Positions 1 to 64,000 of a DNA stretch of 64,000 nt are shown here, in pieces (the first letter of the stretch is position 1; the number at the start of each line of letters is the position of its first letter). The notes under the pieces are model-generated. The model saw only the letters and a program-made list of their open reading frames with translations. It was not told the origin of the DNA and made no database searches. The DNA lies in contig CAVQFC010000003.1 in NCBI GenBank assembly GCA_963711765.1, forward strand, positions 548,860 through 612,859, read 5' to 3'. The translations under genes were made by a program, and so were the position numbers. The DNA comes from an uncultured Acidobacteriota bacterium. GTDB lineage: Bacteria > Acidobacteriota > Vicinamibacteria > Vicinamibacterales > CAVVIG01.

Positions 1-489
1 CGCCTGCAGCCACGGCTTGTTGACCATCGGGCACGTCGCCACCTTGATGCCGTCGGGCGGCGTCAGGTGCAGTCCGGTCATGTAGGTGTCAATCGCTTCG
101 CTGAGCGCGCCGAACTTGTCACGGACGGCGCTGATGTCCGGCGGCGCGGCCTCGGACGCCGCAGCGAGCTGCAGGGCGGCGCCATCGATCTTCATCGCCG
201 GCGCGCCGAGCGAGGTCGCCGCGGTCACGATGTTGCCGGCATTGGCGTGAATGCCTTCGGTGCTGTCGTCGGCGAGCGCGGCCTGAATCTTGAGATACGG
301 ATCGATGATGGCGCGCGTCATTTGCGTCCCGGCGGCCGGCGTCTTGTCGGTCTGCGGCGCGGGCGCGCACGCGCCAGCGAGCATCGCGGCACACGTGATC
401 GCCAGCCCCCAGCTGCGAGTGCCGACGCTCTTCGAAAGCCCCCAGGCCCTGATCCCCAGCCCCTTCGTTGCGAACTGTGTCTGCATCAT
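1..489 (-). CDS. DUF3347-like lipoprotein (3' end runs off the window)
   Basis: Manual translation from ATG 489, which overlaps the Mrp stop (ATGA): MMQTQF...AAMLAGAC-APAPQ...IIDPYLKIQAALADD...KFGALSEA...VATCPMVNKPWLQA. Shows a lipobox-like LAGAC and the YLKIQ.AL / CPM..KPWLQ pattern. Confidence 0.7.
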   Translation of the reverse strand, partial: MMQTQFATKGLGIRAWGLSKSVGTRSWGLAITCAAMLAGACAPAPQTDKTPAAGTQMTRAIIDPYLKIQAALADDSTEGIHANAGNIVTAATSLGAPAMKIDGAALQLAAASEAAPPDISAVRDKFGALSEAIDTYMTGLHLTPPDGIKVATCPMVNKPWLQA

Positions 490-1565
490 TTCACCAGTGT
501 CAGCTGAATGGTTGGCCGGTTGAAGCTGGCAATCGACACTTGCGCGGCGGCCCGCTCCGCCGCAGCCATGAAGGCACGGCCAGCCGGTGATTCAGGCTCG
601 CTGATCATCAGCGGAACGCCGCTGTCGCTGCCTTCGCGGATCGGCTGGTAGATCGGCAAACGCCCGATGAACGGAATCCCGAGGTCGGTCGCCATCTGCT
701 CACCGCCGCCGTGGCCGAAGATGTCGGCTTCGTGGTGGCACTCGGGGCAGGCGAAGTAGCTCATGTTCTCGATGATGCCGAGCGTCGGGATGTTGAGTTT
801 CTTGTACATCGCGACCGCGCGCCGTGTGTCGGCGAGCGAGACCTGCTGCGGCGTGGTGACCACGACCGCGCCCGCCACCGGAACCGTCTGGCTCAGGCTC
901 AGGACGACATCGCCGGTGCCCGGCGGCAAATCGACCACCAGGTAGTCGAGATTGGACCACGCCACTTCGCGGAAGAACTGCTGCAGCGCGCCGTGCAGCA
1001 TCGGTCCGCGCCAGATGATCGGCGCGTCGTCGCCGGTCAGAAAACCCATCGAGATGACCTGGAGTCCGTATTTCTCGGCCGGCACGATCTTCTGGCCGTC
1101 GGTCGTCAGCTGCGTCTTCAGGCCGAGCATGATCGGCACGTTCGGCCCGTAGATGTCGGCGTCGATGATGCCGACGCGGCCGCCCGACCTGGCGAGCGCG
1201 AGCGCGAGATTCACCGCCACCGTCGTCTTGCCGACGCCGCCCTTGCCGGCGCCCACCGCGATGACATTCTTGACGCCAGGGACCATCTGACGCGTGCCGT
1301 CGGAGCCGACCGCTTCGCGAACCCGCGCGCTCATCTGGACATCAACCGACGTGACACCCGCGAGTTGCTGCACCGCGGCGCGCGCCTGATCGCGCATCTG
1401 ATCCTTGACCGGACAGGCCGGCGTGGTCAGCTCGATGGTGAACGCGACGCGGCCGCCGTCGATCTTCAGATCCTTGATGAAGCCGAGCGTGACGATGTCG
1501 CGCTGCAGATCGGGGTCGCGGACGACCTTCAGCGCGTCGAGAACGGAGGCCTGCTCAACCGGCAT
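486..1565 (-). CDS. apbC: Mrp/ApbC/NBP35 Fe-S cluster carrier ATPase with N-terminal DUF59 domain
   Basis: N-terminal DPDLQRDIV..LTTPACP; GKGGVGKTT; DADIYGPN; WRGPM; DLPPGTGD; ENMS-CPEC. Confidence 0.93.
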   Translation of the reverse strand: MPVEQASVLDALKVVRDPDLQRDIVTLGFIKDLKIDGGRVAFTIELTTPACPVKDQMRDQARAAVQQLAGVTSVDVQMSARVREAVGSDGTRQMVPGVKNVIAVGAGKGGVGKTTVAVNLALALARSGGRVGIIDADIYGPNVPIMLGLKTQLTTDGQKIVPAEKYGLQVISMGFLTGDDAPIIWRGPMLHGALQQFFREVAWSNLDYLVVDLPPGTGDVVLSLSQTVPVAGAVVVTTPQQVSLADTRRAVAMYKKLNIPTLGIIENMSYFACPECHHEADIFGHGGGEQMATDLGIPFIGRLPIYQPIREGSDSGVPLMISEPESPAGRAFMAAAERAAAQVSIASFNRPTIQLTLVK

Positions 1566-1575
1566 ATGGTCAAGA

Positions 1576-1962
1576 TTAGCGTACAGTTCCCGGATCGAAG
1601 AGTGCCTTGCCTTTTTCGTGCAGCAGCACGTACAGCGCGTAGATGCCGAGCGCGGTTCCGTACGGGAGCAGCACCAGATCCACAGAGCCGAGCGTCAACG
1701 CGACCAGCCGGGACCAGGGACGGTAGCGCCGGAGCGGCACACCGACGGCGACGTGGGCCGCGCCCCAGAGAATCGCGATGATCGCCAATGTCGTGAAGAC
1801 GAAGGCGGTCAGGCCGGCCCCGAACTGGCTGCCGCCGCCCCGCGACGACGCAATCAGCGCGAGCGCGCCGACGCCGAGCGCCAGCGTCGATGCCCCGACG
1901 AGAATGGTCAGCAGGCCCCACAGAATGAAGAGCATGCCGAGAAAGTCGACCTGGGAGAGCAC
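1576..1962 (-). CDS. Small integral membrane protein
   Basis: Three to four hydrophobic segments, LPYGTALGIY motif; probable GTG start at 1962. Confidence 0.7.
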   Translation of the reverse strand: MLSQVDFLGMLFILWGLLTILVGASTLALGVGALALIASSRGGGSQFGAGLTAFVFTTLAIIAILWGAAHVAVGVPLRRYRPWSRLVALTLGSVDLVLLPYGTALGIYALYVLLHEKGKALFDPGTVR

Positions 1963-2017
1963 GGAAATGATCGCTGATTGCTGAAGTATCGACGATGGCT
2001 GCCGACTGCTGACTGTT

Positions 2018-2419
2018 TTACGTCGTCGACGAACGGATGGCGACGCGCATCTCCACCCGCACCGACGTTGCGTCAGGCGACTTGAGCCGGAAGCGCACGC
2101 ACGCGCCGTCGACGATGCCGGGCGGTACCGGCACGCGGACGGCCTGGTGCATGGTCGACGCGCCGGTTGCGTGGCAGAGGTGGCACCGTTCGGTCCAGGT
2201 TTCGCCCCGGCCGCCACAGTTGGGGCAGGTAATCCGGACCGGCACGCTCAGCGACACCACGTGGCCATCAAACGCTTCCCGCTGCGATAACGACACGTCG
2301 GCGTGCAACACATCCGCGTCCAGGCACTCGCCGAGAAACGCGTTCCGCATGCGATCGACGACACGTTCGACCGAAGGAAAGTCGATCGCAATCTCGTCCG
2401 CAAAACATTCGTACATCAT
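2018..2419 (-). CDS. DnaJ zinc-finger/C-terminal-like protein without a J domain
   Basis: CPNCGGRG...CHLCHATG followed by V.VPPGIVDG; no HPD motif; ATG at 2419 lies downstream of a promoter-like sequence. Confidence 0.75.
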   Translation of the reverse strand: MMYECFADEIAIDFPSVERVVDRMRNAFLGECLDADVLHADVSLSQREAFDGHVVSLSVPVRITCPNCGGRGETWTERCHLCHATGASTMHQAVRVPVPPGIVDGACVRFRLKSPDATSVRVEMRVAIRSSTT

Positions 2420-2432
2420 CGAAGGTCCGTTA

Positions 2433-2483
2433 ACGATAGGAGCCGATCCCGCGCTTGTCAAGGCAACCTCCGGGTGTTACCTT
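2433..2483. promoter_or_regulatory. Overlapping divergent sigma70-like promoters
   Basis: Minus strand: TTGACA (2461-2456), 17 nt, TATCGT (2438-2433). Plus strand: TTGTCA (2455-2460), 17 nt, TACCTT (2478-2483) with an extended TGn. Confidence 0.55.
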
Positions 2484-2494
2484 CACCACGATAG

Positions 2495-2665
2495 ATGCCC
2501 GCAACAAAGGAATGTCCGATGTGCAACGGATCGATGGTGCTGCACGGCGCAGTCGTGGTGACCGTTCGTGTGCCGGGCAACGTCGAAGACACGACACGTC
2601 CAGCACCCGAATGGGTGTGTCCCGACTGCGACTATTTTGAAGACGCGGAAGAAAAAGAAAGGTAG
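2495..2665 (+). CDS. 56-aa zinc-ribbon protein (not in the ORF track)
   Basis: MPATKECPMCNGSMVLHG...PEWVCPDCDYFEDAEEKER*; two CxxC pairs. Confidence 0.7.
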   Translation: MPATKECPMCNGSMVLHGAVVVTVRVPGNVEDTTRPAPEWVCPDCDYFEDAEEKER

Positions 2666-2681
2666 AGACCGGGCGCCCGCG

Positions 2682-2903
2682 TCAGCGCGCGCCGATGGTC
2701 AGCAGGACTTCCTTGCGGAGCGTGTCCTCGAACTCTTCGAACTTGAGCGCGGACTCGCACTCGTCGCACAGCACTTCGAGCACCGCCGGCCGGCTCTCTT
2801 CCGAGACTTCCACGCGGCCGCCTTCGACATTTACAACGTGCATCTGCAGCGTTTTGACCAGAAAGTTCCGGTCGTTGCCGCAATTCGGACAGGTCAACGT
2901 CAC
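2682..2903 (-). CDS. 73-aa zinc-ribbon protein
   Basis: CPNC...CDEC; TAAGGAG Shine-Dalgarno upstream of GTG. Confidence 0.75.
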   Translation of the reverse strand: MTLTCPNCGNDRNFLVKTLQMHVVNVEGGRVEVSEESRPAVLEVLCDECESALKFEEFEDTLRKEVLLTIGAR

Positions 2904-3020
2904 TTAAGACTCCTTAGCCTTTCGATTCTATGAAATGGTCGGGGCCGACGCAACGTAAATCCGCCCAAAATAAGCAGATCTTCGCGAAAGCCCGCCAAAT
3001 CTGGTAGATTCACAACCGAT

Positions 3021-3197
3021 ATGCCGACCCCGTCCGGAACCTATCAAGTCCATACCGAAGCGCGCGGCCCGCACTGGATCGCCTGGATCAGCCGGGATGG
3101 CAGCGGCAAGCCGGAACGATCGGTGGTGCTGGTGGCCGAAAACCGCGAAAAGGCCGAAGCACGGGCGCGGCAGTGGGCCGAGCAGTCATCCTATTAG
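3021..3197 (+). CDS. 58-aa hypothetical protein (not in the ORF track)
   Basis: MPTPSGTYQVHTEARGPHWIAWISRDGSGKPERSVVLVAENREKAEARARQWAEQSSY*; fills the intergenic gap; TAGATT upstream. Confidence 0.6.
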   Translation: MPTPSGTYQVHTEARGPHWIAWISRDGSGKPERSVVLVAENREKAEARARQWAEQSSY

Positions 3198-3240
3198 ACC
3201 CTTCCCTGCGTCCCGGCGGTGCGTGGTTTCAACCAATTCC

Positions 3241-6075
3241 TCAGGATAGCGCGGCGAAATCATCAATCGGCGATGTCCCGACCGGCGCGATCCGGATGCG
3301 GCAGCGCTCGGGAGGATCAGAGCCGCCCACGGTTTCGCCAGCCGCCGTCACAAACCTGGTCCTGACGCCACTCGGCAGGACTTCGCCGAGACTTCCCCGG
3401 CCCATCCGGCATTGTCCGTCCTTGACCGTCGCCGACAGGTACAGCCGATCCCGTGCCCGCGTCAGCGCGACGTAGAGCAGGCGCTTCGACTCCTCGCGAT
3501 CGCGGGCCGACGCGTCCTCGTCCGCCTCTGACTGGTAGTCCGCGATCGCCACCGCCGCCTCTCCGGCCGCATCGTCGTTGACGCGGATCGGCGCGCGGAT
3601 GCCGCCGGTGCCGCGGCCCATATTGACGACGAACACGATCGGAAACTCGAGACCCTTGGCGGCGTGCACCGTCATCAGGCTGACCGCGTCCACGGCGTCG
3701 ATGGCAGCGTTCGATTCGTCGCCGACCGCCAGTCGTTCGAGGTGATCGGCGATTCTCGCCAGCGTCGGATAGCCGTGATTCTGCGCGCGCCGGATCATGC
3801 CGCGCAGCTTCTTGAGATTCTCCCGCGCCTGAGCCCGGCGTGATCCGCGAATCTCATACGCATACGCGGTATCGCGCAGGACCGTGTCGAGCAGCTCGGA
3901 CGGCGCCAGGCGATCGACACACGCCAGCCAGAGCGGCGCCGACGCGCGCAGCTGATCGAGAACGCGTCGATCCTCCTCGGCGAGCACGTCGAGTAGCGGC
4001 GAAGGCTCGGCGTCGAGAATCGCGTGTGCCGCGCCCGACCCCAGCGTAGCAACGCCGTGATCCGAAAGCCGGACCAGGCGGGACCTCAGCAGCGTCGCGG
4101 CGCGCAGATTCGAAAGCGGATCGGCGAGATAACGCAGCACGGCGACCGCGTCCTGGATTTCGTCGGCGTCAAAGAATCCAAGCCCTTTGTAGACATAGGT
4201 CGCGACGCCGCGCCGGTCGAGCGCGGCTTCGAAGTCGCGGTGGCTGTCGCGCGAGCGGAACAGGATCGCGATGTCCGCTGGCCGCGCCTCGCGATGGAGA
4301 CCAGTGACGCGATCGCGAACCACCGTACCGTTCAACAGTCCCACGATCTCAGCGGCAACGCGATCCGCAGCGGCCTGAACGGTGTCGTCGACCAGAAACC
4401 GCACGGGATCGGGGTCCGGCTGAAGCCGGACACTACCGGAATCGAGATTCGAGTCAGTCGCGGGCGTATCGTCCGGCTTCAGCCGGACCGGAAATCGATC
4501 CTGATCGCCGTAGCGGAATGCGTCGCGCCGGATGGCGACCGCCGTTTCGGTCTCGACGATGGCGCGAAACACTTCGTTTACGAAGGCGAGGATTCCCGGC
4601 GCCGATCGGAAACTGACCGTAATCGCCTGCGGCGGCAGACCGTCCGGGCGCAGCGCCTTGATGAATCCAGCCGCATCGTCCACGACCGCGACGTCGGCGT
4701 CGCGAAAGCCGTAGATCGACTGCTTGCGGTCGCCGACGATGAAGATTGACGGCGGGATCGCGTCGGCCGCGGCGCCCAATCCCTCGCCCCAGCTCTTGAC
4801 CAGCTGGCGCACCAGTTCCCATTGCGCACGGCTCGTATCCTGGAACTCGTCCACCAGCACGTGACGATGACGCGCCTCGAGCCGGAGACGGCTCTCGGCG
4901 AATTCGTCCATCTCTTTCAGCAGCTGGACCGCACGTTCGAGCACGCCCGAAAAGTCGAGCAGGGCGTGCGCATCCAGGGTGTGCCGGTATTGGCGGAGGG
5001 CGACCGCGAAGATCTTCCACACGCCGCGCGACATCACGGCGTTGAGATCGCGCCGGAAGTCCTTGACCGCGCGCGCCACCAGCGGCGCCAGCCGGAACGC
5101 GTCCGCGCGATGACGCTTCCAGGCATCCGGGCCGTCGCAGTCGGCCGCGGTGAACCCGGTGCCGGCGAAGTTCTGTCCGCGCGGCTTGCCCTCCTGGGTC
5201 AGAAAATAGGCACGAAGGCGATCGACCAGTGCGCGAAACGACGCTTGATCGTCCGCTGTCGCTCCAGCCGCGCGCACGAGGCGTCGAAGATCGTCCGCGA
5301 GCATCCCGAACTGCGGACGGTGGATTGGGCCGTCGTTCAGAAACGTCTCGAGGCCGCCGCGCGCGTCAGAAAACAGCGTACGAAGTGCCGCAGCCGCCGA
5401 TTCGCAGGCGCCGGCCGCGGTCAGATCGCGCGGTCCTTTCTGGAGAAATCGCCGCAGCGCGTGCGGCGCCACCAGCCGGCGATCGAGGAGCGCGCCAATC
5501 CCGGCGCGGAGGCGGCGCTCGCCCAGCTGGGCGAACACCAGGGCCACGTCTTCGTCGTCGCGGGCCGCCGCGCGGCTGATCCGAAACGCCTTGTCGAGCG
5601 ATTCGCCGACCAGGCGCGGGACTTCGGTCGCGTCCGCCAGATCGAAACCCGGATCGACGTCGGCTTCGAGGGGAAACTCGCGCAGCAGCGACAGACAGAA
5701 CGCATCGATCGTCGAGACGGCGATGTCACCCAGCCGTTCCTTGAGATCGCGCCAGCGGCCGGCGTCGAATTGCGACAGGCGGCTCGCCTCCTTGAGCCGC
5801 TCGATGATCCGCTGCCGCATCTCGGCGGCGGCTTTACGCGTGAAGGTGATCGCCAGGATGTGATCGGGCTCCACGCCGGCCCGCAGCAGGTTGACATAAC
5901 GCTCGACGAGCACGCGGGTTTTGCCGGTTCCGGCGGAGGCTTCGAGGATGACGTTGTGCGACGGATCGACCGCCAGACGCCGCGCATCGGCATCGGGGAG
6001 GACAATCTCTTCGGTCGTGTCCGGCTTCAGCCGGACGATCGGGTCGTCGTCAAACGGCAACATCGGATCAGACAT
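3241..6075 (-). CDS. addA: UvrD/AddA-like ATP-dependent helicase
   Basis: EASAGTGKT, ITFTRKAAAEM, VLVDEFQDT, VGDRKQSIYGFR, MTVHAAKGLEF, RLLYVALTRA; start overlaps the addB stop. Confidence 0.88.
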   Translation of the reverse strand: MSDPMLPFDDDPIVRLKPDTTEEIVLPDADARRLAVDPSHNVILEASAGTGKTRVLVERYVNLLRAGVEPDHILAITFTRKAAAEMRQRIIERLKEASRLSQFDAGRWRDLKERLGDIAVSTIDAFCLSLLREFPLEADVDPGFDLADATEVPRLVGESLDKAFRISRAAARDDEDVALVFAQLGERRLRAGIGALLDRRLVAPHALRRFLQKGPRDLTAAGACESAAAALRTLFSDARGGLETFLNDGPIHRPQFGMLADDLRRLVRAAGATADDQASFRALVDRLRAYFLTQEGKPRGQNFAGTGFTAADCDGPDAWKRHRADAFRLAPLVARAVKDFRRDLNAVMSRGVWKIFAVALRQYRHTLDAHALLDFSGVLERAVQLLKEMDEFAESRLRLEARHRHVLVDEFQDTSRAQWELVRQLVKSWGEGLGAAADAIPPSIFIVGDRKQSIYGFRDADVAVVDDAAGFIKALRPDGLPPQAITVSFRSAPGILAFVNEVFRAIVETETAVAIRRDAFRYGDQDRFPVRLKPDDTPATDSNLDSGSVRLQPDPDPVRFLVDDTVQAAADRVAAEIVGLLNGTVVRDRVTGLHREARPADIAILFRSRDSHRDFEAALDRRGVATYVYKGLGFFDADEIQDAVAVLRYLADPLSNLRAATLLRSRLVRLSDHGVATLGSGAAHAILDAEPSPLLDVLAEEDRRVLDQLRASAPLWLACVDRLAPSELLDTVLRDTAYAYEIRGSRRAQARENLKKLRGMIRRAQNHGYPTLARIADHLERLAVGDESNAAIDAVDAVSLMTVHAAKGLEFPIVFVVNMGRGTGGIRAPIRVNDDAAGEAAVAIADYQSEADEDASARDREESKRLLYVALTRARDRLYLSATVKDGQCRMGRGSLGEVLPSGVRTRFVTAAGETVGGSDPPERCRIRIAPVGTSPIDDFAALS
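4414..4488. repeat. Inverted pair of REP-like palindromes inside the addA CDS
   Basis: GTCCGGCTGAAGCCGGACACTAC (4414-4436) and GTCCGGCTTCAGCCGGAC (4471-4488). Confidence 0.8.
6014..6036. repeat. REP-like palindrome inside the addA N-terminus
   Basis: GTCGTGTCCGGCTTCAGCCGGAC, encoding VRLKPDTT. Confidence 0.75.
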
Positions 6076-8965
6076 CGCCGACATAATCCTTGCGGCACAC
6101 GGACGCAAAACTACACGTCTCGCAGCGCCACACATCGTCGGGCGTCGGCGGGAACTCACCTCGCTCGATCGCGTCAACCGTGGCAGCGAGACGTTCCTGC
6201 GCCTCGGCCAGGACCTTTGCCTGCTCGGCCGGCGACGAGAACAGCGGCACGACCCGCTTCGGGCCCTTGAACGCAAGGTACGCGGCCTCGCCCAGCACCC
6301 AGCTTCGCCCGTGATAGGAGGCGAGACTTTGTTCGGCGCAGATGCTGTAAATCGGCAACTGCAGCGCGCGGGCACGAGCGGGGGGCCAGCCGAGCTTGTA
6401 GTCGATCAAGCGAAACGTGCCATCCGCCAGTAGATCGAGCCGATCGGCCTTGCCGCGAATCGCCACGGTGCGCGGCCGGTCAGCCGTCATGATCGTGAAG
6501 TCGCCCTTCAACGAGTGTTCGAGCAGACGTTCGACGACAGCGACCGGCCGTTCGGCTTCCATCCGGAACACCGCTTCGCCCAGACCGGCTGCCGCGGGCG
6601 AGCCGAGCAGCCTGGTCCGCTCCAGACCCGCCTCCGCCGCCGGCAAACGCTCGAGTGCCCGATCGACGACGCTCGTGAACATTTCCCGCGCCGTATCGAG
6701 ATTCGCCGGCGTGATGCCGCGGTGGCCGGCGCTCTGCCACGCGGCGAAAAACGATTCGAAGACGCCGTGCACGAACTGCCCCTGACGTCGTGGGTCCATG
6801 ACTTCTTCGTCGTCCGGCTCTTCTTCGAGCCTCAGGACGTGCTGCGCGAAGAACTTGAACGGACAGTCAAGGTAGGTCTCAAGCGCGCTGACCGACCAGG
6901 CGCGGGCGGTGGCGCCGTGCACGGTCCCATGGAATTGAGGCGAATCAGCCGGGGACCGCGCCGTTCTGAGGCTCGCCCAGCTTCCGGCCTCGCCGTCGAG
7001 CGGCGCGAGCGTCAACGGATCGAGCGAAAGCGCTTCATCGACGAACACCCGGGCCGGCTCGTCAGTCTGGCGTGCAATCGCGCTGAGTTCGGCCCTGGGA
7101 ATCTCGTCGAGCTGGATGGCCCTCGTGACCAGCGCGTCTTCGTCGAGCGTGAACGTGGAGACGATCGTGCGGTGCGCGGCCGATGCCAGCAGGTCGAGAA
7201 ACGACGCGTCCGCGCCGGCGCGGCGATCTTTTTCCGAAGGCCAGCCAAGCGACTTGAGCAGCGTCGGCGGATAAAAGATGTTTCGGCGCGGGCGCTCGGG
7301 CCATTCCGGTTCAACCGTGCCGACGATCGTCACCTCGTCGAAATCGCCGTATCGCGCGGCCTGATCGTCCACGAGCTGAATCCCGCGAGCCGACGACTCC
7401 AGCTCGAAGGTCTGCCCCTCGATCGCGCGTCGAACCGCGATCCCGAGGTCATCGATCGTCCATTCGCGATCGTCATGGGCCGCATGGACCGCGGCAAGGG
7501 TGCTCAATGTCTCGGCGATGGCGGCGCGCGCGCGAAGATCGCGCGCCGCCAGTGGGTCGTTTTCCGCGAGCGGACGCAGCCGCCGCATCCAGAACTCGAG
7601 CAGACCCTCGAGCTGTTGCGACGCGGGGCGTCTTTCGGTCAACGGCGCCAGCTCGGTGGCGATCGCCACAGCCGCCGAGAGCGCGGGTCGCGACGCAGCC
7701 TCGCTCCATTCCGCGACCCGACCGATGAGACGATCGCGATCGCCGAGATAGCGCGCCTTGCTCAGCGCCCGATCGAGTGCGCCGACCGACTCGCGCGTCA
7801 CCGCGGCGCCCCCCTCGTCGAACACAAAATGCGGGGAACGCAACAGTCCGATCAACGATCCGCGCGTGAAGTCTGAGGCGACGACCTCGAGCACCAGATC
7901 GAGTGCACCGGCGGTCGGCTCCGCGGCTAACGGAAGAGCATCCGATGTGTCATACGAAATGCCCGCGGCGCCAAACACCTCGGTCGCAAGGTAGAGATAC
8001 GGCAGCGGGTTCTTGAACACGACCGCCGTACGTTCGGGAGGCGTCGTTTCACCCCTCCGCCGATCCGCCTTCAGGCGCCGCGCGATTGCGACGAGCTCTT
8101 CCTCACGGTCCCGAAACGTCCACCACGGCTCGTCGGGAGGCGCAGCCGGCGGCGTCACCAGCATCGGCCTGGACCGCAACGCCGGCGTCGGTTTGATTTC
8201 GTCCAGGCCGGGCCACCAGTTGTGCAACCGTTCGTGAAGCCCCGATCCCAGCATCGCTTCGGTGGCGACGATGTCGAGCCGCGCAAGTCCGGGAATTCGC
8301 GTCAGGAGATCGAAGTCGGCGACAAAGAGACCCTGGTCGTCGGCAATCCAGTCGGCAACCGTAACCACGACGTGCCGGATCGGGGTCGCTGCTGACTCAT
8401 CGATCAGACGCTGGCGAAGCGTATGTTCGTCGCAGCCGCCGGACGACTGGACGCGCCGCTCGTAGTCGCGAAACGCCTCGGCCAGGAAGCGCGTCTGCCG
8501 GCGCATGCGCTCGGCCGCGCGATCCAGATCGTCAGACCCGAGCGCCATCGCGATCAGCTCCTCGAAGCGCGTGACCTGCTGCGACTGGCGGCGGAGCTGA
8601 TCGTAGAAGCGCAGCATCTCGGCGACGAGGCCTGGACGAAGCCTGAAGGTTTGCTCGGTGGTCGCGGCCGCGGCCGCGCGGGCGGCGGCCTGCGCCATCA
8701 CCTCACGCTCGAGCGAACCGAGCCGGCGAGGAGGATCCGCCAGGCGGCCGTGCAGGACGTCGTAGAGTTCGTCGCGCGTGACGAGCGCCGGGCCGTCGAG
8801 AGAACGGCGAAGCTGTTTCGCGGCGCTGGTGGTGGGCACCACCACCACTTCGTCGCCCGAAGGAGCGGGAGAGCGTCCTGCCACGGAGCAAAGCTCCGCG
8901 ATGGCGTGGCGAAAGGCGTGCAGATTGGGGACGCGGACGAGCTGCGTCCGGCGCGGCGTAATCAC
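6068..8965 (-). CDS. addB: AddB-like PD-(D/E)XK nuclease with Fe-S staple cysteines
   Basis: SVSALETYLDCPFKFF, RGKADRLD, LIDYKLG, QLPIY, C-terminal CETCSFASVC. Confidence 0.85.
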   Translation of the reverse strand: MITPRRTQLVRVPNLHAFRHAIAELCSVAGRSPAPSGDEVVVVPTTSAAKQLRRSLDGPALVTRDELYDVLHGRLADPPRRLGSLEREVMAQAAARAAAAATTEQTFRLRPGLVAEMLRFYDQLRRQSQQVTRFEELIAMALGSDDLDRAAERMRRQTRFLAEAFRDYERRVQSSGGCDEHTLRQRLIDESAATPIRHVVVTVADWIADDQGLFVADFDLLTRIPGLARLDIVATEAMLGSGLHERLHNWWPGLDEIKPTPALRSRPMLVTPPAAPPDEPWWTFRDREEELVAIARRLKADRRRGETTPPERTAVVFKNPLPYLYLATEVFGAAGISYDTSDALPLAAEPTAGALDLVLEVVASDFTRGSLIGLLRSPHFVFDEGGAAVTRESVGALDRALSKARYLGDRDRLIGRVAEWSEAASRPALSAAVAIATELAPLTERRPASQQLEGLLEFWMRRLRPLAENDPLAARDLRARAAIAETLSTLAAVHAAHDDREWTIDDLGIAVRRAIEGQTFELESSARGIQLVDDQAARYGDFDEVTIVGTVEPEWPERPRRNIFYPPTLLKSLGWPSEKDRRAGADASFLDLLASAAHRTIVSTFTLDEDALVTRAIQLDEIPRAELSAIARQTDEPARVFVDEALSLDPLTLAPLDGEAGSWASLRTARSPADSPQFHGTVHGATARAWSVSALETYLDCPFKFFAQHVLRLEEEPDDEEVMDPRRQGQFVHGVFESFFAAWQSAGHRGITPANLDTAREMFTSVVDRALERLPAAEAGLERTRLLGSPAAAGLGEAVFRMEAERPVAVVERLLEHSLKGDFTIMTADRPRTVAIRGKADRLDLLADGTFRLIDYKLGWPPARARALQLPIYSICAEQSLASYHGRSWVLGEAAYLAFKGPKRVVPLFSSPAEQAKVLAEAQERLAATVDAIERGEFPPTPDDVWRCETCSFASVCRKDYVGDV

Positions 8966-10344
8966 TGGATCTTTGGCGGACGCAGCAGCGTGTGGATGTC
9001 GCCCTGGGCTTTGGCGCCGAGCATCAACGCGCCGGCCGCAGCGGACGAGGCGTCCCAGGCGCGCGTCATGTCGCCGGCGAGCGTCGCCTCGCGGCGGATC
9101 TCCGCGGCGTGTCCAGCCAGCTGGACCGCGGTGACGAGCAGCGCGTGCGCGGCAACAAGCTCCTCCGGCGGTGCGATCGCCGAAATCAAGGTCGAGATTC
9201 GCGCCACGGTCCGCTGTACGCCGGCGAGGGTCGCCGGTCCTGATCCGGAGAGCGCCTTGATCCCCTCCAGCGCCGGGTTGAGTCGCGCAAACAGATCGAT
9301 TGGCGTGGTGATCGCCGTCCCGTAGGCCCGGAGTACCGGCGCGCGCAGCGCCCAGCGATCGCGGGCCAGCTGCACCTGGCGAGCCGTAGCGAGGCGCGCC
9401 TGGACCGCGGTCAGCAACGCCGTGACCGCTTCAGGGCGCCGATGGCCAAGCGTCTCGTCGCGCTGGGAAATGGCGCGGAGCACGCGCTCGATTCCGAGCA
9501 CGTCGCCGGAACGCGCACGCTGACTGGCCAGCGTCATCATGCGCGTCGTCAACGCGGAGTACGAGCGATCGAGCGTTACTTCCGCCTGGATCGCCGCCTG
9601 CGCATTGGCGCGTGTGGTGGCCGCCCACTCGGCAGGCAACGCGTTCTTGTCGCGATCGATCGCCGCGACAGCAGTCGCCAGCAGCGAAGTGCGCTCGGCC
9701 GAGCTGTCCACGACGCGTGCGGCGCCGAGCAGTTCTTCGACCGCCTCCTGCGGCGTCGGCGCCGGCAACAGCGGTTCGGGGATCGACGGCGGGTCGGTGT
9801 AGGCGGACAGGTTGATGTCGAACCGGCGGTCGCCGCGGGCCGCGCGCAGGTCCGCGATGGCCGCGTCGAGCATCGCCAGCATCTGACTGATGTCGCTCTG
9901 GCGGTAGTTGTAGTGATTCGGCGGCCAGTCGGCGAGTTTCTGTCGCGCGCGCTCGACCGTCGCGAGCCGTTCGCCCGCATCGGTCAGCCGAGCGACGTCG
10001 TTCAGCGTCTGCGCCAGGTCGTTCGAGAGCGCGGCGTAGTCTGCGTCGGCCTGCGTCGCCACGTAGTGCGCGGCGCGCGCCGCGGCGGCATATCGGCTGG
10101 TGCGATCCCAGTCCACCTGCGCGATCGGGAGATCGACCAGGTGCAGCGGCGGGTTCGGCGTCGCAGCGGTCGGCATCGAAAACACGACGCGGTCGCCAAC
10201 CCGCGCCGGCTCGCCGAAGCTGACGAGCGACGTGCCGTCTTTCAGGAACACCCGCAGCAGCGTTCCCTCGTCCGCAAGCGCTGGACGCGCGCACAGGCCC
10301 AACGAAATCGCCACCAGGGCGGCCGCCAAACCGCGGTGATACAT
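8962..10344 (-). CDS. Secreted alpha-helical hypothetical protein
   Basis: Signal peptide ending ARPALA; Ala-rich helical body; stop overlaps the addB start (GTGA). Confidence 0.75.
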   Translation of the reverse strand: MYHRGLAAALVAISLGLCARPALADEGTLLRVFLKDGTSLVSFGEPARVGDRVVFSMPTAATPNPPLHLVDLPIAQVDWDRTSRYAAAARAAHYVATQADADYAALSNDLAQTLNDVARLTDAGERLATVERARQKLADWPPNHYNYRQSDISQMLAMLDAAIADLRAARGDRRFDINLSAYTDPPSIPEPLLPAPTPQEAVEELLGAARVVDSSAERTSLLATAVAAIDRDKNALPAEWAATTRANAQAAIQAEVTLDRSYSALTTRMMTLASQRARSGDVLGIERVLRAISQRDETLGHRRPEAVTALLTAVQARLATARQVQLARDRWALRAPVLRAYGTAITTPIDLFARLNPALEGIKALSGSGPATLAGVQRTVARISTLISAIAPPEELVAAHALLVTAVQLAGHAAEIRREATLAGDMTRAWDASSAAAGALMLGAKAQGDIHTLLRPPKIQ

Positions 10345-10600
10345 GAAGTTTTTAGCGTACACCAGCCTCGAGCCGAGACCTACCAGCGATTGCTGAAAGG
10401 TTCTGTGGAAAAGCTGTGGACGAATGGTGAATATCCTGTGCAGGAAACGCCAACGAAAATTTATTTCCGGCGCACATCCCTCGCAACGTCGTGACCGCGA
10501 GCATGTGCATCGGCTTTCGTGACGCGCTTCGCTTGTTTGCCGCAAAACGACGCGTAGAATGGTCGTCGCTTCACATTTTCAGCGTATCGCTTTCGACACA

Positions 10601-10831
10601 GTGACCTCCGCCGTTCATCGCTTCCAGGAATCCATTGCAGGACGCCCCTACCTCATCGAGGTCAGCGCGGTCTCGAAAGATCGGTGGCGCGCGTACATCG
10701 TCAGGCTGCCCGGGGTCCCGACCGCGCTGATGCCGTTCTACGGCGCCACGCCGGCTGACGCATGTCGTCAGCTGTGCGAATGGCTGACGCGGGCCCACGC
10801 CAGGGCGTCCAACCCGACCAGCTCAGTGTAG
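10601..10831 (+). CDS. Small hypothetical protein
   Basis: GTG start; ...GRPYLIEVSAVSKDRWRAYIVRLPGVPTALMPFYGATPADACRQLCEWL... Confidence 0.65.
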   Translation: MTSAVHRFQESIAGRPYLIEVSAVSKDRWRAYIVRLPGVPTALMPFYGATPADACRQLCEWLTRAHARASNPTSSV

Positions 10832-10840
10832 GATCTGCGC

Positions 10841-11875
10841 ATGCGCAGACTCGTTTTCTCGATGGCCGCAGCGATCCTGTTGTCGGGCCTGACCAACTCG
10901 ACACTTCACGGCCAGGGACGCGGCGGCGGACAGTTCGGCCCGCCCGACTTCGACAAGCAGGTCCGCGATCAGGCTGAAACAGACAAGACGTGGCGTGCGG
11001 CCAGCGAAGGCTACATGCAGATGGAGAAGATCACCTACCGCAGCAAGGTGGGTGACATGGACATCCCCGCGTTCGTGTTCCAGCCGCTGAAGCTGCGCGG
11101 CGCGAAGAGCCATCCCGCGATCGTCTGGGTGCACGAAAACATCCGCGGACACCTCTACGAGCACTACATCCCGTACATCCGCGAAGCCACCGCGAAGGGC
11201 TACATCGTCATCGCGCCTGAGTACCGCGGCAGCCTCGGATACGGCAAGACGTTCTACGATGCCATCGACTACGGCGGCAACGAAGTGGACGATGTGGTGA
11301 CGGCGGTGGACGTGCTGAAGACGAAATACCCGGCCGTCGATCCGGCGCGGATCGGGATCATGGGCTGGAGCCACGGCGGGATGATCACGCTGCTCTCCAT
11401 CCTGCGGAACCCGACCATGTTCAAGGCAGCGGTCGCGAACGTCCCGGTGACCAACCTCTTCCAACGTCTGGCGTGGAAAGGCGTCGAGCGTCAGCATCAG
11501 GCGATTGACCCGGCCAACCGCTATGGCGGTCTGCCCAACGAAAAGCACGACGTCTACAAGGAGCGCTCGCCGCTCTACCAGATCGACAAGCTGCAGATTC
11601 CCCTGTTCGTCGGCGTCACGCGCAACGACGAGGACGTGAACATCGAAGAGGACATGCAACTCGTGGACGCGCTGCGATCACGCAAGCCGGCGCTGGCCGA
11701 GACGATGATCTACGACAATCCGCCCGGCGGTCACACCTTCGACCGGCGCGTGGATCCGAAGACGTGGCAGCCGGAGAACACGCGCGAGCAGCGCGATTCC
11801 TGGAACCGCGTGTGGACCTTCCTCGATTGGAATCTGGATCCGTTCCATGCCGAAATCCATCCGTCAACGAAGTAG
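10841..11875 (+). CDS. S9 family (prolyl oligopeptidase-like) secreted peptidase
   Basis: Signal peptide; YRGSLGYG; nucleophile GWSHGG; D and GGH catalytic motifs. Confidence 0.88.
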   Translation: MRRLVFSMAAAILLSGLTNSTLHGQGRGGGQFGPPDFDKQVRDQAETDKTWRAASEGYMQMEKITYRSKVGDMDIPAFVFQPLKLRGAKSHPAIVWVHENIRGHLYEHYIPYIREATAKGYIVIAPEYRGSLGYGKTFYDAIDYGGNEVDDVVTAVDVLKTKYPAVDPARIGIMGWSHGGMITLLSILRNPTMFKAAVANVPVTNLFQRLAWKGVERQHQAIDPANRYGGLPNEKHDVYKERSPLYQIDKLQIPLFVGVTRNDEDVNIEEDMQLVDALRSRKPALAETMIYDNPPGGHTFDRRVDPKTWQPENTREQRDSWNRVWTFLDWNLDPFHAEIHPSTK

Positions 11876-12944
11876 GTCCGCTCTGCTGGCGCTGGTCGCG
11901 CTGATCGCAATCCCTCTGTGCGTGCCGGCGCGATCGTCGGCGCAGGAGGTCCCGAACGTTCGACTGGTGGCGACCGGCGGCACCATCTCCAACAAGATCG
12001 GTGGACGACTCACGGCTGAAGAGCTCGTGAAGTCGATGCCGGGGATCGAGCACTACGCGAAGCCCGAGTTCGAGCAGTTCACCAACCTGGCGAGCAGCGA
12101 GCTGACGCTCGATCAATGGCTGGCGCTCTCGAAACGCTTGAACCAGATCTTCACGACCGAGCCGGACATCGCCGGCCTGGTCGTCACCAGCGGCACTGAT
12201 ACGCTCGAAGAGCTCGCCTATTTTCTCGACCTCACCGTTCGCAGCGACAAGCCGGTCGTCGTCGTCGGATCGATGCGCAATCCGAGCACGCTCGGCTACG
12301 AGGGCGCCGCGAATCTGCTCGAGGGCTTCCGGGTCGCCGCGTCGCCGGATGCGCGCGGCAAAGGCACCCTCGTCGTACTGAATGACGAGATCAACGCGGC
12401 CCGCGAAGTGACCAAGACCGACGCGCTGCGCCTCAACACGTTTCAGACCCGCGGCTACGGCGAGCTCGGCGTCGTTGACGCCGATCGCGTCGTGTTCTAT
12501 CGCTCGTCGCTCAAGCGCCACACCGCGGCAAGCGAGTTCGACATCTCAGCGGTGACGAAGCTGCCGCGGGTGGACGTGGTGATGGTGTATCAGGGCGCCG
12601 ACGGCGACGTCATCAAGGCGGCGGCCGACGCGGGCGCCAAGGGCATCATCATCGCGAGTGCGGGTGCGGGCGCGACGAGCGGGACACAGCCCGCCGGCAT
12701 CGAGTACGCGACGAAGAAGGGAGTGTTCGTCGTCACGACGACTCGCACGGGGTCCGGACGGATCGCGGCCGGCCGTGGCGGCGGACGTGGTCGCGGCGGC
12801 GCCGACGCACCGCCTTCCGACGAGGTCCGTCACCGTATTGCCGGCGAGGATCTGGCGCCGGTCAAGGCGCGGCTCCTCCTCATGCTCGCGCTCACTCGCA
12901 CCAGCGATCCCGCTGAGATCCAGCGGATGTTCATCGAGTACTGA
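11847..12944 (+). CDS. Type II (secreted) L-asparaginase
   Basis: ATGGTI, SGTDTLEE, GSMR, REVTKT; signal peptide. Confidence 0.9.
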   Translation: MPKSIRQRSRSALLALVALIAIPLCVPARSSAQEVPNVRLVATGGTISNKIGGRLTAEELVKSMPGIEHYAKPEFEQFTNLASSELTLDQWLALSKRLNQIFTTEPDIAGLVVTSGTDTLEELAYFLDLTVRSDKPVVVVGSMRNPSTLGYEGAANLLEGFRVAASPDARGKGTLVVLNDEINAAREVTKTDALRLNTFQTRGYGELGVVDADRVVFYRSSLKRHTAASEFDISAVTKLPRVDVVMVYQGADGDVIKAAADAGAKGIIIASAGAGATSGTQPAGIEYATKKGVFVVTTTRTGSGRIAAGRGGGRGRGGADAPPSDEVRHRIAGEDLAPVKARLLLMLALTRTSDPAEIQRMFIEY

Positions 12945-12978
12945 TCCTGACGATTTTGCAATCGGGCCTCGATTTTAG

Positions 12979-13182
12979 GACGGCGGGGTTGTCTTCGACG
13001 TCTACATCGCCGCGGCAATGGTCAAGAAAAACGTGCCCGCGACGGTCGTGGCGACGCCAACGGGCGCGCATCTGACGCTGAAGGCGGCGCAGGTGGAAGT
13101 CGAGCGCGACGACGACAGCTCGAAGAAGTCGATGGCGGAGACGATCGCCGAGCGTCTCAAGCGCGACTATTTCGGGCGGTAA
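12979..13182 (+). pseudogene. Possible gene remnant or 54-aa ORF (ATG at 13018)
   Basis: Open frame FDVYIAAAMVKKNVPATVV...KKSMAETIAERLKRDYFGR* with coding-like codon usage, bounded 5' by TAG. Confidence 0.35.
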
Positions 13183-13240
13183 CGTTCTGTCCCGCCAACG
13201 GGTCGCTATGGTCAGGCCCGAGACATGCATCGGAATCGGC

Positions 13241-13690
13241 GTGACCATCAACACCACCGACCCCACACCAACGCCGTCGTCTCGAGTGGCTCTGCAGCGC
13301 GCCTCACGGATAGCGCTTGGCGGATTCCTGTTGGGTGCCGGCATCGGTCACCTGACTTTTCTCCGTCGCGAGTTCCGCGCTCAGGTGCCGGACTGGGTGC
13401 CGTTGCCGGTTGACGACACCGTGGTCTATTCCGGCGTCGCTGAAATCGCGCTCGGGGCGTCCCTGATACTGGTCGAAGGTCCGCCACGGGAAGCGCTCGG
13501 GAAATTCGCGGCCACGTTTTTTGCAGCGGTGTTTCCCGGCAATCTGTCGCAGTGGTGGAACCGCCGCAGCGCGTTCGGCCTGGATACGGACAACAAGCGC
13601 CTTGGCCGTCTGTTCTTCCAGCCGGTGCTGATGTACTGGGCGCTCAAAAGCACCGAACGGCCAGAGCCCGCGTCTACACCGGTCGATTAA
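13241..13690 (+). CDS. DoxX-like membrane protein
   Basis: AGIGHL..R.EFRAQVP, SGVAEI, AVFPGN, RLFFQP; start approximate. Confidence 0.75.
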   Translation: MTINTTDPTPTPSSRVALQRASRIALGGFLLGAGIGHLTFLRREFRAQVPDWVPLPVDDTVVYSGVAEIALGASLILVEGPPREALGKFAATFFAAVFPGNLSQWWNRRSAFGLDTDNKRLGRLFFQPVLMYWALKSTERPEPASTPVD

Positions 13691-14051
13691 TCAGGAAGTT
13701 GGCGGTATCGCGGAAGAACGCGCGCAGCCGGGCATCGGCATCAGGCGTCAGGGCGGCGTGATCCAGGGCGCGCTCCATCAGCGTGACCCAGCGGTCGCAC
13801 GCGGCCTGATCGATCGGGAACGGAACGTGACGCGCTCGAAGGCGAGGATGACCGCGGCGCTCGGCATAGCGGTTGGGTCCGCCGAACCTGCCGACGAGAA
13901 AATCGCGCAGCCGCGCTTCGGACTCCGACAGATCATCGTCCGGATACATCGGCCCGAGGATGTCGTCGCCGGGCACCTGCGCGTAGAACGCGCCGGCCAG
14001 TCTGGCGAATCCGGCCTCGCCGATCGCACCGTAAACGTCGCTGTCGGTCAT
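13674..14051 (-). CDS. glbO: Group II truncated hemoglobin
   Basis: YGAIG, AFY..V..DDILGPMYP, FGGP..Y...RGHPRLR.RH.PF.I. Confidence 0.88.
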   Translation of the reverse strand: MTDSDVYGAIGEAGFARLAGAFYAQVPGDDILGPMYPDDDLSESEARLRDFLVGRFGGPNRYAERRGHPRLRARHVPFPIDQAACDRWVTLMERALDHAALTPDADARLRAFFRDTANFLINRPV

Positions 14052-14072
14052 CCTGACGATGATAGCCAAACA

Positions 14073-14101
14073 TTGACCGGGCTTAATCAGGGCATTACCA
14101 T
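14073..14101 (+). promoter_or_regulatory. Sigma70-like promoter of tRNA-Ala
   Basis: TTGACC, 17 nt, TACCAT. Confidence 0.6.
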
Positions 14102-14136
14102 AGGGATTCGACTCTCGCAGTCAGACCTCTCAGTGT

Positions 14137-14212
14137 GGGCCTGTAGCGCAGTTGGGAGCGCGCATGAATGGCATTCATGAGGTCACCGGTTCGATCCCGG
14201 TCAGGTCCACCA
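14137..14212 (+). tRNA. tRNA-Ala(GGC)
   Basis: Acceptor GGGCCTG/CAGGTCC with G3:U70; anticodon arm CATGA-ATGGCAT-TCATG; GGTTCGATCCC; encoded CCA; 76 nt. Confidence 0.96.
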
Positions 14213-14524
14213 TCCTCCAACCTGTTGCCCCACTGGACGTTTTGCCTCTTGTTCATTTCTGAGTGAACGAAGAAAAAAACCCTCGCCATCGCTGCACCGC
14301 GTCCCTCGTTACTTTCGGTTCGCCCGCTCCTTCTTCACCGTCTGCTCAACGGCGAGTGCCGCCGCAGTCGATCGTCCGTGTGGCGACGTACCTGCCAATC
14401 CGCACGAACAGACCGTCGATCTCGCGCGCTGCCGTGCATTGGCGCGCGACCGGATGCGCGATACTCGGGCCCGGCCATCCGCCAGGTCGAAACGACGCGA
14501 AGAGTCGACCGACAGCGGATTGGA

Positions 14525-17500
14525 TCAGGGAGAGACGCGAACCGGCCCCTGGAAAAGAGAGAAGTACGGGGAGAAGCTGAGGAGTTCCCTGATGCCGTCT
14601 GGACCGATCTGAAACACGCGGAGTGGGCCGCCGTCGCGATTGGTGCCCGTCACAATCTCTGCCCGCCCATCGCCCGTGACGTCCACACTGCCGACGGAGA
14701 CGCCATCGCACTGCACGGGATCGACATCGGGGCTGACATCGCACCACAACGGATCGTAGGCGTAAAAGCTTGCGAGGCTGACGATCGATCCGTTGCTGAG
14801 GCTGAACGCCTGCACGTGCGGGCCGCCACCAGGTCCTGGCCCGGTGATGATGTCCGCCAGGCCGTCACCGTTCACGTCCGCGGCGGCCACGCGGACGGTG
14901 CCCCGGAACTCGGGGAAGTATGGAAAGAAGCTGGCAATCTCGGCGACCTGGCCCGGTCCCCCGATCGTGAAGACGCGGACGGGCCCGCCCTCTCGAGTGG
15001 TCCCGGTGATGATCTCGGCGCTGCCGTCGCCGTTCACATCACCCCCCGCGACGAACACCCCGCCCGTAAACGAAGGATCGTAGGCATAGAAGCTGGCGAG
15101 CTCCGTGATGCCGCCGCCGGCGAGACTGAAGGCGCGCACGTGTGGTCCGCCGGACGGACCAGCCCCGGTGATGATGTCGGCCACGCCGTCGCCATTCACG
15201 TCGGCCGCCGCCACCCGAACGCCGCCGCTGAAGGCTGGGTCGTACGCGTAGAAGCTGGCGATCTCCCTAGTGATGCCTCCGGCAAAGCTGAACGCGCGCA
15301 CGTGCGGGCCGCCGCCTGGTCCGGCCCCCGTGATGACGTCGGCCAGACCGTCACCGTCAACGTCACCGCACGCCACATACACGCCGCCGGCGAAGAGCGG
15401 GTCGTAGGCGTAGAAACTGGCCAACTCCTTGACGACGCCGCCCGCGAGACTCCACACGATCACGTGCGGCCCGCCGCCTGGGCCAGCCGCGGTAACCAGG
15501 TCATCCACACCGTCGCCGTCGACATCGCACTTCGCACTGCTGTGGACCCTCGTGCTCATCGCGGCGCGGTTGTTGGCCGCATTCGGGTCGCTGATTCCGC
15601 TGAGGACGGAAGCCACGTTGGTGATTTCCGGAGGAGCCGCCGTTCCCGCCGCCACGGTGTACGTTGCGGTGATGGTTCGCGTCGCACCAGACGCCACCGT
15701 TCCCAGATTGCAGGGGAAAGCGGTCGTGCAATCGCCGCTCGTTGACACCCAGGTCAATCCGGGCGGAGTCGGATCGTCCACAGTGACCCCTGTCGCGACA
15801 GAGGGTCCGGCATTGGCGACCGTGACCGCATAGGTCACTCGGCCGCCAGGAGCGGCGTTGGTCGGCCCGGTCTTGGTGATCGACAGATCCGCGAGCTGTG
15901 TGACCGTCGTCACGACGCTGGCGGCATTGTTCTCGGGACGTGGATCGAAGGGATCGCTCACCGCGAGCGATTGCACGATCAACGTCGGAGGGCCGGAATA
16001 ATCGGCGGGCGGCGCGAGCGTCGCTATGACTTCGCGCGTTTCGCCGGGCGCAAGCTCTCCAAGTGCGCACGGGAGGCTCGAGCATGCGCCACGAACGGTC
16101 AGCGGCACGGAGGCGCTCGGAGGCGGCATCATCAGGGTCGTGCTGGCGGTCCGCGATGGCCCGACATTAGCGATCGTGACGTGGTAATCGCCCGACGTGC
16201 CCGGGGCCAGGAACGATGGCCCGGTCAGCGCAACCTGGACGTCGGCCAGAGGAACCAATCCCACTGCGCTCGTGTCGCTGTTGTTGGAGAGATCGGGGTC
16301 CGTCGTGCCGGCAGCGACTACCACCGTCGCGACGTTGACGAGCGAACTGCTGCCGACAGGCGCACTGAGACCGGTCGCCACGAACGTGGCGTTCCCGCCT
16401 GCAAGGAGATCGACCGTCGCGGCGATCGCCCCTGTGCCCGACGGTGAGGTGCATCTCGATCCGGTGCTGGCAGTGCACGTCCACGTCACGCCGGTGTACG
16501 GCGCCGGGAACGTGTCGGTGACTGAAGCTCCCAATGCCGTGCTGGGCCCGTTGTTGACGACGGCGACGGTCCAGGTGAATGCAGCGCCGGCGGCGGCGAC
16601 CGGCACGCTCGGCGTCTTTGTCAACGCGAGGTCAGCAATGACTGAAGATGTCAACGTCGCAGTGCCGGTGTCGTTCGCCGGGTTCGGATCGATCGGTGTA
16701 CTCGACTGGCGCGTCGCCGTGTTGATCACGGTGCCCAACTCCGTGACGCGTCCCGTCACCGTCAATATGCCGGTCCGCGTCGCCGGCACGGCGCCCAGTG
16801 CCCAGATGCCCGTTCCCGCATCGTAGCTGCCCTGTGATGCGTTCGCCGATACGAATGCCACGCCTGCGGGCAACAGGTCTTCGACGTCGGCGCTCGTGGC
16901 GTCGTCTGGACCAAGGTTGGTGACCGCAATCGTGTAGGTCACGAGTGCCCCGACACCAGGTGCCGCGTTGCTCACGGCCTTTGCCACGCGAAGGTCGGCC
17001 GCAGGCGCGGCGTTGATCGACACGGCGTCGCTGTTGTTGATCGGATTCGGATCGATCTCGACTTGTGATGCCACGGACGCGTTGTTCACCAGTGCGCCGG
17101 GCTGGTCGACCCTCGCCATCAGCGTCAGCGTCGCCGGCGTGAGCGAATCGAGGGTTCCGACCGTCCAGATGCCCGTCGCGGCGTCATACGAGCCCTGCGA
17201 AGGCGCATCCGAAACGAACGAAAGGCCGGTGGGCAAAGCATCCGCGATCGTGACGCCCGTCGCCGGACTCGGTCCGCGGTTCGTTGCGCGAACAGTGAAT
17301 GTCAAAGTCTCGCCCACCACCGCTTCGCGGCGATTGACCTCCATGTCGACCTCGAGGTCAGCGGCAGGCGCCGAGCTAGTGGCAGCCGCCGCAGAGTCGT
17401 TGCCGACGACCGGATCCGGCTCGTTCTGGCCGGTCTTGACGGCGAAATTCGTGATGACGCCGTCCGCTGTTGCCTTCGCCGTCAGGACCAGTTGTGCGGT

Positions 17501-20500
17501 CTCGCTGACGGCCAGCGATCCGACCGTCCACGCGCCCGTTGCCGAATCGTACGCGCCCTGGGTCGGGGACGCGGACACGAAGTCGAACCCGGCGGGCAGG
17601 CTGTCGGTGACTTCGATGCCGGTCGCCGGATTTGGACCATGGTTGAGCGCATTGATCGTGATCAAAATTTCGTCGCCGAGAACCACGCTGGACGAAGGCA
17701 CGGTCTTCGTGACCTCGACGTCCGCATCGCGAGTCAGCGCCGTCACGGCGGTCGCCGCGTTGTTCGCCGTGTTCGTGTCCACCGTCGTCGACGACACATC
17801 GGTCACGTTCTCGATCGGCGACGGCCCACTGTAGTCGGGCGGAACGGTGAAGGTTGCGGTGATCGTCCGGGTGGCGCCGGCGGGCACGACGCCGAGCGTG
17901 CACGGGAAGGCCGTCGTGCAATCAACGGCATTCGACACGAATACCAGGCCGGTCGGCGTGGCATCGCTCACCACCACGCCCGCGGCATCCGACGGCCCGG
18001 TGTTGGTGACGGTGATCGTGTAGACGAGTGGATTGCCGGCGACGATCGAGGCCTGATCCACCGTCATCGGTGATCGGCCACGTCCGCCTCGGTGCTGATG
18101 GCATCGCGGTCGGTGGCGATCGCCGAGGTCCGGTTGGCGTGTCCCGCCGGCGGGAACACCTGCGCGGAGTTGACGAGTTCGCCGGTGGCCGCGGGATCGA
18201 CTGTGCCCGTAGCGGTGAAGACGACCGTGGCGCCGACCGGCACGGTGACCGCCGTGTTGATGGCGCCGCTCCCCGAGGCGGGGCACGTACCGCCGCCCGT
18301 GCCCGTGCAGGTCCACGCGACGCCGGTCAATGTCGCCGGGAACGCGTCGGTGACCGTCGCCCCACTCGCGTCGCTCGGCCCGAGCGGGTTGGTGACGATG
18401 ATGGTATAGGTCGTCGGCCGTCCCGCGACCACGCCGTTGACCCCATTGGTGTTCGTGATCTGGAGATCCGTCACTGGCGCGCCGACCGGCGTGTTGGTGG
18501 TTGCGCTGTTGTTGCCCGTTGCCGCGTCCGGCGTCGCACTCGAGACCGTTGCCGTGTTGGCGATCGGATTGGGCGTCGTATAACCGGCAGGAATCGCAAA
18601 GGTCGCCGTGATCGTGCGGATCACACCGGAGGGTACCGTGCCAAGGTCGCACGGGAAGGCGGTCGTGCAGTTCCCGGCGTTCGACACGAACGTCAGGCCG
18701 GCGGGCGTCGGGTCGGTGAGCGTGACGCCGGTCGCGTCCGAGGGTCCCGCGTTCGTGACGGTGATCGTGTAGACGATAGTGGTGCCGGCCACCGCATTGG
18801 CCGGACCGGCTTTGGTGATCTGCAGATCAGCGGAAGGCGTCAGCGTCACCGAACTGGTCGCGCTGTTGTTGGTGGGATCGCCATCGACCGCGCCGGCCGG
18901 CGGCGTAACGGTGGCCGTGTTGACGAACGGGCCGGTCGCGTTCGCCGCGATCGCCCCCGTCACGGCGAACGTCGCGTGGTCGCCGGCCTCGAGCGAGACC
19001 GTGGTCGCAAGGGTGCCCGTGCCCGACGCCGCGGCGCAACTCGATCCGGCATCGGCCGTACAGGTCCATGCCGGCGCGACGAGCGCGGCCGGAAACACAT
19101 CGCTCACGCTCGCCGCCGTCACCGGACTCGGCCCGAGATTCGTCACCCCGATCGTGTAGGTCGTCGCCTGTCCGGGCACGGTGCTCCCGGTCAGCGTCTT
19201 GGTGATCGCCAGGTCGGCGATTGTCTCCGTGGTCACGGTCACGGTCGCCGAGTTGTCGGTGAGGTCCGGATCCGGTTGATCGTGGGCGGTGATGGTCGCC
19301 GTGTTGGTGACCGTGCCCGCCTGCGTGACGCGCGCCGTGATCGTCAATCCCGCGCTGCCGGTGTTCGCGATCGACCCGACCGTCCAGAGGCCACTCGCCG
19401 GGTCGTAGGTGCCTTGCGACGGGTCCGCCGACTCGAACGCCAGCCCCGCCGACAACACCTCCGTGAGGGCGACGCCGGTCGCCGGACTCGGGCCCTGGTT
19501 GGCCACGACCACATTGAACGTGAGCAGCTCGCCGACATGAGGCGTCGATCGCGTCAGTGCCTTGGTCACCGTGAGGTTGGCGGACTCGGCGGCGTTGAGC
19601 GTGACGCTCGCCCGGTTGTTGGCGGGATTCGGATCCAGTTCCGTCTGCGTCGTGGTCGCGGTGTTGACCAGGGCGCCGGGCGCCGTCACCGTCGCCACCA
19701 GCGTCAGCGTGGCTGGCGTGCCCGTCTCACTGAGCGTGCCGACGGTCCAGGTGGGCGCGGTGTAGGTGCCCAGCGACGGCGTCGCCTCGACGAACGTGAG
19801 ACCCGCCGGCAACGCATCGGTGACGACGACCCCGGTGGCGGGACTCGGGCCGCCATTGCTGACCGTCACGGTGAACGTCACGGTGTCGCCCACCGACGGC
19901 GCCGCCGTATCGACGGTCTGGTCCACGCCGACGTCGGCGTTGGCGGTGCCGTTCACGACCGCCGCCGCCGCGTTGTTGCTCGGGACGGGGTCGGGCTGGT
20001 CTCGCCCGACGACCAGCGCGCGGTTGGTGATCGCGCCGGCCACGGTCACCGTCGCCGTGAGCGTCAACGTCGCGGACTGGGTGTTCAGCAGCGTCCCGAT
20101 CGTCCACGCCCCGGTGACCTCGTCGTAACTGCCCAGCGAGGGCGTGGCCGACCCGAACGCCAGGCCGGCCGGGAGCAGGTCCTGCACGACGAGGCCGGTG
20201 ACACGCGCCGGCCCGTGATTGGTCACGACGACGGTGAAGGTCGTCGGCTGGCCGACGAGCACCGCAGCGGGCGAGACACTCTGACCGAGCGCCACGTCCG
20301 CATTGCGATCCAGCGGCGTCTCGACGGTCGCCGTATTATTCGTCGCGGTGTCCATCGGGCGTCGAGGCAGACATCTGGCACGTTCACGATCGGGCCCAGG
20401 CCGGCATACCCAATCGGCACGATGAACGTCGCGGTGATCGTCCGAGTGGCGCCGGCAGGGACCACGCCGAGGCTGCACGGGAAGACCGTCGTGCAGGCGC

Positions 20501-23500
20501 CCGGTAGTCGACACGAACACCAGACCCGTCGGCGTCGGATCGTTCACCACCACGCCCGCGGCGTCGGATGGTCCGGCGCTGGTGACGGTGATCGTGTAGA
20601 TCAGATTGTTCCCGGCGACGATGGACGCCGGTCCCGGTCTTGGTGATCCCCAGGTCGGCGCGCGCCGTGATCGGGTCACTGTCGGTGGCGATCGCCGAGG
20701 TGCGGTTCGCCAGTCCGGCGGGCGGGACCACCTGCGCCGAGTTCACGAGGACGCCGGTCGCCGCGGGATCGACCGTGCCGGTCGCGGTGAAGACAACAGT
20801 CGCGCCGACCGGCACGGTCACGGGTGTGTTGATGCTGCCGCTGCCCGGCGGCGACGCAGGCGCCGCCGGCCGGTGCCGGCACAGGTCCACGTCACGCCGG
20901 TCAGCGTCGCCGGGAACGCGTCGGTGACCGTCGCCCCACTCGCGTCGCTCGGCCCGGTCGGGTTGGTGATCGTGATCGTGTAGGTCGTCGTCTCACCCGC
21001 GATTACCCCGTTGACGCCATTGCTCTTGGTGATGCGCAGATCCGTGACCGCCGCGGCGACCGGCGTGTTGGTGGTCGCGCTGTTGTTGCCCGTGGCCCCG
21101 TCCGGTGTCGCACTCGTCACGGTCGCGGTGTTGGCGATCGGATTGGGCGTCGTGTAACCGGACGGGACTGCGAACGTCGCCGTGATCGTGCGGGTGGCGC
21201 CAGCGGGCACGACGCCGAGCGCGCACGGGAAGGCCGTGGTGCAGGCGCCCGGTGTTCGACACGAACGTCAGGCCGGTCGGCGTGGCATCACCCACTACCA
21301 CGCCCGCGGCGTCGGACGGTCCGCTGTTGGTGACGGTGATCGTGTAGACCACATTCGTCCCCGGCACGGCGGTGGCCGGCCCCGCCTTGGTGATCTGCAG
21401 ATCAGCGGACGGCGTCAGCGTCGCCGAACTGGTCGCCGTGTTGTTCGTGGGATCCCCATCGACGGCGCCGGCCGGCGGCGTGACGGTGGCGGTGTTGACG
21501 AGCAGGCCGGTCGCGTTCGCCGCGATCATGCCGGTCACGGCGAACGTCGCGCGATCACCGGCCTCGAGCGTGACGGTGGTCGCGAGGGTGCCGGTGCCCG
21601 AGGCGGCGGCGCAACTCGATCCGGGATCGGCGGTGCAGGTCCACGCCGGCGCGACGAGCGCGGCCGGAAACACATCGCTCACGCTCGCCGCCGTCACCGG
21701 ACTCGGCCCGAGATTGGTCACCCCGATCGTGTAGGTCGTCGCCTGTCCGGGCACGGTGCTCCCGGTCAGCGTCTTGGTGATCGCCAGGTCGGCGATCGTC
21801 TCCGTGGTCACGGTCACGGTCGCCGAGTTGTCCGTCAGGTCCGGGTCCGGTTGATCGTGGGCGGTGATGGTCGCCGTGTTGGTGACCGTGCCCGCCTGCG
21901 TGACGCGCGCCGTGATCGTCAATCCCGCGCTGCCGGTGTTCGCGATCGACCCGACCGTCCAGACGCCACTCGCCGGGTCGTAGGTGCCTTGCGACGCGGC
22001 CGCCGAGTCGAACGCGAGCCCCGCCGACAACACCTCGGTGAGCGCGACCCCCGTCGCCGGACTCGGACCCTGGTTGTCCACCGTCACGTTGAACGTCAGG
22101 AGCTCCCCGACGTGGGGCGATGATCGCGTGAGCGACTTGGTCACCGTGAGATTGGCGGACTCGGCGGCGTTGAGCGTCACACTCGCCCTGTTGTTGGCGG
22201 GATTCGGATCCAGTTCCGTCTGCTGCGTGATCGTCGCGGTGTGGACCAGGGCGCCAGGCGCCGTGACGGTCGCGACGATCGTGAGCGTGGCTGTGCCGGC
22301 GTTCGCTCAGCGTGCCGATCGTCCACGCGGGCGCCGTGTAGGTGCCCTGCGACGGCGTGGCCTCGACAAACGTCAGACCCGCGGGCAACGCATCGGTGAC
22401 CACCACCCCGGTGGCGGGACTCGGGCCGCTGTTGCTGACCGTCACCGTGAACGTCACGGTGTCGCCCACCGATGGCGCCGCGGTGTCGACGGCGATGTCC
22501 ACACCGACGTCGGCGTTGGCGGTGCCGTTCACGACCGCCGCCGCCGCGTTGTTGCTCGCCACGGGGTCGGGCTGGTCTCGCCCGACGACCAGCGCGCGGT
22601 TGGTGATCGCGCCGGCCACGGTCACGGTCGCCGTGAGCGTCAGCGTCGCGGACTCGGTGTTCAGCAGCGTCCCGATCGTCCACGCCCCGGTCGCCTCGTC
22701 GTAACTGCCCAGCGAAGGTGTGGCCGACCCGAACGCCAGGCCGGCCGGGAGCAGATCCTGGACGACGAGGCCGGTGACACGCGCCGGCCCGTGATTGGTC
22801 ATCACCACCGTGAAGGTCGTCGGCTGGCCCACGAGTACCGTGGCGGGCGAGACACTCTGACTGAGCGCCACATCCGCATCGCGATCGAGCGGCGTCTCGA
22901 CCGCGGCCGTGTTATTCGTCGCGGTGTCATCGGGCGTGGTGGCCGACACGCTGGCGACGTTCACGATCGGGCCGGCGCCGGCATACGTGATCGGCACGGC
23001 GAAGGTCGCGGTGATCGTGCGGGTGGCGCCGGCGGGGACCACGCCGAGGTTGCACGGGAAGGCCGTCGTGCACGCGCCCGGTATTCGAGACGAACGCCAG
23101 GCCGGTCGGCGTGGCATCGTTCACCACCACGCCCGCGGCGTCCGATGGTCCGGTGTTGGTCACCGTGATCGTGTAGATCAGATTGTTGCCCGCGACGATC
23201 GACGCCGGCCCGGTCTTGGTGAGGCCCAGGTCGGCGCGCGCCGTGATGGGGTCGCTGTCGGTGGCGATCGCCGAGGTGCGGTTCGCCAGTCCGGCGGGCG
23301 GGACCACCTGCGCCGAGTTCACGAGGACGCCGGTGGCCGCGGGATCGACCGTGCCGGTGGCGGTGAAGACGACGGTCGCGCCGACCGGCACGGTCACCGG
23401 TGTGTTGATGCTGCCATTCCCGGCGGCGACGCAGGTGCCGCCCCCGGTACCGGCACAGGTCCACGTCACGCCGGTCAGCGTCGCCGGGAACGCGTCGGTG

Positions 23501-26500
23501 ACCGTCGCCCCACTCGCGTCGCTCGGCCCGAGTCGGGTTGGTGATCGGTGATCGTGTAGGTCGTCGTCTCACCCGCGATCACGCCGTTGACGCCGTTGGT
23601 CTTGGTGATATGGAGGTCCGTCACCGCCGCGGCGAGTGACGTGGTCGCCGTCGCGCTGTTGTTGCCTGATGCCGCGTCCGGCGTCGTACTGGAGACCGTC
23701 GCGGTGTTGGCGATCGGATCCGGCGTGGTATAGCCGGACGGGATCGCGAACGTCGCCGTGACGTGCGTGTCGCCCCGGTGGGCACCGTGCCGAGATTGCA
23801 GGGAAACGCCGTCGTGCAGTTCCCGGCGTTCGCGACAAACGTCAGGCCGGACGGGCGTCGGGTCGGCCAGCGTGACGCCGGTCGCATCCGAGGGTCCCGC
23901 ATTGGTGACGGTGATCGTGTAGACGAGAGTGGTGCCGGCCACCGCGTTGGCCGGGCCCGCCTTGGTGATCTGCAGATCGGCGGAGGGCGTCAGCGTCACC
24001 GAACTGGTCGCGGTGTTGTTGGCGAGATCGGGATCGACGGCGCCGGCCGGCGCCGTGACGGTGGCCGTGTTGACCAGCAGGCCGGTCGCGTTCGCCGCGA
24101 TCACGCCGGTCACAGCGAACGTCGCGCGATCGCCGGCCTCGAGCGTGACCGTGGTCGCGAGATTGCCGGTGCCCGAGGCAGCGGCGCAGCTCGATCCCGG
24201 GTCGGCGGTGCAGGTCCACGCCGGCGCGACGAGCGCCACGGGAAACAGATCGCTCACGTTCGCGGCCGTTACCGGACTCGGCCCGAGGTTGGTCACCACG
24301 ATCGAGTAGGTCGTCGCCAGCCCCGGGATCGCCGGGCCCGTCAAGGTCTTGGTGACGGCCAGGTCGGCGATCGTCTCCGTGGTCACGGTCACGGTCGCCG
24401 AGTTGTCCGTCAGGTCCGGGTCCGGTTGATCGTGGGCGGTGATGGTCGCGGTGTTGGTGACCGTGCCCGCCTGCGTGACGCGCGCCGTGATCGTCAACCC
24501 CGCGCTGCCGGTGTTCGCGATCGACCCGACCGTCCAGACGCCACGTCGCCGAGTCGTAGGCGCCTTGCGACGCGGCCGCCGACTCGAACGCGAGCCCCGC
24601 CGACAACACCTCCGTGAGCGCGACGCCGGTCGCCGGACTCGGGCCCTGGTTGGCCACGATCACGTTGAACGTCAGCAGTTCGCCGACGTGCGGCGCCGAG
24701 CGCGTGAGCGCCTTGATCACCTTGAGATTGGCGGACTCGGCCGCGTTGAGCGTCACGCTCGCGCTGTTGTTGGCGCCGTTCGGATCCAGTTCCGTCTGCT
24801 GCGTGATCGTCGCGGTGTGGACCAGGGCGCCGGGCGCCGTCACCGTCGCCACGATCGTCAGCGTGGACGGCGTGGCCCGTCTCGCTGAGCGTGCCGACGG
24901 TCCAGGTGGGCGCGGTGTAGGTGCCCTGCGACGCCGTGGCTTCGACAAACGTGAGACCCGCGGGCAGCGCATCGGTGACGACCACCCCGGTGGCGGGACT
25001 CGGGCCCGCGTTCCCCACCGTCACCGTGAACGTCACGGTGTCGCCCACCGACGGCGCCGGCTGGTCGACGGCCGTGTTCACGCCGACGTCGGCGTTGGCG
25101 GCGCCGTTCACGACCGCCGCGGCCGAGTTGTTGCTCGCCACGGGGTCGGGCTGGTCCTGCGCGACGACGAGCGCACGGTTGGTGATGGCGCCGGCCACGG
25201 TCACGGTCGCCGTGAGCGTCAGCGTCGCGGACTCGGTGTTCTGCAGCGTCCCGATCGTCCACGCCCCGGTCGCCTCGTCGTAACTGCCCAGCGAAGGTGT
25301 GGCCGACCCGAACGCCAGGCCGGCCGGGAGCAGGTCCTGGACGACGAGGCCGGTGACACGCGCCGGCCCGTGATTGGTCACCACCACGGTGAAGGTGGTC
25401 GGCTGGCCGACGAGCACCGCAGCGGGCGAGACACTCTTCGTGATCGCCACGTCCGCATTGCGATCGAGCGGCGTCTCGACGGTGGCCGTATTGTTCGTCG
25501 CGGTGTCATCGGGCGTGGTGGCCGACACGCTGGCGACGTTCACGATCGGGCCGGCGCCGGCATACCCAATCGGCACGGCGAAGGTCGCGGTAATCGTGCG
25601 GGTGGTGTCGGCCGGCACGATGCCAAGCGCGCACGGGAAGGCCGTCGTGCACGCGCCCGGTATTCGACACGAACACCAGGCCGGTCGGCGTGGCATCGTT
25701 CACCACCACGCCCGCGGCGTCCGATGGTCCGGTGTTGGTCACCGTGATCGTGTAGATCAGATTGTTGCCCGCGACGATCGACGCCGGCCCGGTCTTGGTG
25801 AGGCCCAGGTCGGCGCGCGCGGTGATGGGGTCGCTGTCGGTGGCAGTCGCTGAGGTGCGGTTGGTCAGGCCGGCGGGCGGGACCACCTGCGCCGAGTTCA
25901 CGAGGACGCCGGTGGCCGCCGGATTGACCGTGCCGGTCGCGGTGAAGACAACAGTCGCGCCGACCGGCACGGTCACGGGTGTGTTGATGCTGCCATTCCC
26001 GGCGGCGACGCAGGTGCCGCCCCCGGTGCCGGCACAGGTCCACGTCACGCCAGTCAGCGTCGCCGGGAACGCGTCGGTGACCGTCGCCCCACTCGCGTCG
26101 CTCGGCCCGGTCGGGTTGGTGATCGTGATCGTGTAGGTCGTCGTCTCACCCGCGATTACCCCGTTGACGCCATTGCTCTTGGTGATGCGCAGATCCGTGA
26201 CCGCCGCGGCGACCGGCGTGTTGGTCGTCGCGCTGTTGTTGCCTGTGGCCCCGTCCGGTGTCGCACTCGTCACGGTCGCGGTGTTGGCGATCGGATTGGG
26301 CGTCGTGTAACCGGACGGGACTGCGAACGTCGCCGTGATCGTGCGGGTCGCACCGGAGGGTACCGTGCCAAGGTCGCATGGGAAGGTGGTCGTGCAGTTC
26401 CCGGCGTTCGACACGAACGTCAGGCCGGCCGGGGTCGGGTCGGCGAGCGTGACGCCGGTCGCATCCGAGGGTCCCGCATTGGTGACGGTGATCGTGTAGA

Positions 26501-29500
26501 CGAGAGTGGTGCCGGCCACCGCGCTGGCCGGACCCGCCTTGGTGATCTGCAGATCGGCGGACGGCGTCAGCGTCACCGAACTGGTCGCGGTGTTGTTGGT
26601 GAGATCCCCATCGACGGCGCCGGCCGGCGCCGTGACAGTGGCCGTGTTGACGAGCAGGCCGGCGGCGTTTGCGGCGATCGTCCCCGTCACGGCGAACGTC
26701 GCGCGATCGCCGGCCTCGAGTGAGACCGTGGTCGCCAGATTACCGGTGCCCGAGGAAGCGGCGCAGCTTGATCCCGGGTCGGCGGTGCAGGTCCACGCCG
26801 GCGCGACGAGCGCCACGGGAAACACATCGCTCACGCTCGCGGCCGTTACCGGACTCGGCCCGAGGTTGGTCACCACGACCGAGTAGGTCGTCGCCAGCCC
26901 CGGGATCGCCGGGCCCGTCAAGGTCTTGGTGACGGCCAGGTCGGCGATCGTCTCCGTGGTCACGGTCACGGTCGCCGAGTTGTCCGTCAGGTCCGGGTCC
27001 GGTTGATCGTGGGCGGTGATGGTCGCGGTGTTGGTGACCGTGCCCGCCTGCGTGACCCGCGCCGTGATCGTCAACACCGCGCTGCCGGTGTTCGCGATCG
27101 ACCCGACCGTCCAGAGGCCACTCGCCTGGTCGTACGCGCCTTGCGACGGCGCCGCCGAGTCGAACGCGAGCCCCGCCGACAACACCTCGGTGAGCGCGAC
27201 GCCGGTCGCCGGGCTCGGGCCCTGGTTGGTCACAATCACGTTGAACGTCAGGAGTTCGCCGACGTGCGGCGCCGAGCGCGTGAGGGTCTTGACCACCTTC
27301 AGATTGGCGGACTCGGCCGCGTTGAGCGTCACGCTCGCGCTGTTGTTGGCGCCGTTCGGATCCAGTTCCGTCTGCTGCGTGATCGTCGCGGTATGGACCA
27401 GGGCGCCGGGCGCCGTCACCGTCGCCACCAGCGTCAGCGTGGACGGCGTGCCCGTCTCGCTGAGCGTGCCGACGGTCCAGGTGGGCGCGGTGTAGGTGCC
27501 CTGCGACGCCGTGGCTTCGACAAACGTCAGACCCGCGGGCAACGCATCGGTGACGACCACCCCGGTGGCGGGACTCGGGCCCGCGTTCCCCACCGTCACC
27601 GTGAACGTCACGGTGTCGCCGACCGACGGCGCCGGCTGGTCGACGGCCGTGTTCACGCCGACGTCGGCGTTGGCGGTACCGTTCACGACCGCCGCGGCCG
27701 AGTTGTTGCTCGCCACGGGGTCGGGCTGGTCCCGCCCGACGACGATCGCACTGTTGGTGATGGCCCCGGCCACGGTCACGGTCGCCGTGAGCGTCAGCGT
27801 CGCGGACTCGGTGTTCTGCAGCGTCCCGATCGTCCACGCCCCGGTCGCCTCGTCGTAACTGCCCAGCGAGGGCGTGGCCGACCCGAACGCCAGGCCGGCC
27901 GGGAGCAGGTCCTGCACGACGAGGCCGGTGACACGCGCCGGCCCGTGATTGGTCACCACCACCGTGAAGGTGGTCGGCTGGCCGACCAGCACCGACGTTG
28001 GCGAGACAGTTTTCGTGATCGCCACGTCCGCATTGCGATCGAGCGGCGTCTCGACGGTCGCCGTATTGTTCGTCGCGGTGTCATCGGGCGTGGTGGCCGA
28101 CACGCTGGCGACGTTCACGATCGGGCCGGCGCCGGCATACCCAATCGGCACGGCGAAGGTCGCGGTAATTGTGCGGGTGGTGTCGGCCGGCACGATGCCA
28201 AGCGCGCACGGGAAGGCCGTCGTGCAGGCGCCCGTGGTCGAGACGAACACCAGACCCGTCGGCGTCGGATCGTTCACCACGACGCCCGCGGCGTCGGATG
28301 GTCCGGCGCTGGTGACGGTGATCGTGTAGATCAGATTGTTGCCCGCGACGATCGACGCCGGCCCCGTCTTGGTGAGGCCCAGGTCGGCGCGCGCGGTGAT
28401 GGGGTCGCTGTCGGTGGCGCTCGCCGAGGTGCGGTTGGTCAGGCCGGCGGGCGGGACCACCTGCGCCAAGTTGACGAGGACGCCGGTGGCCGCGGGATCG
28501 ACCGTGCCCGTGGCGATGAAGACAACCGTGGCGCCGACTGGCACGGTCACCGTCGTGTTGATAGGACCGCTGCCCGACGGCGGGCACGCGCCGCCGGCCG
28601 TGCCGGTGCAGGTCCATGTGACGCCGGTCAGCGTCGCCGGGAACGTGTCGGTGACTGTCGCGCCATTCGCATCGCTCGGTCCGAGCGGATTGGTGACGGT
28701 GATCGTGTAGCTGGTCGGCAGCCCGGCCACCACGCCGTTGACGCCGTTGGTGTTCGTGATGCGCAGATCGGTGACCGGCGCGGCGACCGGCGTGTTCGTG
28801 GTCGCGCTGTTGTTGGCCGTTGCCCCGTCCGGTGTCGCACTCGACACCGTCGCCGTGTTGGCGATCGGATTGGGCGTCGTATAGCCGGACGGGACCGCGA
28901 AGGTCGCCGTGATCGTGCGGGTGGTACCGGCGGGCACGATGCCGAGGTCGCACGGGAAGACCGTCGTGCAGTTCCCGGCGTTCGACACGAACGTCAGGCC
29001 GGTCGGCGTGGCATCACCCACCACCACGCCCGCGGCGTCGGACGGTCCGCTGTTGGTGACGGTGATCGTGTAGACGACATTGGTCCCCGGCACGGCGGTG
29101 GCCGGCCCCGCCTTGGTGATCTGCAGATCGGCGGAGGGCGTCAGCGTCGCCGAACTGGTCGCCGTGTTGTTCGTGGGATCCCCGTCGACGGCGCCGGCCG
29201 GCGCGCGTGACGGTGGCGGTGTTGACGAGCAGGCCGGTCGCGCTCGCCGCGATCGTGCCGGTCACGGCGAACGTCGCGCGATCGCCGGCCTCGAGCGTGA
29301 CGGTGGTCGCGAGGGTGCCGGCGCCCGAGGCGGCGGCGCAACTCGACCCGGGATCGGCGGTGCACGTCCACGCCGGCGCCACGAGGGCCACCGGAAACAG
29401 ATCGCTCACGCTCGCGGCGATGGCCGGGCTGGGCCCGGCGTTGGTCACCACGATTGTGTAGGTCGTCGCGAGCCCCGGGATCGCCGTGCCGGTCAACGTC

Positions 29501-32500
29501 TTGGTGATTGCCAGATCGGCGATCGTCTCCGTGGTCAGTGTGACGCTCGACGTGTTGTCCGTCAGGTCCGGATCCGGTTGAGCGCCCGTGACGCTCGCGG
29601 TGTTGGTGATCGTGCCGGCCTGCGTGACGCGCGCCGTGAGCGTCAACCCCGCGCTGGCGCCGTTGTCGAGCGAGCCGACCGTCCAGACGCCCGTCGCCTG
29701 GTCGTACGAGCCGTGCGACGGGGACGCCGAGTCGAACACGAGCCCCGCCGACAACACGTCCGTGACCGCGACGCCTGTCGCCGGACTCGGGCCCTGGTTG
29801 GTCACGACGACGTTGAACGTCAGCAGTTCGCCAACGTGCGGCGCCGATCGCGTCAGCGACTTGGTCACCTTGAGGTTGGCGGACGCGGTCCCGTTGAGCG
29901 TCACGCTCGCGCGGTTGTTGTCCGGATTCGAATCCGCTTCGTTCTGCTTCGAAATGGTCGCGGCACTGAACAGGGGGCCGGGCGCCGTGACGTTGGCCAC
30001 GATCGTCAGCGTGACGGGCGGGCCGATCTCACTCAGCGTGCCGATGGTCCAGTCCGGCGCCACGAACGTGCCTTGTGAGGGGGTGCCCGACACCAGTGTG
30101 AGACCCTGGGACAACAGATCGGCGACGACAACCCCGGTCGCGGGGCTTGGGCCTCTGTTGGTCGCCGTCACCGTGAACGTCACGTTCTCGCCCACCAGTG
30201 GTGCCGGCTGGTCGACGGCGATGTCCACACCGACATCGGCGTTCTCGGCAACGTTCAGCACGGCCGAGGAGGAATTGTTGCTGAGCACAGGGTCGGGCTC
30301 GTTGTGTCCCAGGACCTCGGCCAGATTCGTGATCGAATCGACCACGGTCAGGGTGGCGACGAGCGTGAGCGTCGCGAACTCCTCGTCCGCCAACGTCCCG
30401 ACGATCCACAGACCGGTCTCAGGCACGTAACTCCCCTGAGACAAATGGTCCGACACCAAGGTCAGGCCCGCCGGCAACAGGTCCTTGACGACGATACCAG
30501 TGGCGGGCGCGGGACCGTGATTGGTCACCGTCACGAAAAAGGTCGCATCCTCTCCGAGAAGTGACGTGGTGTCCGGCGAGATCTGCTTGATGATCTCCAC
30601 GTCCGCGTTCCGGTTGACCGTCGCCGTCGTCGTCGACGTGTCGTTGCTCCCGTTCGGGTCGACGGTGGACGTCGAGACGCGCGTCGAGCTGACGACGATG
30701 TCAGAGGAGTAAGTGGCGGGCACGGCGTAGGTGACCTGTGGGCTGACTGTCGCCCCCGCCGCAAGCGTCCCGAGGCTGCACGGAAAGGCGGTGCAGGGGC
30801 CGGTCGCGGACACGAACGTCAGCTCCACAGGAACGATATCCTCGAGCAGCACGTCCGCGGCGGCGGATGGCCCGGCGTTGTGCACGGTGATGGCGTAGGT
30901 GATTTGGTTTCCGACCACGACGATTGCGGGGCCTGTCTCGGTCACCGACACGTCGGCCCGGAGTTCAACCGGATCGCTGTCCGTGGCGACTGCAGGCGTG
31001 GGATCCGACGTGCCGGCTGCAGGGATGACCCGCGCCGTGTTCCCGAGCGTACCGGTGAAGGCAGGGTCGATGGTTCCCGTGGCCATGAACGTCGCTGTGC
31101 CGGTAACGGGAACCGTCACGGTTGCATTGATGTTGCCCGTTCCTCCTGCGATTCCACAGACTGCGCCGCCGGTGCCCGCACAAGTCCAGGTGACTCCGGT
31201 CAAACCGACGGGGAACAAGTCGGTGACGACGGCATTGGTAGCCGTACTCGGCCCTGCGTTCGTGACGGTGATCGTGTAGGTCGTTGTCGTGCCAACGACA
31301 ACGCTCGACACGCCATTCGTGTTCGTGATCATCAAGTCGGCAACCGGCGCACCGATGGCCGTCGACGCCGACGCCGAGTTGTTGTCGGGGAGGGGGTCCT
31401 GCGACGTCGTCGTCACCGTCGCCGTGTTCAGGATGATATTGCCGAGCGAGTAGTTCGCAGGGATGAAATAGGTCACCAACACTGTGCGCGTCTCGCCGTT
31501 TGCCAGGGAGCCCAGACTGCACGGCAGGGTCGTACAGGCGCCGGTCACGGACACCAGCGTCAAGCCCGGTGGCGTGGGATCGGTCAGCGACACCGCGTTG
31601 GCCGCCGCGGGCCCGGCATTCAGCACCGTGACCGTGTAGGTGATGTTCGTGCCAGCGATCGCCGTCACGGGTCCCGTCTTGCTTACCGACAGATCGGCAA
31701 AAGTGCCGATCGGCGTCGTCACCGAGACCGGAAAAGACGGAAGCGCTCCGAATAGTCCATCGGGGTCAATCGTTGCGGTGTTCACAACGGAGGTCGTCGT
31801 CGACGAATTGACTCTCACCCGAAACCTGACGACCGCGGACTCGCCAGGCCGGACGACGCCGGATGAGGCCGAAGGACTGTTCACGAACATGCCGATGACG
31901 AGTTGCGAGGTTCCGAACAGGTCGGCGACCGTGTTTCCGTTGAGCGTCGTCGAATTCGGCTGATACGTTGCACCGGCTGGAATGGCGTCCCTGACCAACG
32001 TGTTCCTGCTCGCCGCCGTGCCGGAGTTCGAGATCGTGATGGTGTAGGTCAGGATCTCTTCCGGCCGAATCGATGGTGCGGAAGCTGATTTGGTGGCGGT
32101 GATGCGTGCGATTTCTGTGTTCACCGTGTTCGACGTGAAGGCGCCCGACTGCGGTGTCTGGCCCGCGCACCCGACGAACGTGTACGTCCACGTCGGCGTG
32201 ACCTGGTATCGAGCGGGCGCCGGCGCAGCTGGAATGGCATCGACACGAAGCTGGAACGTCACCTCGCGACGCGCGTTTACGGCCACGGTGCCAACGGCGG
32301 CGCCGGTGATGGGGTTGGCGCCGGTCGGCGTGCCGTCGAGAGTGAAGCTGCCGGCGACGAATGACATCCCGGCGGGGAGAGGCACGGTCAGGACGACGTT
32401 GTTGGCACTCGTGAGGCCGGACCTGTTGTCCAGTTCGACGGTGTACGTGAGAACGTCGCCGACCTCCGCCGTCGAGCGATTGACGCTTGTCTGGTTGCGG

Positions 32501-33714
32501 GTGTCCCAGAACCCCGGCGCGGCGACATCGATCTGCATCGCCAGCGCGTTGATCAAGAAATCGTCAGCGTCCGCAGTTCCCTGCGCGAAGGCGGTCCGCT
32601 GCCTCTGGCGCAGCTGCGCCGAGGCATCGACGTTGGTGATATCCCAGCCCTGGCGGCCACCGACAGTCCGACCGGCGAAGTCGTTGTTGTCGCGGCCGAA
32701 TGTCCCGCTCGTGTCCAGCCTGCCATCGTCGCCGTTGATCTGCGATGCGAAGAAGTTCTCCGCCGGGTTGTTGGGTCCAGACAGGCGGAAGTTATCCTGA
32801 TTGAGGTTGCTGGAGGGGCCGAATCGAAGGGAATCGCGGGTGTCGCCGGGGTCGGGGGTGTCGCCCCCGCTCGCGCTCACGGCCACGCGCGCCCGCAGCT
32901 TATTGTCGCTATCCGGCGTGCAGATGCCGGATAACGAGGCGGTTGCGCCGCCCTGTGGTTCGAGGCCGAGGAACAGCGAGAGGCTGCGGATAGGGAGGTC
33001 GGACTTTTCGTAGAGAATGGCCAGCGTCCAGCCAGCGGCGTTGAAATTCGCTTCGCTGGTCGCCTGCGTCGCGGGAACGCGACCAACCGTGTACGTGACG
33101 GGGACGGGGTCCGTGCCGTTGAGCGAGGCGTTGAACGTAGCGCTGACGAGGGCCGTGACGTCCGCCGTACGAACGTAGTAGTTCTGCTGGGGACCGGATC
33201 GCGTGACGGCGGTCGTTGGATCGCGCGTCACCTCGATTGTTCCGGTCGGTGTGGTGAAGTTGATCGGATCGTCCAGGAAGGCGGAAACGTCTTCTCCGCC
33301 GAACAGATAGGAACCTCCCCAGATCAGCTCCGCGTGGATGACGCGGCTCCCCGACGGAAGTTTGGCAACTGCCGAGGAGCTGTTCAAGCGCCAGTCACCG
33401 GTTGTGCCGGGCGGCCACGACGGATTCTTCTGCAGACTCGTATCGGTGGTGATGAACGCGCCGATGCTTCCTGATGTTCCGGGTCTGTCGTTCGTGCCGT
33501 CCTTATTGAGGCCGAGGGAGTTGCCGACGAAGGTGACGGCGCCGTTCGTCGTCACGACCTGGCGCTGCACGTACCCCGTTGGCCCGGTTTGCGCGGCGAC
33601 CGCGTCCCACAGAAAAAGGATCGTGGCGAAGGGAAGGCAGACGAACACCCACCGGCGGAAGAGGGTTCCTCCGTGCCAAGTCGGTTTACTCCCGGCTGAT
33701 TCGTGACGCCGCAT
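14525..33714 (-). CDS. Giant secreted DUF11 (TIGR01451-type) repeat protein of ~6,400 aa with C-terminal FG-GAP-like repeats; broken by many single-base insertions
   Basis: Consecutive minus-strand ORFs join into one protein. It has a signal peptide, an N-terminal globular domain, ~46 modules of ADL.ITK...YTITVTN.GPS.A..V.V.D..P.GLTF...NN.A, and six DVxGDG..D/EIIT repeats. Confidence 0.88.
18080..30260. repeat. Tandem super-repeat of ~2,574 bp (858 aa, 7 DUF11 modules); 4+ near-identical copies with diverged flanking copies
   Basis: Anchor ctgcagatc at 18820, 21395, 23970, 26547 and 29121 (spacings 2575, 2575, 2577, 2574); boundaries approximate. Confidence 0.92.
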
Positions 33715-33998
33715 CAGCCGATTCCACGGTGGGAGCACGTACCGTGAGTATTGGTGCGCAAGGTGTCTGAAGACCCCTCGATCGTTTCCCTCAACGATCC
33801 TGGGCATTCGCTGTCGAAGGGGCCGGCGCCAGCGAGCGTGCTGAGTCTAAGATGTCGCGGTGCCCCCGAGCAAGTTCGATGCCTGCCGAGGAGTTGCGAA
33901 ATCGGGCGGGATTGGTGCGAACGGCCACGCAGGGCCAGAGAGGGCCCACGATATGTCGTGGCTCTATCGAGTGGATCACGGTCCACAGCGGGAGCGGA

Positions 33999-36440
33999 TT
34001 ACTCCCCTCTCAACGCGCTCACCACGTCCACCCGTGACGCCCTCGCCGCCGGCATCAGCGACGCGAGAATCGCCGCGGCGACGAGCACCGCAGCGGCACC
34101 GACAATCGGCGCCACTCCAGGAATCTCGATCTCCGCGACATAGCTGCTGGCGAGGCGCGCGAGCGCCAGGCCGACGACCGCACCCGCGACGATCCCGCTG
34201 ACGCCGATCACCGCGCCTTCCCTCAGAATGCGCGCCAGCAGCGCCGACGGCGTGGACCCGACGGCCAGGCGGATGCCGAATTCACGCGTTCGGGCGCTGA
34301 CGGAGAACGCCAGAACGCCTGCGACGCCGACGACCGCGATGGCGAGCGCGACGCCGGCGAATCCGCTGAACACCAGCGCGTTGATGCGATCGGGCGACAA
34401 CACCTCCGCGCGCACATCCTCCAGGGTCGCCGCGCGCTCTACCGGCTGATCCGACGCGAGACTCCGAATAATCTTCGTGATGCTGGGGACCAGCGCATAC
34501 GGGTCCCCCTTCGCCTGCACGAAGAGCCGGCCGCCGTTGGTCTCCTGCTCGATCGGCTGGTACACCGTCATCGTCGGCCTGGGCACGAGGTTCAGGTCGT
34601 CCACGTCGGCGACGACGCCGACGATGCGCCTCGGAGCGGTGCTCACGCCGATGAACTTCGTCACCGGATCGGTCCACATCACCCGGCGATTGACGGCGTC
34701 CATGTTCTCGAACATCCGCCGCGCCAGACTCTGGCTGACGATGACCACGCGCTCACCGTCACGGCGATCGTTGTCGTTGAAGTCACGGCCGGCGAGGATG
34801 CGCACGCCCAGCGCCGAGAAGAATCCCGGCGACACCGTCCGGAACTGCGCTCGTGGATCCTCTTCCCCGTTGGCTTTCCGATACCCTTCGGCCGTAAACT
34901 GCGCGGCGAAGAATCCCGGATCCCGCCAGGGCACTGCGGTCCCGACCGCAACCTGCTCCACGCCGGGCAACTCGGAGACGCGTCGTATCGCCTCCCGGTA
35001 AAACGCGGCAATCTCCGCGGGCTTCCGCGTGTACGACACGACCGGGACGTTGACGGCCAGCACGTTGCTTCTGAAGCCGGTCTGCTGGTGCTGCAGCGCG
35101 AAGAGCGCGGTGATGAGCATGCCCGCGCCCGTGAGCAGGACGAAGGACGCGGCGATCTGAGTGACCGCGAACACCTGCAGGCGGCGTTTCGTGCCCGTCG
35201 TGATCCGCGCGCTACCGCTCGAGAGGCCCAGCCCGCTTGCCGACTCCGCCGATGGAAGGCGCGGCACGAACGCGAGTAGAACGGCCGCGGCCACCGCGAG
35301 GATGACGCCCACCCAGAGCAGGCTCGCGTCCACCGTCACATCGTTGGCGCGCACGGAAAAGCGGGCCGCGTAGCGCGCGAGCACGGCAACCATCGGCCGG
35401 GCGATGACGATGGCCAGAACGGCGCCCGCCCCGCACAACACCAGGCTTTCGGCCAGGAGTGTTCGTCGCAGCGCTCCGGTGCCGGCGCCAAGCGCAGCGC
35501 GAACCGCCAGCTCCCCTTCCCTGCGAACCGACCGCGCGAGAATCAGATTCGCCACGTTCGAGCAGGCGACGATGAAGACCAGCGCCGAGGCTGCGAGCAG
35601 CACCAGCAGGATGGTTCGGGCCGGCGATGTGATCTGGTCGCGAAGGTTCATCGCATCGATCCGAAAGTCCGCCTGCGTCGAATACGCCTCCGGATGTGCT
35701 TTCACGATGGCGGCGTGCACGGCTCGAAGCTCGGCGCGAGCCGCGTCGAGATCTACGCCGGGTGCGAGCCGGCCGAAGAGCTCCGTCATCCGATGCACCC
35801 GACCCTCCACCATCGTCGCGTCGAGATGGTGCGGACTGGTCACCACGTTGGCGATGATCTCTGTTTCCTGCGGATACGGGACGGAAGGTTCGAGGACGCC
35901 AACAATCGTGGCCGGCCGATCGCTCAGCCTGATGTTCTTGCCGATGACTCCAGGATCGCCCCTGAACGCGGTGGTCCAGAAGCGATGCGTCAGCACCACC
36001 GCTCCCTGGGCCTTCGGTCCGTCATCACCGGCATTGAGCAGCCGTCCCATCTCCGGACGGAGGCCCATCACTTCGAAATAGGAGCCGCCGACGACGCCGG
36101 CGCGCACCGAGCGCGGCTCGCCGAGCCCGAGCATGGTGAACTCGATCGTGGAAAAATCGCCGAACGCGCTGAGGGTCTTCACCCGCGCCTGCAGATCCCG
36201 CAGCTCGGGGACCGAGAAGTTGGCGTTCTCCACGCCTATCCCCTTGGCGCTCTGCCGGATATAGATGAGCCGGTCCTGGTCGCGGTTGACGAGCGGCCTT
36301 AGCAGGACTCCCCGCACGACACTGAAGATGGCGGCGTTTGCGCCGATGCCGAGCGCCAGGGTGACAACGACGGTAAACGTCAGGCCCTTGGCTCTGGCGA
36401 GTGACCGCAGGGCGAATCGCAAATCGACAAAGAGGTTCAT
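33999..36440 (-). CDS. ADOP family duplicated ABC permease (MacB/FtsX-like)
   Basis: DLRFALRSL, TLALGIGANAAIFSVV, LIACSNVANL-like, RxxELAVRAALGAG, RTREFGIRLAVG, PAARASRVD...LRGE. Confidence 0.92.
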   Translation of the reverse strand: MNLFVDLRFALRSLARAKGLTFTVVVTLALGIGANAAIFSVVRGVLLRPLVNRDQDRLIYIRQSAKGIGVENANFSVPELRDLQARVKTLSAFGDFSTIEFTMLGLGEPRSVRAGVVGGSYFEVMGLRPEMGRLLNAGDDGPKAQGAVVLTHRFWTTAFRGDPGVIGKNIRLSDRPATIVGVLEPSVPYPQETEIIANVVTSPHHLDATMVEGRVHRMTELFGRLAPGVDLDAARAELRAVHAAIVKAHPEAYSTQADFRIDAMNLRDQITSPARTILLVLLAASALVFIVACSNVANLILARSVRREGELAVRAALGAGTGALRRTLLAESLVLCGAGAVLAIVIARPMVAVLARYAARFSVRANDVTVDASLLWVGVILAVAAAVLLAFVPRLPSAESASGLGLSSGSARITTGTKRRLQVFAVTQIAASFVLLTGAGMLITALFALQHQQTGFRSNVLAVNVPVVSYTRKPAEIAAFYREAIRRVSELPGVEQVAVGTAVPWRDPGFFAAQFTAEGYRKANGEEDPRAQFRTVSPGFFSALGVRILAGRDFNDNDRRDGERVVIVSQSLARRMFENMDAVNRRVMWTDPVTKFIGVSTAPRRIVGVVADVDDLNLVPRPTMTVYQPIEQETNGGRLFVQAKGDPYALVPSITKIIRSLASDQPVERAATLEDVRAEVLSPDRINALVFSGFAGVALAIAVVGVAGVLAFSVSARTREFGIRLAVGSTPSALLARILREGAVIGVSGIVAGAVVGLALARLASSYVAEIEIPGVAPIVGAAAVLVAAAILASLMPAARASRVDVVSALRGE

Positions 36441-36563
36441 ACCGTGAAGCCCTCCGGGCAAGGTGCCCCTATTTTTATAGTCGAACGAGCAGGCGCCAGA
36501 TCGACAAAATCCCAATGGCTGCCTGACACGTTTCGACGGTCCGGATCACCACCTCTTAGCCGT

Positions 36564-39035
36564 ATGTCGTCATCCTTTCGTGCTGCATCGATCGGAACGC
36601 TCCTGACGCTGATCTGCGCCGGCTGCACACCACAAGCGCCCCAGCAGGGGCCTGCCGATCTTGCGGTCGAAGCGCTGTCGATCTATACGCCGATGCCGGG
36701 CGCCAACGGCGACCGGCCAATCACAACCGGCTTCCGGATCGTCAACCATGGATCGTTCCCGGCACCGGCATCGACCGCGTTCGTCAAGGTCGGCGAGCGC
36801 GGCACGATCGTCGGCACACCCGCGCTCACCAAGGCGTCGACGCTCGGGTCCACGGCGTACCTGTCGGTTACGATCACCACCGCGGAAACCAGCTTCGCGG
36901 TCACGGCGCAGGCGGACGTTTTCAATCAAGTCCAGGAGACGACCAAGGACAACAACACGGCAACCTACGATTTCGGATCGGGCGGCGCCCCGGTCAACCA
37001 CTGGCGCGCCCTCGGGCCGTCGAAGATCATGATCGACTCGAGCCAGATTCGCGGGGTCGGACGCATCACCGCGATTGCCGCCGATCCGTTCTCGCCAGAC
37101 ACCGTGTACGCTGGCGCGCGCGGCACGGGTCTGTGGAGTTCGTTCGACGGCGGCGGGCACTGGCAGCCGCTGACCGACGCGCTGCCGACCACCAACATCC
37201 AGGCGATCGCCGTGGATCCGTCGAATCCCGCCCGGATCCTCATCGTCACGCCATCGGGAGTGTTCGGGTCGCTGGACGCGGGCCAATCCTGGCGCCAGCG
37301 GTTCACCCAGGATCTGAAGTCGGCCGCCATCGACGGCGGCGCGTTCTTCATCCATCCCCAGGATCCGCAGCGCGTCTACCTCACGACGCTGCAGGGCCTT
37401 CGCATCTCGCAGAACGGCGGCACCACCTGGGATCCGGCGGTGCTTGCAGCCGACGGCATCGTGCAGAGCCTCGCGCCGAGCCGCGGTGATCCGAACAGCC
37501 TGCTGGCGACGGTCGTCAACTCTCCAAGCGCCGGTGTATGGGAAGCAGACGACGGCGGCCTGACTGCGGGATCGTGGCGCAAGCTGCAGGGCTGCCCTGA
37601 TGGTCCCATTCCCGCGATCCCCGCGACCGGCGTGTCGGCGTGGGTGACGCGATCAGGCGTCACCGAATGGCTCGCGATCAAGAGCGGCAACGCGCACGAG
37701 CTGTGGCGCACGTCGAGCCGCGCGTGTGTGATTAACGGCCGCTTCGAGCGCGTCTGGGAGCGCCAGTCGGCCGGAGAACAGGTGCCGTGCATCACCAGTG
37801 ATGCGGACAACCGGTCGAACTGGAGCTTCCTGTTCGCGGATCCGACCGACGACAAGATCATCTACAAGGCCGGCATCCACCTGTGCCGATCGACCGATGG
37901 TGGCGCGCACTTCCAGGCCGTCGGGACGGCCAACGTGCACGTCGATTTTCACGCCCTGGTCTTTCACTCGACGTCAACCGGCGTGCTGTATCTCGGCAAC
38001 GACGGCGGCTTCTACCGATCCGACGACCACGGCCAGAACTGGACGTTCAAGTCCGAAGGGCTGGCCGTCAGCGAGTTCCTCGATATCGGCGTGTTTGGCG
38101 CATCGCCGCGCAGGGTCAGCGGCGCGGCCCAGGACAACATACTGTCCACGACCGACGAGTCGTCGCCGATCTGGCACGAAATCAATCTCGGGTCCGACCT
38201 CGACGGTGATCGAACGATGTCGGTCGTCGATCCGCTGAACGCCGACGTGCAATACAGCGCGGGCCAGGCGCTCGATCACTTCTCGCGGATTGCCGGCGGC
38301 CACCGCGACGAAGGGTTCGACAAGACGAACATGCCGGCGAATTGCCTGACCTACGACGAAACGCCGACGCTCAATGCCGAGATCATCGCCACCATCGCAC
38401 CGCAGTTCCATCTGCTGACGACCGCGGGCGTCGGCGACAGCTGCACCGGGCGCGGGCTATGGACCGGTCCGCCGTGGCGGAAGCTGTTCGAGCCACCGGT
38501 CGGCGACAGACTCATGCGCGTGCTGCACGACCCGGGGACCGGATTGTTCGTCGCCGGGAGCAGCATCGGATCGATCTACCTGAACTTCAGCCCCGACGCG
38601 ATGGCGAAGGTCTTCACCTCGCCGCAGGGCGGCACGGTCACCTCGATCGTCCGCGACCCGCCGAAGACCTCGGCCTTCTTCGTTGCGCTGCGGACGCAAG
38701 CGAACACACTCGGCCGCATTTTCGAGATCACGCCCGAGGCGCCGCTGCGATTCAAGGGCGTCGACATCACGGCGAACCTGCCGACCGGGGTGATCGTGAT
38801 GACGCTGGCGTTCAACCCGTTCGAGCCCGACGCGCTCTACGCGGGCACCCGCGGCGCCGGCATCTTCCGCGGCGTCCACGATGCCGCCGGCGCCTGGGCG
38901 TGGCAGGCGTTCAACAACGGCCTGCCGCAGGGCGCGATTGTCACGAAGCTGAAGGTCGACACCGCGCACGGCGGAATCTACGCCTCGACCTGGGGCCGCG
39001 GCGCGTTCGCGATGAACACGGTGTCGATTTTCTGA
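36564..39035 (+). CDS. Probable lipoprotein with CARDB-like domain and BNR/Asp-box (VPS10-like) beta-propeller
   Basis: LLTLICAGC lipobox-like; ADL.V...AD..N.V.E...DNN; repeated SxDGGxxW; HVDFH; GNDGG; ASTWGRG. Confidence 0.85.
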   Translation: MSSSFRAASIGTLLTLICAGCTPQAPQQGPADLAVEALSIYTPMPGANGDRPITTGFRIVNHGSFPAPASTAFVKVGERGTIVGTPALTKASTLGSTAYLSVTITTAETSFAVTAQADVFNQVQETTKDNNTATYDFGSGGAPVNHWRALGPSKIMIDSSQIRGVGRITAIAADPFSPDTVYAGARGTGLWSSFDGGGHWQPLTDALPTTNIQAIAVDPSNPARILIVTPSGVFGSLDAGQSWRQRFTQDLKSAAIDGGAFFIHPQDPQRVYLTTLQGLRISQNGGTTWDPAVLAADGIVQSLAPSRGDPNSLLATVVNSPSAGVWEADDGGLTAGSWRKLQGCPDGPIPAIPATGVSAWVTRSGVTEWLAIKSGNAHELWRTSSRACVINGRFERVWERQSAGEQVPCITSDADNRSNWSFLFADPTDDKIIYKAGIHLCRSTDGGAHFQAVGTANVHVDFHALVFHSTSTGVLYLGNDGGFYRSDDHGQNWTFKSEGLAVSEFLDIGVFGASPRRVSGAAQDNILSTTDESSPIWHEINLGSDLDGDRTMSVVDPLNADVQYSAGQALDHFSRIAGGHRDEGFDKTNMPANCLTYDETPTLNAEIIATIAPQFHLLTTAGVGDSCTGRGLWTGPPWRKLFEPPVGDRLMRVLHDPGTGLFVAGSSIGSIYLNFSPDAMAKVFTSPQGGTVTSIVRDPPKTSAFFVALRTQANTLGRIFEITPEAPLRFKGVDITANLPTGVIVMTLAFNPFEPDALYAGTRGAGIFRGVHDAAGAWAWQAFNNGLPQGAIVTKLKVDTAHGGIYASTWGRGAFAMNTVSIF

Positions 39036-39143
39036 GGCGCGAAGCGGTCGCTGAAACGTCTACGCCGCGTTCTTCACCATCTCCAAGACACGGCCGTAGC
39101 AGGCGCATATGGCGCAGGCCTCACGACCCAGAAGGAGAAGGAC

Positions 39144-39536
39144 ATGGCGACAACGAACGCTCGTGGATCAGAAAAGTTGATGGCGGCGTGGAAAACCCGG
39201 GCCCTGACGGAGGAGTCGGTCCGGGAGATTGCAACGCAGTTCGAGAAATCGCCCGCCAAGGTGGAGACCGCCGACGTCGTCGGAGGCGCCACGCCCACCG
39301 GCGTGCGGGTTTCGGCCAGCTACGACGGCGACGATGGGCCGTGGTGCGGAAACGACATCCTGTTCTGGCTCAAATGGCACCAGGTGCACGGCGGCAACCC
39401 GAAGCCACCGCGAATCATCATCAACGGCACGCCGTATCCCGAGTTCGTCAAGCTGCAGTTGGACTTCGGCCACGTCCCCGAGCAGGACATCAAGGATGCC
39501 GGTGGCGCGATCGCCGGCGGCGGTTTCGGTGGCTAG
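39144..39536 (+). CDS. 130-aa hypothetical protein, candidate radical SAM substrate or partner
   Basis: Strong Shine-Dalgarno (GAAGGAGAAGGAC-ATG); single Cys in YDGDDGPWCGND; overlaps the radical SAM start. Confidence 0.82.
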   Translation: MATTNARGSEKLMAAWKTRALTEESVREIATQFEKSPAKVETADVVGGATPTGVRVSASYDGDDGPWCGNDILFWLKWHQVHGGNPKPPRIIINGTPYPEFVKLQLDFGHVPEQDIKDAGGAIAGGGFGG

Positions 39537-40584
39537 CAGCAGCCCTACCGGCGTCGCGCCGGTGCTGCAGGTGCATCCCCTGCGCCGATGCAACCTGGAG
39601 TGCGCGCACTGCTACACCGGGTCGGGACCGACGGCGCGAGAGGAGCTCCCGATGGAGCTCCTCTCGGCGTGCCTCGAAGATGCCGTCCGCCTCGGATATC
39701 GGCAACTCGCGGTCTCCGGTGGCGAGCCGCTGCTGTACAGGCCACTGTCGCGTCTGCTCGCTCACGCCAGGTCGCTCGGCATGATCTCGACACTGACCAC
39801 CAACGGGATGCTGGCGACGCCGGCGAGGTGGGCTGGGCTTGCCCCGTTTGTGGACCTGGTCGCGATCTCGATCGACGGCACTCCCCACGAGCACGACACG
39901 ATTCGCCGGCGCGAGGGCGCATTCGCGAGAACTCTCGCCAATCTCGAGACGATTCGATCATCCGGTGTGCCCTTCGGGTTCATCTTCACGCTCACCCAGC
40001 ACAACGTGGACAGCCTCGAGTTCGTCGTGCGCCTGGCGGCGGATTTTGGCGCGCGGGGTGTGCAAGTGCACCCGTTGACGCTGCAAGGACGAGCGGCAAC
40101 AGACATGTACCACGCGCGTCCCGACGATCTGGAGTTGGCCGCGGCGCTCGCGGAAGCGGACGAACTGGGTAGAGTGCACGGTATTCCCGTGCACGTTGAC
40201 ACGGTCACTCACGCGCAGCTGCTCGCGCACCGCAACCACTTCGTTCCGGCGCGTCCAGTTGAACGGCTCGCCGACGTGGCGTCGACGCTGATCGTGAACG
40301 CCGACGGCACGGTCGTGCCGCTGACGCAGGATGTCGCGCCTCGCCTCGGACTCGGTGGCCTGACGAACGCTTCATTGACGTCTCTCGCGGACGGCTGGAT
40401 CGCCCGTGGATCCGGCGACCTGCTGGCGCAGGCATGCGACGAAGCCTGGCAGGCGCTGACCACCAGCAGCGGACCGCGCGTCCTCTACTGGTACGACGCG
40501 GTGGCGGCTCGCACGCAGGGGGTGTTTGGACGCGATCGCGAGCTGACGCGGTTCCCCGTTCTGAGACACCCGCAAGTCGCATAG
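39529..40584 (+). CDS. Radical SAM enzyme with degenerate SPASM/Twitch-like C-terminus
   Basis: RCNLECAHCY (CxxxCxxC), SGGEPLL, TTNG, ISIDG...HD.IR...GAF; GTG at 39529. Confidence 0.9.
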   Translation: MASSSPTGVAPVLQVHPLRRCNLECAHCYTGSGPTAREELPMELLSACLEDAVRLGYRQLAVSGGEPLLYRPLSRLLAHARSLGMISTLTTNGMLATPARWAGLAPFVDLVAISIDGTPHEHDTIRRREGAFARTLANLETIRSSGVPFGFIFTLTQHNVDSLEFVVRLAADFGARGVQVHPLTLQGRAATDMYHARPDDLELAAALAEADELGRVHGIPVHVDTVTHAQLLAHRNHFVPARPVERLADVASTLIVNADGTVVPLTQDVAPRLGLGGLTNASLTSLADGWIARGSGDLLAQACDEAWQALTTSSGPRVLYWYDAVAARTQGVFGRDRELTRFPVLRHPQVA

Positions 40585-40936
40585 CGTCGCCGAGCGCATG
40601 TGCCGGGAGCGGCCGCTGCGGCTGTGATACCGAGCGGCTTGCCTACGCCGCGTGACCGCTGCCGTAATCCTGATGCTGCCAGCACAGATCGACGACGGCC
40701 TCTCGCCACGTCGAAAACCTGAAGCGAAAACCGCTTTGCAACAGTCGGCCGGGGATGACGCGACGGCTTTTCAGGAGGAGCCCGGTCTCGGTCCGCATGA
40801 AGACGGCGCCGATCTCGAGCATCCATCCTGTTGCGGGCAGACCGGCGGCTCAAGACGACGTCGCGGCCGTCAGCGTGAAAAGCGCGCGCGAACCGGTACC
40901 GACCTGTCCTGACCCCACCGGAATCACGGTAGTGGG

Positions 40937-41425
40937 TCAGTTTGAATCGTCACCTATCGAGCGCCTCCGCGCCAGCCGCGCGTATACCAAGCCGGAAGCG
41001 GCTCCCGCGACCCCGAAGAGGGCCATTGGCACCAGATGAAGCACTTGCCGCAGAATTTCGCCGTGGGCTGACCGTGGATTGTCGACCCAACCCAGGACGA
41101 CGAGTGCAATCCAAGCTGCAGACACGCCCCAAACGATGGCTACCACATAACTAGGTCGTCGTATCGGCGGCCAGACGATAAGGACCGGCACGACAAACAA
41201 TGCTGCGGCACCGTAGCAGAACGGAGCAATCCAGAGAGCCAACCACGGCGCCAGGAATGCCATGCCTGGCCCCTCGGCAGGCGAGAGCACGGCTGGTCCA
41301 GGCGGGAGACGGTAAACGGCGGCTTCGACCAACATGGCGACCGTGAGCACCGTGAGTCCTGCGAGCGGTGCAACTGCGAGAGACGAAAGCGCGCGTCTAA
41401 GGGGAAGACTCCTTCGGTCGCTCAT
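40937..41425 (-). CDS. Hypothetical membrane protein
   Basis: About four hydrophobic segments. Confidence 0.55.
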   Translation of the reverse strand: MSDRRSLPLRRALSSLAVAPLAGLTVLTVAMLVEAAVYRLPPGPAVLSPAEGPGMAFLAPWLALWIAPFCYGAAALFVVPVLIVWPPIRRPSYVVAIVWGVSAAWIALVVLGWVDNPRSAHGEILRQVLHLVPMALFGVAGAASGLVYARLARRRSIGDDSN

Positions 41426-41496
41426 ATGGCTTTGCCACTCAGCCGATTTCAAATTGACCCAACGACCGAATCACGATTTTCATTCTGTGCCTTCAC

Positions 41497-41946
41497 TCAG
41501 TCCACGAAGCGGCGTCGAAACGCCGCGTCGGGCAACTGACATTGGTCGTAGCGCCCAAACACGCGAGACCGATATCGAGCCACCACGTCGTACATCCGAT
41601 CTCGCACCGCCTTTGGAACGACCCGCGCCGCCTGCAGGGCCCGCCACGGCCACCCAAGCTGTCCGGTGACAAAGAGTGCTGCATCGCTCTTGGTGAGCGC
41701 CCGCGCTCGGGGCGAGCGAAAATCTGCGATGACATAGAGCGAGTTCAAATCGGCGGGGTTCCCGCCATTTCGCTGTACGGTCGCACGACCGACCACGCTC
41801 TGAAGCGAACCAAAACTGAACACCGCTCTTCGATCGCGGGCGAGGACGAATTGAACGAGCCGGCTGCAGAGCCCGCAGACGCCGTCGTACAGCACGAGGT
41901 GCGTGCCGGGAGCCGCTGAGGGGGATTGCGCTGGTCGACCGGTCAT
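41497..41946 (-). CDS. DCC1/YuxK-like thiol-disulfide oxidoreductase family protein
   Basis: LYDGVCGLC, F.SLQS, KSDA, RD..YD.VAR.R.R.FGR.D.C. Confidence 0.88.
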   Translation of the reverse strand: MTGRPAQSPSAAPGTHLVLYDGVCGLCSRLVQFVLARDRRAVFSFGSLQSVVGRATVQRNGGNPADLNSLYVIADFRSPRARALTKSDAALFVTGQLGWPWRALQAARVVPKAVRDRMYDVVARYRSRVFGRYDQCQLPDAAFRRRFVD

Positions 41947-41958
41947 GTTCTAATATTA

Positions 41959-42684
41959 ATGAACATGTTCACCTTAAATGTCAAGCTACGAAAACGGGGC
42001 CGGCCGGCCGGCGAGACCGCTCAGGGCGCGGCCGCCCGGGAGCGGTTGTACGGCGTGGCGATCGGGATGATCGCGAAGCGGGGTTACGAGGCGACCACGC
42101 TGCGGGATATCGCCAGGGAAGCGGACGTCAGCGTCGGCCTGCTCTATCGCTACTTCCCCGGCAAACAGGCGATCGTCCTCGCGCTCTACGACGAACTGTC
42201 GGCGGACTATGCACGCCAGGCCGAGGAGATGCCGTCCGGCCGGTGGCGCGATCGCTTTCTGTTCGCGCTGAACAAGAGCCTCGACGTGCTCCGGCCTCAC
42301 CAGGTCGCGCTTCGAGCGCTGACACCGGTCATGGTCGGCGATCCGGAGGAAGGAATCGTTTCAACCCGCACCGCGTTCTCACGCCTCCGCGTGCAACGAG
42401 TATTCGAGGAAGCGGTCGTGCGGTCCAGCGACGCGCCGAAGCAGCCGCTGGCCGAGGCGCTGGGCCGCCTGCTCTACCTGGTGCATCTCGCCGTGCTGCT
42501 CTGGTGGCTGCTCGACAAGAGCACGAATCAGCGCGCGACCAGGGCGCTCGTCACGCTGACGGAGCAGCTTCTGCCTTCTGCGACTCTCGCGCTTCGTGTG
42601 CCGCCGGTTCGACGATTCGTGATCGCCGTCGATGGACTGATACGAGAAGCGCTCTTCGGCACTTCCTCGTCACGCGCCGGTTGA
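41959..42684 (+). CDS. TetR family transcriptional regulator
   Basis: GYEATTLRDIAREADVSVGLLYRYFPGK; start at ATG 41959 or 41965. Confidence 0.9.
   Translation: MNMFTLNVKLRKRGRPAGETAQGAAARERLYGVAIGMIAKRGYEATTLRDIAREADVSVGLLYRYFPGKQAIVLALYDELSADYARQAEEMPSGRWRDRFLFALNKSLDVLRPHQVALRALTPVMVGDPEEGIVSTRTAFSRLRVQRVFEEAVVRSSDAPKQPLAEALGRLLYLVHLAVLLWWLLDKSTNQRATRALVTLTEQLLPSATLALRVPPVRRFVIAVDGLIREALFGTSSSRAG
41960..41971. promoter_or_regulatory. Candidate TetR operator
   Basis: Perfect palindrome TGAACATGTTCA between the divergent starts; extra half-site CATGTTC at 41944-41950. Confidence 0.55.
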
Positions 42685-42789
42685 AGCCGGCACCGTCGTC
42701 GGGGTACGCGATCTCCAAACCACAGGCTGCGCTGGCGCGGATTGGCCAACCCAATCGTGCGGGCGCTTCAAGCGCGCTTCCGGGGCGAC

Positions 42790-43605
42790 TCAGCGAGGAC
42801 GATGAAGCGGGCGACGAGAGTCGACTCGATGTAAACCGGTCCCTTCAAGAATGAGTTGAGCCACGCCACGTGGATCGACCCACATCGGCACGTGACCCCA
42901 GCCCGGTTTGATCACCCACCTCGTCTGCGGCGGCAGTCCATCGCGCCGCCGTGCACGCTTCGTGAGAATCAAGTCTCTGGTTCCGAACGCGACCGTCACC
43001 GGCACGCTGATGTCCTTGCCGCAAAATGGTGCGTCCGTGCTCTCGAACGTCTCTTCGAAAGCGGACGCGGCCGCGAGCTCGTCGACCGAGCGAACGGCGT
43101 CGTCCACCGGCATGCGGTGACTTCCCAGCGAAACGGGTACGGAGAGGACCATTTCGCGGGACAGCGGGTTGCGCATCGTCGCCTTGAGAAGGTTGGGGAA
43201 CTTCGTGGCCGCGAAGCGCAAGGCGCCGAAGATGTATTTCAGCTGCGACGGCGGATGCGACTTCCACAATCCCGGCGGCGAAATCGCGACGACGCTGCGC
43301 GCCAGGCCGCGCCTGGCTGCCTCGAGAGCCATGGTCGCACCGAGCGAATTGCCGGCGATGTCGACGGGGACGGCAATTCCCAGGTCACCAATGGATTGCT
43401 CGAGCGCATCCACGAGATGGGACAGCGTCGGCGTGATCCCCTGGGGAAGCGCGGGCGTGGATCCGAAGCCGGCAATGTCGAACGCGATCACCGCGCGGGT
43501 CGAAGAGAGGTACGGCGTCACCGGGTTCCAGACGACGCGCGACATCCCGAGCCCGTGCAGGAGGATCAGTGGCTCGCCCGTCCCCGTTGTGTTGTGATGC
43601 CACAT
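42790..43605 (-). CDS. Alpha/beta fold hydrolase
   Basis: LLHGLG, D..GFG, GNSLG, GHVPM. Confidence 0.88.
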   Translation of the reverse strand: MWHHNTTGTGEPLILLHGLGMSRVVWNPVTPYLSSTRAVIAFDIAGFGSTPALPQGITPTLSHLVDALEQSIGDLGIAVPVDIAGNSLGATMALEAARRGLARSVVAISPPGLWKSHPPSQLKYIFGALRFAATKFPNLLKATMRNPLSREMVLSVPVSLGSHRMPVDDAVRSVDELAAASAFEETFESTDAPFCGKDISVPVTVAFGTRDLILTKRARRRDGLPPQTRWVIKPGWGHVPMWVDPRGVAQLILEGTGLHRVDSRRPLHRPR

Positions 43606-43714
43606 GCCTGGTCCTCGTAGTGTCAGAACGTTCGAAAGGGAAGACGATCCAGCGCGACGCGATGTGACAGGTCTGAGGAATTCCGCGACCGGCAGCGCTG
43701 TATACTCGCGCGCG

Positions 43715-44638
43715 ATGCGTCCCCTGCTTCTCCTTACGGCGTGCGTCGGCGCCCTCTACGCTTCGGCTGGAGCGCAACAGCCTGCGCCGCCGCCGGCCTT
43801 TCCAGGCACCGACATCTACATCGTGCCGTTGAGCGGCGGGTTGGCGTCGATGAAGACGGCGAAGCCGACGCCGATGTCCATTGCGCCTGGCTACGACAAC
43901 CAGCCGATGTTCAGCGCGGACGGCACTCGGGTTCTGTTCGCCGCGAACCGTGATGGCAGGCAGATCGACGTCTTCGTGTACGAGCGTGCAGGCAATCGGG
44001 TTCTGCAGCTGACCCAGACCGCCGAGAACGAGAACTCGCCCACATTTCTTCCCGCCGGCGTCGGCGCGCCCGGCGGCTTCAGCGTCGTGCGCACCGAGCC
44101 GGACAAGTCGCAGCGATTGTGGCGTTTCGATGCGCAGGGTCGAAATCCGGAGGTCGTGCTCGCCAGCATCAAGCCGGTCGGCTACCACGCCTGGGTGGAC
44201 GCAGACACAGTCGCGCTCTACGTCCTCGGCTCGCCTGCCACTCTACAAATCGCCCACGTCAAGAGCGGCACGGCGGACGTCGTGGCTGAGGGCATCGGGC
44301 GTTCGCTGCATCGCGTCCCCGGCACCGGCTCCGTCAGCTTCGTTCAGCGCGAAGCGTCCGGTGAATTCTGGGTCAAGCAGATCGACGTCGCGTCGAAGAG
44401 AATCGAGCCACTCGTCAAGGCCGTTGACGGCAGCACGGACCACGACATGGCCTGGGTGCCCGACGGGCAGACGATCCTGATGTCCGCCGGAACGAAGATC
44501 TTTTCGTGGTCACGAGGGTCAGCGGCCTGGACCGAAGTCTTCGATGCGGCTCCGAGCGGTCTCGGCGCCGTCTCGAGACTGGCGGTATCATCGAAAGGCG
44601 ACGCGGTCGCCATTGTGGTGGCCGAGCCGAAGAGGTAA
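43715..44638 (+). CDS. Secreted TolB/PD40-like beta-propeller protein
   Basis: Signal peptide; GYDNQPMFSADG, E.SPT, KPVGYHAW. Confidence 0.8.
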   Translation: MRPLLLLTACVGALYASAGAQQPAPPPAFPGTDIYIVPLSGGLASMKTAKPTPMSIAPGYDNQPMFSADGTRVLFAANRDGRQIDVFVYERAGNRVLQLTQTAENENSPTFLPAGVGAPGGFSVVRTEPDKSQRLWRFDAQGRNPEVVLASIKPVGYHAWVDADTVALYVLGSPATLQIAHVKSGTADVVAEGIGRSLHRVPGTGSVSFVQREASGEFWVKQIDVASKRIEPLVKAVDGSTDHDMAWVPDGQTILMSAGTKIFSWSRGSAAWTEVFDAAPSGLGAVSRLAVSSKGDAVAIVVAEPKR

Positions 44639-44641
44639 CAC

Positions 44642-45760
44642 ATGGGTCCCTACCCGCACGACGCCCCGCCGCCGGTCATCTCGGCCGAGAATCCGATGGG
44701 CACCGACGGATTCGAGTTCGTCGAGTTCTGCCACCCGGACCCGGCCGCTCTGGACGCGTTGTTCAAGCGGATGGGCTGCGTACCGGTCGCAAAGCATCGC
44801 TCGAAGAAGGTGACGCTCTACCGTCAGGGCTACATCAACCTGATCGTCAATGCGCAGCCGGGATCGTTCGCGGCGAGCTTCGCCGAGAAGCATGGACCGT
44901 CGGCGCCGGCGATGGCGTTCCGCGTCGTGGACGCGAAGCACGCGTTCGAGCGGGCGCTGTCGCTCGGCGCCAAGCCGGTCACGGAATCAGCCGGCCCGAA
45001 CGAACTGGAAATCCCCGCCATCGAGGGCATCGGCGGTCTCCACATCTACCTCGTCGATCGCTACGGTGCGAAGGGCTCGATTTACGACGTCGACTTCGAG
45101 TGGATCGGCGAGAAGGACCCGACGCCGGCGGGCGCCGGGCTGTATTACATCGACCATCTGACTCACAACGTGCACCGCGGCCGACTCGACGAGTGGGCCG
45201 GCTTCTACGAAAAGATGTTCCAGTTCCGCCAGATTCGCTACTTCGATATCGCTGGCAAACACTCCGGCCTGCACTCCCGGGCGATGACCAGCCCTGATGG
45301 CAAGATTCGAATTCCCATCAACGAAGACGCCGGCGAGCGTGGACAGATCGAGGAGTACCTCGAGCAGTACAAGGGCGAGGGCATCCAGCACATCGCGCTC
45401 GGCTCGCACGACCTCTACGCGTCGATCGAGACCCTGATCGAGCGCGGCGTCGACTTCATGCCGGCGCCGAACCAGGTGTACTACTCGCGAATCGATCAGC
45501 GGCTGCCGCATCACGGCGAGGACCTGGCCAGGCTCGAGCGCACTGGCGCGCTCATCGACGGCGAGGGAGTGGTCGAAGGCGGTTTCACCAAGGTGCTGCT
45601 GCAGCGTTTCGGCAAGACCGCGATCGGACCGATCTTCTTCGAGTTCATCGAGCGCAAGGGCGACGATGGCTTCGGGGAGGGCAACTTCAAGGCGCTGTTC
45701 GAATCGATCGAGGAAGACCAGATTCGCCGCGGGGTGCTGAAGGCGGACGCGTCCAGATAA
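44642..45760 (+). CDS. hppD: 4-hydroxyphenylpyruvate dioxygenase
   Basis: NPMGTDGFEFVEF, IDHLTHNV, GEGIQHIA, FFEFI.RKG..GFGEGNFKALFESIE. Confidence 0.95.
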   Translation: MGPYPHDAPPPVISAENPMGTDGFEFVEFCHPDPAALDALFKRMGCVPVAKHRSKKVTLYRQGYINLIVNAQPGSFAASFAEKHGPSAPAMAFRVVDAKHAFERALSLGAKPVTESAGPNELEIPAIEGIGGLHIYLVDRYGAKGSIYDVDFEWIGEKDPTPAGAGLYYIDHLTHNVHRGRLDEWAGFYEKMFQFRQIRYFDIAGKHSGLHSRAMTSPDGKIRIPINEDAGERGQIEEYLEQYKGEGIQHIALGSHDLYASIETLIERGVDFMPAPNQVYYSRIDQRLPHHGEDLARLERTGALIDGEGVVEGGFTKVLLQRFGKTAIGPIFFEFIERKGDDGFGEGNFKALFESIEEDQIRRGVLKADASR

Positions 45761-45761
45761 G

Positions 45762-46073
45762 ATGCCGTGGACCTTTGCCGCAAGCGTGGACGAGATCAGC
45801 GAGCGCGACCTCCTCGGAGTCGATTGCGGCGGCCGCCGCATCGCGTTGTATCGCCTCGACGGCGGCTTCTTCGCTACGAATGATGCGTGCCCTCATCAAG
45901 GCGCCTCACTCTCGGACGGCTGCATCGTCGAACACTTCGTGGAGTGCGCGGCGCATTTCGCGCTGTTCGACATTCGTACTGGCGCTGCGGCCGGCGGCCC
46001 GACCACGACCAGCGTGAAGACCTTTCCGACGCGAGTCGAGAACGGCGAAATCCATGTCGACATCGACGGGTAA
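45762..46073 (+). CDS. Rieske [2Fe-2S] ferredoxin
   Basis: CPH...LSDG...VECAAH.A.FDIRTG. Confidence 0.85.
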
Positions 46074-47379
46074 CGGCAGCCTGACGCCGGGCTACATGTC
46101 CGGCTTCGGCAACGGGTTCGAGACCGAAGCGTTGCCTGGCGCGTTACCGATCGGCCGGAATTCTCCCCAGAAGTGCGCCTACGGCCTGTACGCGGAGCAA
46201 CTGAGCGGATCGCCGTTCACGGCGCCTCGGGCCAGCAACGAACGGTCGTGGCTGTATCGCATCCGTCCGACGGTGGCGCACATCGGCAGCTTCGTGAAGG
46301 CTGACATCGGGTTATGGAGGACGGCGCCATGCGCCGAGGTGGACGTGCCGATTGCGCCAATGCGCTGGGACGCCATCGCCATTCCGAGCGAGCCGCTGAC
46401 CTTTCTTCAAGGCATGCGGACGATGACGACGGCGGGAGATGCGGGCGCGCATGCCGGCATGGGCGCGCATTTGTATTTCGTGACGCGTTCGATGACCGAC
46501 GAGTACTTCTACGACGCTGACGGCGAGCTGCTGTTCGTGCCGCAGCAAGGCGAACTTCGCCTCTGGACCGAGTTCGGAATCATCGATATCGAGCCCGGTG
46601 ACTGCGCGGTCATTCCGCGCGGTGTCAAGATTCGGGTGGAAATCCCGAACGGGCCGGCGCGCGGCTACGTCTGCGAAAACTACGGCGGTGGATTCGCGCT
46701 GCCTGAGCGCGGCCCGATCGGCGCCAACTGCCTGGCCAACCCGCGCGACTTCCTGACCCCGGTCGCGGCCTACGAAGATCGCGACACGGCATCGCGGATG
46801 TACGTGAAATGGGGCGGCGCGATGTGGGTCACCGATCTCGAACACTCGCCGCTCGACGTGGTCGCCTGGCACGGCAACTACGCGCCCTACAAGTACGACC
46901 TGAGGCGCTATTCGCCCGTCGGCCCCATCCTGTTCGACCATGCCGATCCGTCGATCTTCACGGTGCTGACTTCGCCGTCAGAGATGGCAGGGACCGCGAA
47001 CGTCGATTTCGTGATCTTTCCTGAGCGCTGGCTGGTCGCGGAAAACACCTTCCGTCCGCCGTGGTATCACATGAACGTGATGAGCGAGTTCATGGGGCTG
47101 GTGATGGGTCAATACGACGCGAAGCCGCAGGGCTTCGTGCCGGGGGGCATCTCGCTGCACAACATGATGCTGCCGCACGGACCTGATGACGAGGCGTTCG
47201 AGACCGCGAGCAACGTCGAATTGTGGCCGCGCAAACTGGAAGGGACCCTGGCGTTCATGTTCGAAACGCGCTTCCCGCAGAAGGTCACGGCCTACGCGGC
47301 GAACACCGAGGCGCTGCAATCGTCCTATGGCGCTTACGGTCGGCGTCTGAAAAAGCACTTCGACCCGACGCGGGCCTGA
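46054..47379 (+). CDS. hmgA: Homogentisate 1,2-dioxygenase
   Basis: [56 protein letters not shown]. Confidence 0.96.
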
Positions 47380-47397
47380 AAGCCCCGCGGCACACAA

Positions 47398-48717
47398 ATG
47401 ACCATTGATGCCACCCACGACCCGGCTCTGCGAAGCTGGGTCCGATCCGCGAACGGTCACGCCGATTTTCCGATTCAGAACCTGCCGTTCGGTGTGTTCT
47501 CGACCGCGCTCGGTCCGATCGCGCGCGGCGGTGTCGCAATCGGCGACGAGATCCTCGATCTCGGCGCGGCCCATCAAGCGGGTTTGTTCGACGGCGAGGC
47601 GGCGCCGACGGCCGACGTCGCGAGCCGGAACCAGCTCAACGACTTGATGCGTCTGGGCGCTGGCCCGCGGCGGCGGTTGCGGGCGCGCATCTCTGAGCTG
47701 TTGCGCGAAGGGGCTTCGCAACAGTCACATTCCGGGAGCATCCTGCACCGTGCAGGCGACTGCACGATGCACCTGCCGGCGATCGTCGGCGACTACACCG
47801 ATTTCTACGCCGGCATCCACCACGCGACCAATGTCGGCCGCCAGTTTCGTCCGGACCAACCGCTGCTGCCGAACTACAAGCACGTGCCGATTGGCTACCA
47901 TGGCCGCAGTTCGTCAGTCCGGGTGTCGGGGACTCCGGTGCGGCGCCCCAGCGGACAGCGCAAGCCGGCGGCCGAGACGGTGCCGACTTTTGGCCCATCG
48001 CGGAACCTCGATTTCGAACTGGAACTCGGCATCTGGATCGGATCGGGGAATGAACTCGGCGAGGCGATTCCAATCACCGACGCCGCGGATCACATCGCCG
48101 GCTTCTGCCTGCTGAACGACTGGTCGGCGCGCGACATCCAGGGCTGGGAGTACCAGCCGCTGGGACCGTTCCTGGCGAAGAGCTTCTGCACGTCGATCTC
48201 GCCATGGATCGTGACGCCGGAAGCGCTGGCGCCGTTCCGTCTCGCGCAGCCGGCCAGACCCGACGGCGATCCCCCGCCGCTCCCGTATCTGCTCGACGAT
48301 CGGGATCAACGCGCCGGGGCGCTCGACATCGAGCTCGAAGTTCTGCTGCTCACGTCCCAATCGGCGACCGCGGGACTGCCGCCGCGACGAATCTCGCTCA
48401 GTAATACGCGTCACCTCTATTGGACCATCGCGCAACTGGTCGCGCATCACAGCAGCAACGGCTGCAATCTGCAGCCGGGCGATCTGTTCGGTTCGGGCAC
48501 GATCTCGGCGCCGGTTCCGGAGGGCCTCGGCAGTCTGCTCGAGATCACCGAAGGCGGCCGCCGCCCGCTCGACGCCGGCGACGGTCAGACCCGCCGCTTC
48601 CTGCTGGACGGCGACGAGGTGATCATGCGTGCGCACGCGAGACGCGACGGTCGCGTCCCGATCGGCCTCGGTGAAGTGAGAGGACGCGTCGTACCGGCCG
48701 AACTCCGCGATGCCTGA
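47398..48717 (+). CDS. fahA: Fumarylacetoacetase
   Basis: DFPIQNLPFG, DYTDFY, YHGRSSS, LDFELE, NDWSARDIQ.WEY.PLGPF. Confidence 0.95.
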   Translation: MTIDATHDPALRSWVRSANGHADFPIQNLPFGVFSTALGPIARGGVAIGDEILDLGAAHQAGLFDGEAAPTADVASRNQLNDLMRLGAGPRRRLRARISELLREGASQQSHSGSILHRAGDCTMHLPAIVGDYTDFYAGIHHATNVGRQFRPDQPLLPNYKHVPIGYHGRSSSVRVSGTPVRRPSGQRKPAAETVPTFGPSRNLDFELELGIWIGSGNELGEAIPITDAADHIAGFCLLNDWSARDIQGWEYQPLGPFLAKSFCTSISPWIVTPEALAPFRLAQPARPDGDPPPLPYLLDDRDQRAGALDIELEVLLLTSQSATAGLPPRRISLSNTRHLYWTIAQLVAHHSSNGCNLQPGDLFGSGTISAPVPEGLGSLLEITEGGRRPLDAGDGQTRRFLLDGDEVIMRAHARRDGRVPIGLGEVRGRVVPAELRDA

Positions 48718-48846
48718 TGACCGTCATTGAACGCAAGGCGCGCATGGGTCCAAACCGCGTATCCAACACGGCGTCCGAATCTGCTTCCGAATCATTCGAC
48801 GAACCATGGCCAGGACGCCAAAGCCTCGGCAGTGCCGACCGGCTTG

Positions 48847-49389
48847 TCATTCTCGAGACCGTCGAAGTTGCTGAAGAAGCGCAAACCCCGCAGGCCAGTC
48901 GCCCAGACCGCTCTGACTGTTGATGTGCCCGGCGTCGCCGAGGCTCACAAACCGGCTTCCCCACGCGTCGGCAAATTGCCGCGCTCGTGCCGACGTGACA
49001 TACGGATCGTTGCTGCTGGCGACGAGAATGCTCTGAAACGGCAGTGGCCGCAGCGGCATCGGTGCGAATCCGGTGGGACCAGCCGGATACGATCGGGCTT
49101 CGGGATCGCTCGGCGCAACCAGAAGCGCGGCCCTGACCGGCCGCGACCCTGAGGTGCCGGCCCAGTGAGCGACCAGGGCACAGGAAGAACTGTGCGCCAC
49201 AAGAATAGCGCCCGGCGTCGTGGCTACCTCGGCGTCGAGGCGCGCGACCCACTTGGCGCATCTGGGATTCTCCCAATCGTCCTGCATCACCCGCCGAAAG
49301 TCCGGGTGAGAAAGCTCCCAACGGCTTTGCCAGTGTTCGGGGCCGGAATTATACAGACCCGGCAGAATCAGAACCGGCGCCTCACTCAC
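48847..49389 (-). CDS. RBBP9/YdeN family alpha/beta hydrolase
   Basis: PGL.NSGPEHWQ, VAHS, S.NDPY, AGHIN..SG.G.W. Confidence 0.88.
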   Translation of the reverse strand: MSEAPVLILPGLYNSGPEHWQSRWELSHPDFRRVMQDDWENPRCAKWVARLDAEVATTPGAILVAHSSSCALVAHWAGTSGSRPVRAALLVAPSDPEARSYPAGPTGFAPMPLRPLPFQSILVASSNDPYVTSARARQFADAWGSRFVSLGDAGHINSQSGLGDWPAGFALLQQLRRSRE

Positions 49390-49637
49390 TCTTATTTCTC
49401 ACGTGCACGATCTTAGGCCAGCCGAACTGGCCCGGGTCGGCTCTGCCACTGCGAATTCTGCCAGCGGCGGCACGCTCGAATTCGTTGGCCGGCGACGCAG
49501 CACGGCAGATCGTGATGCCGGATCTGCATACCCACGCGCGGCCGGCGATTCTAGGATGCAGGGCTACGGTCCTGAGAGGGCCTGGCGCGCCCGGAGCCAT
49601 GAACAAGACGGGCAGTCGGAAACAAGGAGCTGATGCC

Positions 49638-50291
49638 ATGAAGACAGAATTTCGTACCAGACGCTGGTCGCTCGTCGGCGCGCTCGTGGCAACGGCCTGC
49701 CTGGCGGTTGCCGCGGCCACTTTCGCCCAGGAGGGCGTCAAGGAAACCGAGGACTTCATCAAGGCGGGCGGCAAGACCTCGGAGGCCGTCGGCGAGGCGA
49801 AGACCCAGCTGCAGACCACGCTCACGAACTACAACGACCTGCTGGGCAAAGAAGCCAAGGACATGAAAGACAGCTACAACAAGCTGCGCAAGAACCTGAA
49901 GGACTTCGACGACAAGACCAGCGACGCGCGGACCCGCGTGACCGAAATGCAGACGACCGGCACCGCGTACTTCGCCGGCCGCGCCGCCGCCATCAAGAAA
50001 ATTCAGGATCCGACCCTTCAGGCTCAGGCCCAGCAGCGCCTCGACGCCAGCCAGAAGGATTTCGCCGGCGTCATGGCGTCTCTTGGCCAGACGCGTGAGG
50101 CGCTCGAGCCGCTCCGTAAGGAGCTGGCCGATCACGTCAAGTATCTCGAAAGCGATCTCTCGCCGAGCGGCACCGCGTCGCTGAAGCCGCAGGCCGCGGC
50201 GGCCAACGCCAAGGCCGAAACCGTGTTCACCAAAGGCGACGATGCAATTCGGACGGCCAATACCTACTTCACTGGTCTGCGCGCCCGTTGA
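49638..50291 (+). CDS. Secreted helical protein, DUF2959-like
   Basis: Signal peptide ending TFAQ; coiled-coil character; D.V.YL..DL motif; AAGGAG Shine-Dalgarno. Confidence 0.6.
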   Translation: MKTEFRTRRWSLVGALVATACLAVAAATFAQEGVKETEDFIKAGGKTSEAVGEAKTQLQTTLTNYNDLLGKEAKDMKDSYNKLRKNLKDFDDKTSDARTRVTEMQTTGTAYFAGRAAAIKKIQDPTLQAQAQQRLDASQKDFAGVMASLGQTREALEPLRKELADHVKYLESDLSPSGTASLKPQAAAANAKAETVFTKGDDAIRTANTYFTGLRAR

Positions 50292-50469
50292 GGGATTCCA
50301 ACCACTCGCAAATCGTCGGTAGTTGATGCCGGCGCTGGACCGCGTCGTGGCTCTCCCAGGTGAGCCGCGACGCGGATGACAATCCCTGCATTTGATCCGC
50401 CTGAACGCCGGCCACGATCTGAACCGACGATCGCGCCACACGACGATCGTGCCACGCGGCGGTCGTCCT

Positions 50470-51393
50470 CTACGACAGGCGCCAGGTCACGCCAGTCAGG
50501 TTGGTCGCGACCTCCCACAGCCTCCGCGCGGCGGCCTCGTCCTGCGCCGGCTTCGGAATCGGGATCGGAACCGGATCCCCGCGCAGCTGAAACACGCCGT
50601 CGGGACCGTAGTAGCTGCCCGATCTCGCGTCGAGAGCAGTGGCCGCGCGCAGCGTCGGCAGCGCGCCGTGAAACGCATCCTGCGACAGCATCTTCTCGGT
50701 AATTCTCTCGGCGAGGTTCAACGGCCGGCCGGGCCCGCTGGTCTGAAGATTGGTGCGCGCGTAGCCCGGATGCGCCGCGTTACTGCTCAGCGGGATCCCC
50801 GCCGCGGCACATCGGCGCCCCAGTTCGAGCGCGAACATCAGGTCGGCGAGCTTGGTCTGACAGTAGACTTTCCAGGCCGCGTAGCCATCGACCCATTGCA
50901 AATCCTCGAAGCGGATTCGCCTGGTTCCCATGTTCGCGGCGCCGCTCGAGACGGTGGTCACGCGCGGCAACGGCGCACGGCGCAGCGCCGGCATCAGCAG
51001 CGCCGTCAACGCGAACGGTCCGAGAAAATTCGTGCCGAACTGAAGCTCGAAACCGTCTCTGGTGGTCTGTCGCTCCGGCACCAGCATCACGCCGGCGTTG
51101 TTGACGAGCAGATCCAGACGCGGTTCGCGATCGACGGCGGCGGCGAAGTCGCGGATCGATGCGAGGCTCGCCAGATCGAGAATCGCCGGGCGCACGCGAG
51201 CCCGGGGAGCGTCGCGAAGAATCCGGTTGGCAGCGTCCCGCCCCTTCGCCTCGCTCCGCGCGGCGAGGATCACCTCGCTGCCGGCGCGCGCCAGCTCGAG
51301 CGCGGTGTACCAGCCAATGCCGCTGTTGGCGCCGGTGACGACCGACAGCGTCCCGGCCAGCGAAGGAATATCCGCGGGTGTCCATTTCCCCAT
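50470..51393 (-). CDS. Short-chain dehydrogenase/reductase
   Basis: TGANSGIG, NNAGVM, FGTNFLG, YCQTK, AHPGY. Confidence 0.9.
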   Translation of the reverse strand: MGKWTPADIPSLAGTLSVVTGANSGIGWYTALELARAGSEVILAARSEAKGRDAANRILRDAPRARVRPAILDLASLASIRDFAAAVDREPRLDLLVNNAGVMLVPERQTTRDGFELQFGTNFLGPFALTALLMPALRRAPLPRVTTVSSGAANMGTRRIRFEDLQWVDGYAAWKVYCQTKLADLMFALELGRRCAAAGIPLSSNAAHPGYARTNLQTSGPGRPLNLAERITEKMLSQDAFHGALPTLRAATALDARSGSYYGPDGVFQLRGDPVPIPIPKPAQDEAAARRLWEVATNLTGVTWRLS

Positions 51394-51489
51394 GCCCGGC
51401 AGAATAGCGCGCATCGCCGCGAAGCGTAAGGATCTGCGTTGCCTGCCGGCGGCGGTGTCTCTGTTATCCTCACCGTAACGGCCGGTTCG

Positions 51490-52296
51490 ATGAAGTGGGT
51501 GCCAACCTCCAATCGTCGCCGCACGGCGCTGCTGACGCTGACCGTGCTGCTCGGCCTCGTCGCCGCTGCGGCGGCGCAACGCCAGTTCTTCTACGGCTGG
51601 GATGAGAGCGTCCGCAACATTTCGTATGACGGCCAGTTCACTTTCGTCCGCGTCAGGTACGCCGGCGCGCGCGGCGGCAACTGGGCGGGCGGACGACCGT
51701 CGTGGGTCCACGGCTACCCGCTGGCCGAGCGCAACCTCATGAAGATCGTGAACGAGATCTCCTACCTCGACGGACACGCCGACGACGTGAACGTGCTCAC
51801 ACTCGACGACCCCGAGCTGTTCAAATATCCGATCGCGTACATCATCGAGGTCGGGTGGTGGACGCTGACCGAGGCCGAGGCGGTCGCGCTACGCACCTAC
51901 CTGCAGAAAGGCGGCTTCCTGATCGTCGACGACTTCAAAGTCGAGGGCTGGCGCGGGATTTCCGGCGGTGGCTGGGAGCCGTTCGCGAACAACGTAAAGC
52001 GCGTCTTCCCGAACGCGAAGTTCTTCGAGATGGATCCGGCTGATCCGGTGTTCCATTCGTTCTTCGAGGTCACGTCGCTCGACAACTTCCCGCAGGCGTA
52101 CACCAGCGGCAAGGCGGTGTTTCGCGGCATTTACGAGGACAACGATCCGACCAAACGGCTGCTGATGATCGTCAACTACAACACCGACATTTCGCAGTAC
52201 TGGGAGTGGTCGGGCCGCGGCTTTCGTCCATTCGACGATACCAACGAAGCGTACAAGCTCGGCGTCAACTACCTGATTTACGGATTGACGCATTGA
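51490..52296 (+). CDS. DUF4159 domain protein
   Basis: FTFVRVRY, W...YP.AE.N, DDPELFKYP, YL.KGGFL.VDDF, G.NY.IY.LTH. Confidence 0.82.
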   Translation: MKWVPTSNRRRTALLTLTVLLGLVAAAAAQRQFFYGWDESVRNISYDGQFTFVRVRYAGARGGNWAGGRPSWVHGYPLAERNLMKIVNEISYLDGHADDVNVLTLDDPELFKYPIAYIIEVGWWTLTEAEAVALRTYLQKGGFLIVDDFKVEGWRGISGGGWEPFANNVKRVFPNAKFFEMDPADPVFHSFFEVTSLDNFPQAYTSGKAVFRGIYEDNDPTKRLLMIVNYNTDISQYWEWSGRGFRPFDDTNEAYKLGVNYLIYGLTH

Positions 52297-53631
52297 ACGC
52301 GGAGCACGAGACGATCACCGTCGCCGGACGGGACATCGCCATTTCCAATCCGAACAAGGTGCTCTTTCCGCAGGCCGGCTACACCAAGCTGGATCTGGCG
52401 CGTTACTACGTCGCGGTTTCGCCGGGAGCGATGCAGGCGGCCGGCCATCGCCCCAACGTGCTGGTCCGCTATCCGAACGGCACCGGCGGAGAATTCTTCT
52501 TCCAGAAACGCGCGCCACACTCCCGGCCCGACTGGGTCGACGTGGTGACGCTCGCTTTTCCGTCAGGACGCACCGCTGAAGAAGTGGTCCCGCGCGATCC
52601 GGCAACGTTCGTCTGGATGGCGAACCTCGCCTGCCTCGAACTGCACCCGCACCCGGTGCGCGCCGACGATCTCGATCATCCTGATGAACTGCGCGTCGAT
52701 CTCGATCCGGTGCCCGGCGTCGAGTGGCCGCAGATTCGTCAGGTCGCGGCGGTCGTCCGCGCTGCGCTCGCCGACGTCGGCCTGATCGGCTGGCCCAAGA
52801 CATCGGGTTCGCGCGGCATCCACGTCTACGTCCGCATCGAGCGGCGCTGGACGTTCGACCAGGTACGGCGCGCCGCGCTCGCCCTGGCGCGCGAGGTCGA
52901 ACGGCGGGCCCCGCAGATCGCGACCAGCAAGTGGTGGAAGGAGGAGCGTCACGGCGTCTTCCTCGACTACAACCAGAACGCCAAGGACCGCACCGTCGCC
53001 GGCGCGTACTCGGTGCGTCCGACACCGGACGCGCGCGTGTCGGCGCCGCTGACGTGGGACGAAATCGACGTCTGCAATCCGGCCGACTTCACGCTGGCGA
53101 CGATGCCGGCGCGGTTTGCCAGCGTGGGCGACCGGCACGCCGGGATGGACGCGAATGCAGGCTCGCTCGAACGGCTGCTCGAACTGTCGGCGCGACAGGG
53201 ACGCGAAGGGCAGGGCGACGCGCCGTGGCCGCCGCACTACCGCAAGCAGGCCGGCGAAGCGCCACGCGTGGCGCCGTCGCGTCGCCGGACGTCGGTCCAT
53301 CCGCTCCTTGAAATCGGCCGCGCGCGCGACAAGGCCGACGCGCTCGCCGGCTTCGAGACGATGGAAGGCGCGTCATCCTGAAGCCGCGACGCATCTCCAG
53401 CCGGCCGACGTGCTGGTAGACGCGATGCGCGGACGCCACCGCACCTGGACGCGCGTCCGCCTGAACCTTCAGCACGTGCCGGACGCGTTGCGGCCGGAGC
53501 AGGAAGCGCTCGACCCGAACGAGGACATGGCCGAAGAATGGATCGGACCAACGCGGCGCCATCCCGCGGTTGACGGGATCAGCGATCCCCGGACGCGCCG
53601 AAGACCTTCGCGAGCTCGTAAGGAGTCGTGA
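52293..53631 (+). CDS. Stand-alone LigD-type polymerase (Prim-Pol) protein; single-base insertion near 53357
   Basis: SNPNKVLFP, RYPNG...FFQKR, PDELRVDLDP, KTSGSRGIH, DYNQNAKDRT..AYSVR; continues as RWKARHP after the shift. Confidence 0.85.
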
Positions 53632-54676
53632 CCTCGAGCTGATCGTAGCCGCACTGTTCCGGCGGCTTGTCCGGGCGCCAGCGCTGGAACATCGCCGCGT
53701 GCCGGAACCGATCGCCCTGCATGTGGTCGTACTTCACTTCGCACACGCGCTCGATGCGCAGCGGCTCCCACGACAGGTCCTTGCCGGCGCTCCAGCGGCT
53801 CTGACCGCCGGGCATCCGCGACGGCTCCCCTTGCGAGTCGACTTCGGCCCACTCGCGCCACGGATGTTCCTCGAGCGCTCGCTCGCGCAGCGGCGCCAGT
53901 TCCTCCGCCAGCTCACGCCGCATCGCCATCGTGAACGACGAGGTGACGCCGACGTGTTGCAGTCTGCCCCCGGCGTCGAACAGCCCGAGCAGCAGCGAGC
54001 CAATCAGCTCGCCCTTCCCGGCCTTGTGCCAGCGAAAGCCGGCGACGACGCAGTCGGCGGTGCGGGCGTGCTTGACCTTGATCATCGCGCGCTTGCCGGG
54101 CTGGTAGGTGCCGTTCGCCGGCTTGACCATCACGCCGTCGAGGCCCGCGCCTTCGAACTGCGACAGCCATTCGGATGCCTGAGCGGGATCGCTGGTGATC
54201 GGCGTGAGGTGGATCGGCGGCGCGGCGCGCGCGAGCAGCTTCTCGAGGCTGGCGCGCCGTTCGTGTTGCGGCCGGCCGCGCAGATCCTGACCGTCCGCGG
54301 CGAGCAGGTCGAAGGCCACGAACGACGCCGGCGTCTGCTGGGCGAGCTTGGCGACCCGCGACGCCGCCGGGTGCAGCCGCATCTGCAGCGCATCGAAGTC
54401 GAGGCCTCGCGCGCTGGCGATCACGATCTCGCCGTCGAGCACGCAGCCGTCCGGCAGCCCCGCGACGAGCGCATCGTGCAGTTCGGGAAAATAACGATCG
54501 AGCGGCCTCAGGTCGCGGCTCTGCATGAACAGCTGATCGCCGCCGCGAAACACGATGGCGCGGAAACCGTCCCACTTCGGCTCGTAGAGCAGCCCGTCGC
54601 CGGCTGGAAGCTCCGTCGCCAGCTTGGCGAGCATCGGCTCGATCGGCGGGGCGATCGCAAAGACGTCACTCGGCAC
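53579..54676 (-). CDS. ligC: ATP-dependent DNA ligase, LigC-like
   Basis: YEPKWDGFR, LDGEI, AFDLL, GAGLDGV, KVKH.RTADCVV.G.R, RFRH...F.RWRPDK. Confidence 0.88.
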   Translation of the reverse strand: MPSDVFAIAPPIEPMLAKLATELPAGDGLLYEPKWDGFRAIVFRGGDQLFMQSRDLRPLDRYFPELHDALVAGLPDGCVLDGEIVIASARGLDFDALQMRLHPAASRVAKLAQQTPASFVAFDLLAADGQDLRGRPQHERRASLEKLLARAAPPIHLTPITSDPAQASEWLSQFEGAGLDGVMVKPANGTYQPGKRAMIKVKHARTADCVVAGFRWHKAGKGELIGSLLLGLFDAGGRLQHVGVTSSFTMAMRRELAEELAPLRERALEEHPWREWAEVDSQGEPSRMPGGQSRWSAGKDLSWEPLRIERVCEVKYDHMQGDRFRHAAMFQRWRPDKPPEQCGYDQLEVTTPYELAKVFGASGDR

Positions 54677-54711
54677 GCCGTGACAGACTAGCGCAGGAAC
54701 GCGCCTTTAGC

Positions 54712-54880
54712 ATCCGGCTGCTCGCCTTCGATCTCGTCGTCGGCGCCTGGGCGTGCGGGACGCGAGCAGACGCGGCATCCCGCATCTGCTCGTCGTCCCC
54801 TGCCTGCTGCTGACGTTCATGTTCGACCCGATCGGCTTCATCACGTACTACTCGCTGCGCGCGATCGGCGCCGGACGATT
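54712..54880 (+). pseudogene. C-terminal remnant of an ABA4-like/DUF4281 membrane protein
   Basis: IRLLAFDLVVGAW / frameshift / VRDASRRGIPHLLVVPCLLLTFMFDPIGF; no start codon and no N-terminal half. Confidence 0.6.
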
Positions 54881-55242
54881 TACGCCTGCTTCGGTTTCCA
54901 CATCCCAATCGCCGCACCCGTCGGATCGATGACGACGCTGATCCAGCCGGAGCCCATCACTTCGGTGACGTCCAGCATGACGTTGCCGCCGAGCGACTTG
55001 GCCTTCGCGGTCGAAGCCTGGATGTCATCGACTTGCACGTAGGTCAACCACGCCGAGGGCATCCCCGGTTGCGGCACTTTCTGGATACCACCCACCGTCT
55101 TGTCGCCGGTCTTGATCATCGTGTAAGTCATCGGTCCCATGGGCGTGTCTTCGAGCTTCCAGTCGAACAACTTGCTGTAGAAATCCTTGGCCTTGCCGAC
55201 GTCGGTCGTGTTCAGCTCCGAGTGCACGAAAGCGTTCGCCAT
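54880..55242 (-). CDS. VOC/glyoxalase family protein
   Basis: H.EL.TTD...AK.FY..LFDW, WL.YV.VDD, DPTGA. Confidence 0.9.
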   Translation of the reverse strand: MANAFVHSELNTTDVGKAKDFYSKLFDWKLEDTPMGPMTYTMIKTGDKTVGGIQKVPQPGMPSAWLTYVQVDDIQASTAKAKSLGGNVMLDVTEVMGSGWISVVIDPTGAAIGMWKPKQA

Positions 55243-55411
55243 TGTCCGTCTCTCCTGTTAGGTGTTTGCCAGCCTCGGATTTATAGACGATCAAGGTAAC
55301 GGAAAGTCGACAAATCTGCTGCTGAGTTGAAGCCACGGCACCACGATTGCTTCCCTATGACGAACCGTCCAATGTCAGGGCCCTAAAGTGGGACGGTGGA
55401 TAAGTGTGGAA

Positions 55412-55651
55412 GTGAAAGTTCGAATCAGGGAAAAACCAAGGGAGAGCGAACTCGACGGTGTGCGGCTCGACGGGTTTGTGCCAGGCGTCGTCTACCAGGT
55501 TTCAGCCAGCGTGGGCGCGTGGCTGATCTCGAATCGGTACGCCGATCTCGAGATGCGGAAATCCGCGCACAGCGGGGACGAGAGCTTCTCTGGAGTCAGA
55601 CAGATCCACGACGCGCAGGATCATCCCCATCGCCGATCGACAGATCGCTGA
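55412..55651 (+). CDS. Small hypothetical protein
   Basis: VRIR...ELDGVRLD.F.PG.VY.V...VGAWLI; C-terminal RRSTDR; start approximate. Confidence 0.55.
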   Translation: MKVRIREKPRESELDGVRLDGFVPGVVYQVSASVGAWLISNRYADLEMRKSAHSGDESFSGVRQIHDAQDHPHRRSTDR

Positions 55652-56234
55652 TCGCACGCGCGTACTCCTCAGCCGTATCGATGTCTCGAAACGCGCCTTC
55701 ATCGGCAATCGCCAGGTCGCCCGTGGACGACGCGTGCGCGCGCACGAGGGGCTTCGCTCCAGATTCGGGATCCGCAGCGCGAAGCTCCGCAAACAGCGAA
55801 CGATCGATGATCAACGGATGGCCGTGGCGCGTGCCGGAGGTCGGCCGGACGATCGGAGTTCGAGTGCGTCGGTAGTGATCGACCACGGCACGGACCGTTG
55901 CCGACGAGACCAGAGGGACGTCCACCAGCGTGACCAGAACCGCGACCACGCCGGGACGATCCACGAGGTTGAGGCCCGTGACCAACGACGAAAGTTGCCC
56001 GCGATCGTAATCGGGGTTGAGCGCGACGCGTGCCGGCAGGTTCGCGGTGAAAAACGTGCTGGCAATCGCGTCGGCGTCGTGCCCGAGCACCACCACCACA
56101 TCGTCCACTTCGGCCTGAAGGAACGTCCGCACGATACGCGTGAGGAACGTGTCGCCGCCGTCGAGCGGGAGGCTGGCCTTGGCGCGACCCATCCGCGACG
56201 AGCGGCCCGCCGCCAGCACCAGCGCGGGGATCAT
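55596..56234 (-). CDS. MocA/MobA-like nucleotidyltransferase family protein
   Basis: LAAGRSSRMG..K, NPDY.RGQLSSL, VDVP, GHP, DIDT.EEY. Confidence 0.88.
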   Translation of the reverse strand: MIPALVLAAGRSSRMGRAKASLPLDGGDTFLTRIVRTFLQAEVDDVVVVLGHDADAIASTFFTANLPARVALNPDYDRGQLSSLVTGLNLVDRPGVVAVLVTLVDVPLVSSATVRAVVDHYRRTRTPIVRPTSGTRHGHPLIIDRSLFAELRAADPESGAKPLVRAHASSTGDLAIADEGAFRDIDTAEEYARAISDLSIGDGDDPARRGSV

Positions 56235-56260
56235 CGGCCCAATGTTATAGAATCGCGGCT

Positions 56261-56452
56261 ATGAGCGACGTCGATATCCACATCCGCTGCATGCGCTGCG
56301 GCGCGGCTATGGAGATGCGCGATCCCGGACCGGGTCAGCCGTGGACGCCCGATCAGTTCTGGGTCTGCAACACCTGCGGACGTCACTTCTGGACAACCTA
56401 CCCGCCTCCGGCGCCTCCGAAACCGAAGCCGGCCACTGAGCCGGCCTCATGA
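56261..56452 (+). CDS. 63-aa zinc-ribbon protein
   Basis: CMRC...FWVCNTCGRHFW, Pro-rich tail. Confidence 0.72.
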   Translation: MSDVDIHIRCMRCGAAMEMRDPGPGQPWTPDQFWVCNTCGRHFWTTYPPPAPPKPKPATEPAS

Positions 56453-56580
56453 TTCGTGCGGACGACGACGAGCCGGACGACGTCGACGATGAGGACGACT
56501 TCGACGAGGACGACGAGTCGGACGAGGACGACAGCGAAGAGGAAGAGACCTGGCAGGTATTCTCCTCAGAACTTCGCTAA
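56449..56580 (+). CDS. 43-aa hyper-acidic peptide (not in the ORF track)
   Basis: ATGA overlap with the upstream gene; MIRADDDEPDDVDDEDDFDEDDESDEDDSEEEETWQVFSSELR*. Confidence 0.5.
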   Translation: MIRADDDEPDDVDDEDDFDEDDESDEDDSEEEETWQVFSSELR

Positions 56581-56594
56581 AGAACACTCTTACC

Positions 56595-56762
56595 TTGACT
56601 TCGGGTCGTGAACTGCCTAGACTGGCCGCGTTTTGGACCAGCTCATCAAAAGCTGGACAGATTCGGCCGGCATCGTGTCCCGATGGCTTGTGACTTTCGC
56701 AGGCTCGTAACCGGCTGACTTCCCTTGGGATATCCCTGGGGGTTCGGAACGGAGGGCTTGTT
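56595..56762 (+). promoter_or_regulatory. Sigma70-like promoter and long 5' UTR of the cold-shock gene
   Basis: TTGACT, 17 nt, TAGACT (56595-56623); ~130-nt leader with hairpins such as CCAGCT/AGCTGG; GGAGG Shine-Dalgarno. Confidence 0.65.
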
Positions 56763-56969
56763 ATGCCAACCGGGACTATCGCGCGACTGCTGATCGATAA
56801 GGGTTTCGGATTCATCCGAGATGAAGGCGGCATCGAACACTTCTTCCATCGCAGTTCCGTGCGCGGTGCGGTGTTCGAGTTGCTCCGCGAAGGGCAGAGG
56901 GTCGAATTCACGCCCGAGGACTCGCAGAAAGGTCCGCGGGCGGGTGACGTTCGGCTGATCGAAGGCTGA
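56763..56969 (+). CDS. Cold-shock domain protein
   Basis: KGFGFI (RNP1), FFHRS (RNP2), KGPRA. Confidence 0.93.
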   Translation: MPTGTIARLLIDKGFGFIRDEGGIEHFFHRSSVRGAVFELLREGQRVEFTPEDSQKGPRAGDVRLIEG

Positions 56970-56979
56970 AGTCCGCTTC

Positions 56980-57004
56980 GGGGTCAGGCCAGCGGTCTGA
57001 CCCC
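56980..57004 (+). terminator. Hairpin after the cold-shock gene (terminator or repeat)
   Basis: GGGGTCAGGCC-AGC-GGTCTGACCCC; no strong U tract. Confidence 0.45.
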
Positions 57005-57035
57005 ACCGCTTCCCCTCCCACTAGAATGAAGACAC

Positions 57036-57132
57036 GGAAGTGAACGGGGCCCGGTGGCCCTCCCGGTCTTCAAAATCGGTCGCTCCTCGCTCACGCGAGG
57101 GGGCTGGGTTCGACTCCCAGGCGCTTCCGCCA
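57036..57132 (+). tRNA. selC: tRNA-Sec(UCA)
   Basis: GGAAG start; 6-bp D stem with 4-nt loop; CCGGT-CTTCAAA-ATCGG anticodon arm; long variable arm; CTGGG-TTCGACT-CCCAG; ends GCCA; 97 nt. Confidence 0.94.
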
Positions 57133-57149
57133 CTCAATCAATCTGGTAT

Positions 57150-57198
57150 GTAGTGGCCGGCTTCACTGCCCTCGCGTAGTGGCCGGCTTCAGCCGGCC
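57150..57198. repeat. Tandem GTAG-type REP-like elements
   Basis: GTAGTGGCCGGCTTCA (partial copy at 57150) and GTAGTGGCCGGCTTCAGCCGGCC (57176-57198). Confidence 0.75.
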
Positions 57199-57222
57199 CT
57201 CGAGGGCTATCTGGGGCGGGCG

Positions 57223-57931
57223 CTACGATCCAATCCCGAACGCCGCAATCACGGCGTTCGTGTCGCTCAGATCCTCGAACACGATATCGGCCCCAGCGGC
57301 GCGCAACTCGTCCACGCTGTGTCCACCGGTCGCGACGCCGATCGAGCGTGCGCCCGACGCCTGCGCGCACGCAACATCGAGCGGCGTGTCACCAACGACG
57401 ATGGCATGCGCAGCGGCGATTTCCAGACCATCGCACGAACGAACACGCGCGAGCGCGCGCGGCAACAGACCGTTGCGATCGGGCGCGTTGTCGCCGAACG
57501 CGCCGCAATTGAAGTAGCGCCACAAATCGAAGTCGCTCGAGCTTCATCCGCGCGGACGTCTCGTAGTTTCCGGTCAGCAACGCGAGATACACATCGTCGC
57601 GCTCGACAAGCACGTCCAGGAGTTCCCGCACGCCGGGCATGAGGCCGTTTCGTTTGTCTGGTGGGGAAGCCTGACTGAGCTCGCGATCGAGATGGCGGAA
57701 ATAGACGTCGGGAAAACGCGTCAACTGGGGACTGTCGGCTGGAATACCGAGCGCGCTGGCCGCGTCCGACAGGATCCAGGCGTCAGTTCGACCCGCCATG
57801 GACTGAGATCGCATGGCGTCGGCAGCGCCGAAGAGCTCTTCGAAGGCGTGCGCCATCGCACGCCCGCCGGCGCCGCCGGTGAGTACAAGGGTACCGTCGA
57901 TGTCGAAAAGAATCAGCGTGGGTAAGTTCAG
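57223..57931 (-). CDS. HAD family hydrolase; single-base insertion near 57535; start codon unclear
   Basis: ILFDIDGTL, GRTD, LLTGN, GAFGD, VVGDTPLD. Confidence 0.82.
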
Positions 57932-57936
57932 GTGCG

Positions 57937-58137
57937 TCAGCCTTCGCTGCGAACGTTGCCGGCGCGGGGTCCTTTCGCCGACGGTTCCTCGTCGAAACTA
58001 ACCCGCTCGCCTTCGTTCAACTGGTCGAAACTGCCAGCCACCGAGCTGCGGTGGAAGAACCATTCCTGGCCGGCTTCGTCCCTGATGAATCCAAATCCTC
58101 TGTCGCGGACAAGCCGCTTGATCGTTCCGGTCGCCAT
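57937..58137 (-). CDS. Cold-shock domain protein (second paralog)
   Basis: RGFGFI, FFHRS, KGPRA; AAGGAG Shine-Dalgarno. Confidence 0.92.
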   Translation of the reverse strand: MATGTIKRLVRDRGFGFIRDEAGQEWFFHRSSVAGSFDQLNEGERVSFDEEPSAKGPRAGNVRSEG

Positions 58138-58296
58138 CCGAATCTCCTTGGGCGCCGAGAGCGCCCAAGGAATCGGAATCAATTCCCGTTCCACCAGCCC
58201 CAGGTGGAAAACCGCGAATTTACGGCCGAGCGGTCAGCTCAGCGGTGACGAGCGGCGAAAACTCATACGCGGTTGTACAAGAAAAGCGAACGGCCG

Positions 58297-58734
58297 CTAC
58301 TTGACCGTGACAGTGATCGTCGCGCAGGCGCCCGCGATCGTGTTGTGCAGGTCGTCGCCGAGCTGAAGCGCAAGCTTGTGCTTGCCGGGTGTCAGCTGGC
58401 TGTCGAAGACGTCCTTGCCGTCGCCGAAGTGCACCCACGACGGCGTGCCCTTGACGATGGTCTTGCCCGGCGGCAGGCAGTCCTGATCGATCCCGACGTG
58501 ATAGTGTGCGACGCCGGGACGCGTCTCCTTGACCTCACCGGCCGGCACCGGCGAAATCTGGATCCCCTCCGAGCCGAACTTCATGTGGACCGGGCTGGTG
58601 ACGGTCGCGCCGTTCTTCGGCTCGACAAAGAACACGCGGAGTTTCTTGGCCTTCATGCTCTGCGCGCCGGCGACGGTTCCGAGTCCGGCCAGCATCACGA
58701 CGATCGGCAGCACGAGCTGCTTCTTGAATGTCAT
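58297..58734 (-). CDS. DUF4399 domain protein
   Basis: VFFVEPKNGATVTSP, HYH, HFGDG, LTPGKH.L.LQ.GD..H. Confidence 0.85.
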   Translation of the reverse strand: MTFKKQLVLPIVVMLAGLGTVAGAQSMKAKKLRVFFVEPKNGATVTSPVHMKFGSEGIQISPVPAGEVKETRPGVAHYHVGIDQDCLPPGKTIVKGTPSWVHFGDGKDVFDSQLTPGKHKLALQLGDDLHNTIAGACATITVTVK

Positions 58735-58809
58735 AAGCGATCTCCTTTTCGCGGTCACATCATAGCCGCCTTCGCACGCACGCGTAAGGGCTGAAAGCCG
58801 GAGCTGGCG

Positions 58810-59511
58810 TCAGAACCAGCGCGAACGCGCCCCGGCGGAGCCGGCCGGTCCCCGGCTCCAGCGTCAGTACCTGACCCGCTGCTGCCAGAGCGAACGCTTC
58901 GTCGGCGGTTACGACCACCACGGCGAGGCCACGGCGTCCGGCAATCGTACGGATATGGGCAGCGAAATCGACGGCCTCTGGCCGGTCGAGTCCGGCGCTC
59001 GCGTGTTCGAGCAGGAGAACCTCGGGATCGAGCGCCAGCGCGCGGCCCAGACGTACGAGCAGTCGCCCTCCGGCTCCAAGATCCGCGACAGCACGCGTCC
59101 AGGATTCGGCCGGGAGACCGACCTCGGTCGCGAGCGTTTCGGCCCGCGGCCCGCACTTCGTCGGACGGCGGCTCGACGGCCAGCGTGAACGGCATCGCCA
59201 GATTCTGGACGGGGGTGAGCTGGTCGAGCAGCACGGCGCGCTCGCTCACGATGCCGAAGCGATCGACGGTCGCGAGCCAGTCGGCGCTGTCGGCGATGGC
59301 GGCAGTCGGACGTCCGAACACGAGCACCTCGCCGGCATCGGGCAAAGTGGCGCCGGTGGCGAGGTTGACGAACACCTCGGCCGACACCTGATCGAATCCG
59401 AGCAATCGCGATCCGCTCGCCCGCGCCGACGACCAGCCGCTCGATCCTGAGCGGGCGCAGACCGTGATAGTCCTTCGAGATGCCGGAGAACTCGAGCACC
59501 GGCGGCGTCAC
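58810..59511 (-). CDS. Degenerate ABC ATP-binding-like protein; insertions near 59405, 59145 and possibly 58830
   Basis: Reconstructed LEFSGISKDY..., G...PDAGEVLVFG, LT..QNL, RALALDPEVLLLE; catalytic motifs substituted; 3' end approximate. Confidence 0.68.
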
Positions 59512-59972
59512 GACTGGATGCGTTGATTGACCTCGTTGACCACGCGGCTGGACTCGGCGATCGCCGAGATCTCGATCTTCACGGCGGCAAGGTTACAGGC
59601 GATCGCGCCGTACGCAAACATCGCGTGAACGATCGGCGGCAGCACGTTGGTATCTACGAAGACGCCGAGGAGCGCGGCGCCGATGGTCGCGCCCATCGCA
59701 AACGTGCCGACCGAGAACACCGGCACCCGCGCGGCGGCGATCCGTCGATAGAAATCGCCGGTCACGTTGTGCTCGGCCATCGCGTCCTTGACCGCTTTTC
59801 CCTTGCCGATCAGATAGAACATCATCATCGAATGCGCGAGCAGGATGATCAGCGTCGAGAAAATGCCGAAGGAGATGTGCCGGGCGACGTCCGTGCCGCG
59901 CAGTCCGTAGACGGCGGTCGTGACGAGGCCGGTCAGGCCGATGAAAACCGCGGTGAGCAGCGCTTGAGCCAA
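59508..59972 (-). CDS. Four-helix membrane protein
   Basis: Hydrophobic segments with His residues (RHI, AHS, VHA); coupled to the downstream gene. Confidence 0.72.
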   Translation of the reverse strand: MAQALLTAVFIGLTGLVTTAVYGLRGTDVARHISFGIFSTLIILLAHSMMMFYLIGKGKAVKDAMAEHNVTGDFYRRIAAARVPVFSVGTFAMGATIGAALLGVFVDTNVLPPIVHAMFAYGAIACNLAAVKIEISAIAESSRVVNEVNQRIQS

Positions 59973-59990
59973 GAGCGGATTATGCCACCT

Positions 59991-60854
59991 TCATCGCTGG
60001 CCGTGAGCCGGGTCGGCTGGTTGCGATTGCCGGAGCGCGGCGCGGCGCTGCAGCTCGTCGAACGCCTGGCGCGGCAGGGCGATGCTGCCGGGTCCGAATC
60101 CGCCGTGCATGTCGTCGCCGTGAAAATCGGAGCCGCCTGACATCGCGAGGTCGAGCCGCTCCGCCAGCGCTCGATAGCGCGCCACGGCCTTGTCGTCGTG
60201 CTTGCTGTGATAAACCTCGATCGCATCGAGTCCGGCGGCGGCGAACTCGGGAATCCGGTCATCGAGGCCCATCAGCGCGGGATGGGCCATCGACGCGATC
60301 CCGCCGGCATCGTGAAGCCGCGCGAACACTTCGGGCGGCGCCGCGGCGGCGCGTGGGATGAAGGCCGGGCGCCCTTTCGACAGCCATCGGTCGAAGGCTT
60401 CGTTGGTGTTCCTGGCGTGTCCGCCGGCGACCAGCGCCCGCGCGATCCACGGCCGGCCGACCGACCTCGTCGGGTCCTCGATTCCCGGCGCCACGATCGC
60501 GTCAGCGTCCAGCTGGATGCCAGACGCCGCGAGGCGATGGATCATGCGGCGCACACGATCGACACGGCGCTGACGCTGCTCGGCGAGAAACGCCGCCAGC
60601 ATCGTCGACTCCGTGTCGAAGAAATATCCGAGGACATGAATGTCCGCATCGTCGAGGACCGCCGTGATCTCGATGCCGGGGACGAGGACCAGGCCGGCCT
60701 CCCGCGCCGCAGCCGACGCTTCCGCGCATCCCGCGACCGTGTCGTGATCGGTGACGCTCAGCACGCTGACTCCGGCAGCGGCCGCACGAGCCACCAGATC
60801 AGCCGGCGTACAGCGTCCGTCGGACGCCGTGGTGTGCGTGTGCAGGTCGATCAT
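59991..60854 (-). CDS. PHP domain phosphoesterase (TrpH/YciV-like)
   Basis: DLHTHTTASDG, TDHDT, GIEI, HVLGY, AHP, GGSDFHG. Confidence 0.92.
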   Translation of the reverse strand: MIDLHTHTTASDGRCTPADLVARAAAAGVSVLSVTDHDTVAGCAEASAAAREAGLVLVPGIEITAVLDDADIHVLGYFFDTESTMLAAFLAEQRQRRVDRVRRMIHRLAASGIQLDADAIVAPGIEDPTRSVGRPWIARALVAGGHARNTNEAFDRWLSKGRPAFIPRAAAAPPEVFARLHDAGGIASMAHPALMGLDDRIPEFAAAGLDAIEVYHSKHDDKAVARYRALAERLDLAMSGGSDFHGDDMHGGFGPGSIALPRQAFDELQRRAALRQSQPADPAHGQR

Positions 60855-61873
60855 CGGCCCGAGCGGGCCGTGCGACGGGAAGCCGATCGCGTTGCCGCGC
60901 CGCGTTTGGGTCGCGGCGCCTGGCTGGAGCGTTTGCCTGGCGCGGCCTGCCGTTCGCGGAGCGCGCGATATTCGCGCAGCAGCAGGTCGAGATGAGCGCG
61001 TTCCTCGTCGGCGAACTCGAGGAAGATCTGCTTGCCCTCGGAGTCCTCGAAGCGCTCGCCGTAGCGTTTGAAGAAGCGATGCGAGCCGCGCTCGCAGCGA
61101 ATGCCGATGAGCAGGGCTTCGAGGTCGTTGACGCCGTCGCGCAGCTGTTTGGCGCCATCCGCGAACAGTCCGCTCGCGGCGCCCTTGAAGAAGAGAAAGG
61201 TCGGGCGCGACTCGAGTTCCGGATCGCCCGCCAGCAGCTGCTCGTAGCGGGCCTGCAGGGTGCCGAGGTGTTCGCCCTCTTCGGCCGCCAGTTTCTGGAA
61301 CACCGACCGCCCGCGCGGATCCTTGGTCTGGCTGGCGGCGCGCGTATAGAAATCCAGTCCGCTCCGTTCGGTCGCGATGGCCATGCGGAGGGCGTCGCGC
61401 GCGAACACGAGCTCGGTCGTCGGGCCGTCCAGGTTCGGCACTTTCTTCCCGGTGCGACACTCTTCGCAGGTGCCGTAGATCTGGACCACGGAATGATTCG
61501 TCGCGAACTGGCGCGCAGCCGCAATCTCTTCCATCAGCGTCTCGACGTCGGAGCTCAGGAACTCGGACGAGGAGTGACAGGTCGTGCAGATCAGGTGAAA
61601 GTGGCGGGGGTGACGATACGCCGGCTCGAAGCGCGAGCGGCCCTCGCCGAAGTCCACTTTTCGCGCGATGCCGGCGCCGACCATCCACTGGAGCGTGCGA
61701 TACACCGTGGCGCGGCCGATTCCGGACGCTTCGCCGCGGACCTGGTCGAACAGATCGTCGGCGCTGACGTGGCCTTGCTGGCGCAGGAATACCGCGAGGA
61801 TGCGATCGCGCTTGGTGGAGCGCTTGCCGCCGACCGGGCGGAGCGCGTCGAGATCGGGAAGTGGACGGTCCAT
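60851..61873 (-). CDS. Fur-family regulator fused to a ferritin-like/rubrerythrin domain
   Basis: H.SA, ATVYRTL, HFHLICTTC, YGTCEEC; then AI.TE...FY...LAAEEGEH and ...CE..S..FF...FADEERAH. Confidence 0.88.
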   Translation of the reverse strand: MDRPLPDLDALRPVGGKRSTKRDRILAVFLRQQGHVSADDLFDQVRGEASGIGRATVYRTLQWMVGAGIARKVDFGEGRSRFEPAYRHPRHFHLICTTCHSSSEFLSSDVETLMEEIAAARQFATNHSVVQIYGTCEECRTGKKVPNLDGPTTELVFARDALRMAIATERSGLDFYTRAASQTKDPRGRSVFQKLAAEEGEHLGTLQARYEQLLAGDPELESRPTFLFFKGAASGLFADGAKQLRDGVNDLEALLIGIRCERGSHRFFKRYGERFEDSEGKQIFLEFADEERAHLDLLLREYRALRERQAAPGKRSSQAPRPKRGAATRSASRRTARSGR

Positions 61874-61897
61874 GTCGAAATTGGCGGTCAGTGAGTG

Positions 61898-61929
61898 GGT
61901 GAATTGGCGACGGTGATCACCAATTCACC
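61898..61929 (-). repeat. Intergenic hairpin with ATTCACC-type short repeats
   Basis: Minus-strand RNA GGUGAAUUGGUGA/UCGCCAAUUCACC forms a 13-bp stem with one G-U pair. Confidence 0.6.
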
Positions 61930-61945
61930 GATTCACCATCACCAA

Positions 61946-62275
61946 TTAATCGACGGAGAACGACGAGCCGCAGCCGCAGGTCGAGGTCGCCTGGGGATTC
62001 TTGATCGTGAACCCGCCGCCGGTGACCGTGTCGACGAAATCGACTTCCGCGCCGGTCAGGTAGCGGATGCTGATCGGATCGACGAACAGCTTCACGCCGT
62101 GCGACTCGTAGACCTGGTCCATGGCGCCCTGGCCGTTTTCCTCGATCATGAGCCCGTACTGGAATCCCGAGCAACCGCCGCCCTGGACGAACACGCGCAG
62201 CCCGCTGCCGGCTTTGTTCTCCTCGGACAGCAGCTCGTTGATTTTCGATGCCGCTGTTTCTGAAACGTTAATCAT
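61946..62275 (-). CDS. erpA: A-type Fe-S carrier ErpA/IscA
   Basis: LRVFVQGGGCSGFQYG, NPQATSTCGCGSSF. Confidence 0.92.
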   Translation of the reverse strand: MINVSETAASKINELLSEENKAGSGLRVFVQGGGCSGFQYGLMIEENGQGAMDQVYESHGVKLFVDPISIRYLTGAEVDFVDTVTGGGFTIKNPQATSTCGCGSSFSVD

Positions 62276-62321
62276 GGACACATTATAGCAAGAACCCGGT
62301 TGGTATACTGCAGCGCGTCCC

Positions 62322-63250
62322 ATGCCGTATGTAACGATTCCCGCGATTTCCCGGTCAAATCTGCTCGTTGCGGCGGAACGGCGATGGACGGCGGTCCGGC
62401 TGGCCCGGCCCGATCTCGAGCCGGCGCTGGCGCTCCAGCAGCGCCTGCTGACCCTGATAACCGAGCTGACCGCGACGCTGGAGGGCGGCCGGATTCCCAG
62501 ACTGTCGCTGCCGCCGAAATACCTGGCCGCCAAGCTGGCGCGCGGCGTCCCGGCGTTTACCGGCGAGCCGATTCCGCTTCCCGCGCCGGCGATGCGTCCA
62601 GCCCTGCTCGGTTTGTGCGAAGCACTGGAGGCCGGCGGCGCCGGCCAGGCCGCGGCGCATATCCGCACTGTTATAGACGCCGGCGAGATCGACGCAGGTT
62701 CGTTGTTGAACGCGTCGTTCAATCGGGACCAGACCGCGATTCGCACCGGCGCGGTCCACCGCGGCCTGGCGCCCGACCTGGTGTGGCTGATCGCCGAGCT
62801 CGCCGTGAGCCCGTTCGCCTATCTCCTGCAGCGGACGCTCCTTGGCGGCGAAGTCGCCGCCGCGCTTGACGCCGCGCTCGACGCCTGGCCGCACGGCTAC
62901 TGTCCGGCGTGCGGCTCGTGGCCGGCCATCGGTGAAGTGGTCGGCGGACACCGCACGCTGCGCTGCTCCTTCTGCTCGAGCGCGTGGGAGCTGCGCACCT
63001 ACGCGTGCATCTACTGCGCCGAGAGCGGCGAGGCGTTCGTGACGTCGGCGCCGAACCGCGAGCGCACCGATCGTCGTCTCGAGCTGTGCTCGTCGTGCGG
63101 CGGCTACCTGAAGACGGCCGACCTGCCCGAACTGTCGCCGTTCCCGCTGCTTGTCGATCTCGGATATCGAGACGACCGACCTCGATGTGGCCGCAATGGA
63201 GCACGGATACGGACGTCCGCCGCTCGAGGGACTTCGCGATCAAACGCTGA
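62322..63250 (+). CDS. fdhE: Formate dehydrogenase accessory protein FdhE-like; insertions near 63153 and 63226
   Basis: W.HGYCPACGSWP, R.LRCSFC...W, CIYC, CSSCGGYLK, LDVAAM..GY. Confidence 0.85.
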
Positions 63251-63272
63251 GGGCGACGCTGCGCTCGGATTC

Positions 63273-63537
63273 CGGCAGCACGGCGATGGTGTTGTCGCCG
63301 GTCTCCGCTTCGCGCGCCGGGAAGTCGGCCTTCGCTCGGCGTGCTTCCGCAGCCGCAGCGACTATCGGCTGGCTTCAACACGGGTCGGTCGCGCATGCAC
63401 CGACCTTCTTGCTTCGAGGATTCGGGATCACGCAGAACGAAGTCGCTGCGAATGGCTCGCTACGCCCGGCTTCCTGCTTCGCGGCGCGACGGCGCGCTCA
63501 GACCTCGACCGGCGACAACACCATCGTCACGCTGCCG
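63273..63537. repeat. Nested inverted-repeat element (MITE-like or structured RNA)
   Basis: 31-nt arms at 63273-63303 and 63507-63537 (28/31 complementary) with three inner stems. Confidence 0.7.
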
Positions 63538-63821
63538 CCCGAGTCGCCCGTCAGGCGTCGCGGGTCGCGGCCGCGGTCCCTCGGACCTCGCGCTGACGAA
63601 CGGCAGACGGCAAACGCGTCCGCCAACGAACTGGCGCACGCCGCTGGCGATTCGCCACTGACGACCTAGTCAGCCGAACGCTGACCTGATTGTTGGCTGT
63701 AGCTCGAACTATCCCAAGCGGCGTGCTCATCGTCAGCACAGGCGTTGGCGAACGCGGTTGCAGCGCGAGCCGTCCGCGGGACTGCGGCGGCGACCCGCGA
63801 CGGCTGACCCGTTGTCCGGAT

Positions 63822-64000
63822 TTAGGCCGCCACGGGCCGACGTGCCCGCTGCGCGTCGGTGACGTGACTGCGGTGGAGAATCTGGTGCAGCGCCAGCGTC
63901 ATGAAACTCCGCCCATAGGTAGCAAACTCCCGCTCGCGGCCCTTCGGTGGCGCCTGGACCGGCTTGTCCAACTCGTCCCCGCTCAGCGACCGCAACAACG
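63822..64000 (-). CDS. DinB-like protein, C-terminal part (5' end outside the window)
   Basis: LLRSLSGDELDKP...FATYG......LHQILHRSHV; HxxxH motif. Confidence 0.55.
   Translation of the reverse strand, partial: LLRSLSGDELDKPVQAPPKGREREFATYGRSFMTLALHQILHRSHVTDAQRARRPVAA

Follow-up and report, generated by a model that had tools for sequence, protein, structure and literature searches.

The window analysed here, a 64,000-nucleotide stretch of DNA from an uncultured Acidobacteriota bacterium, carries two overlapping genes on its forward strand, where all of the features of the pair given below also lie. The first (P0001, positions 39144–39536, with an ATG start and a TAG stop at 39534–39536) encodes a protein of 130 amino acids and is preceded by a Shine-Dalgarno sequence, AAGGAG (39132–39137, read from the sequence), 6 nt 5' of the ATG; the second (P0002, 39529–40584) encodes a radical SAM (rSAM) enzyme of 351 amino acids with an in-frame GTG start and a match to PF04055. 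The stop of the small gene and the GTG overlap by 8 nt (39529–39536), an arrangement of translational coupling, and the rSAM start occupies the identical −8 position in 22 of 34 loci. An earlier, sequence-only reading had described a small gene with a strong Shine-Dalgarno sequence and an 8-nt overlap with the GTG of a CxxxCxxC rSAM gene, and all of this was confirmed in the sequence, as were the single Cys (C68) within YDGDDGPWCGND and the FWLKWH, IINGTPYP and Gly-rich C-terminal (...GGGFGG) stretches that it had pointed out in the small protein. Neither a sigma-70-like promoter nor an intrinsic terminator was found in 38800–41000, and GC composition shows no anomaly near the pair.

The two proteins

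The small protein matched no Pfam, NCBIfam or PADLOC family, which bears out the earlier impression that it is unlike any described family, and its 207 homologues are all unnamed or "hypothetical". Similarity to solved structures was at the level of noise (E ≥ 0.33), PHROGs gave only E values of 0.03 and 0.38, and the ESM Atlas gave no usable match for two of its homologues. Identity across phyla is 60–79%, and conservation spans residues 7–111 with a variable tail beyond; such whole-length conservation agrees, as had been suggested, better with a product that stays folded than with one cleaved to a peptide. Among 1.84 billion representatives the family forms 57 clusters, in none of which is the small protein part of a larger one, and all of these are 48–184 amino acids long bar one, P0290 (1603 amino acids), a repeat protein that was matched spuriously. 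Two apparent fusions of the small protein to the rSAM enzyme (P0008 and P0274) seem to be read-throughs caused by frameshifts.

By eye, the small protein appears to consist of N-terminal helices followed by two beta-hairpins with an invariant glycine at each tip. Codons 39282–39287 specify G47-G48 at the tip of the first predicted hairpin, and codons 39423–39443 specify N94-G95-T96-P97-Y98-P99-E100, the second-hairpin motif xG(I/T)PxP(D/E). Between them lies C68-G69-N70-D71 (39345–39356), the hallmark of the family, which includes the protein's sole cysteine and is nearly invariant (Cys68 is missing in one family member, P0249). An internal duplication reached significance in subfamily A5 (hhalign E 2.9e-7, 23 columns), while subfamily A6 gave a weak signal (E 0.006) and the window's own family none that was significant (E 0.07–0.27). 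Glycyl-radical proteins have an RVxG(Y/F)-type motif close to the C-terminus; none of this type was found near the C-terminus of the small protein, whose invariant glycines stand in VVGG and INGTP contexts. Finally, the variable Gly-rich tail (39486–39536) doubles as a G-rich ribosome-binding stretch and the start codon of the rSAM gene, and its composition and its terminal GG, which had been singled out as a feature of the protein, are largely a by-product of that overlapped start codon and Shine-Dalgarno sequence. The tail thus shows that a striking protein feature can be the imprint of translational-coupling signals and not a functional motif.

The enzyme matches PF04055 with 77.6 bits (gathering cut-off 29.5) and has 615 homologues in the databases, some of which are automatically named "Fe-coproporphyrin III synthase". 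Its [4Fe-4S]/SAM cluster motif, C21-N-L-E-C25-A-H-C28 (39589–39612), has all three cysteines invariant in 20 of 20 aligned homologues. The only other invariant cysteine in these homologues, C303 (40435–40437), is the sole one in the C-terminal half (the nearly invariant C48 belongs to the core) and is a candidate H-atom donor; it is lost in more distant enzymes (loci L047, L050, L052 and L053), so that an epimerase-like donor role cannot hold throughout. No auxiliary-cluster cysteines of the SPASM/twitch type are kept and there is no SPASM Pfam match at E ≤ 1, and residues 254–278 (LIVNADGTVVPLTQDVAPRLGLGGL; 40288–40362) form a SPASM/twitch-like beta-hairpin stretch without its cysteines. Because the cluster motif begins at residue 21, the enzyme also has no N-terminal RRE.

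In NCBIfam the enzyme falls below the cut-off of every family. Its top matches (NirJ, pseudo-SAM/SPASM, AhbC/D, StsB, PqqE and MftC) cover only residues 7–206 and score far under the respective cut-offs, for instance 72.2 versus 381 bits for PqqE, 65.2 versus 265 for MftC and 81.6 versus 625 for StsB; SkfB reaches 61.6 versus 300, and the best activase-type match is NrdG2, at 49.6 versus 131 bits. Neither protein of the pair belongs to a curated family. The solved structures closest to the enzyme core are those of SkfB, CteB, PqqE and anSME. Judged from its sequence, the enzyme probably descends from the SPASM/twitch lineage of peptide and cofactor maturases, with the auxiliary-cluster cysteines absent, and would be an example of a SPASM-lineage rSAM enzyme that shed its auxiliary clusters, which bears on how that lineage changes its chemistry.

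Co-inheritance, distribution and the wider superfamily

A contig search with the small protein alone found 33 genome loci, spread over at least six phyla (carriers are Acidobacteriota, Thermoleophilia, Limnocylindria, Burkholderiales, Myxococcota, Nitrospiraceae, Alphaproteobacteria and Actinomycetales), and in all 33 an rSAM gene follows immediately on the same strand. The reciprocal search with the enzyme alone found the small gene upstream of 8 of 9 close metagenomic rSAM genes; the pairing goes well beyond what chance would give. In the sole exception among the nine (L040) the cluster motif is broken (CxxxCxxR) and a small gene would not fit in, and no such open reading frame (ORF) is present in any of 59 control loci, whose rSAM genes are more distant and match in the core only. 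Exactly one copy of the small gene is present in all 57 loci with a match, and there is one copy per genome; a seeming second tandem copy in Thermoleophilia loci is a shadow-ORF artefact of loose single-linkage clustering (tblastn finds one per locus), and a 750-amino-acid "fused" ORF in L027 is an off-frame shadow with no Pfam match. The two proteins also diverge together in 34 loci, with a Mantel r of 0.856 that was reached by 0 of 2000 permutations, a statistic that is inflated by kinship of the hosts. In the same loci the mean p-distance is 0.349 for the small protein and 0.400 for the enzyme, the partner thus being no less conserved than its enzyme. The two genes are a real, obligate and co-inherited unit.

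Only these two genes are common to all loci, and no third conserved gene was found. The neighbours have unrelated functions that vary between loci, a single flanking cluster, itself varying in position, is common to two or more taxon groups, and no short flanking ORFs are conserved between groups at E ≤ 1e-4, a search with weak power for peptides below about 25 amino acids. The earlier statement that no protease, RRE or transporter is adjacent holds in that none of these is conserved beside the pair. In the window, a gene for a MacB/FtsX-type permease (33999–36515) stands some 2.6 kb upstream, in the opposite orientation, and does not travel with the pair. In a synteny test the upstream neighbour of 863 amino acids was not found in three related genomes, and therefore no empty site could be defined. 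Distribution of the module is very patchy: 1 of 401 genomes of its own phylum has it, as do 33 species genomes in the whole collection, among them cultured strains of Roseateles, Mitsuaria, Undibacterium and Piscinibacterium, and no match to the small protein was found on plasmids or phages. The best explanation of this pattern is a two-gene module scattered across distant bacteria and acquired sporadically.

Beyond the close family, rSAM relatives with 30–46% identity over their full length have an upstream ORF of 100–130 amino acids with the hairpin motif, in 10 metagenome loci and in all four of the other Acidobacteriota genomes examined. Three small-protein subfamilies are homologous by hhalign (E 4.2e-8, 3.8e-6 and 7.1e-12), and the superfamily comprises about 550 small-protein clusters. 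The only residues invariant across it are the two hairpin glycines, G47 and G95, and hence no side chain stands out as a universal target. Of the residues that the sequence-only reading had put forward, the NGxPxP(D/E) motif does extend through the superfamily; Cys68 and its CGND context, W78 and H79 proved to be family-specific, and subfamilies A5 and A6 lack Cys68. In a further-reaching view, which we consider less likely than not, small two-hairpin proteins matured by radical SAM enzymes would form a class not described before, with this pair as its most strongly conserved branch; in the 14 distant loci each such protein is encoded ahead of its own rSAM enzyme, SPASM-derived and depleted of clusters. 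A redox-neutral modification within the protein (such as a D-residue or a Cys/Gly loop that has been rearranged) would then give a folded 130-amino-acid protein with a function of its own. If so, this would be a new post-translational modification system rather than a peptide natural product.

Possible roles of the small protein

The pair probably performs an undescribed protein modification, and the role that we favour for the small protein, at a little under an even chance, is that of substrate of its rSAM enzyme; we infer that role, as well as the type of chemistry and the target residue. A 130-amino-acid cytoplasmic alpha/beta protein would be made 1:1 with, and translationally coupled to, a dedicated rSAM enzyme that binds it directly in its folded state, and a 5'-deoxyadenosyl radical would then abstract a hydrogen from it. 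The reaction could be completed in a redox-neutral way with no need for an electron-sink cluster, for example by return of an H atom from Cys303, giving epimerisation, or by a rearrangement in which the C68-G-N-D loop or the NG(T/I)PxP(D/E) hairpin takes part, and the end product would be a modified, still folded protein. In the part of PMC8326336 that deals with these clusters, auxiliary clusters are described as essential for thioether and C–C crosslinks, and proteusin epimerases as having no cluster besides the rSAM one, with a single, strictly conserved Cys serving as H-donor. The absence of auxiliary-cluster cysteines from the enzyme sequence therefore argues for redox-neutral chemistry over thioether or cyclophane formation. 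Three chemistries had been envisaged at the outset, and of these the thioether and the C–C crosslink (cyclophane) sit poorly with an enzyme that has no auxiliary-cluster cysteines, and only an epimer-like, redox-neutral reaction is comfortable.

The earlier proposal of a substrate with its maturase stands as far as the obligate, co-inherited unit is concerned, but nothing shows the small protein to be a substrate and not a subunit: a stable heteromeric enzyme would explain the conservation along the whole length, the strict 1:1 stoichiometry and the translational coupling just as well. The small protein could accordingly be a non-substrate subunit (a specificity factor, chaperone or scaffold, as PqqD is to PqqE), and the true substrate would be something present in every host, such as a metabolite, a nucleotide, a universal protein or an RNA. 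We consider this somewhat unlikely. It would account for the 8-nt overlap in 22 of 34 loci, for the constant single small-gene copy per enzyme, for conservation along the whole folded length and for the fact that two structural-looking hairpin glycines alone are conserved superfamily-wide; an enzyme with no RRE of its own and a two-gene module that works in very different hosts are in keeping with it as well. However, discrete recognition domains are frequently fused in related systems, whereas among the 1.84 billion representatives no fusion of the small protein occurs, be it with the enzyme or with another domain. Nor is a precursor-like short ORF conserved nearby (a search of low power for very short peptides), and the small protein has no detectable similarity to Pfam or NCBIfam families.

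A toxin-antitoxin or anti-phage pair, in which the upstream protein would neutralise an rSAM effector whose product is toxic, as with viperins, is very improbable. Two overlapping reading frames with the small gene first would suit such a pair, as would the very patchy distribution, the varying neighbours and weak, core-only matches to pVip (64 bits). But antitoxins and defence genes evolve fast, and both proteins here are unusually well conserved across phyla; PADLOC is blank for the small protein, and its pVip match covers only the generic cluster region of the enzyme (residues 13–130). The absence of the small protein from the plasmids and phages searched, the lack of a defence-island context within the window and the one copy per genome speak against it too.

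A classical RiPP, with residues 1–111 as a long leader and the variable Gly-rich tail of about 20 residues as the released, modified core, is very improbable. A conserved body with a variable tail would suit it, a gene in the precursor position does stand beside the enzyme (33/33, 8/9 and 4/4 loci), and the enzyme appears to descend from RiPP and cofactor maturases; proteusins with long nitrile hydratase-like leaders and single-cluster rSAM enzymes offer an analogy (as described in the relevant portion of PMC8326336). Against this, which residues make up the tail, the final two included, is set by the Shine-Dalgarno-like stretch and the overlapped start codon, the tail is missing or very short in several members (P0271, P0272, L045 and L116), and no NHLP or Nif11 model was matched. 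RiPP leaders are expected to be much less conserved than the 60–79% identity across phyla of this "leader", and neither a leader/core architecture with a released core nor a conserved protease or exporter was found at the loci. That the genes are unrelated neighbours that merely overlap is refuted by adjacency in 33 of 33 and 8 of 9 loci and in 4 of 4 distant pairs, by co-divergence and by the 0 of 59 control loci.

The pair is a good experimental target. Radical SAM enzymes with a gene-encoded dedicated partner have been a repeated source of new chemistry (PQQ, mycofactocin, sactipeptides, epimerised peptides and protein crosslinks), and since only two genes are involved, with 60–79% identity across phyla, no annotation in Pfam, NCBIfam or PADLOC and carriers that are cultured and non-pathogenic, the module is directly testable by co-expression.

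Comparison with known systems

No description of the pair or of the small-protein family was found in full texts, although supplements may hold family lists, and the DUF4130/rSAM pair is unrelated to it, judging from the portion of the preprint that describes that pair (10.64898/2026.08.19.745780). The highest NCBIfam scores of the enzyme are to NirJ, AhbC and AhbD (NirJ 103.7 bits versus a cut-off of 515.45, over residues 11–191 only); there are no haem d1 or alternative haem genes nearby, and the auxiliary-cluster cysteines are absent.

Sactipeptide and ranthipeptide maturases (PDB 6efn and 5wgg), SkfB among them, are the best solved-structure matches of the enzyme core, the thioether-forming SkfB aligning at E 2.5e-22 (profile positions 18–210) and CteB at E 2e-13, and these systems have the same gene order, with the substrate gene directly upstream. 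The C-terminal LVVxADGxVVPLTHDV..LGSL of the enzyme resembles a SPASM hairpin, and the CteB alignment there is a non-significant second stretch (0.2 bits). In contrast to these maturases, the enzyme has no auxiliary-cluster cysteines, no Pfam SPASM match and no N-terminal RRE, and its partner is a conserved 130-amino-acid protein and not a short Cys-rich peptide.

Proteusin epimerases of the PoyD/OspD type likewise have one [4Fe-4S] cluster only and a further Cys, strictly conserved, that is proposed as H-atom donor, and their NHLP-leader precursors share with the small protein a long conserved N-terminal part of the substrate (both from the proteusin part of PMC8326336). No sequence relationship was detected, however: no NHLP or epimerase model is among the NCBIfam or Pfam matches of either protein, C303 is not kept in all subfamilies and no hypervariable core was found. 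The epimerases carry a C-terminal RRE (same part of PMC8326336), whereas the C-terminal domain here looks SPASM-derived.

PqqE with PqqD and MftC with MftB pair an rSAM enzyme of the same lineage with a separately encoded small protein, as here; PqqE (6c8v) matches the enzyme at E 5.8e-11, and the NCBIfam core scores are 72 bits for PqqE and 65 for MftC. Those loci add genes for a peptide substrate and further enzymes, and their rSAM enzymes carry SPASM clusters, whereas nothing else is conserved beside the present pair, whose small protein matches no PqqD-like model. QhpD, a SPASM enzyme, forms Cys thioethers in QhpC, which belongs to a three-subunit dehydrogenase, and the pair differs from these two in having no auxiliary clusters, a single Cys and no partner subunits. 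The concept is nonetheless alike, in that QhpD is an rSAM enzyme acting on a small protein, QhpC, whose product stays part of a protein.

An obligate, translationally coupled gene pair

Read from the window sequence, the small-protein ORF (130 aa) occupies 39144-39536 of the plus strand, with AAGGAG (39132-39137) six bases 5' of its ATG and a TAG stop at 39534-39536, and the radical SAM (rSAM) ORF (351 aa) runs on the same strand from an in-frame GTG at 39529 to 40584, giving an 8-nt overlap with the end of the small gene. The sole cysteine of the small protein, C68, lies within YDGDDGPWCGND and is followed by FWLKWH, IINGTPYP and a C-terminus ending GGGFGG; the cluster motif of the enzyme is C21-x3-C25-x2-C28 (Pfam Radical_SAM match 77.6 bits, cut-off 29.5). 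The ORFs, Shine-Dalgarno (SD) sequence, overlap and motifs described in an earlier, sequence-only reading of this DNA were all found where it had placed them.

When one genome per species was scanned with the small protein alone, 33 loci were found in Acidobacteriota, Thermoleophilia/Gaiellales, Limnocylindria, Burkholderiales (Roseateles, Mitsuaria, Undibacterium, Piscinibacterium), Myxococcota, Nitrospiraceae, Alphaproteobacteria and Actinomycetales, and at all 33 the small gene is followed directly, on the same strand, by an rSAM orthologue (42-91% identity). In the reverse direction, with the enzyme alone as query against metagenome contigs, 80 loci were kept, and the small gene is directly 5' of the rSAM gene in 8 of the 9 close relatives (E 1e-49 or better). 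The exception, L040:2905-4026, is a 60% identical orthologue with the motif CxxxCxxR, and the ORF ahead of it, which stops 82 nt short of its frame, is old-yellow-enzyme-like; by its looks this single case may be an orphan in decay, or a sequencing error. No small-gene-like ORF was found at the 59 loci with more distant, core-only rSAM matches, some of which are short-flanked. Over 34 loci (the window's own included) pairwise distances in the small protein correlate strongly with those in the enzyme, with a Mantel r of 0.856, which none of 2000 permutations reaches and which is inflated by host relatedness; the mean p-distance is 0.349 for the small protein versus 0.400 for the enzyme, the small protein thus being slightly more conserved.

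Clustering of all ORFs at the 33 loci left the small gene and the rSAM gene as the only genes present throughout; further large clusters were rejected as shadow ORFs at the same coordinates as the pair. Under stricter clustering just one flanking family occurs in at least two taxon groups, at varying distance and strand, and short ORFs (18 codons or more, up to 700 nt away on either side) show no similarity between taxon groups. The expected co-occurrence among homologues is borne out by the adjacency at these loci, and the two genes are an obligate pair, inherited together and translationally coupled, with which no third component is conserved.

The functions that Pfam assigns to neighbours are unrelated (MAPEG, APH kinase, AIR-synthase-like, glyoxalase, GNAT, MCP, endonuclease, amidohydrolase), and the window's own are a BNR/Sortilin-CARDB protein, a MacB/FtsX permease, a DCC1-like oxidoreductase, a TetR protein, an alpha/beta hydrolase and a PD40 protein. 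The first of these (863 aa; CARDB plus BNR/Sortilin-Vps10/YCF48-like repeats; 36444-39035, plus strand) ends 108 nt before the small gene, in the same orientation; a search of three related genomes did not find it, and elsewhere it has no association with the pair. The gene for the DCC1-like thiol-disulfide oxidoreductase (41497-41946, minus strand) is divergent from that of the TetR-family regulator (41926-42684, plus strand); taken as longest ORFs, the two share 21 nt at their 5' ends, and the true starts are probably further in. At the Piscinibacterium candidicorallinum locus an AIR-synthase-related gene (L031:6382-7584; PF00586/PF02769) closely precedes the pair on the same strand, and behind the rSAM gene come two unannotated ORFs without gaps.

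Kinship of the two proteins

No NCBIfam equivalog cut-off is reached by the enzyme (scores, with cut-offs in brackets: NirJ 103.7 (515), pseudo-SAM/SPASM 96 (525), StsB 82 (625), PqqE 72 (381), MftC 65 (265) and SkfB 62 (300)), its best matches being confined to residues 7-206, and among solved structures SkfB is the closest (E 2.5e-22), then CteB, BlsE, viperins, PqqE and anSME, over the core only. A SPASM domain is not among its Pfam matches. Across 20 aligned homologues no cysteines other than C21, C25, C28 and C303 are invariant, with C48 nearly so, which leaves the enzyme unable to ligate a SPASM or twitch cluster. A conserved C-terminal LVVxADGxVVPLTHDV..LGSL resembles a SPASM hairpin with its cysteines replaced; that the C-terminal domain descends from SPASM is something we only infer, since it aligned with the matching part of CteB only as a second stretch of non-significant score. 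Because the cluster motif begins at residue 21, there is no room for an N-terminal RRE (recognition) domain.

For the small protein, none of the Pfam, NCBIfam and PADLOC models gave a match at E<=1. Among 5.8 billion clusters it has 207 homologues at E<=0.001, and the matches listed (120 of these) are 60-79% identical and unnamed or "hypothetical"; the partner, which the first reading could not place, indeed belongs to no recognised family. Across 27 family sequences residues 7-111 are conserved throughout, with 33 invariant columns that include C68-G-N-D, F74, W78, H79, G95, P97 and P99; once divergent members are added, R7, G8, S9, A15, G47, C68, G69, D71, G95, P97 and G109 are near-invariant. 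An exhaustive search of 1.84 billion representatives with the family profile returned 57 clusters only, of 48-184 aa bar one 1603-aa repeat protein, rejected as spurious. Two database entries, P0008 (183 aa) and P0274 (184 aa), apparently join the small protein to the rSAM start; they look like frameshifted read-throughs and were rejected as true fusions.

Where the relative of the enzyme is more distant but full-length (30-46% identity), a 100-130-aa ORF again lies directly upstream. At L045 it retains RGS, DDDWCGNG and LINGIPVPD; at L042, L043, L047, L048, L060 and L117 it has FPxG(I/T)PxP(D/E) twice, without Cys; and at L050, L052, L053, L118 and L119 it has VCxxGICxD and LFPWGIPxPD. All 4 of the other Acidobacteriota genomes having an rSAM of this clade carry an upstream ORF with such motifs. 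Two rSAMs of this clade that are more distant still (159-164 bits) are preceded by another kind of ORF, 110-130 aa long (L049:2460-2858, L051:436-771), which lacks the hairpin motif and follows the pattern LTLxxEP...AAQIxAQI...FDGxxGFGT...P(R/P)P; it is possibly another partner family.

Profile-profile comparisons of the family with two distant subfamilies, A5 and A6, span 85-103 columns (family versus A5, probability 94.9%, E 4.2e-8; family versus A6, 87.3%, E 3.8e-6; A5 versus A6, 97.5%, E 7.1e-12) and support the homology of the three groups at the level of sequence profiles. In their joint alignment G47 and G95 are the sole invariant residues, each by eye at the tip of a predicted strand-turn-strand element; the two elements are significantly alike in A5 (E 2.9e-7), and the window's own family gave no significant internal likeness. 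The joint profile matches 550 clusters, a count that includes the profile-building members, which match by construction, and every one is unnamed or "hypothetical". Of the two motifs singled out earlier for a conservation check, the hairpin motif, as NG(T/I)PxP(D/E), is the superfamily feature, and Cys68 with CGN, which holds within the family and is lost in the distant subfamilies, is a family hallmark.

Role of the small protein

That the small protein is the protein substrate of the enzyme is the reading we tentatively prefer, at a little less than an even chance. It is favoured because the enzyme's lineage is one of maturases with the substrate gene directly upstream, because a module must carry its own substrate to work in such different hosts, because the small protein and the enzyme are always encoded as separate chains, and because the enzyme itself has no recognition domain. 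The strongest alternative, rather unlikely in our estimate, is a non-substrate subunit of the enzyme, and the strict 1:1 stoichiometry, the conservation of the small protein over its whole length and the lack of any target side chain conserved universally are just as compatible with it.

The distribution of the module is sparse and patchy, and among 401 sampled genomes of its own phylum only the window's has it. Plasmids and phages gave no match to the small protein, and the GC content of the pair is that of its surroundings. Action of the two genes as a toxin-antitoxin or defence pair is improbable. The assembly of the window's genome (5.44 Mb, 4 contigs) has a marker-gene completeness of 55.78%, which is odd for such contiguity; the marker set may fit the lineage poorly.

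A start codon lies at exactly -8 from the small-gene end at 22 of the 34 loci (GTG, ATG, once TTG). The last two small-gene codons contain it and read NGT-GGN (G-G or R-G) for GTG or CAT-GGN (H-G) for ATG, which matches the endings seen (GG 11/34, RG 7/34, HG 6/34; final Gly 26/34). Loci without this start mostly end otherwise (L005, L014, L022, L023, L027, L028, L034), and despite its absence L021 and L029 end GG and L030 and L031 end RG. A G-rich SD-like stretch (GGAGG, GGGG, GCGG) 5-8 bases 5' of the -8 start is read as Gly codons, and several members lack the tail altogether. The Gly-rich tail ending GG to which the sequence-only reading drew attention is present, and as a functional signal it gives way to the overlapped start codon and SD-like stretch: its composition and GG end are probably for the main part imprints of translational coupling, and would not be a ubiquitin-like or core-peptide signal. 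A classical RiPP is marginally less probable again than a toxin-antitoxin or defence pair, and chance adjacency, set against the 33 loci, has practically no likelihood.

Chemistry and comparison with known systems

For the substrate reading, the kind of modification can be considered by analogy. According to the review PMC8326336, auxiliary clusters are essential to thioether and C-C crosslink formation, as substrate-binding site or electron sink, and proteusin epimerases have the rSAM cluster only, with one strictly conserved Cys that donates the H atom. As in those epimerases, the window's enzyme family has a single cluster and, beyond it, a lone further invariant Cys (C303), with which redox-neutral chemistry (H-atom return, i.e., epimerisation, or rearrangement) would sit more comfortably than the thioethers or cyclophanes that the sequence-only reading named ahead of epimers; those two options are weakened, the enzyme being without auxiliary-cluster cysteines. 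C303 is kept at L042, L046, L049 and L051 and lost at L047, L050, L052 and L053, and these losses are a caveat on the redox-neutral reading.

A full-text literature search found no description of the pair, and no curated model covers either protein. Cultured, harmless carriers exist, so the pair is directly testable. An rSAM enzyme with a dedicated gene-encoded partner is an already known kind of system; what is new here is a cluster-depleted enzyme of apparent SPASM lineage together with a predicted folded, two-hairpin protein, and nothing else conserved.
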